The notes beneath the pieces were generated by a model. That model made no database searches. It had not been told where the DNA came from and saw only the letters and a list, made by a program, of their open reading frames with translations. A stretch of DNA of 59,434 nucleotides, filler included, from Circinaria calcarea (Eukaryota), in assembly GCA_051942165.1 (NCBI GenBank). It is 8 parts of 8 records of this genome, joined end to end, with 100 filler letters (N's around TTAATTAATTAA, not from the genome) between each part and the next. Parts side by side here need not be neighbours in the genome. Positions count along the whole stretch, not along the records: positions 14,897 to 22,243 come from JAVECS010001357.1; 7 more parts are not named here. The stretch is one strand, 5' to 3'. Below, one piece after another: positions 1-59,434 of this stretch (position 1 is the stretch's first letter; the number at the start of each line of letters is the position of its first letter). Position numbers and translations under genes: made by a program.

Positions 1-619
1 CTCTAAGGGTAGCTTGAATAAGATAATAATTATATAGAAATAAAATCCACAGCTTTTATTTTATTAATATATGAAATAATAATTAATTAAAATAAAAATA
101 TTAGCTTTAGAATTATAATAAATTTATTATAATATAATTATAATAATTATTACGACACATGCCGAGATTAGTAGAATTAATAGATTAAATAAGAAGTGTT
201 TCTTAAAGATTATCCCGGCGTTAAAGAGTAAGTCTTGAGCAGCGATCATGGTGAAGTTTAGGAGATCCACGGGGAGACCTGAGCCCTCTTTATTATCGAT
301 AATAATTCCTGCAAAGCAACGGGAAGAGGGGTAACTTGTGCGACCTCAAGTGGTTGTTGCAAACGGTAATTACCGATCCAGCCTCCTCTTTCAGAAATAG
401 CCGTATAAATAATTCGACCCATCAGCCAGAATGGTGTCCGGGAACATCATCTGCGTTTTGGATGAGTGAATCCCGTCCCTTTATACGGCGGAGGTAGTAG
501 CATAAGTGCTCTCAATAGGATTGACTCTTACTTCTATTCTCAGAGCTACGTACATCGTCGCCTTCCACCCCTCTCGTACAATTTATCCCGCTCACTTCAA
601 CCATGTCCGCTCATGCATG

Positions 620-1102
620 ATGATGCCGTGAAGGCCTCGGGGCGCTGAGGAGGAACTCGTACTGGAATGGCTTCAAGACCTTATGAAGAGATTCACGGCG
701 TGGATCAACGAGCGTGGTATCCATGCTACAGCTCGCCGGCGGATTTACCAAGGACCCGGCATCTATCTAGATGGATCCACCAACAAACGGAAGATGGACG
801 TTGGTATTATGGCTTGTCATGGAGATGGCAAGGCTGACCAAAACATCGACGATCTGGTACTCAACTGGAATCAGATCCTTGTAGCCGGCGAATTGAAATG
901 TAACCCTGTAGAGGATGCACAGAACCCGGCATGGGTTGACCTCGCTACGTACGCTCGAGAAGTTTTCCACGCACAAGACCGGCGATTCGTTTTGGGGTTT
1001 ACACTCTGTGGGTCAATAATATGTCTATGGCTATTTAACCGATCGGGCAGCTCTGGATACAAAGTCTCCACAGAACAGACGTCTTCCTATGTAATTTTTT
1101 AA
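620..1102 (+). pseudogene. Fragment of a fungal-type protein kinase (FunK1/Pkinase_fungal family), N-terminal region only
   Basis: Motifs KRKMDVG, WNQILVAGELK.NP.ED, WVDLATYAREVF.AQDRRFVLGFTLCGS..LW.FNRSG are typical of this family. Homology stops right after RSG and there is no catalytic core. Confidence 0.75.
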
Positions 1103-1918
1103 CATTTTAACGGACGCTTCTTACTTTCATCTCATCTTTCTCTCATGATTTGGTCGCATCTAACGTCATTAGCCGTGAGAAGAGCCCATCCAGACTTCCA
1201 TCATTGTACACGCTATCACTTTTCAACATCACGTCACTTCAGAATATGGCATTAATAGAGTCGCCAAATTTGCAGGCGAAAGGAGCAAACCGCCACCTGG
1301 ATCGTCCAAAAACAGATCTTCAGCTGAGGCGAAAAACCACATCGAGCGACAGCAGTGGGTCAGATTCAGATGATTTTAACTTGGAAAAGAAGCCGCCTCC
1401 AAGTGAGTTCACTAGAGCGTACAAACGTTGGCAATTGCATAAAGAGTACGAGACCGAATTCAACAAGCGACCACAGGGTCTCGGCCAAAAGGCCGCTTGG
1501 CTGCTCGAACTAGAGAAAAGCAAAGAAAGGGAATGGTACAGGGGATTCTCTAAATAGTATCGAAGCAAATTGCGACATAGTTCCAAGCACTCTAAACTTC
1601 GGATTCCCTTCCCAAATTGCTTTGCGAGTCTCCTTTCTGGTAGACGCTCCGGTATGAGAATCAGTGGTAGTATGTCCAGGGGCTGTAGAATTGGCACATA
1701 GGATGATATTGTATTCGGTCTTCTCGTGTTTCGGCTGCGCGGTACAGTTGACCCATCTCATAAGGGTAATCATACGTGTACACATTCTGTTACAAACCGT
1801 TAGCTGACGAGAGCAACATTCATTATCAGAGGCTTTGGCTGGAGGAGCTACTGTGTTTAGATGTCACTGAATTAAATAAATAGACGAAGTAAGTGCTTGA
1901 GGTCCAAGGGTGAGCGCT

Positions 1919-2067
1919 ATATCCCTTAAACCGTCCCTCTGGCAGCATGGACCGTGCGTTTTTTGAACGGACCAGCATCTGGTCTATGCCAACCCAGCTA
2001 ACCAATCTAAACCTTGTATCCAAGAAACGCACGGTCCATGCTGCCAGAGGGACGGTTTAAGGAATAT
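1919..2067. mobile_element. Short hairpin/MITE-like element with long terminal inverted repeats
   Basis: 38-bp perfect inverted repeat at 1924-1961 / 2025-2062, extending a few bases with single mismatches. The internal sequence resembles 26141-26197. Confidence 0.6.
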
Positions 2068-3046
2068 CTGAAAAAATACAGGACGAGAAGGAGCAGGATA
2101 TACAGCACTCTACTTTACTTATGTATGTTGATTACAACGATATCGTGAGTCATACTTTCTTCCTTATCTATTGTATTATCCTATCAAGCTAGCCATAGCT
2201 ATCTATCAGGTGGCAATTAAGTTCAACCTTGCTCCTGGATCTTTGCATGATCGAACCCGCCGGCATTTCCATTATTTGGGCTCCTCACTCGATTTCCTAT
2301 CCTTAGGCAATATGGACTGTAATAGAGTATAGGTATTCGCGACTATCGGGAGCGATGTTTGAATATGGAGTGCTAAGCACCCGTTGGAGGTACATCCTAC
2401 GAACAACGTTTCCCAATATAGTCCGTGACGACTCAAGGATCTAGTAAAGAATGAATAGGGCTGCCCATATTCGTAGAGGTAACGAGGGGTCCAATTCTGT
2501 CTCTGTTATCGAACATCCATAAGTCACTCACCAACATGGAGGAGCCGATAACGGTTTCGTGAAAGCCAATAATCGCTTGGAAGATATTTCTACTTCAGCG
2601 ATCATGCTGCTGTTTATATTAGCTGCCTAAATAATTACTTCTATAGAATTAATAACATGCATTTGCCAAAACCAATTATTTATAGCATTATATTATTTAC
2701 TCAAGTATATACTGTTTTGATAATTTTTATAACAGTAAATATGAAGTATCGTTCAGTAGGTATAAGCAGTTTGAGTCTAAAGAAAAACCATACTTTGGCT
2801 AATAAAATTAGAAGCATCGGAAGCGTACATAGAAATAAGGCCGAAGAAATTCTAGATAGATAATAGACAAGCACGTTAAAATAAATTTAATAATTATAAT
2901 AAGACAAGCAAGCAAATAATAATATTCTATCTTTTAAAACATAGCTAATCATAGTTAAAAGTACATCGGAAGCTCGATCTTGATACGAAAAAGACATGTA
3001 ATCTGTATCACTCAATCCCCCTGGTATATATCGGCTGCGTTGCGGG

Positions 3047-3920
3047 TTATACTTTTCTGATCTCGATTTCTTTACTAGGAGAGCTGAGACTATCTACTCC
3101 AGTTTGTGGTTGGGCTGCCAGCTCCTTCAATGAATCAGGGTATTTCTTCCTTAACTTGATCACCACTGCCTTCGTGTTCTCGATTTCCGCTCTCGGAGGC
3201 TCCGCTTTTATATCCCAAGAATACCTGGTGCTGTGTTCGGAAGCTAAATTCTTCCCTATTGCGGGGCGGTACTCGACTTGTCCTGGAGACAGAACGGTGG
3301 CATTGTATTCTGTCCCTGTAGATTGAAGGAGGATTGCTTGATTCGTCGGGGGTCTCTGAAGACTAGATACGTTCCAATTCGAGGACTGGATAGACCTCTT
3401 GACCTCTTCCGATCTTTGGTGAAGATATCTTAAGCGGAATTCGTTAAGCTGATTCACATAGCCAGCTTTGCACAGCTGTTGGGCCAGGATATCTCTATGA
3501 TGACGGAGGACGCAGATCTCCTGGTTCAGAGGGTTCAGATCACAAGTGATGGACTTTCGATAAATTAGACTCGATTGTTAAGATTCACAGACGAGCCTCT
3601 TATCATTCTAGGTCCCCGACGTCCATTGCACGTTGCTTAACTGCTTCGCTGGAGGGAAAGTACTATTACTAAGAAACTTAAAACGATTGGAGTAGATCTG
3701 GGCAAGCAGTGTTATGTTTATAGCTTTACACTCAGAAACGTATCTGTGAGAGGCCACTCGAACATTTTATAGCCTTGCCACGAATGCTATGGCTGTTCAT
3801 GGCCAAATAGAAATTCATGTTATAAACAGACTCTCTGCTATCATGAACATTTTCCCGTGCTGACGGATCTAAAACCAACATCTCTAGCCTGGTTTTTGAG
3901 AGCCTATCTTCGGTGTCCAC
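3047..3920 (-). CDS. Possible multi-exon hypothetical protein or gene remnant
   Basis: Co-oriented open frames (3732-3920 and about 3047-3570) with protein-like composition; no recognisable domain. Confidence 0.25.
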
Positions 3921-3948
3921 CGATGAGGGTTATAGTTGGGGACTATCC

Positions 3949-3993
3949 GTGCCCCCTCCAAGTATACCCCCTCCAAGTGTGCCCCCTCCAAGC
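3949..3993. repeat. 3 x 15-bp tandem repeat
   Basis: gtgccccctccaagt / ataccccctccaagt / gtgccccctccaagc. Confidence 0.85.
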
Positions 3994-4743
3994 CCACCGC
4001 TCATATCTATGTCTCCGTAGAGTAACTGCCGGAGGAAGGTTAATATGCTTCAAGGATGCACCATAACGGCCAACAAAATCATAGGTTTGTTAGGAAAAAA
4101 TACTAGTGACTCGAAAACGAACAGCCCAACATACATGCTATTTCAAAATGCGAAGGGAATATAAATACAGCCCTCTCAAATAGTCAGTCAGCAGGAGGCA
4201 CTCGGGTCCAAAGAAAAGGAGCATGCTCTGGCAGTTCAGTCCTTGAGTTACGAATTCAAATGCCACGGAGAAACCGAACGGTCGCTAGAACAGGAACGCG
4301 ACCGTGTCCAAAGTCTTATCAGCTTCCTGAATACTCTCGATATCCCCAGAAGACCGGACCCAAACGATAACACAACATAAGAAGCTTCTGTTAGAAGATC
4401 TATCTCAAAACTTCAAAGTCGAGCCAGAGAGTACACCGATGCCACCCGTTTCCGAGAGTAGCGAAGAGGAGAACGAGATCAGAACGATCGTGCTGCCGTC
4501 TGGTCTAGGCAAACAACGAAAATGGCTGCGGAATTGAGGGTTAGCGGCAGATGCTGTTGTCGTTCACGATGCGCTAGCTGTTTTCTGGAGGCGTATTTCC
4601 CTTGGTACGGCAAGTGTACAGCAACTTATTAGTTAACTCGAAAGCTATATTGAATCAGAAAAGAAATTCTAGTGGCTAAATAATATCGACGCTGGAATCA
4701 CTTAAACGCATGCGATAGTTCCGGTATTCCAGGATATTCCACT

Positions 4744-4914
4744 TTAATCAGCATGGTTGACCGCTTTCGCCAAATTATAGCCCACATTGAATTTCTGGTG
4801 ATAGGAGTTAGGTAAGGTGACGACGGCCTCGTAAGGCAGCTGAGAAATCATTTTAAAGAAAATCTTCTATACTTTAAAGATCGAGTATGGTATATAAATG
4901 GCGAAGTGACGTTC
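4744..4914 (-). pseudogene. JmjC histone-demethylase-like domain remnant (C-terminal part)
   Basis: Minus strand reads RHFAIYIPYSIFKV*KIFFKMISQLPYEAVVTLPNSYHQKFNVGYNLAKAVNHAD*, matching the JmjC C-terminal consensus Q.PGE.V.T.P..YH.GFN.G.N.AEAVN.A. In-frame stops and G>A-type changes are present. Confidence 0.65.
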
Positions 4915-5399
4915 TAGAATTTATATCGTCTCAAAGTTATTGAAAGATTTTAATGATAAGTAATAGACCTTGCAATAATATCAAGGATATTTACGTCTTT
5001 AATCCTAGATGCCAATGGGTTTCCAGGTAAAGAATTGAGGATAGAAAGCTTATATTATAACTTTCTTGAAATTACGATTTTATGGTCTAAACTATATTAA
5101 GACGATCGTTTATCCTTGATTTAACCCTATTTTACGGCCTGATATGGCTCCCAGATATTCAGGGAAAGTGTACCGAGATCACGTAATTAAATACTCTAAG
5201 CACACCGAGATAGTGGCGTTCATAATGCTTTCGGTGCTTTAGTGCGGGCCCCTGTCATGAAGCTTCTATAAAGATCTAATTATTTCCCATAGTCTAAGTT
5301 GTTCACCTCAACAAGTATTTTACACATATTAATATCGTGCTTCTGCTATCACATCAGTACCTAGCCCTAGAAAAGTCAATATCAAATATTATGTGATTT

Positions 5400-6130
5400 G
5401 CCCTTCATCCACCATTTTCCAGCACTAATCCGATGACTTGCATACGTAATGCGGCCAGAAAGGAGAGCTTCTAGCGTCATGATACGCTGTGTGGTACTTG
5501 CCATACCAATTAAGAAGCCTTTTTCATCCCAATTATACGTGTTATCGGCGGTAATATGGTATTTCTCGTAGGCATAGAGTAACTCAGAAAAAATTAATAT
5601 TATAATTATTATACAGCCAATTAAGGCTTATCAAGTCGTAGAATTACTTAAATATAGGCGTATATTCGGATTATATACGCAGTTTATCGATATTACGCAG
5701 ATATAGGCTTTTAAGCCTATTTTTATATCTCCGTATAAAACCCCCTGTCCAATTCTTTTCAATAGGGCCGTTTAGCACTTCCTCCGCAAGATTATATATA
5801 ATCCTGTTAGTTGGAGGTATTCCTCGGTCGGTTAGGCGATTAATTTAGTCTATTAATACCTTTTCTTGACTATTAGTAAATCGTTAAATGTATTCTGAGG
5901 CGGCGTCTTGGCGAAACATGGTTTAACCTTTTCAGCATTTTTTTAGGGTGTTTTCGACTAGGCCGTATTTTCTGGCGGTGGCCTGTATATTCGGGTGTGA
6001 TTGGGCGTTTAGATCTGTAAAAGCTGAATCAATTGAAGTCATATTGGTGGAGTAATGATTTTTTGAAATGGTGGTTGGTATGCGGGGAACATGCGGCATC
6101 GGGGCCGGGTGCGGCATCGCTTAGGGATAT
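5400..6130 (-). mobile_element. Degenerate pogo/Fot1-like (Tc1/mariner superfamily) DNA transposon: 5' end and transposase N-terminus
   Basis: From ATG at 6042: PNIQATARKYGLVENTL (HTH), QEKVLID*INRLTDRGIPPT...KNWTGGFIRRY (CENP-B-type HTH), then YHITADNTYNWDEKGFLIG (start of DDE domain). Several stops. Repeated gatgccgca motifs at 6091-6125 resemble a terminal region. Confidence 0.85.
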
Positions 6131-6917
6131 CTGGTAAGCAGGCTGTTCCCACTCTTTCAAATTAGCTGATTTGTACCCATTGAGCTTGCGGAGCAACAAT
6201 AGTACAATTATTTCTCCTCACGGTGTTAAGATCTTCGAACCCTTCGGCGATCCATAGACCCCCTTCATTGTTTCTGCGCCAATTGAATAGGTTGAAGCTA
6301 GCATCGCTAGATACGGAATTGGCGTGGTCATCTACCTGGCTTGTGGGAATCAGAGATCATCTTCCAGTAGGTATTGGCTACTTACTTCAACAGGAGTCCC
6401 TCATCGTACATAGTCTGAGCTATTAATGGCAATCGCACACTAGACTGAGACATAACCTTTGAGCCTTGCTGATCGGGTAACTCTTCGCCTCTGTCCAATA
6501 TCCAGCTTGTTCTATATAATATAGGTCTATGGTGATGTTCCAATGCTCACTGGTTTCGAGGCTTAGACTTGACGTCATCGTCTCACCCAATGGCGGCGAG
6601 GGCGTGAAGGGTGTTACGACTTCAGACCCGATAAGATAGACAACGCTGCAGTCACGCGCGCGTGGAATAGAGTCTGGCCGATCAGTAATCGAATAATATC
6701 CTGCTTGAACGAAAGATTGGACAGTACCTGTCCAGGAAGCTACTGGGAGACTGATAGGTGGTAGGCCTCACGTCAGCATCCGAAAGCAGCTGGAAGACGA
6801 CGTGTATGAGCTCCTCCGTCACATTATATATACATAATGAGCCATAGAAATCTTGTCATAAGCCATCAACCAATCACTAGCTCCCGACCCCACCCATATC
6901 ACAGACGCACCGTAACC

Positions 6918-7088
6918 TCATAACCATAGATACCTCCTGCATCTTCGTTCCCCACACAGACATCGAGTCGGCTCATAGCCCTTCGCTTTGGTCAACCTTC
7001 TAGCCTCCTAGTCGGTGATGATCGCATCCTCGTCATCATCCGTATAATTGAACGTAAGCTCCGTCCCGGCGGGAATAGAACGATCAAA
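6918..7088 (-). pseudogene. SET-domain C-terminus plus post-SET remnant, DIM-5/Clr4-like histone methyltransferase
   Basis: Reads RSIPAGTELTFNY...IITD*EARR...TRCLCGERRCRRYLWL*: ELTF(D/N)Y motif, post-SET CxCGxxxC and terminal YLW. One internal TAG; no upstream SET core visible. Confidence 0.75.
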
Positions 7089-7348
7089 CAATTTTGGCTC
7101 CTTCAGCGAGACAGTAAGCCTATTATATTTGGTATATTAATTAAAACTAATTATAATTATAGCTAAAACCCTTACGAATTTAATAAAATATTACTCCCTC
7201 GAGGGTTAAGAGGATTAATAAAATATAAATTAAAAAGATTTCGACACGATTTCATATATTCGTTTAAAGGATATAATTATAATATATTTTTAATTATATT
7301 TTCGGGCGTTAACTGCGACGTAGGGTTTAAAATATAAATAATTAGAGA

Positions 7349-7448
7349 NNNNNNNNNNNNNNNNNNNNNNNNNNNNNNNNNNNNNNNNNNNNTTAATTAA
7401 TTAANNNNNNNNNNNNNNNNNNNNNNNNNNNNNNNNNNNNNNNNNNNN
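7349..7448. other. Artificial contig linker (N44-TTAATTAATTAA-N44)
   Basis: 100-bp linker with stops in all six frames, repeated identically seven times in the window. Confidence 0.98.
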
Positions 7449-7564
7449 TATTATATTTAATTCGATATTATATTATTTATATAAATTTTTTTATATATAA
7501 CGCTGATTTTATATATATATAGAATTCCCGAACCGAGGCTAACACGAAACCCCTCGCTGATTCA

Positions 7565-7665
7565 GGCGTCGCTGCTCTGCTCGCGCGCTAAGGCCCGTTT
7601 CGTTAGTGTGCTCTCTCGTTGCTCCCCTTGCTCCCTCGCTGCTTTCCCGTGCTCCCCCTCAGCCA
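7565..7665. repeat. Degenerate (tgctccct..)n short-unit repeat
   Basis: gctccccttgctccctcgctgctttcccgtgctccccc; the same motif recurs at 11590-11735. Confidence 0.5.
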
Positions 7666-8827
7666 CTTCCTATATTAGTTTCTGGCCGTCGCATTCATAC
7701 AAGTTTAAACGAGACCGTCCATGCAATTGGAATTGGATGCTGATTGAAAGGCTCTATAAACAACTTTACTAATTGCCTATATACGTCCCACTCCTCTTTT
7801 CTTTTTACTTGTTCCGATCGTTTTCATCTCTTTACGTTAGCTCGTCAATATCTATGATAATATTAATTTTTGATTAAAACATCTGAAGTTGAAATTCTGC
7901 CATTTGGCTAAGAACTTGGCGGGGGGAATCCTTTTTGCGCCAAGCACAAGGTTGATCTTCAGCCTTGACCTACCTGCAGATGGAGATGACAGCAAAATCA
8001 GGACAGTTTTGACTGGGAGCGATAAGCATAGGGACGTTTACCAAAATCTTTCTAGAACGCCATACCTTGAGCTCAATGCACCATCAAAGTCTTGTCAATT
8101 TTCGGCAGCTAATACGCAGGGAAGGATTCCCTACACCTTTCTATCTTTTAGTGTGAACTGCAATAGGTTGGTATTTTACGCCCGGCGCCAGCACGTATCT
8201 ACATAAGTCCCTAATCATGACTCATTGAGTATTACTGCGGTATACATGCCTCTGGGAACTTATATTCCCGCTGATAGGTGTGCCTTTTTTAGGGCGCCAC
8301 ACACCATGAACAAAAGGGATTGGGGCAGAATTGACATTCCCCCATTGCATCTGCATGAGTCATCTGGCTGTAGCATGCAAGCCTGCCCGAATTTTTAAGC
8401 TGACTGCAGTTCGCTGAAGTTCGCATTCTCTCATTTGAGTTTTTCAAATCTATATTTACATGCTAGGCTGACCCACTCGACTTTGCCTTCAGCCTTGTTA
8501 CATCGCTGTGGTAGTGTGGTTACGTTGGGTGGGGGCCGTTTGAATAAGTAAAAAGAATAATAAGGCTGTAGCTCTATGTGGCTCAGGCACTCATGCAGCT
8601 TATTTAAATTATGAAACAAGGCGAGGCAGTGACGATCATTTCAGCCTTTCCTATCGACCTCAGACTGCATAAAGAGCAGCAAGAACCTACCACATAATGT
8701 CGCAGCCTCCTTAACTCTTCTTCAAGCCGCTGAATTCGGTCTCTTCCATTTCAACCAGTCTTTGTTGAACTCTGCCAACGTGTACTAGCGTTTACAGTTG
8801 GGAAAGCCCATCGGGTAGAAGAATAGC

Positions 8828-10337
8828 ATGTCACCGAAACTCCAGTTCATGACTTTAGCAAGCCTGCTCACGGTAGCAGGTTGCCTTTCCACGCATAATA
8901 TTACTGTTCCAGCACCGGAAGGATTTTTCAACCATGGTAAGAACGACCTAATCTGTGTGCCAATAAAATGGTACAACATCTTGATATTTTTTTCCACCAA
9001 TTACATTGCGCATGCGGTGACGGTGAAATCTAGACCTGGCCAGAAGTTTCGACATGCAGCGCGCGGCTTTATCCTTGCTTTGGCATTTCCATACTCGGGT
9101 CTGTTACGGGCTTTGAGTTCATTCTTGGAATTCTCCTCGAGTAAGCATGCTCTCACAAAAGCCTATCACGCAGGAGCCTTATGGATCGTGGAAGCCTATA
9201 AAATTCCGTATAGAGCGGAAGAATCGTTGGTGTCTCAAGATCAGGTACTCCGTGACTTTTTCCACCAAGACCAAATATCTACGCCTCAAGTACAAAAGGG
9301 TAACTTAGCTTCAAACAACGACTCTACTACCTAGGCTCGGTGAGAAAGGTTAATCCTCGATGTATGACTATACTGATATCCTTCGAGTCTAAGGTTAATG
9401 CTAGATAATCCAGATCCAAAGCCTCGTAATGTTCATGGAGTTTGCAAGCTTCCACCGGGCTATCGTATCGCGCCACTGGAATTTGCTTCTAGGATTTCTA
9501 CCGAGAAAGGTCAGGATCCTGGCGATATGAAGTTGTGCACCTCATACAACATGCCGAAGGCTATTATTGCTGTTCTCCAAACACTTTTCGCTTCAATCAC
9601 TCTCTATCGATCACGAGGCGCTCAAATTTCACTGTACGGCTACGCCTCGTTTGGCCTGACTGTCATTCCTTACATTATCATGTCGATCATGAATTTTTGC
9701 GCGGGAATTATTCTTCCAGAATATCCTACCGTCTTTATCGTGCATTCAAAAGCCTCTGATGAGGCAGTCGCTCAAGGTGGTCGAATTGAGGGTGCGGTTG
9801 GACGTCTCATTGAGATCGAAAATAGGTACGGTTAGACGTCTCATTAAGATCGAAAATGAAAGACAGGAGCCAATACCCAGCACCACTGGAGCTCAGGCCG
9901 GTGACTACTCTGAAGGGGAAAATACCGTTCAAGATACAGGCTTCTCGCAAGAAAATTCAATTGACTTTGTAGAAGTCAAGCCTCATTTCTGGAGACAGAT
10001 GGGAAAGGTTTACACCATTCTAATTGTCACTTTCATCTTTGGTGCTATTCCTATTGCAGTCATCGGTGGTTTGACCCATTTCAAAGCCGGTGATAGTACG
10101 CCAGCGCAGCGAGTGTGGACAATAATGTGGCTCGTGTTCGGTATAATCTTCGGACTATATTTTGAAATGTGGTCATCGCGAGGGGTGATGGAAGCGTTCG
10201 TGGGGGAACCTGGGTTACTGAAATCTTTTGCGAACCAAATTATATGCGTGGGATTTTTTGGGGTGCCCGCGATTGGCGGTTTTATCGTGGTTGGCCAGAT
10301 GTTGAAAGCCTATGGCTCTTGCACGCTTCTTTCCTAG
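8828..10337 (+). pseudogene. Uncharacterised fungal multi-pass membrane protein, disrupted
   Basis: Signal-like N-terminus, NHG..DLICVP.KW..I.IFF.TNY.AHA.TV motif, several hydrophobic segments and a C-terminal YGSC. Split over three ORFs by a TAG at 9332-9334 and a 34-bp frameshifting duplication at 9791-9858. Confidence 0.6.
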
Positions 10338-11589
10338 TCCGCTAAATGACCTACAAACTGGATTTCATCATTCCATAGATGCTTCGCTCAAATTGCTGCT
10401 TCACATATTGAGAGAATTATATCTTGTATATACTGGCATTCATACCTTTTACCGTTGGTCTTATACAACATAAATATAGAAACATACGGAGTAGTTTCTT
10501 TCCTAGTTCTGAAGAATCTTGATTTCTCCTCTTGCTTTTCCGCCATTCTCCAGCACATCGTGACTGACTTCCTTATTTCATTCCTCCTCTCTGTAGGTCT
10601 TAATACTCCTTATGGTATAAGTGACTTGAAGATATCTCAAAATGTTGATTTGGAGTTGGATGTGTTCGCGGATTCCTTCAGCGAAGTAGCGATTCGCCTA
10701 ACAGACCATCTTCCCCGAAACCACGACAGTAGTAGTACTCTTACCCCAAGACTGAACTAAGTCAAACCACGCTCCAGAGGCGATCATGGTGTCGTTGTTA
10801 ACATGCAACCCATCTAAAGACCCCAGAGGAATAGCGGTGGTTAGTGGGGGAGGAAGTCGACTAGATGTGAACATTTCGGAAGGAATTTCCCGGATACCAA
10901 GTAATAAGTTGATTTCGGGAGACCATTGCACCCAAGAGGAAACACCCATGGCGTCTTCTCTTCGTCTTCATCGTCACTTCCTTCTACACTAGTGCCAACG
11001 TGTCTTAATCGGTCACGATATCGCTTATCGGGTGTAGAGAAGACAAGGGAAGCAACTAGCGTCAGCACTTGGAGATGGTGAAAAGTATTGCGTGTACAAA
11101 ACTTTTCTGTCAAATGATAGGCATTTTCCCTGGCGATTTGGTTGCTTGAGGACACAATGGACGTATTGAGCGCGGTGACCCGGTCCCCCGGGGGGGGGGG
11201 GGGGAAGGGAATTCCTTTTACTGTTGCGAACCAAGCGCTATATTTACCTATTGCGGAAGTCAGGCTTGAGTTTATTCTCCTAGGACTTACAGTCCTACAT
11301 GTATGCTACCTACAGCAAGAACTCTTCCAAAAACACGTCCTTCCTATATCCGTCTCAGGACACGATTTGTCACCTTTCACGCGTCCGTTCGAACCCTTCT
11401 TTTACCGTTATTCGATGAGGGGGGCGAGTGTGGAGACTCACGAGGTCCGTCTTCGGAAAACCCTGACCTTGGACCCTTACAATAGTTATTTCTTTAAGTA
11501 ATATGTAAACCACGCTTCTCGTCCACTTCTACAGAATTGCGTGTAATAGGTTTAGCCGGTAAGGGATAGCTAATATAGACTACGCCTCA

Positions 11590-11735
11590 TGCTCCCTCAG
11601 TGCTCCCTTATTACGATTCCTTGTTCCCTCTTGCTCCCTCGGTGCTCTCTCATACTCCTTTAATGTGCCCTCGTGCTCCCTTGCTGTGCCTCTTTACTCC
11701 CTCGGTGCTCCTTCTAAAACGGTTCTGCTCTCTTT
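11590..11735. repeat. Degenerate minisatellite of about 11-bp tgctccctcgg-like units
   Basis: Repeated gctccctc / tgctccctt units read directly. Confidence 0.65.
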
Positions 11736-11774
11736 CCCGTACGGGACCGGCAATTTTAAATCCTAAGTTCGGGG

Positions 11775-13450
11775 TGTATATAATATATATATAAAATTAA
11801 ATTAATTAATAACGCACTACACGAGCCGGCACACGTTAACGTATTATTTTTAAAAATTAATATTTAAAAATGTCCGCACCTTGAATTTTGTTAGCGACAC
11901 GTAACACCGATTTCAAGAATATAAATATATTATTATTTTTCAAATTAATTTATAACGCGCTACGCGTGGCGTCGCACGCTAGCGCAATATTCTTAAAAAA
12001 TAATTTTAGTATAATTATAATTTAAAAATCTTCTCGTTTTAAATTTTATTAACGACGCGTAATATAAAAGCTTGTTTTAAAAAAATTTACGAACCCTACG
12101 GGTGAATTATATTGTAAGGGCTCTACCCGAGAACCCCTACGAACCCTACGGGTGAACTATACACCGAGGTCACGAGGTGTTGGCTTAGCGAGAAAGGTTT
12201 TCTTCGCGAAGCGTTATTAGAAACAATAAAAAAATAAGTGCCAAGAATGATAAAGGGTCCGCCAAGAGAAAGTCTCAGTCCCGTGACGAACATCAAAACT
12301 CGATCCCCAAAGCATTTCGTATTTGCAGTTTCGATGCACTCACTAAAAATGAACAGTTTCTAATAAATGGAGGCTCAAATTAAAGAGTATGATTCATCGA
12401 TTTAAATAAGCCTTTATTATCAAAAATCTATAGGCAAGCACAATAGTTATGTCGCATTAAATATATAGGTATGCGTGGGAGCAGGGCGGAAGGGTATGTT
12501 AAAATTTTTAAATGTCAAGAGAAAGTTATAATCACGTGATATTCTCGCGGGCGTAATTCGGCTGTTTTTTATGCTTTATAATATGCAATATTAATGTAAT
12601 CACGAATTTTTAACACATTTCTAAAAATTAAAGGTTATATGAAAGCTCTAATTAAGGCCATGAAAATAAGCCCCTATTTACCAGAATTAGTAATATAGGT
12701 AGTAGTAAAAATCGCATTTAATATACGTATATATGTGGGAACTGCGCGGAATTGCGCGGAATAGAATTCTCGAACTTCCGAACTCTCGAACCTTCGAATT
12801 CCCGAACCTCCGAATTTCCGAATCTCCGAATCTGCGAGCGTATTGCTACCACGCACATTATAATTTTCGCAGTTAAATATGATTTTTTCTACTCTACCGA
12901 TTTAACAAATAAAACAGCATTTGAAAGAGCTTATTCAGCACATAAATATGAGCTTCTATGCACGTATTTTTATTGAAAATTAATAGAATAATTGAAGGTA
13001 GGGATTTCACGTAGAATTCGTATAATATTCGCATAGTGGAAGAGCGCATATTATATTCTCCACTATCATTTTCTTAGCGAAATATGATTTTTTCTACATT
13101 ATCGATTCGAGCAAGTAAGACGGCATTCGAATGCGCTGAATTAGAAGATTAATATAAGCTTCTATTATCGAAATTTCATTGAAAATTGACGGAGTAATTG
13201 ACGCTGGGGAGTTTATGTAATACCCCGCGGTAGCGAAGCCTACCTCCCGAATGAGCGCCAGCGAGAGAGGGAAACGCCTAGTACCAGAATACTTTAGCAA
13301 TAATTCATACGCTTACGCGAACCCATTGAGCTCATTATCACATAATTTACCGACCCTTATCGTAAGATCATCATACTATTCGTAGAGGATCCTTACAATT
13401 ATTCGTAAAGGATTTTTATAAAAACCTTCAATTTTGGTTCCAGAGCTTAA
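11775..13450. repeat. AT-rich, RIP-like decayed repeat region
   Basis: Visibly TpA-rich and CpA/TpG-poor with retained CpG. Contains diverged direct repeats (about 11800-11905 vs 11943-12062) and tacgaaccctacgggtgaa twice at about 12088 and 12138. Confidence 0.65.
12771..12834. repeat. 8 x 8-bp tandem array (CGAA followed by four mostly pyrimidine bases)
   Basis: cgaacttc cgaactct cgaacctt cgaattcc cgaacctc cgaatttc cgaatctc cgaatctg. Confidence 0.9.
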
Positions 13451-14333
13451 GGGGAGGGTTCCCCCGGTGGTCTACCGTATCTGACTAAAATTTTACTTTT
13501 GTTGGGGGAAAGGCAGCAGCATCATGTCATCCGGGATCCTGGTTAGGCCAAGAAACACTAGAAAACTAGGGTCAACGGGGAACGGGCCAAGTATGAAGTT
13601 AAGGGAGAAAAAAAAAGGCCACCCCCCAAGATTCAGGTTCGATTCCCAAAGGACTTGACTAAAATGTTGAGAAAACGGTTGTACATTGATCGGTACAAAA
13701 TGAGCGTTTCTATAATACGTATCCCTAATCTTCTTCCTTCTCTCGACTGCTTTCCTCGCTTCGCATCCGCCCACTTAGGAGCCAAGCACAACCGTTCAAG
13801 CAAGCGATTCCGATTTCATCCAACGCTAAAGTCAACAAGAAATAATAGGCCAAATACGCTCAGAGGTTTCTATTGTACAAATTCTTCCCAAAGCTAACGC
13901 CGCGAGATTTCCCGTTTGCTAAATCCATCGGTTGCTTTGTCTTCCCCAACTTCGGTTTTTGCAATAGTTGCGCCAGACTGATAAAATAAATGACAGGGTA
14001 GAAAATAAATCATTAGAAATCGATAAAAATGCTGCTGCTGTACCCAAAGATAGATCAGTAGGCATTAAAGATAGTAATGAAGAGTTTGGTAGTTCAGAAG
14101 GATATTTCTAGATGATCATCGGAGCGTGAGTTCGGTTGGAGCGTGACGGGTAATGGTGTTGGGTACGTCGGCGTTTACTTGAAAACATTCGGCAGGAACA
14201 CCGTCCTACAGATACAATCCAATCTCGATAGGAGAGGACCTTGTTCCTTTGAACCCGAAATTCGAGGTTTGTAGGAAGCGACAGACTTGGAAGCGAAAGG
14301 TTTGAAAGCGAACGACTTGAAAAGCCATGATCC

Positions 14334-14796
14334 TCAAAAGTCCTTTGGTCCGCTGTTCTGGAAAACATACTCTCTTTGCTGATGCGGCTCTTTGGCTGGC
14401 GGCGGCTGGGCTTCCTTGGGCGTCTCGAAAGTCTGTATCACAAACTCCATCTCCTTATGTTGAGGAGGGTTGCTGTAGAAGTTGTGTAGCCCACTCATGG
14501 ATGATGACGAGTGAACAATCTGCGGCGGGTGACAAGCATAGAAGCCCGGCTGGCTCTGACCGTAGTGAATGACCGGGAAAGTCTGTTGGTGCTGTTGCAT
14601 CTGAGGAACGGGATAATAACCATAAGTTTCCGGTAGGCTCTGTTGGGGAATGAAAAAGTTTGACGGAGTTGCTGGAGTTGGATTGAAGGGGGGGGAGATG
14701 TTTGGGAAGGAGGTAAGCTGCGGGGGAGCTGAAAGTGGAGGTGCGGCGTACTGCGATTGATACTGCGGATAGAGCTGCATATCTGTAAAAGGAGTA
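14334..14796 (-). CDS. 3' end of a Pro/Gln-rich protein, possibly an HbxA/Htf1-like homeobox transcription factor tail (5' part cut by contig edge)
   Basis: Open frame from the contig edge, P/Q/Y-rich, ending EFVIQTF...REYVFQNSGPKDF*. The family guess rests only on a recalled C-terminal motif. Confidence 0.45.
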
Positions 14797-14896
14797 NNNN
14801 NNNNNNNNNNNNNNNNNNNNNNNNNNNNNNNNNNNNNNNNTTAATTAATTAANNNNNNNNNNNNNNNNNNNNNNNNNNNNNNNNNNNNNNNNNNNN
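14797..14896. other. Artificial contig linker
   Basis: N44-TTAATTAATTAA-N44. Confidence 0.98.
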
Positions 14897-15420
14897 GGGC
14901 TGGGGGATGAGTTGGAAGCGCTGTTTGTCACATTTGGCGACGAGGGATTGGAGTTCTGGAAAGGTGACGGAGAGGGAGCGGAGGGGGGGCCAGCAGAGCT
15001 AGGGAGGAGGGAAAGAGTTAGTAGGTGGACTTTCTTCTCTTCTGTCAGAAGAGAAAAGAAGTAATTGCAGGGGGGTTTGTTTTTCTTGTGCGTACAGGAA
15101 AAACAGTAGATGCTCTATCAAAAATCCCCAATAAATGCATTTCCGCAACCGAGAAACAGAAACGGCCATAGCAGGAAACTACCTTCGCACCCCCTTCCGC
15201 CAAGAACCTTTCATCAACTCGAATACAAATGAAAGAGTGCACGTACAAGCTCCCCACAATCCGCATAGCCACCCTCATCTAGCTTCAGCCCCTCCTTCAC
15301 AGCACCGTGCCGTAAGATCCAGCTGATCTTCTTCGACACTAGGACGTCCCTCGGTACCGGAGCCGGGTTGCCGCCTCCACGAGCTGGACGAGGGTTGCTT
15401 CGGCCACCGTGACGGGCCAT
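14897..15420 (-). CDS. TPT1: tRNA 2'-phosphotransferase (Tpt1/KptA), 5' part
   Basis: Exon 1 contains DVLVSKKISWILRHGAVKEGLKLDEGGY; GTACGT...CTAAC...TAG intron; exon 2 (14897-14998) contains ELQSLVAKCDKQRF. Truncated by contig edge. Confidence 0.9.
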
Positions 15421-17399
15421 GGCGCGTTTGAGTAGGAAGTATGGACGGAGAATATTGGAGATTTCGGGGGGGCGGGGGAAGGGATGTGGTGATTGGGGGA
15501 GTTGAATGGGAACTTTGTTGGTAGAAAGTACGAAGGGGACGTTTCCACACAGAAGAGAATACTGATGATGTCTCACTTTATGACATGTGTGTTGCGAGTC
15601 AGTCACTATGACCGATAAAGTTTCCAATGTCACCCGAGTAAGGGAGAGAGGACGGGGAGATCAGTATTCCGCTGGCCGCCTAGCTAAATTATATACTTCG
15701 TTTCTAGCTCAGTTTTTTAAGTGGACTCACTGAGCTACCCAAGATTGCGAAACTCTACAACAGCCATATTAAAAGATGGAGACCTCCGCTATGAAAGGGT
15801 GAGTTGTCTGGCCTTGTGCTTAGTATGGGCGCAATCCAGGATGACTATTCTATGTACGGAGTACTGGAAGACTTCACCCACCATTCTTAGTTGGTTAGCT
15901 GCCTTCCTTTCCATATCCAACAATTGTTACCACTATGTCCGGGCACCATTCGATAGGATCAGTGCATGAAAAGTGGTGTTAAAACAAGGCCAATGCTGGA
16001 AAAAGCGCACGACATTATTAGTGAAAGGGTCCGAAGGATTTCTCACTGATCGAGTTCCACGCAAGCCATCCACACTAAAGTGACTAAATCAAGGACTTCG
16101 TTAACGGCGAAGACACTTTAATAGGATCTTTCATAAATGATGGATAGTAAGCACAATTCATCGATACTTCGTGATACAGAGTAGTAGCCCATCAAGCTTG
16201 CTTTCAACTCCCGGCAGCAAAGAAACAAGGGTAAGATGTGGAACATATCCGTGAACGACCTTCCCATTTCTCATGCTTCTCCATTAGGACTCATCTGTCT
16301 CTTCTCAGCCGCCGCCTCTCCTCCCTCCACCTTCCCCATCTTCTATTCTACTTTCTAGAAGCCCTTGTCCTCGGTCGTTATTAAACAGGATGGTTTCTTT
16401 TCCCAATACCCTACCCACTAGCCAAACCTCCACATCGTAAGAACCCAACCGATGCGTAAAAACTCCCCCGGGCGAATGTGGCCTCATTCAAGCTGAGGAT
16501 ATTGACACATAACAGTCACCCCGACCACTAATTCCCAATCCCCGTTAGGCTTAATCAATTCCCTTTCGCTTCCATGCTGACTCTTTTTTCTTTGCCGCCT
16601 ATTCATGCTCTCCTCTCTTTTTTCGCTCTCCACCAAACCCCAAACCCCCGGGTACCCTTTTAGCTTTCAGCTCTTTCAACCCTCTCCCACGCCTCATTCT
16701 CACACCAATAACTCCATCAATTCACCATACCAGCCAACCGCTGCATCTCGCCCCTTGTACCAGCAACCAGACTTGAGCCAGTCTCGTCCTAGTATACGGT
16801 CTTTCTGTTCCTTGTGTCGACCTCTGCCTCTGCCTTTGAGTTGCTTTTGTTGGGTTCTTTCGACGGATGGCGATTATGTTTCGGCGGGGGACTATGATTG
16901 GTAGGTACAACATGCACGTTAGACTTAGATGGTTGGCTGCTCTGTTTTGATGTCTATTATCATGCTCTCAGCGTCTTTGCTTGCTTTGAGAAATTTCCTC
17001 CGTTTGTTGTCTCTGCTCCGTCATTTCATGGTCGGTCCCTGCCCCGCTCCAGGTTTCTTCGTTCAAAAGGTCTCCTCCGTGCTCCTCTCTTCTATGGCAT
17101 TTCTCCTGCATTCATTCCTTTTCTCTCCTCGATCCCTCTTTCCCAACGCATTACGAGCTAGTTTTCCTCCCTCTTCTCTTCACCTCTCCCGCTTCTCCCA
17201 ATCTCGACACCAGACACCTTCAGCGTTTAGGGCAGTCCTTTCAAGCAGCCTGAAGACTAAGGACCGGTCAAATGAGGCGCTACGACTTCCGCCTTTGGGG
17301 ATCTATTGGCGATGGAAGTGAAGATTGTTGAACAGCGCTCGGGTTCGTATCTCTGTGTGGGCCGGTTGGTAAATGATAGTTGATTAGTGACTGGAGATG

Positions 17400-18184
17400 A
17401 GCGACCACCAAGTTTGTATGACTTTTCCTCTCGCACCTCTGCTTTAACAGGGTACTCGAAGGCTTTGAATATCCTGGCTATTTGATCATTGATAACAAGA
17501 TCAATGTCGCGCCTGATTTTCTCAGATTCCCCCTCTCCTTTTATGTTAATAGAAAAAAGGTTTTCGATATTCAACCGGAACGCTCCTTCGATGATGGAAT
17601 AATGCCTGCTGGTGATAATAAACTTGAGCCTTGTATTTACTCTGTTTCCTGCTGAATAACAATTGCCTAACTTTTCGATTAAAACAGTCCTTGCTGATGG
17701 TTCGCATTTCATCAAGCGCATCTAGGATAAAGGTGATCCGACCAGCTTTAGAATCCGCGGCAACTTCCATCAAAATACCCCATAAGATGTTGCATGATGT
17801 GCACAGAGTTTTGCCTTTTCGCTCGAAATCCTCCATGGCATGTTTGATAAGCGTTGGCTTTTGTCTGTTGTCGTCCTCAAAGAAAAAATAGCAGGTGAAA
17901 GTCTTCCCAAACCATTCACAAGTCCCGGAAATCCGCTTTGGGTTCCTGCCTTTGCCTCCCTCGTAATCTGAAGCGAAAAAACGGAGGTAAGCTCTTTCTT
18001 TCTCTGCGTAATCTGTATTCGATTAGTATTGATTAAGTCTATAAAGTACTAGATACTTAAAAACAAGGAGTGAAGTACCATTGCCGGCATAGGAAAAGTT
18101 GATATAATTTATGTCACCTAGGTGTTGGTGAGACTCGTTACGGCTCCTGTTATTATTATAGACATGTCCTCGACCATGGGCCAT
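17400..18184 (-). pseudogene. NACHT-type fungal NLR remnant with an N-terminal HET-s-like amyloid motif (R0)
   Basis: ATG 18184 gives MAHGRGHVYNNNRSRNESHQHLGDINY; canonical intron 18013-18078; then DYEGGKGRNPKRISGTCEWF, CYFFFEDDN, LWGIL, Walker B FILDALDE (then frameshift), LKFIITSR, DIDLVI. Walker A region absent; no C-terminal repeats. Confidence 0.8.
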
Positions 18185-19759
18185 CCGACCTCGGTCATGT
18201 AGCTAGACGGAGAAGGTGATATTACAAAGAAGATGGTGCTAAGAAGTCGCGAACACAGGAGAGTTGATTCGCCTCTCAAAGTCCGATGGACAAGGCCTGG
18301 CTGAAGCAGACTCGTCGATGAACGGAATGATTACATTGACAGTATGATTTATACTGTCCGCTCCAATCAGTGCAGAGGCGCCAGGCACTAGGCTTGCACG
18401 CTTACACGGAACACTGGTAAGGGGGCTAAATGGCCTCCGGGCGTAAAATCCTCCAGATCCTTTACCTCCGTACCACCGTGCCCTGTAGCGTGCCAGTCTA
18501 GTTATTAATGCCCGCTACCCTGCAATGATTGGAGCTGACAGTATACATTATACCGTCAATGTATACTGTCTGGAGTCACTCTGGTCAACGAATGCGTAAA
18601 GCTTCGACTTATGACATCCTAGTTAACCTCGGAAACTAACTACGTAGTCATACTCTCCCGATAAAATTGCCGTAGAAGCTTAAGCTAGACGCCCGAAGGT
18701 CGGTACAAATCTACCATTAAGGTAGGATAAGGACTTTCGTAGACTCGGTACTGCTCAGCCCCGGCCGGGCAACCCAGCCTCGTTGTGCGACTCAGTTTTT
18801 AGGCAACAGTGTCCCAATACGAGGCCCATACGTTTCGGGCGTCGCGAGGGGGAGCCTGGGTTTGACTTAGCCGTATGTAGTGCTTCCTCGACGAGTGACA
18901 CCTAGACTACTGCGGGTGCAGGCATAATAGGTGTTCAGCGACCAATCCCGGTACTCTCAGCAAAGGCTATGTGAGTAAGTAGAACGTTCCAGCCGGTCAG
19001 AGCCGGCCACTAAGATGGTCAGAATGCCTGAGTGGTCAAAATATGGGTGGAACCTCGTTGTAAGCCTACAGAACAAAATGAGGCAGCGAATGACGGGTTT
19101 CTGCAGCTGTACAGAGTATACAGACAATACGGGCTAGAATCCTTCGTGGCATTCATAGGCCCTTGTACAACGCCGCTTTTATTACTAACAGGGTATGGTA
19201 CACTTAGTGACAGAAATATAATATTCATACAGCTGATAATTCTTATATCGAACTAGGCACATACACGCAGAAGCACGTGTTTACGTGGGCTATTACGCGA
19301 GTAATTAGCGTAGTGGAACACACAAAAGCGTTGTTTTTCTCTTTCCGAATCCATAGACTTTTCATACTTCACGTAGATTTCGCCCATACTGAAATACTAC
19401 ACACAAATTGCCTCACTTACTACATTATGAATATATGATACGAGACGTGCCACATCGCCCAATTCCACCACACTTTATCGAGTATCTACAGACCTCGTAA
19501 AGTCCAACGTCTTATTTAGGCGCATTATCTTTCACTGTATATACGTGCATTAGTGAAGGACTTTAGCCCGTATTATCTGTACTCTGTACTCAAAGATGAT
19601 TACCGTATTCTACTACCATGCTTCAGTGGCTATGCCTGCCTGGGGTTTGAAGATGGTGTCGAGTCATTGGCTGAATTTGCACGGGCGGGGTTTATCAACC
19701 CGCCTCAATGTCCTGGCTTGCCCCTTGTACTTAAAGTCAAGAACAGAACGAAGGTGACC

Positions 19760-20887
19760 ATGGCAGAGCCTCTGGGCGTTTTGGCGGGTGTCGTGCAGCT
19801 GGTAGATTCGTGTAATAAGTTGATTTCATCTTTTGCTGAGATACGAAGAAGAGTTCGCAATGCCCCAGAAAGATTTCGACAGCTCGCAGATCCACTGAGG
19901 CGGCTTATGGACATAGCCCTCTACATCAAGCAAAACCATCGCTTTCGGACCTCGGGGACGCATGTGCTCATCTCAGACTGTGCAAAATCGATATCTGCTC
20001 AAGCAAAAACCTTGCAAGCAATACTTGACGGTGTTTTTCGGGACTACACTGAAGGATCAGTCTGGAAACGATACTGGAAAGCGGCTCGAGCAGTGAAAGA
20101 ACAAGAGATAGCGTCAATTATCAAAAGCCTGGATCAGGAGAAGTGCACGCTTGGCCTGTGTCTACAACAGTGGAATAGTCAAAGCATCATGGATCATATT
20201 CTCAGGATGTCAGGTCGCAGTGAAACCGTGGAATTGGGTGTAATATATCACATATATATGATTGGAGCATTTTCAGGTCTTTAGCTAAACAGTAGAAGGT
20301 GTCAGCGACAAACCAAGCCCGCAAGCACCGGGACACTCGTTCGGACTCGCTGAAGCCAAACAAATCACGAATCCAAAGAAATCTCGAGATTGGAGAAGAG
20401 AATACAAAGAGTATGCTATTTTTACATCTCTTCCAAAATCGAGAATGCTGTGAAGATCAAATGCAAATTCTTTGTCCTCTCGTCATGCTTATTGTGAAAC
20501 CCTTATATAGGGTCTTCCTCGTCTCGATCTACCACCACGCAGTCTGCACCGCCGAGCAAACAAACACGAAAGCATGGCAAACATGTCCACCGGGAGACAC
20601 GGAGCACCTTTGAGGCCAAGCAAACAAACTACGACATTGAGCACGTAATGGAGTCCAACGAAACGTACGAAGATGACAGCGGTTGCGAAGCACCTACCGC
20701 CGCAGTTCCTCCGGGCTTCCTTCATATGCACAAAGGCCATGTTGCCAAGGAGAGCACGCGACAGCACAATGGAGATGTTATGAGAAACGTGCCCAGCACT
20801 GGAGTGCCCAAAGGAAATTGGTATGAAAATTGCCAAGGTGCGGGTCAAAGTTATCAACACAACGGGAATGAAGTTTACTTTAAGTGA
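19760..20887 (+). CDS. HeLo-like/SesA-type N-terminal helical domain effector with two C-terminal HET-s-like amyloid pseudo-repeats (about 323 aa)
   Basis: Exons 19760-20239, 20296-20410 and 20511-20887 splice in frame with GT-AG introns. N-terminus MAEPLGVLAGVVQLVD...VRNAPERF...SVWKRYWKA...IIKSLDQEKCTLGL; C-terminal repeats at 20723-20779 and 20816-20872. Confidence 0.8.
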
Positions 20888-22243
20888 TGGGGCATTCCTC
20901 CAGATCTACTTTGTTCTCTATAGGATAGCGTTACAACACTGAGGTATTTACGGGGATTCTTTCGGAATACCAACGTCAGAGTATCCAAACCAGCGCAGCG
21001 AAGCTCGAGCTTCTATATATGACATTACCATGTGATAGAGATTCTTGAAACTGCATTTCTGCTAATTTTTCTTCACATTTTATATACATGGTGTTGGCAC
21101 GACCATGATTATCCTGGCTATCCTACAGATCTTACACGGCGGAGTCCTCCGCTCCAAAAAAGCGTATCAATTGTCACGGGAGTGCACACATTTCAATGAT
21201 CGAAATAGAATTGATTGATTCTATTTACTATCTACTCCTAGGCTTTATGGCCCACAGGGCCACCTACTCCTTCCTTCTTTCCTATGACACAATCCTACTA
21301 CCGAACAACCAAACCCCAAGCAAGACCCCCTCCAACTTCTGCGTCGTTCACGCCTGTACGATCGTATCTCGCCATCATCAATGCGCTTTCTGCTTTGTGG
21401 TGGTCTCTTTCGGTCTGGGCGTTTTGGCCATCGCCAATCGAACCTTGGACGTTGGAAGATATAGCGGAGAGAGTTGCAGGTTGTCGGCAGCGCCGACAGA
21501 TTTGGGGGATTCTTGCTGTGCAATTTGTCTATCTTCTCTCGTCGTGGAGTATTTCCTTTGGATAACTTTCAAGAGTCCCCAACCATCTGGCTTGAAAACC
21601 GTTGGGCAATGGGGAGGACTGACCGCAAATATCCCCATGTGCATTTTTTGGCCCCTGGTGGAGGAATGGGGGATGTTGAAGCGTGATGGCAATGAAGGAG
21701 AGAGAGAGCAACGAGGAGATATCGAGCGGGCACCAGTAGCAGCACCACCGCCAGTAACGGCACCCACCGCCTTTACTTGAGCCGATTGTTCAGCATTCTC
21801 CTCTGGAACTCTGAAGTTTGCTCACGCGGCATCAGAAAGGTGAAAAGATTGAGCAGAGCGGAGGAGTCGGGAGGCTTGCAGAAATTTCGATTACAAGTCC
21901 ACACTTTCTCTTGCTTTGATGAGCGGAGGGGTTTCTCTTGCGGTAGGATAACTCTCCTAGTTATTCCATACATCTTACATGGCGGAGTCCTCCATTCCAA
22001 AAAATCCGTATCGATACTGCTACCAAGACAATCAAACCCCAAGCAAAACTCCCTTCACACCCTCTCTTACCCCAGGATTCGCATCCCTATCCTAACTTGT
22101 GCCCTAAGCAAACCGTGTAAACCTAACACCCCATCCAGCATCCAAGGCCCAAAATCCCCACCCCAAGTCCTTCAAATACCCCTCTATCCCTTATTAGAGA
22201 AAAAAAAGAGAAAAATACACACCTCACAGACTCGCTCCACGGG

Positions 22244-22343
22244 NNNNNNNNNNNNNNNNNNNNNNNNNNNNNNNNNNNNNNNNNNNNTTAATTAATTAAN
22301 NNNNNNNNNNNNNNNNNNNNNNNNNNNNNNNNNNNNNNNNNNN
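22244..22343. other. Artificial contig linker
   Basis: N44-TTAATTAATTAA-N44. Confidence 0.98.
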
Positions 22344-25300
22344 TAACAACCCTACACCTCCCCACCGGCACCACGCCGACAATCTCCTGCTTCCTTAACC
22401 CCCTGATCAACTCGCCTTCCCTCCTCATTCCTCTTTCCTCCTCGAACCCTTCGTCCCCGACCCCCGGCATCCGCTTCTTCCTCTCCCGGTCGCCGATTCC
22501 CTTGACCCAACTCCCCAAGATCTCCCGCACCGCTTTCCCTTTCTTCATCGCCCCCGGTTGCATCTTGACCCTCCAGCGGAGTTTCGAGCCAATGGCATCC
22601 CAGGGGGCGCAGACGACGAGGAGATCGAGGATCTCGTCGCCGGGAAGAGGCGTCCCCACCCAGGAATCCAATAAAGTCAGTTCTGCCTCTTCGTCCGAGT
22701 CGAGCGTCACAAGGCCTTCTTCTAGGTTGAGCCGTCTGATTTCCTCTAGTTCTTTGCCCGCTTGTACAGTACGTTGATGTTGTTCTCTGCGACGTTCTTT
22801 TTGCGCAGCGAGGGCGGCATCACGCTCGGCTTTAGATACGGCATCCGCGGCTGCTTTTTCTGTTGCTGCTGCAGAACCTAGGAGACGAAGGGCGAGAGCT
22901 CGATCTTCTGGGTCTTGGTTGGCGTATTTCGTCTTTTGTTTGCTGCGTTGGCCATGTTTACCACGAACACGAGGAGGCTGAGGTTGGGATGATGGTCTAG
23001 TGGAGGTGGATGCTGTTGCCATATTCGAGTCTGCAGAAAGGTCCCGTCCACTTGAAGTGGTACTGGGTTGCTGAGAGCGACTATCAATAGGTAAAGGTGC
23101 CCCTTTTCGAAGAAGGCGACGCTCTTTAGCGGACAGATGGCGGACACCAGATTTCAAACTATCTTTATTGAAAGTGAGAGCGTTATCCGGCTGAACTTTA
23201 TCTCCTGACTCCTCAATTTCAGACCCGGCGCTGTCGTTGTCTACTTCGGCAGTGGAATTCTGCCCAAGCTCGTCATTGCTTTGAGGTGATGTATTAACGT
23301 GCAGCCCATCTCCATAATTTGCAGGTCTCCCGTTGGATTGGAGTGGATTAGAATAGTTTCCAGTCATATGTTCTTCGTTGTCCTCGCCAGAATTACCCTC
23401 ACCATCTGATTCGGAAGGCTGATGCTCACTCTCGTGATCTGAATCCGAGGAGTCCGTCACTTCATGGCCCTGATCTTCTTCGTCAATTTCATCTCCCTTT
23501 CCGTCTCCCTTTCCATCATCCATGTCACTCTCGGTAGCCAGGACATCTTCTTCAAGCTCCGCTTTATTGTTGCTGGCCGATTCTTTCTTTGGATCTTCAT
23601 CGTGCAAGCGGTGTTTAAGATGTCGAGCCTTGCTTTCTTCGCTAATCTGGAACATTACACCAAAGCCCAGGAGCAGCTGCGCCGGAGGCAAAAAGTTCTT
23701 CTTCCCGCGAATCATGAAACCACCCGTCGTCAGGTACTCTCCGGTAGGCGCTGTTTTGGATACTTGATCCGAATTGACCCACCAAGCTGACATGACAGCC
23801 TTCGAATCCCATGCACTTGACGTCGCTACAGCCAAGGTACCAGCCTGTGAAAGAGTTGACGGCGGTATAGGTGCGTCTGGCGTGTTTGGCCTATTCTTGA
23901 TGATGACCGATGCGCTTCCGCTGATATCAGAATGTACATAAATATCGCCCTTTGCCAAGTATTTCTTATAAAGGGTTTCGTTTTGCTGTGCATCTCTACC
24001 ACCAAGAACCAGATAACCGTCAGAAGATATAAAGTAGTAGAATTTTTCGAACCATAGTTGCTTCCGTAAGGGTCTCAGAACCTGTTTCTCTTGTTTAAGC
24101 CCCCTTTTCAAGTCCGCGTTGATCTTCTTCTCAGTACTTTTCAAGGCGATCGCAGATGACTGTAATGTCTTCTGTTCCTTGACTGCTGCGGTTTTCTTGT
24201 GATCATAGTATTGGCTGGCATTAGACCAGGGGGAAAGTGCCAGGTCTATATCAATGGCAAGCCGTTTGTCGACAGCCTTGGTAGGGTTTGGTGGGTCTTT
24301 CTTCCTGACGCCCTCATCCTCATTATCAGATACTTCACTATCAGAGACATCATTGTCAGTCCCGTCGCCTTCACTGCCAGAGATCTCACTATCAGTCTCG
24401 TCACCTTCATAGTCTCCCTGGTCATCGAAATCAACCTCGGCGAGTAACAAAGTAACAGTATTTTCATACAGTTTGAGAGGCAATTTGATTATTTCGGCAA
24501 CAGGGTTTTGGCGTGCCTGCTCCATCTCTATTAGACGGGCAATCTCGACCCAATCCATCCCTTGAGCAATTAGTCCATTCACAGCAGCGATAGCTTCATG
24601 CACTCTTTGCAAATTAGCTTCCACGGCTTGCGCTTTGCGAATGTTGAGCTCCTGAACCTCTTGGAGCCCACCGACTCGCTTCTGGTGATCTTTCCTTGCA
24701 GCCTCCAACTTCTTTCTCGCGTTTTCTTCTCGCTCGGTCAACCGAGATTCAAGCTTCTGAGATTCAATAGAAGAGAAAAACTCGTCGACAGTCCGGTTGA
24801 ATCCTTCAAACTCTAGGATCCGGATTTCGGGGTTCCCCTCAAATTGCCGAGGCCGGAAAGGGTGAAAGTCTTCATACAAGAAGTTTCCTTTCTGTCCAAT
24901 CACATCTTCCGCCTCTTTGCCTTGATCACCCTCAACACCAGAAGGCTTTGCTTTGACGATCTTGGCAACAATATAACCTTTGGCGATTTCCGCACTTGTA
25001 ATGTCTGCAACTACTCTGTTTGCTTCTTCCAGGACCTCCAAGAGTTTATCTGAAAGCGAATCGTTTTCTAATACATCTTTAATAGGTATAGCGGGATCGA
25101 AGCCCTTGATTCGAAATGCATGATCAACGAGCATCGGCGGGAACTCGTTCAGGGAGGTAGCCAGAGCTTTCCGCAAGGCATCTCCAGGCTTCTTCTTTGA
25201 CTTCTTAGCAGGCGCTGAGCCTTCACTTGCTGACCTTTCCAAGGCTCTAGATAGTCCGTCTCTAATTCTTTCTTTTGATAGCACTGGCGTGCCCCCATAA

Positions 25301-25876
25301 TTTTGACGATTTTCCAATGAGTACTTCAATCCTACGCGCAACTCCTGCTCTTGTTCCTCACTGACTGTACGTAAAAGGGCAAGTATGGTGAGCTCTTTAT
25401 CCGCTAGTACAATGTTACCACCCGCATAGAATTCCAAAAACAGTTTGTATTGCCCATCGCTAAATTGAAACTCGATGATTCGATCTGTGCCTACTTGAGA
25501 GACTGATGTGACCCTTCGTGTCCGTAGGTATTTCCTTAGCCGTGTCACAAACGCTGAAGGAGCAGCTGCGGTAGCTCTGGTGAAGCTAGTAAGATGACAA
25601 CGAAATCCGGAGTCTATGATCATCTGCTGCCGCTGGTTTGGCTTGGCGAATTTGAGAAGAAATATGCGCTGTAGATTCGTTTAGTAGCGACTCAGATGCT
25701 TTCATATCGGTATTACCTACAGAGGATAAGTCATATACGTTTGCGAGTCGGAGAGTACAGAGGGCGTTTGATAACTCATGCGCGATGACCTGAGACTATT
25801 CAGTAACTTGCGATTCGGAAGACATCGAGAGTAGAGCAGTCACCTTGACGTCCAAGGAAGAGAACCGTTGCTTCAT
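22344..25876 (-). CDS. RQC2: Ribosome quality control subunit Rqc2/Tae2 (NEMF, NFACT family); last codons cut by contig edge
   Basis: MKQRFSSLDVK exon 1, LRLANVYDLSS exon 2, then a long exon with WFEKFYYFISSDGYLVLGGRDAQQNE and SKTAPTGEYLTTGGFMIRGKKNFL. Confidence 0.97.
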
Positions 25877-26107
25877 AACTCTGATCTAAGTTTTCGATAG
25901 TTTACAAGAGTTTCTAGTGTCAGGCTGTCTGTGTTTACCGCGTAAATAAATGCAATTGCACAAACTATGATGACGCAGGAAACTCGTTATCGATAAAAAG
26001 TCTCAATTTTTTCAGCCATCTCCGAAGCGGTTAAGCAAAGGTACTAGCTAGGATAGCCGTACCACAGTAATTTGTCAGTAAGCACTATTATAAGCCATAT
26101 CTCCCTT

Positions 26108-26220
26108 AAGTTGTTGCTCAACCGTGCCACCCCAGCCATTGGTCTGTGCCAGCCTTACTTGACCAACCTTTAACCCTGTATCCAAGCAACGCACGGTTCG
26201 GTCCGCTTGAGCAATAACTT
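26108..26220. mobile_element. Hairpin/MITE-like element, second family member
   Basis: Ends aagttgttgctcaa / ttgagcaataactt are inverted (1 mismatch); internal part resembles 1981-2036. Confidence 0.5.
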
Positions 26221-26847
26221 CCGAGGCACATTGTACTGTCTGAGCGGGAGTCCGATTGGCTTATCGAGAGTAAATTATTAATAAGCTCTATTAATAAATT
26301 ATCATCTTACAGCTACTCTGCGGTAGCGCTTGGTTCTATTCTTGCGGAAATCGCTGGGGGGAAAAAGAAAACAGAACCCCGAGAAAACGTCCAAGATTTT
26401 GCTCCCAACGATGAACCCCCAAAAACCCCATAGGCAGGCTTATGCCAGTTTTTGCCATTCGCTTGGCCTTAAAAGGCTTGCCAGATTACAGTAACGGCCT
26501 TGTAGTGAATACACGAAAAAGGCTCCGTAAAGCTAAGAAGGGGGCTCTCACGTCGGAAACTCAGTGATGGAAGGGGATGATGCCGATAACGAAGGTGACC
26601 TCGCAATGGGCGGGGATGGAGAAGAAACGATGAAAATGGAGAAAGCGAAGAGGTGGTGGCATTGGCGGAGTGGAACGAGAAAGGGACTGAGGGAGGTTTA
26701 CGTGCTGGGGAATTTAAGGCTGCGCTTGGTAAAGGAGGTAGCGAGGGCATGGGTGGAAAACGAGAAAGGTATCGAGATACTTGGAATGGAGGTACGATCA
26801 ATGGAGAGCCTGTTGATAGATAACATTAACTTAACTATAATCATACG

Positions 26848-27766
26848 TTAACTAAGCTCCGCTACGCGCAACCGCTTCAACTCGCTGTCTGGAAGCTCTG
26901 ACCTAATCCCCTGACCGTCCGGAATCTCTGTGCTAATTCCATAACCATTCAGCGGCGGGAAAAGGTCTCGCTTCAAAAGCTCTACCGGTGTCCCGTACTC
27001 ATTTTGCGATGGCAAGGAGTTTTTCTTCCGGCCGCGTTTGAATACAAATACCACGAGGGCTGCCAACAGAAGGATAATGGGGACGCTAACGCCGAGACTA
27101 ACCCCTAGACCGATTTTCTTAACGCTGGACGAACTAGGGTTTGCAGGTACTGTGGGGACGTTTCCTGCCGGGGTTGTTGAGGTGGAGGAGATGGTAGCTG
27201 AAGAGGTTGTGCTGGTCGAGGAAGCTGTGCTGGTCGAGGAGGTTGTGCTGGTCGAGAAGGAAGCTGTAGAGGAAGTAGTTGATACAGTCAACGAGCGATC
27301 GGAGATGTTAAAATAGTGTGATGTGGTGGCATCATTGTCCAAATTTCCGGAGGGAGCCAGGCTGAAGAAGAAGACATCTGAATCAGTGAGCAAGAAGGAT
27401 TGAGTTGTGACCCTCCAGGTATAACTGCCCTTCTCCTCTTCTCCCTCGTCTTTGGCTACCAATGAATTAGGAAATCAGCCAGAGATGATTGAACAGTTCA
27501 GTGGCGGCAAGCAACTCACAGTATATAGGGTTGCCCAGTGCCGCAGCAGATATATCGATTCGCTGTTGGAAAAGAAAAATGGAATAGAAAGTCTTATCCG
27601 TTACCCATTGCAGCGTTGCGTCGCCGTTGAGTTGAAAGACGACATTTTCGACAAAGAGTGCATTTGTTCCCGCGGCAGGTGGTTTAGTCCAATATGAAGG
27701 CGGGTTCAGCGTTTGGCAGGGCAAGAGAAGGCTAATAAATAGCGCAAGGAACAGGAAACGGCGCAT
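26848..27766 (-). CDS. Secreted, Ser/Thr-rich single-pass membrane protein (Mid2-like architecture)
   Basis: Signal peptide MRRFLFLALFISLLLPC, one GTGAGT...TAG intron, SHYFNIS motif, S/T tract, TM segment IGLGVSLGVSVPIILLLAALVVFVF, cytoplasmic EL repeats. Confidence 0.85.
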
Positions 27767-28321
27767 TCGGATGATGGGGTGGTGCTCGCCGGACATGAGA
27801 AATAGCAAACAACGGGTTACAAAGTGACTTTACAAAAGTGTGCGGAGGAAAAGGTACTTCGAGGCTGCCCATAAGGATCTGTTTGTATAGCCCGAGGGCG
27901 GCTGCAGGTGCGGGATTTTGGAACATCACATCTATATTGGTGGCGGATTTCGGGATCTAAACTGCTCCCTAATCATGCTGTCAATGACAAGACCATTGCC
28001 CCTGTGCCACTGTTGTGTGTTGAGACAGGTGTGAGTTGTGAGACAAGTATTGATCTGGAATGCGGGTACCCGAGTCGGGCTTAAATACTCTGTGCTACGG
28101 CAAATTTACTCGAAAGGCCAGGGGAAACCGATCATAGTCATTAAGTCCATATACAGAGTACTGCATATTATTCAAGGCTCTACGGAGCAGTTGTCTTCCT
28201 CATCTTCTTCTTTTCATATCTTCTTTTCCGCTTGCCTTGATCATCTATGCTATTTACACCCTGGTACTCGATCTATGGTGGATGCCTACAGCTTCCATCA
28301 CTCCTATACACATCCCACACC

Positions 28322-29569
28322 ATGCCCATGTCGCAGGCCTATTTACAGATCAAGCAACCGCCATGGCGATACATCGCTTTCACCGTTGTTGTGTTCTTCG
28401 CTGTTGTCGTTATGCTTCTCGCTACTCGTCGTAGCACCCCTTCGATATTACGAGGGCATGTCCCTGGCGCGGCACACGACGAGGGGCCCGAGCTTGCGAA
28501 TCACATCTCGAATGCTACTCTTGGCGTAGGACCGGCCCAACCATCCCCCAATCAAGTCTTCCGGCTGATGTCTCCCAAAGTTTGAGAAGATTCTCGCAGT
28601 GAGCCTTCCCGAGCGGACCGACCACCGGGATGGGCTGATCCTCGCAAGCGCAGTGAGCAACATCAAGATAGAATTTGTCAATGGGGTACAAGGCGGTGCC
28701 GTCCCTGAGAAGGCCTTACCGCCTGGAGAACATAAGGGTCTGACTCCCAGCACTATTGGAAGCTGGCGCGCGCACCTTAACGCTGTCGCGAGGTTCGGTT
28801 CCCCTGAATGCAGAACTGTTGGCTTTGCAAATGCTCATGGGGTGTTCGTAGGGTAGTACACAATAATTATACCTCCGCTCTCATCATGGAAGATGACGTG
28901 GACTGGGATGTACGGTTGAAGTATCTGCTCAAGGATATTGCCCTTTCTGCTCACGCCCTTGCCCAAAACAGTGATTCTTCCACCATCGAATTTGGCAACC
29001 TTCCGCAAACTACGCCCCCGAAAATTTCCCCATACGGCGACGACTGGGATCTTCTCTGGCTGGGACATTGTGGGATGAAACTACCTGGAGCGGGTCTGGT
29101 TGTACACAGCAACGATCCTTCTGTTCCCGAACCGCAGTATCTGCACTCTTGGGACATGGATGAGAGGACGCCGCTGGGGACGTTCCCCGCTCACACGCGT
29201 GTTGTCATGCGCCAAAGTACAGCGTCTGTATGTTCGCTTGCGTATGCGATCTCCCAGCGCGGCGCGCGAAAGCTGCTCTACGGCTTGGGCCTCAAGAAAC
29301 TGGACGCGCCCTTCGACGTCATGCTGAGAGCCTGGTGCCAGGGTTCGGATGGTTACGAGCAGCATATTTGTCCAGGCGTACTGCCGCAGCTTTTCGACCA
29401 TCACAGACGCCGAGGACCAAAGAGCGTGGATAGCGATATCAGTAAACCAAATGAGGCCTACCGCGATAAGCCGGTGACGCTCAATATCCGTTGGAGCGTC
29501 CGGATGAACATGGAGAAAATGCTGCGCGGGGAAACGGATTATGACGACCAATACCCAGATACATTGTAA
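28322..29569 (+). CDS. Glycosyltransferase family 25 protein, type II membrane anchor
   Basis: NATLG|FEKILAVSLPERTDHRD, IGSWRAHLN, SALIMEDDVDWDVRLK, PYGDDWDLLWLGHCG, CSLAYAISQRGARKLLY, NIRWSVRMN; two introns. Confidence 0.92.
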
Positions 29570-29690
29570 TGTCTATTGCATCGGTCGAGGGAGCGTCTGG
29601 TGTCAAACAACCTAATTAATACCCAGGCTCTCAATTCTTGTATATATTTATATCTATATACACATCATCGTCCCCCCTGCAGCGTGCTCC

Positions 29691-29790
29691 NNNNNNNNNN
29701 NNNNNNNNNNNNNNNNNNNNNNNNNNNNNNNNNNTTAATTAATTAANNNNNNNNNNNNNNNNNNNNNNNNNNNNNNNNNNNNNNNNNNNN
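29691..29790. other. Artificial contig linker
   Basis: N44-TTAATTAATTAA-N44. Confidence 0.98.
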
Positions 29791-29808
29791 CCACGAAACC
29801 CCGCAGCA

Positions 29809-29985
29809 ATGATCACAGACAACGACCTCTACTCCCTCGCCATCTTCCTCGGTTCCCTCGCCATGCTCCTCATTGTCCTCTACCACTTCCTCGAAGTCAA
29901 TGCCAAAGACGACGATGACGGAAAAGTCAAAGTGGCAGGCGCGGCGGGCATCGACGAGAAAAGGGGAAAGGTGGGAGGGCGATGA
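29809..29985 (+). CDS. OST4: Oligosaccharyltransferase subunit Ost4 (58 aa; below the ORF-track cutoff)
   Basis: MITDNDLYSLAIFLGSLAMLLIVLYHFLEVNAK matches the Ost4 pattern. Confidence 0.92.
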   Translation: MITDNDLYSLAIFLGSLAMLLIVLYHFLEVNAKDDDDGKVKVAGAAGIDEKRGKVGGR

Positions 29986-30560
29986 TGGCGGAACGGAGTG
30001 GGGGACACGTTTCTGGATTCTGAGGAAGTAGATTATGGACTGGGTACCTTGCTTGGCTTGAGATATTGGGAAGAGGGTGGGGATGTGGGGCAAGTGTAGT
30101 ACTGAGGGGGGTGGCAGTGGCTCATGCTGTCAGGGGCTGTTTTATAGCGTGCAAGGGAGATCTGCCTGTTCGGAAGGGGTTCATGGGATATGGCTCCGGC
30201 CAAAGGCACTTCGAATAGCATAGATCTGAAGGTGTCATTACTGATCCATCTGCATTTTAAGAGGCGGGAAATATACAATAAGCTGTTAATCTTGCTATCA
30301 GCCGAGATATTGTGCTACTATACAATGAGGTGAACTTGAGTAATGTCTCGGGTGACCTGACCAAGTCCCCAGAAAAGTATTCAATGTCCTAGTCTTCTCC
30401 AAAACAGAGCTTCGATAAGGACGACCGTATTAGACCGCGTCCCAAGCATCATATCATTCATTTCTGCGTAATATGTATTGCATAAAGTGTTGTCAATGCT
30501 GTTTTTCTGCTTCTGATCTGCATCCACCCAGAGATACACCTCCTTGCCAATGCTTTCAGA

Positions 30561-33500
30561 TTAGGCTCCTCCCGGGCTTGGGGTTGAACCTGTTGAACGG
30601 TTCAAGTAAGTTTCTCGAGCCCCTTCTTCGCGTATCAGCGGGGTGACTTGTCGACCTTCTGCATCACTTAGGTAGTCGGACATTTCGACATCTGCCACCA
30701 TGATAAGCATTGACACAACGAGGAGCATTCGAGATTCTTGCTAACCAGAAGGGTGAGCATTTGGGCCATCACCCAGCTTCCATGCCAACGACTGGAGATG
30801 ATTCTCCTCGACGTGTTGCTTGATTTCCTCCTCTGTTGCAAAGGCCGCGTGACGAGTTTGCGACTGTTGAATCATCTCACCTGGTCCATCTATCTCCAAT
30901 CCGTCGCAATCGCGCCATAAACAACGTAACGTTTCTTTAGCCTTTTGCTTGCAATGCAGTTTGTACAAATGCTTTCGGAGTGTCTCAAGGTTATGTAGTT
31001 CTGCCTTGCAGCCCTCCCATAGACATTTGTATACTTGATAAGATGGGGAGGTCGGTTGTCTCGACCTCGGTGTTTCTCTTCTCTTCTTGGAATTTCCATG
31101 CGGACCTCCGCTACGCTTCAAGCCAGACAGTCTTGACGAAGCTAGGCTAGGTGACCGCGATGGCACCATGACGAATATTCCATCTCTGGGTGGAGTAGGG
31201 GGTTCCAAGAGACTTAGGGCTTTAGCAGGCCCCAGTGGCCGCCCTCTACGTTTGGGTGTATTGGAGTCATCGGGATGCACTGTATTTTCCACACTTGGTC
31301 GCTTTTTCCCCGATCCTGGTGGACGACCACGTTGCTTCTCGGGGGTTTCTGCTGGGCTACTGATTATGGGTAGTTGTACTTGGATTGATGATTGACGACG
31401 CTCAGAACTGCTCGGACCAGGTTCTGTGGTAGTTGTTCCTTCACGAAACGCAAATTGAGAGATATCAAGGGGCAGAGGATTGCCATTACTTCCGCCAGCT
31501 TGCCGCTGTTGAGATTCGCCTGCGGTTGGGCTTTGGGTTGTGTGTCCATGTGCGACTATTCGGCCACCCGAACTGTTTGGTGGTAAACGTGGGGTAGGGG
31601 GGATTTGCGGCTGTTGCAAGGGTTGTCGGTGCAGTGAGCCTCGTGTACCCCTTCCGCTTCCGCGCGGCCGGCCTCGACCACGACCTCTAGAGGGTTTATT
31701 TGTGGGTTCTGGTGGCTGAACAGGTATGTTTGCATGTTGGCTAGGCGGTTGCTGACGCTGTACTCCACGAACGCGAACGGTACCTCGGGACCGTGAGCCT
31801 TTGCCTCGCCCAGCTAACAACATGCCCTTAGCTTGCTGCACAGACTCATTGTTCGCTGCCAATCAGGTTAGTGACTTTGACGCTTTGTGAGAACAGTACT
31901 TATCCCTACCCTGAGCTACAATGTCCACTTCACCGTCCATGTCAGCAGCGACTGCAACTATCTGCCCATGCCTTGCCGCCGGTTGAGCATCGCCTCCTAG
32001 ATTCGTCATTTGAGATTCTGGTGCGTGATGTGCGTCCTGCCCACCAAGGCCTGCCACCTTCGGCGTTGGTGGACTTGGTCCACCTGGATCGACAAGGTCC
32101 CAACGGAAAGTACTCAGGTCGGAAGTGTCAGTGACGTTTTCAAAGGATTCGTGGAGTTTTAGAAGATGCCAGTTGAGTGACTTTTCAGTTGGATGCTTTC
32201 CCAAACTGATCAGAATATCCCGGGCAATTGTTTTGCCGTTGTAGGTACTCCGCCTCAATGCTTTCTTTTTCTGCATTGGCTTTACAATGTCACCCAACCT
32301 CAAGGTATCCCCTTCGGACAATGGCCCTGTGAACATTGGATTTCCCGGCAGCCCTGCGATTGCGGAGGTGGGGTTACCGTGAACCAAGTTATTCGCATCC
32401 TGTGGTTTCGACTTGCCTGATTGCGATCCATTGCTGATTGCTGGGTTTGGCGAGCTCATGTAAATAGGACCAGCGGGCAAAGAGCTATGCAGTTTCGACC
32501 GCGCCTTTTTATATTCCTCGATGGCGTTATCTTCGGATAGATCTTCAGTCAAGTCAACAATTTCATTGAAAGACCGTTTACGCGCCATCTCGGCCTTTGT
32601 GAGGGTTGTTGGCGGTGAGTCGTGTACTTCTGATTTGCTTACATTAGTGGCTTCTGAAGTCCAACCTTGCTTAGACGATATTTCTGAGTGAACGCCATCC
32701 GACACCATAGGAGCAGAATCATTCCCCAAACCGTCCTTGCGTCCGTGAATCTGGAAGCCAGGCGTACGGATAGGATGTCGGGTTTGTAAATCAACTTTGC
32801 CATAATTCATTAAAGATTCCTGGCTCACATTCCGCTTGTCAGCCCATCTAATGGTTTTTGAAGGCTTATGTCCTTGCGTTAGTTCAGAGGTCGGTTCACT
32901 CAAAGCGCTTACTCCAGACCTCTGGAGTGGTGCGAAAGGTGACATAGCTCCAGGTGGTAAGTCTTGAGAACGCCATGCGCTGTAACCAGGTGGAGGTTGT
33001 GGGAACTCTTGCGTGGAAGCTGCAGGGCCACCTGACTTCACAAAACCTGGTGGCGGTCCCTGTCTCTGGTCAAAATGCCCTTGAGCAGGTCCCGAAGGTG
33101 TTTGGACGGCTCCTCCAGTATAGACACCATTGGCATATGCGTTGCGGGCCTCGGTAGCGGTCCCATGACTCGTAGAGCGTTGGTTGGACACAGATGCTGT
33201 GGCAGGCTGGGCCATACCATTTGATGTTTTAGTAATAGCCTGAGGAGTATTTAAAGTTGTATCACGCTTTTGAGGCGGGAGTCCACCATTACGCGGTCGA
33301 CCTCGACCCCTTTTTGGAGTATCCTGTGCCAATGCAGGACCTGATGCCTGAGGGTTTGTCGAGGGCACAGCAGACAGTAAGCGTTGAGCAAACTGACTTC
33401 GGTGAATAACAAAACCTTTGTTTTCAAGTACGTCACACAGTTGGCTATAGGTTGGGCCCTGGTCAAGCATAGCTTTGATTTCTTCCGTGGAGATATTCTT

Positions 33501-35890
33501 ACCTACATTTGCAGCAGTAGACATCAGTGTATCCTTTGCAGCCGCTGCAAGTTTAGGCTTACTTTTTTCTGGCCACTTCGTTCCGCCCGAGAATGGTCGC
33601 GGTAACCTCCGAAGTTCTTTTGATGCTGCTTCAGGGTTTGCTAGGGACTGCGGTTTGGGGGCATCATGTAGGTGCATATTTACCAATGAACTTGGCCTTG
33701 ATGCCGCTACGCTGGGTTGATCAACCACCATTGGGTTAGGATGATAGAACTCTTGCATAGCTTTTCGTAAGGACTCGGCGGGCGCTACACCTTTCGCCGA
33801 GTCTGATACCGTCGTTGAACCAAGGGTAACTGAAGGACCTGAATATGGTGAGGCATGTGATAAGAGCGCTGCACCCATGTGCACTCCATCCAAAATTTCA
33901 CTGGGTACAGAACTTTGGTTATCAACCAGTCTGCCTACAGTGGTGTCTGAAGAAGGCTGTTGCTCTTCAGCACCCCCCGATGGGTATGGCTGACCACTTT
34001 CAAGTATCTCTTTATCAATCTTGCTATTCCGTCGTCGTCTTTGGACCGGAAATCTACCAAGATCTGGTGTTTGCCCGACAGGGCCAGTTTCATCCACTTC
34101 TGCCATCAGGGCCGGTTGATTGTGAATCAAGCTTGGACTGGGCGGCTGCCCATTTTCAGGAATAATTGGTGAATTTACCTCCATAGCTCTACTAGAAGTA
34201 GCCGTTGAAGACCGAGATTCTTTCACCGGGTTAGGTGCTTGTGAAGAGGAACGTATTGGGGGCTGGCCCTAGAGCATTCCCGTTTGTCAATCATGTGCTT
34301 CTATATGATGAAGTAAATCTACGAGAACTGTGATACACAGGAACGAAAAAGGGTATGCCAAGATCGAATCTCAATAGAAAAGAAAAAACTAACCTTCTTA
34401 AATTCTTCCCAGACCTCCAAAAACATTGACGGATCCTGCGCCTTGAGATCACGCATTTGCGCAATAAATGATCCAAACGATGCCTTGATCTTTGCTTCCT
34501 TTTTCTCTTTGGAGCTGTTTGCCGTAGATGTTGTTAAATCGGCATTCAGGCCTGTTTGAACCGGAGGCTGTTTCGACGAAAAGCCGTTCGAGTCAACAAT
34601 TTCTTGCGGTAAATTATCTTTCATCACTTCTCTTGCAGCTTTTGCTTTTACCCCTGCAGCTGCTTGGCGTCTTTGATGCTCATACTGATTGAATACCTGA
34701 TTAGGATCAACTGTCATGGGATTATCGCTACTGATATGCGGTACCATCTTTACAGTACCATTTACCTTCTCGTTCGCAGTTGTAGAAGGCCTATCTGGTG
34801 ACTTGGCTGCCTGTTGAGATTGTACTGGTATTGTATGGTTTGAAAGCCCCTCCTCTGCTCTTGTTGCGGTAGTCGAACGATTTCCGTCACTATTTCTTGC
34901 TTGTTCATGAAAAGGCATAGGCCTGTGCATTGGGGCATCATATTCTTGGCGCGGTGAAGCGATCCTCTGCTCGATGTTATTTGACGAGCGGTGGTCATTA
35001 CTAGTGCCATTGGTAGTATTAGACTTTTGCGATGCGGGTTTCCTCTGTTCGGAGGAAACAGGATGATGAGATGGCTGCGCTTGTTGCGTTAAAGGTGACT
35101 GATACGAAGGCGGCGGCATTGGCTGATACCCACTAGGGTAATTTCTAGCAATATATGGTCCTTCGCGGCTGGTCCCATAACCTTGTCGAGCTGGGTGTTG
35201 TTGATTTGAATGTCCATTGAGTAAACTGTCACTATTGCCTCCTTGAGATTGAGTCGGCGACGCGGCTGCAGAGCTTTCCGATCGAACGGGAGCTTGACCT
35301 TGCGACTGTGCCAAAGCACTGGCTGCTACAGCAGTCGTGTATGGTACTGAACGATTGTAAATCACATTAGAGGCTAGCCTGGAATCTTGACTGTCAGGTC
35401 TAGACTGATGCGAAGTATTGATGGGCCTAGACATGGTAGATCCATAATTGGGGGACGCATTCGAATCCCTGTGCGGAGGTAACTGCTGAGCTGCAGCAGT
35501 GTGTTCCACCGAAGGACTATCTCTTCCTAATGCTGAGACATAAGCTAAGCTTCCTAGTGCAGAGGTATCAACATAAGGAGGACGAGCATTCGGCGCAAAG
35601 TATGCCGGAGGGTGTGGTATTGCATTCCCCCTGCCTGTCCGCTCGAAATTATCGTTGGCACAACCATAGCCAGGATATGCAAATACCGTAGATATCGAAT
35701 GCGAGGGAGATGAGCCAGTAGAAGGTTGCTGTTGCGCGCTTGAATACCCGTTTACTGGAGAAGCTTGATGGGTGCGGTAATGAGCCCCGGCTCCAGACTG
35801 TTGCTGGCGATATGACTGCTGCTGCCCATTTGTCGGTTGCTGGTCTGAGTATTGAAAGTAGGGCGAGTAGTTGTAGCCACTGTAAGACAT
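30561..35890 (-). CDS. Large low-complexity nuclear protein with AT-hooks and a C-terminal C2H2 zinc finger (4 exons)
   Basis: Consecutive ORFs 34319-35890, 31863-34226 and 30741-31862 plus a last exon ending at TAA 30561. RGRPR/RGRP AT-hooks, IARDILISLGKHPT...LNWHL block, YKCLWEGCKAELHNLETLRKHLYKLH. Confidence 0.85.
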
Positions 35891-36278
35891 GGTCTCGCTC
35901 AGGTTGCAGTCCCAATATCCATCTACAAGCCCACCCAGGTCACACTCTTCCCACCGAATCTTTCCCCCTCTTCTGATAGACAGGAGCCTGTGTCCTAAAG
36001 ACCAAGGGAACGCATTAGCCAGTGTATCTCTGCTGGCAACATTAGGTATCTTCGGTACAAACCTCTCTTGATATTATTTGTACATATATATCACTCCTCC
36101 AACGCGTTGCTGGTTTATAAAGTTACTTGGATTAGCGCTAAGAGCCAATCAAACCAGAGGCCGGAAACCCTACAGGTATTAGCGTCGGCAGCTGCCGTCA
36201 CCGCACACAATCGCCTATCCACGAAATTCAACATTCACGAATCTGAGCTGTATTATCGGTGTCGATATAACCACCACG

Positions 36279-36854
36279 ATGACGAAGATAAATACCTGTA
36301 TGTATAGTCAATAGCCTTGGCCGGTCCAGTGGCTGTACAGAATGCTGATGGACCGAATTCTCCAGCTCTCCACTCCTCGCGGAGGAAGTCGCGCAAGGCA
36401 CACTTCAGCGCCCCGTCAAGTGTCCGCCGGGTGATTATGAGCGCACCCCTAGACAAAGAACTACGAGAGAAGCACAATGTATGTCTACCGTATATCTACA
36501 CGCGACCCGAGAAGACTTATGGTCCTGATCCCCAGGCCTTACCAAAAACTGACTGCACTCCTACGCCAGGTCCGCTCAATTCCCATCCGCAAAGACGACG
36601 AAGTCAGGATCACTCGAGGCACCAACAAAGGCCGTGAGGGCAAAGTGACCTCCGTTTACCGTCTGAAATACGTCATTCACATCGAGCGTGTTTCCCGCGA
36701 AAAGTCAAATGGCCAATCGGTACCAATTGGCATCCATCCATCCAAATGTGTTATCACAAAGTTGAAGGTTGATAAGGATCGGGAAAACATCCTTGAGAGG
36801 ATCGCAAAGGGGAGGGAGGAAAAAGCGAAGAGAGGGAAGAAGGATGATGCATGA
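36279..36854 (+). CDS. RPL26: 60S ribosomal protein L26 (uL24)
   Basis: MTKINT exon, [48 protein letters not shown]...[11 protein letters not shown]; two GT-AG introns. Confidence 0.97.
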
Positions 36855-37127
36855 GTGGGGTGCAGATTTCTGCATGAGGCGATATGATTGCATGAGTTGA
36901 GCACAAGTCAAAGGCTACTTCAAATGGAAGTAATCTGAACACTGGAGTTTGCTCATATCATCCTTTCAATCATAGGGAAAAATGGGTCTCTACTTTTAGT
37001 AGCTCAAACCTACAACCTCTTATTCTATCTACCGCCTCGCACTTGCTACAAACCATTCAATCACCCTCCATCCTCTGTTTTCTTCCTTTCCAACTCCTCT
37101 TCCCCCAAACCACCCCAACTTCACCCC

Positions 37128-37227
37128 NNNNNNNNNNNNNNNNNNNNNNNNNNNNNNNNNNNNNNNNNNNNTTAATTAATTAANNNNNNNNNNNNNNNNN
37201 NNNNNNNNNNNNNNNNNNNNNNNNNNN
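37128..37227. other. Artificial contig linker
   Basis: N44-TTAATTAATTAA-N44. Confidence 0.98.
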
Positions 37228-37427
37228 CTAGTGTGACCACGTATAAGAAGTATCTGAGTAAATGGGGCGTGACGAAGAATACTAGAAAGAAATCCGACCT
37301 TGTGCCAGAGGAGAATGGGTTCAGGGAAAGCCTCAGTGAGAGAAGCATGGATTGGAACTCCTTTCCCATAGAGGTCTTTGAGTCTACTAGTAACCAGAGT
37401 TGGGGTACTTTCGCATCAATAGAGTAG
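37228..37427 (+). CDS. Fragment resembling the end of a Clr5 domain (contig edge)
   Basis: YKKYLSKWGVTKN matches the Clr5 C-terminal YK..L.KWG..KN pattern. Confidence 0.45.
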
Positions 37428-37694
37428 AGAGAGTTAGGTAGCGAGAGGTGAGTCCATCTGTTGTATTATGTAGATAGCGTCGAAACCTACAGATACTTAC
37501 AAGCTTAAAACTTTTCATGAACCGTTAAGGCGTTAAAAAGTTCCTTGGATAGCACAAGCCTGACTTCCGATCGACGTGTTGTGGGAAAACGATATTTGCC
37601 TCTCCATTAGGGACCCCGGGTTCCCTATCTTAATGACTTGGGCTGATTCGAGGTTAAGTTACTGGAGCACCTGTTAGGGTTCAGTTCCTTCTTC

Positions 37695-38418
37695 TCACGT
37701 CATAGAATGCCTTTGCATATGATGGGGGCATACCGCGCATCCTATCAGCAAGCATAGAATTGGAGGGTCGTCCTTTACATTTCGAACCCGAGCTATCTCT
37801 CCCCACACCTTCGCCGTCGTATGGAAGCTCTCAGAAGGTCCAGATGTGATAGGTAACGCGAACGAGACCACAGCACATCTTCTCTCAGGACCACGGATCG
37901 CAATGCCCATTGATCGTGGTGGTTCGAACGAGTTTCCTATAGACCTAGGTAGTAATGCAATGACCACAGAATCGATGTTTGGCTGGTGAAAGATATCCCT
38001 CAAGGTCATTTTGAGTGGTCTGGCAGTTGTTCGCTGGGTGTTCCGATGCTCGCAATCTTAGAAAATAGACCTGGTAATTGGCCATGGACAGCAGTTTATC
38101 TTCCAAGCTTTCGGCTTCGCATCTACCGTAAGAATACAAGTCAGCGGAATGCCACGGTACACCAGCCGTGATACCAGAATACTACAGCGCCGCTCTTCAC
38201 ATCTGTTGTACATGTAGAATCGAACTTGCTTGCTTACATTTTATTATCAATTTATGAAGTAGTAGGCGGAGGACATTTGCCTTATCAGCTACCTGCAACT
38301 GAGTAGCCAGAATGCATGAAATAAAAGCTAGGCCGTTCGGTGGCTGAGGAAACGTGTAGGTATAACAGCCAGGGCTTATTGTGGTGTACGGCACAGATGG
38401 TCCTGTTATCATAGCCAT
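37695..38418 (-). CDS. Possible small multi-exon hypothetical protein
   Basis: ORFs 38197-38418 and 37695-38009 are co-oriented with plausible splice sites; no domain recognised. Confidence 0.3.
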
Positions 38419-38998
38419 GTTCCAGTATGGTCGCTTACCGTACTACATACAGTAGGTACTAACGCTGAGGATTGTTCGACATAACCAAAACCTCTCAGCC
38501 CTTTTGCAATAAGGTATGCACCATTTGCATAACCCGGTAAGGGAGGGGTGCCTCGCTAGTGCATCTTTTAAGGGAGCTAGACCCAAAGGAGTTAGCCTTA
38601 ATCGGACCTTCCGGCTGAGAAGAGCCTTCCATACCATAGCTTTAAAACACCAGAGAAATGCAAGCAAACTTAACATCATCCATGCCCACAAGCCTTTATT
38701 ATTATCTTAGCAACTCGCCGTGTTCATCCATATTTCATGTTATAGAGAATCTTTCACTGGCAGTAATAAGTCAGGATTTTCGGCCTCAGCGTCTGGCTAG
38801 CACTAAGAGATAGTAACAAGCATTTGGTATATTTGCTTCGGCATTGGCATGTTGCCCAAATCTTTACCAAAATCACCAAAATCGCAACTCCCAGCAATTC
38901 GTCACTGTTGATTCAAGGTATACCCGGGATAGTGGTTTATGCAGGATTTCTATACCAACCTCAATCCAGATCAGTTACTAATATCTTAAGTGATGATC

Positions 38999-40330
38999 AT
39001 GAGTATACCTTCCCCTCATCCACCTCAATCATCAAACAGAGAAGAGCAGCCAGCTATACCAGCAATACCATCGGCATTAACAAATCAACGTAGATCGACA
39101 CAAAGAAAGCGGATCAGCGCTCAAGAATGGGACCTGATGCGCACTACTATACGGACCCTATACATTACGGAAGGGCTGACGCTTAGGAATACCATGGAAT
39201 TACTAGAAGAGAAATACAGCTTCAGGGCGTCGTAGGTAAATTACTATGCACAAACAAAATCGCATACTAAAAATGTCACTTTTAGGGAGAAGAGTTTCAA
39301 ATTTCAATTGAAGAAATGGAACCTGAATAAAAACACAAAGAAAGCAAACAGTGAAAGATGCACAAATCCGCGTGAAATCGAAAGACCAGTGGACGTTGAG
39401 TCAAGTAAAGGTTGTGGTAAGGTGTCTCTCTACCTAGACCGGTTTCACTAAATTACATAAATAGCTGCGAATGAGAATTCTCGACCTCGAGAAACCGACG
39501 AAGCAAGTTATGAGTTATGTTCTGTATTGAACGCCCCTAGCAGCGAGTCTGTGCAGAGTCTCCCAAAGTGGATAGGTTTAACTTGGCAGGGCCATGACAA
39601 GAGCGCTTTGGATTCCATGTTAAATAAAGGAAGGGATCTAGAAAACCGTGGCGAGTATGGTGACGCGGAGGAAAAATACCGGCAATGCTACAAAGGTTAC
39701 GACCATCTTCTCGGCCCAACCAATCAAAAAACCCTCCAAGCCATCCGTTATATTGATCAGATGTGCCGCAAATTGGAGAAGGCGGAAGAAGCCGAAGCTC
39801 TTTTGGTAAAAACCATAACGTTGTGCAAAGACAAGTTCGGCCAAATGCACGGCAAGAGCTTGGAGTTTATGGAGATTTACGCCGTCAACCTACAAGCGCA
39901 GAAGCGTTTTGCCGATAGCGAGGTCGTGTTGAGTCAGGTGTTGGAAGGGTACGAGACCCTTTACAAGTCGACGCCAATAGAACAATTCGAAAAGTGCAAG
40001 GGGCCAGTGTTGCTTCTGGCGACCGCCCATTTGAAACAAGACGCAGCCGCTTTGGCTGTGGAGCTGTTAGAAGACACCTTGACCAGAGCAAGCGTGACTG
40101 TCCTCGCACAGGAGAATGAAAAGCTGATGCAAATGCGAAATGAGTTAGTGAGATTATATGTTCATAGAGACGGCACCGCTGGAATCGGCTCACTAGAGGA
40201 CCTGAGACTTTTTGAGAGCTGGCATGGCGACCATGAGATTATTAGCAGGGTGGAATCGGCCCTGGGATCAACTTCCAATGGCAAATTTCTAGAATCAAAT
40301 TTCCAAAGCCAGATAGGGTTAGGGTTATGA
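38999..40330 (+). CDS. Clr5-domain protein with TPR-like (kinesin light chain-type) repeats, probably 3'-truncated
   Basis: EWDLMRTTIRTLYITEGLTLRNTMELLEEKYSFRAS|EKSFKFQLKKWNLNKN (Clr5); GEYGDAEEKYRQCYKGYDHLLGPTNQKTL and similar TPR units. The frame runs into a minisatellite. Confidence 0.8.
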
Positions 40331-40399
40331 TTTTGGAGATGATTCTGGGAATACTTTCTTAGGACACTGCTGACTTTCTAGAAGTAGTCCTGGATCAAT

Positions 40400-40731
40400 T
40401 TTCTAAGGGGAATCCTGGGATCGATTTCTCATGGAAATCATGGGGTCAACATTCTTTCTAAGGGGAATCCTAAGATTAACTTCTCATGCAAATCATAGGA
40501 TCAACATTCTTTCTAAGGGGAATCCTGAGATTAACTTCTCATGGAAATCATGGGGTCAATATTCTTTCTAAGAGGAATCCTGAGATTAATTTCTCATGGA
40601 AATCATGGGGTCAACATTCTTTCTAAAGGGAATCCTAAGATTAACTTCTCATGGAAATCATAGGATCAACATTCTTTCTAAGGGGAATCCTGGGATCGAC
40701 TTCTTATGGAAATCATCGGATTAATTTTCTA
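40400..40731. repeat. 55-bp minisatellite, about 6 copies (more decayed copies from about 40260)
   Basis: ttctaa(g/a) unit starts at 40401, 40456, 40511, 40566, 40621 and 40676, an exact 55-bp period. Confidence 0.93.
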
Positions 40732-42070
40732 GAACAACTTGCAGTTCCAATCCATATCTGGAAGCACAACTATCGTTCGAGGGCAGTCAGCCATGATCAT
40801 AAGCAGGCAAGGGAAGAAATTTTTTTCGCGGGCTATTATAGATTTTTGTTATTCTAGAGAAAAGAGCTTTTACGGGCTATTTGTTTTTCACTCGGTTTCT
40901 GTTATTCGAGGGAAAGGAATTTTGGCGGGCTATTGCTATCTATTCCCCCTTCTGCCACTTGAGGGAAAAGGGGGAGGAAACCCAGCCCCCCCCCCAAAAA
41001 AAACCAAAAAAGGAGTCCGAGTTGCAAATCGATTGCGGAAAGGACTATCTGGAAATGGGGTTTTTTTTCTTGGACGGTTCTCAATATCACGACTGGAGTG
41101 TTCTCCAATGCAATGATGAGCAAGAAGGATTGCGCAATTTTCGTCGGGGGAGAGAGTCTGGTATCAACATCTACATGTGGTGGAGCCAAGGCGACTAGTG
41201 ACTGGGCGCACATATGGAGTGGGCAGGCAGGCATGGAGGACATACACACACTCTCTCTCTTTACACGCATTGCATAACAGAATAGCAGTCAGAAATGCAA
41301 TACTGATGCCCTCCGATTTCCTTTCTATATGTGCACTATACTGTAGCAGTCAGTTCTTGCCATATACCCTCTGATTCTTCACTATTCAGGCTCCCATTAC
41401 CCCTTCTCGACAGCGTCTTTGCCTATACTTTAGGAGCATAGCGGAGCACCCTATATCCTTCACACTACACAGTGTTTTTTTCTTATCAGAATTCAGTAAG
41501 TAAATCAATTCATTGCATTTTCTTTGGTTTGGGAGAGAGTCTGGTATCAATGTCTACACACTGTCTTTTTCTCTTATCAGAATTCAGCAAGCAAATCAGT
41601 TCATCACATTTCCTTTCGTCTGGACTTTGTCAAATTCTTAATCATAAGGGGCTTGGTCTGACAAACTGGGATGACTTTACAGCACATGATTGGATTTGCG
41701 TCTTTATCTTGATGCTCCGGTGTGGCCTGGTTAAGTACTATTTGGACATGGCTTAATTCGCCCCGATATCAAGTGAGAATCGAGAGCATACACTGCGGTG
41801 AATATTTTCTACAATACGGAGTAGCAGCACCCGTTCCAGCGTAAGATTACTTAGAGCTCTTATATACCCCGCTAACCTTTCCAGCCTCCATCGTCCAGCT
41901 GTAGCGTGTGTCCACTAAGTTCTTTGGCATGCACCCCAGCAAGCACCCCAGCAATAGCCATATCACCATTAGCGCTGACATTGCATAAAAGCTCCATTAG
42001 CAGAGTAAGAGAGCAAGGATAGACATGACTGCGTAGCCTGCGGGGAGTTGACCAGAGTTGCATGACCCCT

Positions 42071-44564
42071 TTAAAGAGCCGATCGTAAGGAGGATATGTC
42101 AGGGCTGACTGGTTCCCTACTTTTCAAAGTCATGATAGCCCCTCTCTGCGCGATCTCAATCAATTCTCGAAGCGGCTTGGGGTTTTCTTTGGCAAGACCG
42201 GCCACAATGACTCCAAGAAAGGTGTCCCCAACCCCGTTCACGCTCACTATTTGATCCGGGGTTACCGTTTCGGCCGGTGGATAGAGTCTCATGTAAATGC
42301 CCGCCAATGCATTAATGCCTCCTTTGTATTCCACAAGGGGTCGACCAAATATATAGGGTTCCTCTTCCTGCAATGTTAGTCGCGAATCTCCCTGGTAAAG
42401 GAGTTCCGTGAAAAGAACGCCTTCAGAGCCTAGTTTTGTGAGAATGCAAGGTATGAAGGGCAACAGAGCCAAAACGTTCTGGGGGACTTGTCGATCCACA
42501 AGTGCAATGCTTGAATACCGTATAAGGCTTCTCCCTAAGCTTATCGAATATTGAAAAGGTAAATTGCTAGGATTTGCCGAATCAGTCATCATAGAAAGCA
42601 GATTGGGACAATGAAATTCATCGTGTTTTCTAACGTAGTTCGACATAGCTAGCAGCTCGAATTCATTTGGCGCCGCTAGGTCCACCAGTGGAAGTAGTGC
42701 CTCCAACGGATTGCTGATACATACAAACAAGCGTACTGACTTTTCAGATGAGACGGGTTCGAATGCTATCTTCGCGCCAAGAGATTTGCCTGCAGTGACC
42801 CATTCACGTAACATAGAAGTATGCCAATTTGCATCCAAGACGAGCCACTTCGGCTGACAACGGTGGAGATGGGCCTTCCACCGGCTGAAACCACCAGGTG
42901 AGTCGTCTTCTAAGATTTTCATATCTGCCATAGCTATGATGAGATCCTTTGCGGCGTCATTGAAAGCTACGTACTGAGCAGTACGGGAGCCGTTTGGTAT
43001 GATCTCAATGGCGTCAATCCGCATTCCATTTTCAATCAGCTTGTTTTTGGCAGTACTCCCAGCTGCGTCTTCCCCTACAGCACTGCATAGGCTAACAGGC
43101 GTGCCAAGATGATGGAGGGCTGTAGCCACATTGTGGCCTACGCCACCGAGGCTCTGCGAGATAAAAGCTGGGTTAGAGGTACGAAGCGCGGGTTTATATG
43201 CCTCCTTCGGAGTGGACAACTCGAAAAGGGGTGTATAATCACAGGAGAGGTCGATCGCTAGAGAACCAGCGACTAGCACATCCACTTTCTCATCCTTTGG
43301 ACTCCGGAAAGTGTTACTACCAGTAATCTTGGTACTCGAGCTCGAATTCAGCGTCCTTTGGATTAACCTTGAGTTTGAAGTTGGGCCAGCACCTGAAACT
43401 CCTATTGATGGTACAGCTGAGGCTAGGCTATCTTTGGAAGAATTAGATTGAAAGCCAGTTGAATTATAACTGGCCATCCGTAAGACTAGTATTCAGTAGG
43501 CGGCGGATAGCCCAATATCCTTACCGTGCAAGGACGCTGTGATCTCTGAGCTCCAGCTTGGAAAGTTCAACTGCTACTTTGGTGCCACGTAAAACGTTTG
43601 ATTCCACCAAGGCTCTGTTCGCCGCAACAGTATCACCACATGTCAGTTCCCGGATCTTTCCAAGAATGAACGGAGTATTGTCACTGCCAGACATCCCATG
43701 TTGTTCTGCTGAGCGAATTGCTTCAGTCATGATGGCATCCATCCGACTTTTGGCAAGTGAATACTTTAACGGTATGGGATTGCCAAATAACAAGCCGGAT
43801 GAAAGCTGCAGGCTCGTTTGTGCATCTAAATTCACACCGCTGAATTAGCACCCAATATAGCCGTTTCGAAAAACCAGTACAAGAATCGCACATATCTACT
43901 AGTCAACTTGTAGTGTTTGTTACTGGGTTCTTAGGGCCAGAAAGAGAATTTTCATAATGAATTATCATACTTACATGTTATCGCTGCAGCCTCCTTTTCG
44001 TCTCGGACGACAGTCGGACTCTTTACACCACTTTCACGGGTCAAGAAGGCAGGAAAGTCAACGTTGCCTGTCCTGCCGTCCGCAAACGTGCTTACTCCTA
44101 CCCCTTGGGTTTCAAGGTATTCGAGTGTGCGGGGAATGTCAAGGAAGCTCTTGCACCCGCTACTTATGACAGCGACTGGTGTGCGCCCAAGCTCTGTCAG
44201 GTCAGCGCTGATATCCATGGAGTTTTCTCCATGTCGATGAACCCCGCCTAGGCCACCAGTTGCAAACACCTTGATTCCAGCGCGATGGGCTAGTATCATG
44301 GTACCAGCAACCGTCGTACCTCCATTGAGCTTCCTCCCGCTTATACCCTAGAGTACATCAGTTAGTGCACTTAAAGCAACTAGTAGTTTAAAGAAGCATT
44401 GCAATAGTACCAAACCACAGATATAGCCTAAATCTCGTCTTGAAATTTTCTTCATCTCAGTCTTGCCAGCAGAGGACATGAGCTCGATGAGCTCCTCTGT
44501 CTCCAAGCCAACTCTTGCAACGCCATTGAGAATGCCAATGGTAGCTGGTATGCCTCCATTCACA
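42071..44564 (-). CDS. Pseudouridine-5'-phosphate glycosidase (PsuG/IndA) fused to a PfkB-family kinase; 5' end cut by contig edge
   Basis: [65 protein letters not shown]; kinase motifs GGVGHNVA and [10 protein letters not shown]; several introns. Confidence 0.93.
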
Positions 44565-44664
44565 NNNNNNNNNNNNNNNNNNNNNNNNNNNNNNNNNNNN
44601 NNNNNNNNTTAATTAATTAANNNNNNNNNNNNNNNNNNNNNNNNNNNNNNNNNNNNNNNNNNNN
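44565..44664. other. Artificial contig linker
   Basis: N44-TTAATTAATTAA-N44. Confidence 0.98.
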
Positions 44665-45545
44665 GGTTTAATGGGTAGGGGTAGTGTGGTGTTTTTTGGG
44701 GAGGTTAGGAGGAGGGAAGGAGAAAAAAAAAGGGGGGGGGAAGATGGAATAGGCTGTATTGTATTGGCTATGCTAACTACTAATCAATATGTATTGAACT
44801 CGACTATAGAACTGCATACTACATAAGCAGAAACCTCTACTTTACATGCGTCACGGTTGGTTACTTAAACCCGCTCCGTAGGTTCGTTCCCACGTAGGGT
44901 AGAACCTCTGTTCTTGACAGGGTATATGGCGTAGAAAGGGGCAGCTTAGGTGGGATGGAGTAGGCCAGCAAGTTAAAGCCAGGTTAATATCCTACCCCAT
45001 ATCGCAGGGTAGCGTTTAGGGTAAAACACCTCGATGTTAGGGTGTATAGCTTTTGTGGTATTCACCTCCAATTAGTATTCTGGGCTTTTGAATCGATATG
45101 TGCAGGGAAAAGAAAAGAGTACGAGGAATTGATTTGGGAGATTAAATGCCAAAAGGGACAATGATAAACCAATCTCCTCGTATTTTAGTAAAACCCCTGT
45201 GTTTATTTCAAACCTATTTCAACAGAGGAGACTCAACAGCCAGAGGCACGACGGGTGCTTTTTCTCTCGGCAGCTAACGATACAACATATTTCCACAAAA
45301 CATCGTTTAGTTCTCCGTGGCCATGATCGTGGTAAATATCACGCGGAGTCTTACCTCCGTGATTATCACTGGTTCTGAGCAGGAAGAGATCAGTTCTCTG
45401 GGAAGGTGTGAGGGAGGCTTGGAACTCTTTCAGAGCATCTTGCAGTGGATCGATAACACTAAGTGATATGGATTAGCTTATCGTACTAGAACGGCCGTGA
45501 CACTCTTAACATACGATGGCGACACCATTCAGAGGCCCGAGTAGA

Positions 45546-45668
45546 AATGATTGCGAGTCCATTGTAAGAGGAGACCTCGTTAGAAACCGGAAAAGGCAAT
45601 CTGCCTGCTTGGGCGGCGAAGGAGCATGTTCTTTCGGCTATTTAGACAAAGGGTTCCCCACCATAGAA
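45546..45668 (+). repeat. Direct repeat, copy 1 (copy 2 at 51401-51552)
   Basis: Shared aatgattgcgagt..att.t.agaggagacctcgttagaaaccgga.aaggcaatctgcctgc and cggctatttagaca..gggttccccaccatagaa. Confidence 0.88.
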
Positions 45669-45748
45669 CCCTAAGCCGAAATGGGTTGGGGTTCGAAGGC
45701 TAAAACCCGACGCAACCCTACCCGTGGTGCACTGTAATTTCGAGAGCC

Positions 45749-47874
45749 TTAGTCAAAATTAATGGCAAGGGAATTATCCTCCATGTATTGCATTCCTTGA
45801 AACCACAACTCAAATCTCAAATCTGCTGCACCGATAACGAGTTTGATCTTGTAGTCGGCTGTATAATGCGATTGTTTTCCCCTTCCTGGGAACTTGTTGA
45901 GGAGGTGATATTTTACGTGTTCAAATTGTTGAATGTCGACTTTACTTAAGTCCGCTTTTACTGTGCAAAGTTGAGTGGCATCCGCTAGATAATCTATTAG
46001 CGAATCGAAAGACTCCTTCAGAGATGCATCTCTTGAAAGCTTACCGTGTGCAATGTTCGTTGGAAGTTGCGCACGGTCATTGAAGGATGTGTAGAATTCG
46101 CAATACCATGCTCGAGAGGTGTTAGCCAAAAATGTGCGATAAAACTCATGCGCCCGGAATGGTGAGTCAGAGTCAATCTTGTCACCCTGCATTGTGTTAG
46201 TAGAGGTGTTAAGATATGAAAGATGGTTTGACCCGCGTATTACCTTTTGGATGATCCATTTGATCTGATTACTTACACGTTTCTTCCCGTCCATGTCTCT
46301 GGAGACTTCCTCTCCAACATGTGCTGTCTTCTTCTTATCATAAATTTGGCTGACCCTGATACCATAGGAAGCTCGGCATACTCGGCTCCTCAATACAGCT
46401 GGACCTCCTTTAAGCTTTGCTATTGTATCAATAACCAAACCTTTAGCTACAGCAAGTTGTCTGCCGTTAACGTTAATTCTCTTCACAGGATATCGTAGGA
46501 GACATCTTACGGTTCATCGGATACTAGTATCTGTATATTGCTGTAAGTAGATACGGCACTCATTTTTTGGCGGACATAGTCTGAGCTTCCTAGTCCGCCA
46601 GAGAGCACGATATAGTCCTTAAGTAAATTAGACCAGGTGCTATTCATCGAATGGCGCCACATACAATTCTCTTGTTCGCTCTAATCGTCTGTAATCCCCG
46701 AATTTGGTCAGAGATGAGCATTTCGATTCTCTCCACTTCCGGATCGAATAGAGCTTGGAAGTCCTGCCTGCGATCTTTAGCATCAGTTCCCGAAATCGGT
46801 TCAACGCCTCCAGCTTACTGGGAGAAAACCATCTTGCCTTCTTTGATCTTAGCGGCCTTGTTATTGACATTACTATTGATGAGTGGGACCTTGATATTGA
46901 AGCTGTTCAATTGTTCAGTGTCTTTGTGCCCAAAGCTGCACTTCCAATTTGCCCAGTCTGCGCTATGCATCATGGTCCAAGCTGTCCCCTCATCGAGCTT
47001 TGGGTGCATGGACTTCAAACGTTCTTCAACCAACCTCTTGAAGGCTAGGTCAATATTTGTCGAGCCAATATTCGTGCCTTCCACAACTGCAAGCTCTTCT
47101 AGCGCAGGCTGTCCACCATCGCTTCCAGTGTTCTCAAGGATGGCGACATCAGTAGTTCCACCACCAGCATCACAGACAAGCATGACATTACCAGCCTCAA
47201 AGGTTAGGCCCGCTTCTTTCGCAGTATACACTGCAGCTGCCTCTGGTTCGGTCAATCCAATCTCAATGGTGTGCTGAGCCCCTCCCTTGCAGAATCCAGC
47301 CTCCTGCAGGAGATTTCGGAAAGTTTCGATGATCGAGGCCTTCTTGAACGTGCAAGGGACACTGAATGTAAAGACGACTCGCTTTTGGGTCCAATCACCG
47401 GTGTACCCTTGGAGAGTCTCACACAAGTGAGCGTATAGGCAACTCATGTAGTCTCTGAACCAAGTCCGGACCTCTGAGTCCTCCTCAACCCGATCTGATT
47501 CGGTATATTCCGGATCTAGCCTACGCTTGAACCATTCCTTCTTTCCCTCTGAGTGTTGGCATTGGAATCCCCACTGAATCTTCTCTTCTTGTCTTTCTGG
47601 CCGAGAAAGCATCCCTCCAAGCCACGCACCCCGCGAAGCTCTTTGGATATTAGGGTACAGGATGGTGGTAGGGGTCTTGTTCTGATGCTCGTTAGGTTTT
47701 CCAGGCCATCTCTGGATGACCTTAGGCTGTGGCATATTAACGGTGGACCAAGCGACTCCTGCTTGATCCTATTAGTGGGTGAGAGATACGACATTCAGGG
47801 TTGAGCTTTCCTGTGAAGGTCATCCCAAAATCAACCCCTACTACTAGATCCACTGTGGGCTTAGTACTCGTCAT
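45749..47874 (-). CDS. Non-canonical Hsp70-like (HSPA12-type) actin-fold ATPase
   Basis: LVVGVDFGMTFT|GVAWS, IQRWPG...NKTPT, FTFSVP, GLTEPEAAAVY, LVCDAGGGTTD, YIVLSGGLGSSDYV, QLAVAKGLV, RASYG; multiple introns. Confidence 0.9.
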
Positions 47875-48132
47875 GCTTGTAGACTTGATCATGCAAGCAG
47901 AGAAATGAACAAGATAATAACACGAATTAAAAAATTGATTTGAAGAGTGAAGTTCGAAATTGAGAGAAGGTAATGCGGCTCAGCGCAGATTATTGCTTTT
48001 TCTTGCAACGCGCATGAGGCTACGGATTAGATAAGGAGGGCGCAATTCTTGATCCCAATGAGTCGACCTTCCATCATGCTTACTTCTGCTGTTGAATGAA
48101 ATTCGAAGTGATGTTCATACAGCTACTGCAGA

Positions 48133-49750
48133 ATGGATATGCTGCTTAGTAATGGTATTGGTAGAGCCTGGGGCTATTCTGATAAAGCTTCTACGACTCG
48201 AGGCGACTCGGTGCAGCTCGAGCTGTTTATGCAACAGCCCGCCGAAGATGCCGCTATATTAAGACAGCTGGACTTTCTGCGGCAATTAATTGACCAGCAT
48301 GCATCACAGTTCTATCATTCCTTGAAAAGTGAAGCAACAACGAGGCAGATCAGGGGTCGCCTAGAAAAGGGAGCTTTGAGATGCTCCGCGAAGACAGCCG
48401 CAGAGGTTGCGAGTCTAATCTGTGAACCGGGGTCGAGGGTAACCGGGATACGAATATTGATAGCCCTCACTCTCCTTAGCAGCATCGATGTCTCGGGCAA
48501 TCCTCGCCATACGCTCCTCCCACAAGAGGAAATGGCCCTATTGTTTAAATACAAGCTACACGATTGGCCACAAGACATGCAAGAAGGCAAGTGAATCCTA
48601 TTGGTCGATTTGAATGTTAACTTACAATATTAAGGCTACCAGCTGGCGCTGTCTAAATACAGAACCATAGTAAGCTTTCTACAATCTACACCAGATGGGA
48701 AAGTGCGGACAAAAGTAGCGCCTGAGGAACTTCGGCGCATGATCGAAATCATGGACGAAATCCTTGGCCCCTTTGAAAATGACCACAGCAGGGAAGGAGA
48801 TCAAAGCGAATACCGGGTCAGCAATCTGAAGCTGCTTGTTAAACGTACAGCAGAAATAGGCGCTATGCTGTTTGCCCATCCGGCAACGTGGGCATTCTCT
48901 TGGGAATCCCCAGGAGCCGGTGTTTCAAGAGGCGGAAATTTCAAAACGTCCTCAACGCCGATAGTCGTGTTCCCGGCAATAATGAAAACTAGTGATCTCG
49001 AGGGCAGAGAGCTCAAGAATCCTATAGAAAAAGCGGAGGCAGAGAAGGTCTGGCCCAAAGAGATACCCTCGAAGACATCTGCAGGAATAAGGCAGAAATC
49101 AATAAACTACAGAGACCTTTCTCCTGACGGTAAACACGGTGACTCCAAATCCGTGGATCTTTCTCTAAAAGGAGTCATCCCGGCAAACTCAATAGCTCGG
49201 GAATCCTTTAACTCGTCAGAAGGGAGACTTTCAAATGAAGTTCCTGGTGCGTATCCCTCAAAGTCATCAGAATCTCGGCCGGATTTTGCACAAGCTCAAA
49301 GACCTGGTCTTACGGAATCTCCCTCACCAGAGGAAGCCCCTACAAGAATTCCGTTTTCTGAAAACAGTACGGACGCTCACTCGTTATCTTACGAGGTGGA
49401 CGCCACAGATGCTAAGCCGGGGCATCAAAATCACCAGTTCTCATTCGCAGGTCTCAGGTCATTAAAATCCAAGGCAGAGGCAGGTAAGCCTAGGACTAAA
49501 GAGGACATCAAAAAATATAATTCTCGGGTTCCGCACCGCCGACCGTACTCGTCTTCGCGTACTTTGGAGGAGGATCCGTGGCAGAGGCCAAGTCTCTCTT
49601 TAGCACCAGGTGAATCTTTCAGTTATTATTATTTTATGGACGCAACTAATCTGATATGGGACAGTCAAAAAAGGTGTAAAAAGTATCATAAACGCAGTGA
49701 AAAGTTCTGATCACAAATCTATTGCCAACAAGCCCAGACCCTTAGATTGA
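48133..49750 (+). CDS. Uncharacterised protein divergent from the Hsp70-like gene: helical N-terminal half, VFPAI.K.SD..G motif, disordered tail
   Basis: ORFs 48133-48594 and 48703-49710 join in frame via a GC-AG intron at 48587-48634; a second intron 49610-49664 leads to a stop at 49750. Confidence 0.7.
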
Positions 49751-49832
49751 TGTTTCGTCATCCATAGTAAGTGCTTAAGCCGTACAAAAGCAATGGGACA
49801 GCCACCAAGTATTGCACTTTAAACATTGGTCT

Positions 49833-50597
49833 TTATACTGATTTTGGGTTAGTGGAAAGTCGGGTATTAACTAGATGATAAGATAATACTTCTGTCATAC
49901 CTATTGATGGTGCATCTTTGTTGTCCAGGAGTGCTGTACTCTTTCCCTCAAGAGCCCTTAATTGGCTCGGGCTCAAGATAGTCCTTTCATAGGCGAGTGG
50001 GGGCGATGTCTCCAAAAGAACCGTGCTCTTTCCCTCAAGAGCCCTCATCTCGCTTGGGCTTCTCAGAGTAGTCTTTTCGTATACCGATGGCGTCGCCGCC
50101 TCTATCGCAGCAGCATGCTCGCTATTTGCATATGAGGGTGGATCAACAAAGCCCAATCCTCTATCTGGTAGCGCTTCCATAGTTATAATCGCATTCTGTA
50201 CTCGTCTATGTGCAATGTCTAGCAAGTATTGTCGGGACCCAAAATTATCTTTCTTGTTGTAGACCCATTCAACCCGCTTTTTAAGGGAAATGAAGTTATC
50301 CGCTTCCTTCGCAACTCTGATTGCTTCGAGGGATCCGCCGATGTCTAGAGCCACTTTATCAAGATCCTCGATGTATTTTTCAATGCGTGCTTGTTCAAGT
50401 GTAGGATTACCATCTCGTCGAAATTTGCGATTGCGCAGCTCACGAGCCATATGAATATCATACTTGATCATTCGCAACAACTGTAGGCCGATGTCGAGGT
50501 CTTCTTTCACGTTGCCTAACTTCCAGATATTTGTCGTCAAAGTAAAGCCAGCGTTCACGACAGCTAACGAGCTTGCGGCGACCTCGAGCGGTGTCAT
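49833..50597 (-). CDS. Protein with an N-terminal HeLo-like/SesA-type helical domain and a duplicated C-terminal motif
   Basis: MTPLEVAASSLAVVNAGFTL hydrophobic first helix and SLKKRVEWV motif; C-terminal repeats YEKTTLRSPSEMRALEGKSTVLL / YERTILSPSQLRALEGKSTALL. Confidence 0.65.
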   Translation of the reverse strand: MTPLEVAASSLAVVNAGFTLTTNIWKLGNVKEDLDIGLQLLRMIKYDIHMARELRNRKFRRDGNPTLEQARIEKYIEDLDKVALDIGGSLEAIRVAKEADNFISLKKRVEWVYNKKDNFGSRQYLLDIAHRRVQNAIITMEALPDRGLGFVDPPSYANSEHAAAIEAATPSVYEKTTLRSPSEMRALEGKSTVLLETSPPLAYERTILSPSQLRALEGKSTALLDNKDAPSIGMTEVLSYHLVNTRLSTNPKSV

Positions 50598-50752
50598 TGT
50601 CAAGCTACATAGGAAGAGGAGGAAGCGATCGCGGGATTGTCTGGACTTCTGGACCGCTCTGAGCGGAAGCCTGGGCTGTCGTCAGAAGAATAGGTATTTA
50701 GGCAGGTTCCTGGGGTCGATAAGCACTGCGCCAAGGCCGAAAGGGGGGTAAT

Positions 50753-51274
50753 AGAAAGGAGGTACATTACAGGGAGGGCGCTGCTGTCTTCAATCGGCTC
50801 AACGGTCTATACCGGAATGTATAATAAAGGCTACTGTAATACTATATGACACTATGCGTGTAGAGAGTAAAGAGGCAGCAGAAGAGAAGTGAAAACCGTG
50901 TGTAACGTGTGGAGGAGAATGCTCGGGGGATCGCTGAGATGTAGAGCGAAAGGTGCGCCCAATTAACGTTGTAACATTCGCTTGGTTTTAGCTATTTTGG
51001 CAATGCCGGTTTTTTAAGGTAATATAAAGCGGCATTACCGAAATAACCAAAAGCAAGCGAATATTACAGCGTTAACTGAGCAAACCTTTCGCTCCATATC
51101 TTAGCGATTCCCCGGCATTCCCACATCGTACACACATTTCACACATTTCACACACATCACAGTGTTTATAGCATTAACATAATATTTCAGTAGCCTTTAC
51201 TCATAAATATATTCCAGTTATACCATAGAGCCCATTGAAGACGTAGCGCCCTCCCTGTAATATATCTCCTTTCT
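50753..51274. repeat. Imperfect fold-back (long inverted repeat) of about 520 bp, centre near 51019
   Basis: Outer arms agaaaggaggtacattacagggagggcgct / agcgccctccctgtaatatatctcctttct; inner arms about 50918-51010 / 51027-51120 pair with mostly transition mismatches. Confidence 0.9.
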
Positions 51275-51400
51275 CCTGGCTTAGGGCAATACGCCTAGCT
51301 TTTATTATATACCGGGGCGAAAATTAAATACTGGACGACACCCCTCTTTCCCCCCCCCAAACACGGAAAGCTTGGCGAGACCCCCCCAAGTCAAAGGGGG

Positions 51401-51552
51401 AATGATTGCGAGTTCATTATGAGAGGAGACCTCGTTAGAAACCGGACAAGGCAATCTGCCTGCAGGCTGTGCAGCGGAACCACCATCCAGTCTATTTTCC
51501 TGCTCGGGGGGAAGGAGTCGGCTATTTAGACAGGGGGTTCCCCACCATAGAA
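51401..51552 (+). repeat. Direct repeat, copy 2 (copy 1 at 45546-45668)
   Basis: Same blocks as copy 1 plus about 40 extra bp bounded by cctgc microhomology. Confidence 0.88.
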
Positions 51553-51999
51553 GACCACTCTATTCATGGATTCGAGTGCAGTGCATAGGTGATCTCAATT
51601 TAGAATAAACTTCGCAGCGCGATTAGCCTTTACTCAGCATTTATTCTTTCAGCTATGGGATAGAGCTGTTAACCTCACCGGATCTCAGCCTAGCCGACTA
51701 GGTACCGTAAGTTCGATGGAGTACCGATAAGTGTCGACTTTTAAGCCAGATATACGAATGGAGGCTTATTCCCACTGCAAACTAAGATACTGAATTAACC
51801 CTTCCAGTTGTTCATGCTATATTATATCTACTTGAGTTAAGAGAAGTTGATTGTTCATAATCGTCATTATTGTCCCCCCCTTCCCCTTTTCCCTCTTGGC
51901 TCCCTGCGTTTCTCCGAGTATAACTAAGCGAAACCATCGCTGGCGAACCTCTCATTCCTAATCCCCCGGAACCATTCCTCCCCTTCCTCCCTCCCCTTC

Positions 52000-52099
52000 N
52001 NNNNNNNNNNNNNNNNNNNNNNNNNNNNNNNNNNNNNNNNNNNTTAATTAATTAANNNNNNNNNNNNNNNNNNNNNNNNNNNNNNNNNNNNNNNNNNNN
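52000..52099. other. Artificial contig linker
   Basis: N44-TTAATTAATTAA-N44. Confidence 0.98.
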
Positions 52100-52500
52100 T
52101 GGACTCCCTCCACGCCAAAGCCGCCGAACTCTGCAACTCCATCGCACATCTCGAAGCCTCGAATGAAGAACTACAAAGCTTTGCAGATGAGGGTGATAGG
52201 GATTGCAGGGAAGCTATCGAGGAGAACAGGCAGGTTATTGGGAGTATGGCGGAGAGGATCGAGCTGCTGAAGAAGGAAGTTGAGGGGAGAGGGTTCTTGT
52301 GGGAGGGAGAAAAGGAAGATAAGGATGGAGATTCGAGGATGATTAACGGAGAGGCTGTGGGGACTCAAGGTCGTGCTGATGTGAGTGGTTCGACGGCGCC
52401 GGAACGAAATCGAGGGTTAGGGGACGAGGAATTAGCGAGGCGGCTGAGGGAGAGGATGGAGGCTGAAAATGAAGATGAGGATGAGGGTCTGCATTTGTGA
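52100..52500 (+). CDS. 3' part of a small fungal coiled-coil protein (5' cut by contig edge)
   Basis: Open from the edge: SLHAKAAELCNSIAHLEASNEELQSFADEGDRDCREAIEENRQVI...EDEDEGLHL*. Confidence 0.7.
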
Positions 52501-52869
52501 TCCGATACGAGAAACCATCTATGGACGTGGAGCCAAAGCAAATCATTGCTTGTCAATGTGAATATGGAAGCGGAACATGATTGTCGAAATTTATACAGGG
52601 TTGGTGCCGTAGGTAAATGTCATTTACTGCTTTGTGGTTGCTAACATACTGGCTTAGGTATCATCAGATAATACGATGTGCGAATACCACAAAGTACTCA
52701 TTAAAATCTTCTGATACATCAACTATCTTATCACGAGCTTTGGCTCTACATACGAGACATGTTGGGCAACCCTATGTAGGTACCAAAGGTAGTCTACCAA
52801 GCTCAACTTATCTTTAAATGCAAACCTGCTACACACGGTCACATTCGTAACCGCCATTGCCCGAAGGGC

Positions 52870-53690
52870 CTTAGCTTATGCATGGATGAGAAAGTCCTTA
52901 TATCCGGGGAAGTAGGCATCAGCGATGTCCCGGTGTGACTGGCCAAGCCGAATACTGCGTTGCTCTACATATCAAGAAGCGACATCACATTCAAAGTCAG
53001 CTTAAAATGGAATTCTGCTCAGCTCTTCAAGATCTACCAGTGCTTTCGAGCGCCAAAACGCATTTGTGAAACCGTTGTTCGAGTGATCAACGGGTGTTAG
53101 TCTAGCCAAGCCAAGCTTGTTCAAAGAACCAAGGTAGCTACAGAGCTGCTCAACTGGCAGAACGTCAATCCCATTTCCTTCAGCCAGTCCAGAAGATACA
53201 AGTTTTGCTTCGGGAACGACGGCGACCATTACGCAGCGCTGCATATTATCAGCACGGCAAACTTGACGCATTACACGCGTAGGAGGTTCATGGTTGACCG
53301 TTCCTGTACCGGTAATATCATTGCGATATCCCATGCACTCAAACGTCATTTCACTATCTTCTTTCGCTAGGATGCCAATCTCTTCCTCGTCCGCCTTCAT
53401 TATTTCATCGTTCATGTTGAGTAGTCCCTTATCTATATCAACTCCATTAGATTTCATCTATGAATTATTTCTCTCCTTTGCCACAGATTCTGCGTTCATC
53501 GCTATGAACTGGTTTCGGATCCTATCAAGCATCTCCTCATGCGATTTAAAGTACTGATTGACCGTGCTCACAACTTCCTTGTTGACTGCTGGTGCTTCTT
53601 CATCGACGGTTGCTGCTCCTTCTTTGATACCGGGTACCGGGCCTTTCTTAGCTGGCGGCCTCCCAGCACTGCTTAGAGTGGTTCGTTTCT
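52870..53690 (-). pseudogene. Possible gene remnant, family unknown
   Basis: A protein-like frame continues on both sides of ORF 53002-53457 through isolated stop codons. Confidence 0.3.
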
Positions 53691-53976
53691 ATTTCGAAGG
53701 GGAATGGTGGGTTACGAGAAGCTGGATACTCAGATTAAACCACACTCGAAGGACAAAGGCTTAGGAGCCCTGATCTAAAAGAAAAAATGCTACGTCTAGG
53801 AAGTGGCAAAAGAGTGTTTTGCTGACTTTGGTTTGTTAAAGGATGGGAGGAGGAACGTAATACGACTAGCATGGCAAATAAGATTACAAAGCTTCGGCAT
53901 AAAATTCTTGAATACCGATGCAGGTCTGCCGGTCTCGATGCTCCATTTAAGATTTGAAATGGCAATAAAAAATGTC

Positions 53977-55048
53977 TTATTCCAGACGAGCAGAGGCCTC
54001 ATTTGCTTCGAGAAGAAGCCTAACCACGTCACAATAGCCGCCTGCAGCAGCCAGATGTAGCGCCGTGGACCCCTGAGCATCACGGGCATTAACAGGAATA
54101 TCTGAACTCTCCAATAGCAACCGCACAATAGAAAGGTCGCCCTTCTCGGCAGCAACGTGTAGGGCCGTCTGACCGAGATTATTCGTCGCCGCGAGCCCGA
54201 TGCATTTGTTCTTGGGAGAGGTGACCTGGGGTTCCAAATCCGCGAGATTCGGGTCAACGCAAAACTCGGGCTCCGTGTCACGATAGGGCCAATTTGTCGG
54301 CAGCTCCACGTTCTCGGGTGGTGGGGTAGGCTCTAGGAATCCCAGTGTCTACCGAGTAATCAAAAACTCGCTCGTAACGTTGGAGATCTGGGAGACGTGA
54401 GGGACAAACGCACCTGATCCGTACAAATCACGCTTTCACATTCGGCACCCTGGTCGGAGTGATCGGGAATCGAGGCAGCCTGGCTCTTATTCAAGCGATA
54501 CGGTGGTCTGAATGAGGGATTTTGCTCTACTGGCGCAGACCAAGAATCCTGGACTAATTGCTCAAAGTCACAATCTTCTATTTCTGAGTTCCGGATGTTG
54601 CTATGATCATATGTGTACCTAGACGGCTCCACGGAGCGCACACAGGCCGAGTTATTCGAGGTAAGCGTATCGCTGTGATCATGCATCAAGGCTGACTTTA
54701 GATCGTCGAGGTGGTCTTTGGAAACTCGCTTGCTCGGGTTGGGCGGTCTCGAGCTGACCGGAGAGGGGACGTGCTTATGGCGTTGGGAACTCAGCTCCCG
54801 GCCGAGCATTGGTTGACCGTGGCTCCGGTATGCTGCCATGGTGGTGGTTAGCTCTTCGAGAGCTTGCAGACGGTTCTTGACGCCTTGACCTTTTGTCGAT
54901 GTGAGCTGCTTTGCGAGAATACGCAGGGGGGTGAGCCTTGATGAACTTTTGACTGACGGTATTTCTTCTGAGCCACCCGGTTTTGCTCTTTTCTTCGCTT
55001 GGACACGCCTGAAGCATTCGGGGAGGTGGGTTCAAGGCGTTCCGCCAT
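53977..55048 (-). CDS. bZIP basic region plus ankyrin-repeat transcription factor (bANK, ToxE/Aps2-like architecture)
   Basis: KRRKEQNRVAQKKYR|QGVKNRLQALEEL; two GT-AG introns join in frame; ankyrin repeats GQTALHVAAEKG and GSTALHLAAAGG. Confidence 0.85.
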
Positions 55049-55740
55049 GGCGGAATGTCCGGCGGAGTATCTTTTCGTGATGGGGGGGTGTTTCAACCAC
55101 ACGGCAAACGGAAAGGCACGAGCTTTTTGATATATGTGACAGCACCGAGCAGGATATACCGCGAAGATGCGAAATATCAGCGTCGTTGGAACACCCAAAG
55201 CCCTTTGCATCTGATATATGAGACGGTAGGAAATCTGCGATTCATTGGGCCGATTATCGAGGTTTTCGCCGCATCGTTAGAGGGTACCTAAACTGCAATC
55301 TACGTCATATCTCTATCTTGCCCTGCATGCACGCTGTCGATGCAATTTCATATTAGGTGATCGGATTTTTTCGGTGGGAACTAGAGTCTATAATCGGCCG
55401 ACTGAATATGCATGAAACGATGTAACAACAGCGAATCGCTGCCTCGCACCACCGAAGATGCCCATCCTCCAACACTAACCTCTTGCCCATCATCCCCTTT
55501 TTGACTCCTATGCCCCTCCGGCCCTTTGATACGCTCTCACCACGCGTCCTCAGCCAGCCTTGGAATCTTCTCACCGCCCCGGCAACCTTTCTGGTATTCA
55601 TGCTGCCGGAGGACGCTGCAGTAAAAGTGTGAAAACGGCAACTATCCATTGGCAAGCTTCTACTATTCTCTGTACTAACAACTCGTTATCCTGAAACTTC
55701 GTAATAGTGGGGCCTTGGTCATATCCCATACTTCATAGGC

Positions 55741-55842
55741 TGTTGCTCTAGCGGACCGAACTGTGCCAGCCCAGTCCCACCAATCGGAAAGGCGTCGGCA
55801 TCATGCTCTTGATTTTGTGGAACGCGGCTCGGTCCGCTTGAG
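55741..55842. mobile_element. Hairpin/MITE-like element, third family member
   Basis: ctctagcggaccga / tcggtccgcttgag inverted ends; tgttgctc and cggtccgcttgag are shared with 26108-26220. Confidence 0.45.
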
Positions 55843-57801
55843 TCTAAGAGATAGAGCTAATCTGAGACTTATCCAAAAGCCTTATAGACTGTGCGTGCCT
55901 GGATATGACCTGATCTCCGAGAGGGCCATATAGAGTACTAAACTGTTGGTCGGATGGGAAATTGTTCATAGCTCGGCGTTAGTAGATCAATGCCTGGTTC
56001 AGTTAAACCCCGGAAAAGCTTTGCTGTTTACTTTTAGTATTTCGTATACATAACCATTTGAACCAATCAGAATTAGGAAATGGAGTTAAAATACCTGAAA
56101 ATTTTAATAGTCTGAGTGAGGATTCAAATGAGTTTAGCGCCCGAGCTATGCACAATTTAATTAGATATTTAAAGCCACGCTAAAGCCACTAAATATCCTG
56201 GTCAATTAACTGATCTTACTGGTAGACAACGAGTTTCTTACTAGCGTAGCTTTAACAGCTGATACCCATCTGACCAAAGTATAGCTCATGGGCTAAGCAA
56301 CGTGCTAAAAGGGTAATTCTGGCTATGGCTTCGGCGCCGAAGAGAAGGTAGAAAATAAATAGGCGCGCATATATGTGACAGCCACCGCTACGCCTTTCTG
56401 CAGCCGAACGTAGCCCATGAGAAATATGCATGCTTTTCAACTTCTTGTTAGCGGCATAAGCCTTAGGATTCTGAGATTACCGAGTACCAAATAGTATATA
56501 CTGAACCAATCAACCTGATCGAGCTTTTCGTCGGGCTGTGGCTTCATGTGAAGAACAGTGTTGCCTTATTCGGAAGGGGTGTAGGAGGTTCCATGGCCGA
56601 TTATTCGATAATCTACCATCCTATTTACTCTATAGTTCTGTGTCGGAAGAGAATCATGGGAGTGCCAGGAAGAGTCGGATGGGCCAAACCCCGTTGGTCC
56701 CACTTAGAGTGTACCACATTAAGAAGATAACGCGCCTTGGTACTTATTAGTTTGGAGGTTTCGGTGAAACATCGCTTTATGCTTTCTTGTCGCCAACTAT
56801 GTTGTCGTATATGCATTCGCCATACACATTGTCGTTCAATCGCACAGCTTATATGTTTTTAGTGATTTTTTGCTATATATGGCTCTACTCCACTATGTTT
56901 AGTACTATGTCGCCTGGGAGAGCCTCCGTGCTCGAGAGGTTAACACAAATCTTGAGGCTGTAGGCGGGAAGAGGCTTCGGTTGGTTGAACTCTTTATGAC
57001 CTGACATTGAATGCCAATGGCAACTAAGTCCATGTAATACTTCATTATGCGCCATTGTAGGTGTACATCGAAAATAGATACCGAAACTCTCAGGTCTTCC
57101 TCCCATGGCTGAGGAGCATGTACGCAGGAGCGGATCGTCGCTGCGGAGCTAGCTCCATTTTTTAGTTTATCAACTCAGCTTGGTCGGACCGTCGGAATCG
57201 CACTAGATCAGATCAAGTAGAGATAGTGATAGGCTCACGTGTCGTGCAATCCCTTTGTATAGTGGGCAATCTTCGGTCGGTGCCGGCTGCTCAATTGATC
57301 TAGCAGAATGCAGAAGAGTATTGTCCCGCATAATAGTGATAGCGCCGTCCTTTAGGTCGCAAATAAGCAGATACATCCGATGGAAGTTCAAACTGATGAG
57401 CACCCTCTTGAGACGATAGCTCAGATTCATCTCAGTGTTGATATCCTGTTGATTTAATTCCAGAGGAAGACGTTGATAAACCCCTTCTTTTACCGCTAGG
57501 GCTGCGGCATCGTTCCGGCCGATCCCTGGATTTCAGGGTCCAATTTAGGCCTTCCGGCCCCAGCCCGATCCGAATCACGCTAAGCCTAAAGAGTGACCAT
57601 GGGGACGTTTTCAACGTTTTTTAAAGGCTTATGACCCTTACATAGATAAAGGCTGCGTGTTACATGACGATTGCGCCCGTGCATCTGCCATAAAGACCTG
57701 CTGCTCCGCTAACCCTTCACATCTCACCCTTTAGCAACAACACCTCCTCATCCGACAAAAATATCACTCACAGTCGCAAAACAGGATTCCATCCAGACAG
57801 T

Positions 57802-58129
57802 ATGAATCAACAACCCATGGGCAGTCAACCTGCGGGGAACAAAGACTACCTCGACAAAGGTAAATCACATCGTAATCCTCGATCGCGCACATGGCCGCTA
57901 ACCGTCTCCCCCTCCCCATCCGCAGCCCTCGACTTCATCGAGAAGAAATTCGGCGGCGCCCGCTTCAGAGACCCCAATAACCCACAGAATCGCGCGATGA
58001 ACGAGAAGATCACGGATGGGATCAGGAAGATTGTGGAAAAGCTCACCGGGTATACTTCGTACCTCCGATACTACGCTTCGTTCTAATTATTGGTATAGAC
58101 GCAAGGCGCCGGCAAAGTTCTCCAACTAG
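57802..58129 (+). CDS. Small hydrophilic fungal protein (about 70 aa, 3 exons)
   Basis: MNQQPMGSQPAGNKDYLDK|ALDFIEKKFGG...NRAMNEKITDGIRKIVEKLTG|RKAPAKFSN*; two canonical introns. Confidence 0.8.
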
Positions 58130-58690
58130 GTCTCCGAAATGCGATACCCCGTCGTGGTCTCTGTCAACGCCGCTTTTCCTTTGTCGAGTTTTCTGCTTTG
58201 CAACGATACCACAGGGTCTGAGGCGCTTGTTTAACTTGTGTTTGATGGCGAATGCATGTATTTAACTAATACGAAATCTGAACTGCGCTTGTTGTTCTTC
58301 TGACTCTTGGTGTTGCAAAATGTGATGCTTCTAATCGTAGCACTTTTCCCTAAGGTAAAGACCAGTGAGTGATTGTCGCAATGGCACATTGATTAAGATC
58401 CCATTTGGCATGAAAGTCATTACTTCACAATATCCATACTACGAATAGCCTCTAGTAAATAACACCTTGGAGAGCTGCGACAATCATGATCGAAGCTTTC
58501 GTAGCGTCCACCGGTTTATATACTTCATTCATTGCATCATCTATCAAAGGCCTCCTGCTGAGGTCATTCATTGGTCGTTCCATTGATCAAATCTCAGAGC
58601 GCCATATGAGCAGACATGCTCCTCCCATAACCTTCCTTGCATCCAAATGAACTCCTGTACGCTATGCTCGCATGTCGGCCGGACGACCGC

Positions 58691-59434
58691 CTACTGGGCT
58701 GGAACGATAGTGCAAGCGCCGGCGGCCGCATCAGCAGGAATGGTGCCGTTCACAATCCAGATATCGATCAACGGCTGCATAGGCTCCGTATCCTTATCTG
58801 AGAGCATCCCGAAGAGCTTCGCAAAGGTAATGAAATGGGCGAAGCTCGAGTTCAAGTCTGTCCATCCATACGCAGAAGCACCTTCCGTTGACATATGCCA
58901 GAAGGGGTCGATCCAGTGGGCGTGATAGAGGTGAGCGTAGACGCGGAAGAGCTGGCGGAAGATGGTTTTAGTGTCGTTGAAGAAGGACTCTGGGAAACCT
59001 GCATTCTTTCCAACCCAGTCACGACCGGAAAGAGTGGAAAGAGGAGTTGTGAGAGTCGTAGGGCCCATTGGGATTGGAGTAGTTGAACCCGGGGTATTGG
59101 TGCCGGAAGAGGCGAATATAGCAGGCGAGCTGGTCACTGGATCAACGGGGAAAGCGCGAGGGTCACTGAGTTTGCCAACGATCCAACGCTGCACCAGGTT
59201 GATGTATTGAGCTGCAGGCACTTTGACGGGGTTCTTGTGACTGTCAAGCCAGGTGTAGGTATGGGAACTGGTGGAAGTCAGACGTGTGAGCTGAGAAGAA
59301 TCTTACCCTTCGGGTAAGATCGACTGTGGAGTAAATTACCTGCCAGCGGACATAGTGGGGCAACACCTCGGATTACAGATAGCCAACCCAGTCTTGCCGT
59401 CAATCTCCTGGATACACTGGACCAAGTTCTCGAT
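58691..59434 (-). CDS. MOB2: MOB kinase activator (MOB2-type), 3' part
   Basis: CCPTMSAG|SHTYTWLD...VPAAQYINLVQRWI...FP, TIFRQLFRVYAHLYHAHW, DLNSSFAHFITF; 5' end lies beyond the window. Confidence 0.88.

Follow-up and report, generated by a model that had tools for sequence, protein, structure and literature searches.

Amyloid templating of effectors by NLRs is already well catalogued in fungi, and a further pair is in itself no surprise, since 155 HRAM proteins, two of them from the lichen fungus Cladonia grayi, were tabulated in 2015 (PMC4518210). In Podospora anserina, the neighbouring genes for HET-S and NWD2 (HRAM1) are divergently oriented; two 21-residue repeats form the C-terminus of the effector, and the NACHT NLR NWD2 carries one matching repeat at residues ~3-25. 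In every wild het-s strain, nwd2 is a pseudogene (PMC4344463). HRAM motifs have been described as having a loop of 6-18 residues, a short aromatic segment after r2, a hydrophobic core at positions 5, 8, 10, 16, and 18, and R/K at position 15, with Q16 as a feature of HRAM5 and with r0 closer to r2 than to r1 in HRAM1 and HRAM4 (PMC4518210). The Pfam profile HET-s_218-289 (PF11558) matches just 38 of the 155 published proteins, and a SesA domain followed by a C-terminal motif is a published architecture (PMC4518210).

The window, meaning the whole 59,434-nt stretch of DNA analysed here, was taken from Circinaria calcarea assembly GCA_051942165.1 and consists of 8 parts of 8 records joined with N filler. 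The gene pair lies within the part at 14,897-22,243, which is derived from record JAVECS010001357.1, and the stretch considered was 17400..20887. An effector gene (+) and a NACHT-like gene (-) are arranged divergently, with their ATGs 1,575 bp apart. This confirmed the sequence-only reading, which had placed a NACHT gene starting with one repeat about 1.6 kb away on the opposite strand; the repeat, R0, occupies residues 5-25. The proposed HET-S/NWD2-like arrangement was likewise borne out, as a double repeat ends the effector and a single matching repeat starts the divergent NACHT gene. The locus is probably a HET-S/NWD2-type amyloid-signalling pair in a lichen-type ascomycete, with the receptor half decayed. 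The suggestion of a cell-death module thus fits the ancestry of the locus better than its current condition, because the NLR has decayed.

Effector gene model and N-terminal domain

The predicted effector gene comprises three exons and two GT..AG introns (56 and 100 nt), and its spliced frame stays open over 323 aa. The frame proposed earlier at 19760-20887 (+) was recovered, the two-intron model giving a single open frame under the predicted splicing. The features of the gene are as follows:

19760..20239, + strand: effector exon 1, 160 aa, SesA (Pfam SesA match; predicted four-helix N-terminal domain)
20240..20295, + strand: putative intron 1, 56 nt, GTAATA..TAG (sequence and frame logic)
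20296..20410, + strand: putative exon 2, 115 nt, basic linker (required to put exon 1 in frame with exon 3)
20411..20510, + strand: putative intron 2, 100 nt, GTATGC..TATAG (sequence and frame logic)
20511..20887, + strand: effector exon 3, linker, two-repeat C-terminus, and stop codon (sequence and frame)

Reading on past exon 1 leads to a stop at 20282-20284. The only close homologue, P0001, comes from a MAG labelled Circinaria calcarea and is 95% identical in exon 1, and its gene model also contains the exon 2 peptide. P0001 reads across the equivalent of intron 2 in a frame changed relative to the window, which has a stop there, so this stretch appears to tolerate indels. The effector donor GTAATA and the NLR donor GTACTT are both off the usual fungal consensus.

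The N-terminus had been described as HeLo-like, but the profile search pointed elsewhere. SesA (PF17107) exceeded its cutoff of 26.3 bits with a score of 34.3 (E 2.9e-08; residues 9-131, profile positions 2-122 of 122), whereas Helo_like_N (PF17111, now PigL_N) reached 15.5 bits and stayed below its cutoff of 27.2. The AF2 model of exon 1 had four helices with a mean pLDDT of 62.8, and a Foldseek search with this model returned nothing at E<=0.001. The top Foldseek match, the potato Rx CC domain at E 0.16, was obtained with a model of this pLDDT and was not used as evidence. A PDB sequence search with the SesA exon gave chance-level coiled-coil designs only (E 0.24 or worse).

The three repeats, their homologues, and their motif class

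The three peptides reported earlier at 20723-20779 (+), 20816-20872 (+), and 18110-18166 (-) were translated exactly as stated. In a 21-residue register, the repeats and the loop are as follows:

20717..20779, + strand: R1, FLHMHKGHVAKESTRQHNGDV (translation; profile register)
20780..20809, + strand: loop between R1 and R2, 10 residues, MRNVPSTGVP (translation)
20810..20872, + strand: R2, KGNWYENCQGAGQSYQHNGNE, then the aromatic tail VYFK (translation; profile register)
18110..18172, - strand: R0, RGHVYNNNRSRNESHQHLGDI, NLR residues 5-25 (top non-self match to the R1/R2 profiles)

R1 and R2 sit in the last 60 residues of the effector, and their reported spacing of 31 aa was reproduced from G19 to G19. 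Across all six reading frames of the window (59,434 bases), the pattern QH[NL]G[DN] occurs three times, at the R0, R1, and R2 sites only, while 200 block shuffles gave a mean of 0.055 and a maximum of 1. Since this pattern was picked after seeing the data, a second test scored every stop-free 21-mer in the window (48,716) with profiles that drew on no repeats other than those of the effectors of four homologues. Among non-self matches, R0 ranked first with the R1-set profile (31.5, next 24.8), the R2-set profile (35.8, next 29.0), and the combined profile (33.6, next 13.1). With a profile from P0002 and P0003 alone, R0 ranked third, after R1 and R2. R1 and R2 are weakly alike (BLOSUM62 11, 4/21 identical, ranks 27 and 14 of 48,716), and R0 is closer to each of them than they are to one another (31 and 5/21 with R1; 38 and 7/21 with R2), being nearer R2 than R1. 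The HET-s repeats quoted earlier are identical to the first row of the published HRAM table; by hand count, R1 shares 5/19 residues with HET-s r1 and R2 shares 8/19 with HET-s r2.

An exhaustive search of ~1.8 billion representative proteins yielded four instances of the motif, namely the window's own and those of the homologues P0001, P0002, and P0003. Homologues without the repeats had been named as evidence that would speak against the pair; all three that were found keep the C-terminal double repeat, together with the C-terminal 56 residues. The four sequences are invariant at R15, Q16, N18, G19, and D20 of R1, at G2, N3, Y5, E6, C8, S14, and QHNGNE of R2, and at R, N, P, and G of the loop, which has 10 residues in 4/4; the G19-to-G19 spacing is 31 in 4/4. 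The tail after R2 is VYFK or IWYK. Conservation of the motif region exceeded that of the linker in 6/6 pairs (e.g., 0.93 vs 0.68 and 0.54 vs 0.42), and the repeats are the best-conserved part of exon 3. Searches for longer proteins gave one match among 767 candidates with the SesA exon, one among 136 with the NLR fragment, and P0001 alone among 8000 candidates scored with a profile. In the JGI metagenomes, the C-terminal alignment and the SesA exon produced 142 and 178 pattern matches, respectively, with 0 confirmed by tblastn, and the last 75 residues had no usable match in the ESM Atlas.

A visual comparison of the motif was made with the HRAM repeats that Daskalov et al. tabulated in 2015 (supplementary file 2 of PMC4518210). 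Two 21-residue repeats stand at the C-terminus of a SesA protein, the 10-residue loop and the aromatic tail after R2 are within the HRAM description (loop range 6-18), G19 is present in R0, R1, R2, and all 8 homologue repeats, and the N-terminus of the adjacent NLR carries a single matching r0, the top-ranked R0. H3 is found in R1 and R0 and N3 in R2, and position 6 forms a charge pair of K (R1) and E (R2), as in HET-s. The hydrophobic core, by contrast, is not reproduced: position 8 is H/Q, C, or N, position 10 is A/S/G, position 16 is Q in all repeats, and position 18 is N (L in R0). Position 5 is Y in R0 and R2 and H or F in R1, and R15 occurs in R1 only. Q16 and N18 are found in individual published HRAM entries. 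PF11558 did not match the effector at E<=1, a PDB search with the C-terminal tail profile found no chain at E<=10, and Ses_B and NACHT_sigma gave no Pfam match at E<=1. Judged by eye from the translated repeats, the motif is within known HRAM diversity, nearest to HRAM3-type entries, and is not a new family, although its core (Q16, N18) is unusually polar.

When exon 3 was modelled alone with AF2, the pLDDT was 49.6 and there was no secondary structure, which as a monomer model is uninformative for amyloid. As a monomer, a prion-forming domain such as that of HET-s is expected to look disordered. The predicted complex of the effector tail and the R0 exon scored 0.04 against a mark of 0.34. A literature search on NLR, HeLo, and amyloid gave no mention of Lecanoromycetes among the matches listed.

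The receptor remnant and its possible readings

As had been noted, neither half of the pair is visible in the ORF track, and the locus shows how ORF-based annotation can miss both. The receptor gene and the intergenic region contain the following features:

18079..18184, - strand: NLR exon 1, ATG at 18184, carries R0 (translation)
18013..18078, - strand: putative NLR intron, 66 nt, GTACTT..ACTAAT..CAG, whose removal fuses R0 in frame with the NACHT-like ORF
17700..18012, - strand: NACHT remnant, frame 1, with a GTCEWF box, bare GKT, FFF, and Walker B LDALDE (tblastn with P0004)
17704..17713, - strand: frameshift, a single additional base at an A-run directly after DALDE (tblastn segments in different frames overlap here)
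17257..17715, - strand: NACHT remnant, frame 2, stop at 17257-17259 (tblastn with P0004)
18332..18563, no strand: inverted-repeat element 1, 44-nt arms, 89% complementary, in the shared intergenic region
19109..19589, no strand: inverted-repeat element 2, 27-nt arms, ending ~170 bp short of the effector ATG

The losses of the NLR were sized against one NACHT-ANK homologue, P0004, at 28-35% identity. P0004 positions 1-189 aligned with frame 1 at 28% identity, with gaps in 68/189 columns, and frame 2 aligned at 35% identity over 106 residues, the homology stopping at ~17404, which corresponds to P0004 position 264 of 740. Relative to P0004, ~68 residues are absent from the remnant, and P0004 27-52 and 56-73 are unmatched. 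Walker B is present (ITFILDALDE, aligned with P0004), while no frame of 15700-18250 encodes a Walker A (G-x4-GK[ST]), only a bare GKT being left. Two Pfam families remained below threshold, NPHP3_N (21.0 vs a cutoff of 24.8, and from profile position 81 of 164 only) and NACHT (12.7 vs 26.7). The frame-2 ORF matched no Pfam family, and none of 13 ORFs in 15792-17477 had an NLR-related Pfam match, with neither a winged helix nor a WD/ANK/TPR sensor among them. Nothing NLR-like was found past ~17404, in the ~1.7 kb before the next gene, Tpt1/KptA. Read from its sequence as assembled, the receptor half is a broken remnant and is not operational; it cannot be a ligand-gated trigger, because the P-loop and any oligomerisation or sensor region are missing and the frame is shifted. 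Since two long open frames remain, the decay would be recent or the remnant not neutral.

Inverted-repeat element 1 has no further copy in the window, and the arms of element 2 reach ~37 nt at 86% by blastn. Rfam gave no match over 16000-22000, and a tandem-repeat search of 15600-19800 returned trivial ones only. A second NLR candidate in the window, a TPR_10/TPR_12 ORF at 39461-40327 preceded by Clr5-like sequence (by eye), was set aside; it is without an R0-type motif.

We consider it very unlikely that the pair is fully functional like NWD2/HET-S, with the NLR defects reflecting assembly errors or missed gene structure. The effector is intact, and the R0 exon, the intron, and ~290 codons are open save for one frameshift at the A-run, which could be an assembly error; however, an error of one base cannot explain the loss of the Walker A coding sequence from every frame, the many gapped columns, and the truncation before Tpt1/KptA. 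A het-s-like derived state, in which the receptor was lost and the effector or a short R0 protein now propagates itself as a prion or serves allorecognition instead of receptor-gated signalling, is unlikely as well. The prion-type repeats are conserved and the remnant keeps its R0 start, intron, and frame, but SesA shows no sign of inactivation, as judged from its 95% identity to the only close homologue, and plain recent pseudogenisation accounts for the same facts. Equally doubtful is a lichen-fungus counterpart of het-s in which a polar, His-rich HRAM variant (Q16-H17-N18-G19), on an intact SesA protein beside an R0 remnant, would serve as a prion or in allorecognition, or would represent a lineage-confined HRAM subclass.

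The resemblance might also be compositional, arising from N/Q/H-rich disordered tails that share QHxG by chance and have no part in amyloid signalling. The polar core positions, the structureless tail in AF2, the unmatched HET-s profiles (Pfam, PDB), and the weak likeness of R1 and R2 would fit such an origin, but it becomes highly improbable given that R0, sharing the register and lying where the model predicts, came first among the 48,716 21-mers, that conservation in exon 3 is highest in the repeats, and that several register-specific features are common to published HRAM3-type entries; moreover, a disordered look is expected of a prion-domain monomer such as that of HET-s. Also highly improbable is a model in which the repeats lie outside the SesA protein, exon 3 being a separate small gene or untranslated. 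Exon 1 can indeed end at the stop at 20282-20284 to give a 175-aa SesA-only product, and P0002 and P0003 are each listed as an independent ORF, but these are apparently ORF calls on unannotated contigs and uninformative on splicing, whereas canonical GT..AG sites yield the 323-aa frame, the annotated gene model of P0001 has the SesA domain and both repeats in one protein, and SesA with a C-terminal motif has already been published (PMC4518210).

Under the preferred reading of an amyloid-signalling pair with a decayed receptor, the + strand gene would encode a SesA protein with a disordered tail ending in two HRAM-type repeats separated by the 10-residue loop. If the effector behaved as HET-S does, R1 and R2 would be templated into a two-rung beta-solenoid by a cognate amyloid seed, and this refolding would free the SesA domain to attack membranes. 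The divergent neighbour would be the descendant of the cognate NACHT receptor, still starting with the single templating repeat R0, and a receptor encoded at a different locus may serve the effector, or the module may be in the process of being lost.

Significance and comparison with known systems

The locus adds a rare motif lineage, with just the four instances from the exhaustive search, and its predicted Q/N/H-rich core offers a test of the tolerance of the HET-s fold for polar interiors. Outside Podospora, it would give a second case in which the receptor has decayed and the neighbouring prion-domain effector is intact, which bears on the loss or exaptation of such modules.

Among HRAM3-type entries, the comparison by eye showed shared H3 in r1 and r0, N3 in r2, an aromatic residue at position 5, GH-x-[YF] starts, [NL]18-G19-[DN]20, and loops of 9-11 residues (PMC4518210). 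One published r0 of this type begins RGHVF and ends HLGDH, another ends SRQHNGNV with the same RQHNG core, and a published r2 begins RGNVY and ends HNGNQ (PMC4518210). However, positions 8 and 10 are V/I in HRAM3-type entries and H/Q/C/N and A/S/G here. The sesA/sesB/het-eN sigma-motif cluster of Nectria haematococca likewise has a SesA protein with a C-terminal amyloid motif common to a neighbouring NLR (PMC4518210), but the present motif follows the two-repeat HRAM layout, and there is no Ses_B/NACHT_sigma match.

With HET-S/NWD2, the locus shares the divergent adjacent genes, the two 21-residue C-terminal repeats, and the single N-terminal receptor repeat, and within the motif it shares G19, [DN]20, the K6/E6 pair, G-x-G at r2 positions 10-12, and the aromatic tail. 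It differs in having SesA instead of HeLo as the effector domain, a loop of 10 instead of 15 residues, core residues Q16 and N18 where HET-S has V and L/I, and no match to PF11558 or to the PDB HET-s chains. The ORFs are 1.6 kb apart here, compared with 0.6 kb for HET-S/NWD2 (PMC4344463). The het-s haplotype also combines an intact prion-domain protein with an adjoining inactivated NLR partner, where a transposon scar and premature stops inactivated nwd2 (PMC4344463), while the receptor of the present locus shows P-loop loss, a frameshift, and 3′ truncation.

Gene models and the effector protein

The three repeat peptides named in the sequence-only reading, at 20723-20779 (+), 20816-20872 (+), and 18110-18166 (-), were recovered by exact translation at all three sites. 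They belong to two divergent genes, an effector and an NLR receptor.

Table. Predicted features of the effector and NLR genes and the interval between them
19760-20239, + strand, effector exon 1 (the three exons form a single open 323-aa frame under predicted splicing)
20296-20410, + strand, effector exon 2
20511-20887, + strand, effector exon 3
18184, - strand, ATG start of the NLR gene, from translation
18078-18013, - strand, predicted 66-nt NLR intron with an ACTAAT branch box, from sequence
18332-18563, intergenic inverted-repeat element, 44-nt arms, 89% complementarity
19109-19589, second intergenic inverted-repeat element, 27-37 nt arms, 86-89%

From sequence and frame, the effector introns are 56 and 100 nt long, both GT..AG, and the small middle exon is required because exon 1 fused straight to 20511 gives a frame with a stop at 20648. 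The window is of fungal origin: the public protein nearest to the effector, with 95% identity over exon 1, is P0001, an incomplete hypothetical protein in a MAG that carries the label of the lichen-forming fungus Circinaria calcarea. In P0001 the intron-2 equivalent is read through in a frame that differs from that of the window, where this stretch contains a stop, which fits a predicted non-coding stretch. The NLR first exon comprises 35 codons, and its intron puts it in frame with NACHT-like sequence.

The N-terminus had been read as HeLo-like, an assignment that was replaced: Helo_like_N (now PigL_N) scored 15.5, under its cutoff of 27.2, and exon 1 instead matched Pfam SesA over the full profile (34.3 bits, cutoff 26.3). 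The AF2 model of this exon, based on a two-sequence alignment, gave four long helices with modest confidence (pLDDT 62.8), and Foldseek returned no match to it at E<=0.001. Exon 3 matched no Pfam family and no PDB chain, and its AF2 monomer model showed no structure (pLDDT 49.6).

An exhaustive HMMER search with exon 3 against about 1.84 billion representatives yielded two proteins, P0002 (52% identity) and P0003 (42%), which derive from ENA and Logan contigs; a longer-protein profile search yielded P0001 alone among 8000 candidates scored, and JGI metagenomes gave no related locus. Conserved in all three homologues are RQ[HR]NGD[VI], GN-x-YE-x-C, QHNGNE, the aromatic tail, and a G19-to-G19 spacing of 31, and the 10-residue loop is invariant in part. 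The motif region was more conserved than the linker in all six pairs, and 21 linker residues present in all three are missing from the window effector at 20690-20716, before the first repeat.

Repeat motif and its family

Within six frames of the whole window, QH[NL]G[DN] occurred three times, exclusively at the receptor repeat R0 and the effector repeats R1 and R2, compared with a mean of 0.055 and a maximum of 1 in 200 block shuffles. Since this pattern was picked after the data had been seen, a second, profile-based test was run, in which profiles of the effector repeats alone, taken from the four homologues (the window's own and P0001-P0003), were scored against every stop-free 21-mer in the window (48,716 in total). 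R0 (18172-18110) was the top non-self match with the R1 set (31.5, next 24.8), the R2 set (35.8, next 29.0), and the combined set (33.6, next 13.1), and ranked third, after R1 and R2, with a profile from P0002 and P0003 alone. R1 and R2 are only weakly alike (4/21 identical, BLOSUM62 11), whereas R0 is closer to both (5/21, score 31, and 7/21, score 38, respectively).

HET-s-related amyloid motifs (HRAMs) were described as two 21-residue repeats in which position 19 is G, position 15 is R or K, and positions 5, 8, 10, 16, and 18 are hydrophobic, together with a loop that spans 6-18 residues and an aromatic tail; the families carry N3 (HRAM1), Q3 (HRAM2), H3 (HRAM3), Q18 (HRAM4), and Q16 (HRAM5) (Daskalov et al., 2015; PMC4518210). 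In this register, position 3 is H in R1 and R0 and N in R2, position 5 is aromatic in R0 and R2, and positions 16-20 read Q16, H17, N18 (L in R0), G19, and D/N20. As in HET-s, position 6 holds an opposite pair, K6 in R1 facing E6 in R2. By eye, using part 1 of the supplementary table of PMC4518210 and term searches, the nearest entries were HRAM3-type, with loops of 9-11 residues, including an r0 that starts RGHVF and ends HLGDH, an r2 that starts RGNVY and ends HNGNQ, and an r0 ending SRQHNGNV. Given the register and these entries, the predicted motif is, by eye comparison, inside known HRAM diversity. What is unusual in its translated sequence is its histidine content and the polar residues at predicted core positions 8, 16, and 18.

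Receptor decay and surroundings

The single longer NLR homologue found among 136 candidates, P0004 (740 aa, NACHT plus ANK), aligned to 17986-17624 by tblastn with gaps in 68 of 189 columns; the gaps span all of the Walker A region as well as a run of 18 residues past FFF. No G-x4-GK[ST] occurred in any frame of 15700-18250. Pfam NPHP3_N stayed below threshold, its match starting at profile position 81 of 164, as did Pfam NACHT. A one-base frameshift lies at an A-run past DALDE (about 17707-17710), after which homology resumes in another frame to about 17404, position 264 of 740 in P0004; the 13 ORFs in 15792-17477 gave no NLR-related Pfam match. By itself the frameshift could be an assembly error, but loss of the P-loop and of the C-terminal two thirds cannot be explained in that way. 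Judged by its predicted protein, the receptor as assembled cannot bind nucleotide or sense ligand.

The next gene downstream of the remnant is a Tpt1/KptA RNA 2'-phosphotransferase exon (15217-15660, -; Pfam PTS_2-RNA, 39.2 bits). Both intergenic inverted repeats look like MITE-type insertions, with no further copies elsewhere in the window. Partial P0001 has its first residues at the equivalent of about 19620, immediately after the second element, which fits a contig break at the repeat. A 1130-codon open frame (22288-25680, -) adjoins the effector gene in the joined stretch, whose adjoining parts are not necessarily genome neighbours; it appears housekeeping-like by eye, which would place the pair in an ordinary genic neighbourhood and not in a repeat-rich island.

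Elsewhere, the ANK part of P0004 matched an ankyrin-repeat coding sequence of a separate gene (53995-54177, -; tblastn). A TPR_10/TPR_12 repeat ORF lies in 38990-40330 (+), with Clr5-like ORFs before it by eye and a similar fragment near 37176-37427; neither an NB-ARC nor a NACHT domain was observed next to the ORF. A fungal-specific protein kinase fragment at 632-1099 (+) matched Pkinase_fungal (70.5 bits) over profile positions 12-86 of 387 only. The 616 N in 14 short runs, paired every ~7.4 kb (7348, 14796, 22243, 29690, 37127, 44564, 51999), have the appearance of masked stretches, not biology, and none overlaps the two genes.

Present state of the module

Judging from its predicted genes, which diverge and carry R0 (the NLR) and R1/R2 (a HeLo-related effector), the locus is by descent a HET-S/NWD2-type module. 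Amyloid templating followed by effector domain release is established for HET-S (PMC4344463), and we infer the same mechanism here by analogy: the R0 seed would template R1/R2 into amyloid, and this templating would release the SesA membrane-targeting domain. Of the amyloid-signalling pair proposed earlier, the matching repeats and divergent layout held, but the receptor is broken, lacking Walker A and its C-terminal two thirds and carrying a frameshift. Since the neighbouring receptor would neither bind nucleotide nor sense ligand, the effector is either an orphan or depends on a different receptor acting in trans. The pair itself is of known type; its interest lies in the decayed receptor and the polar-core variant of an HRAM-type motif. 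The decay has a precedent in Podospora, where every wild het-s strain is reported to carry nwd2 in pseudogene form (PMC4344463).
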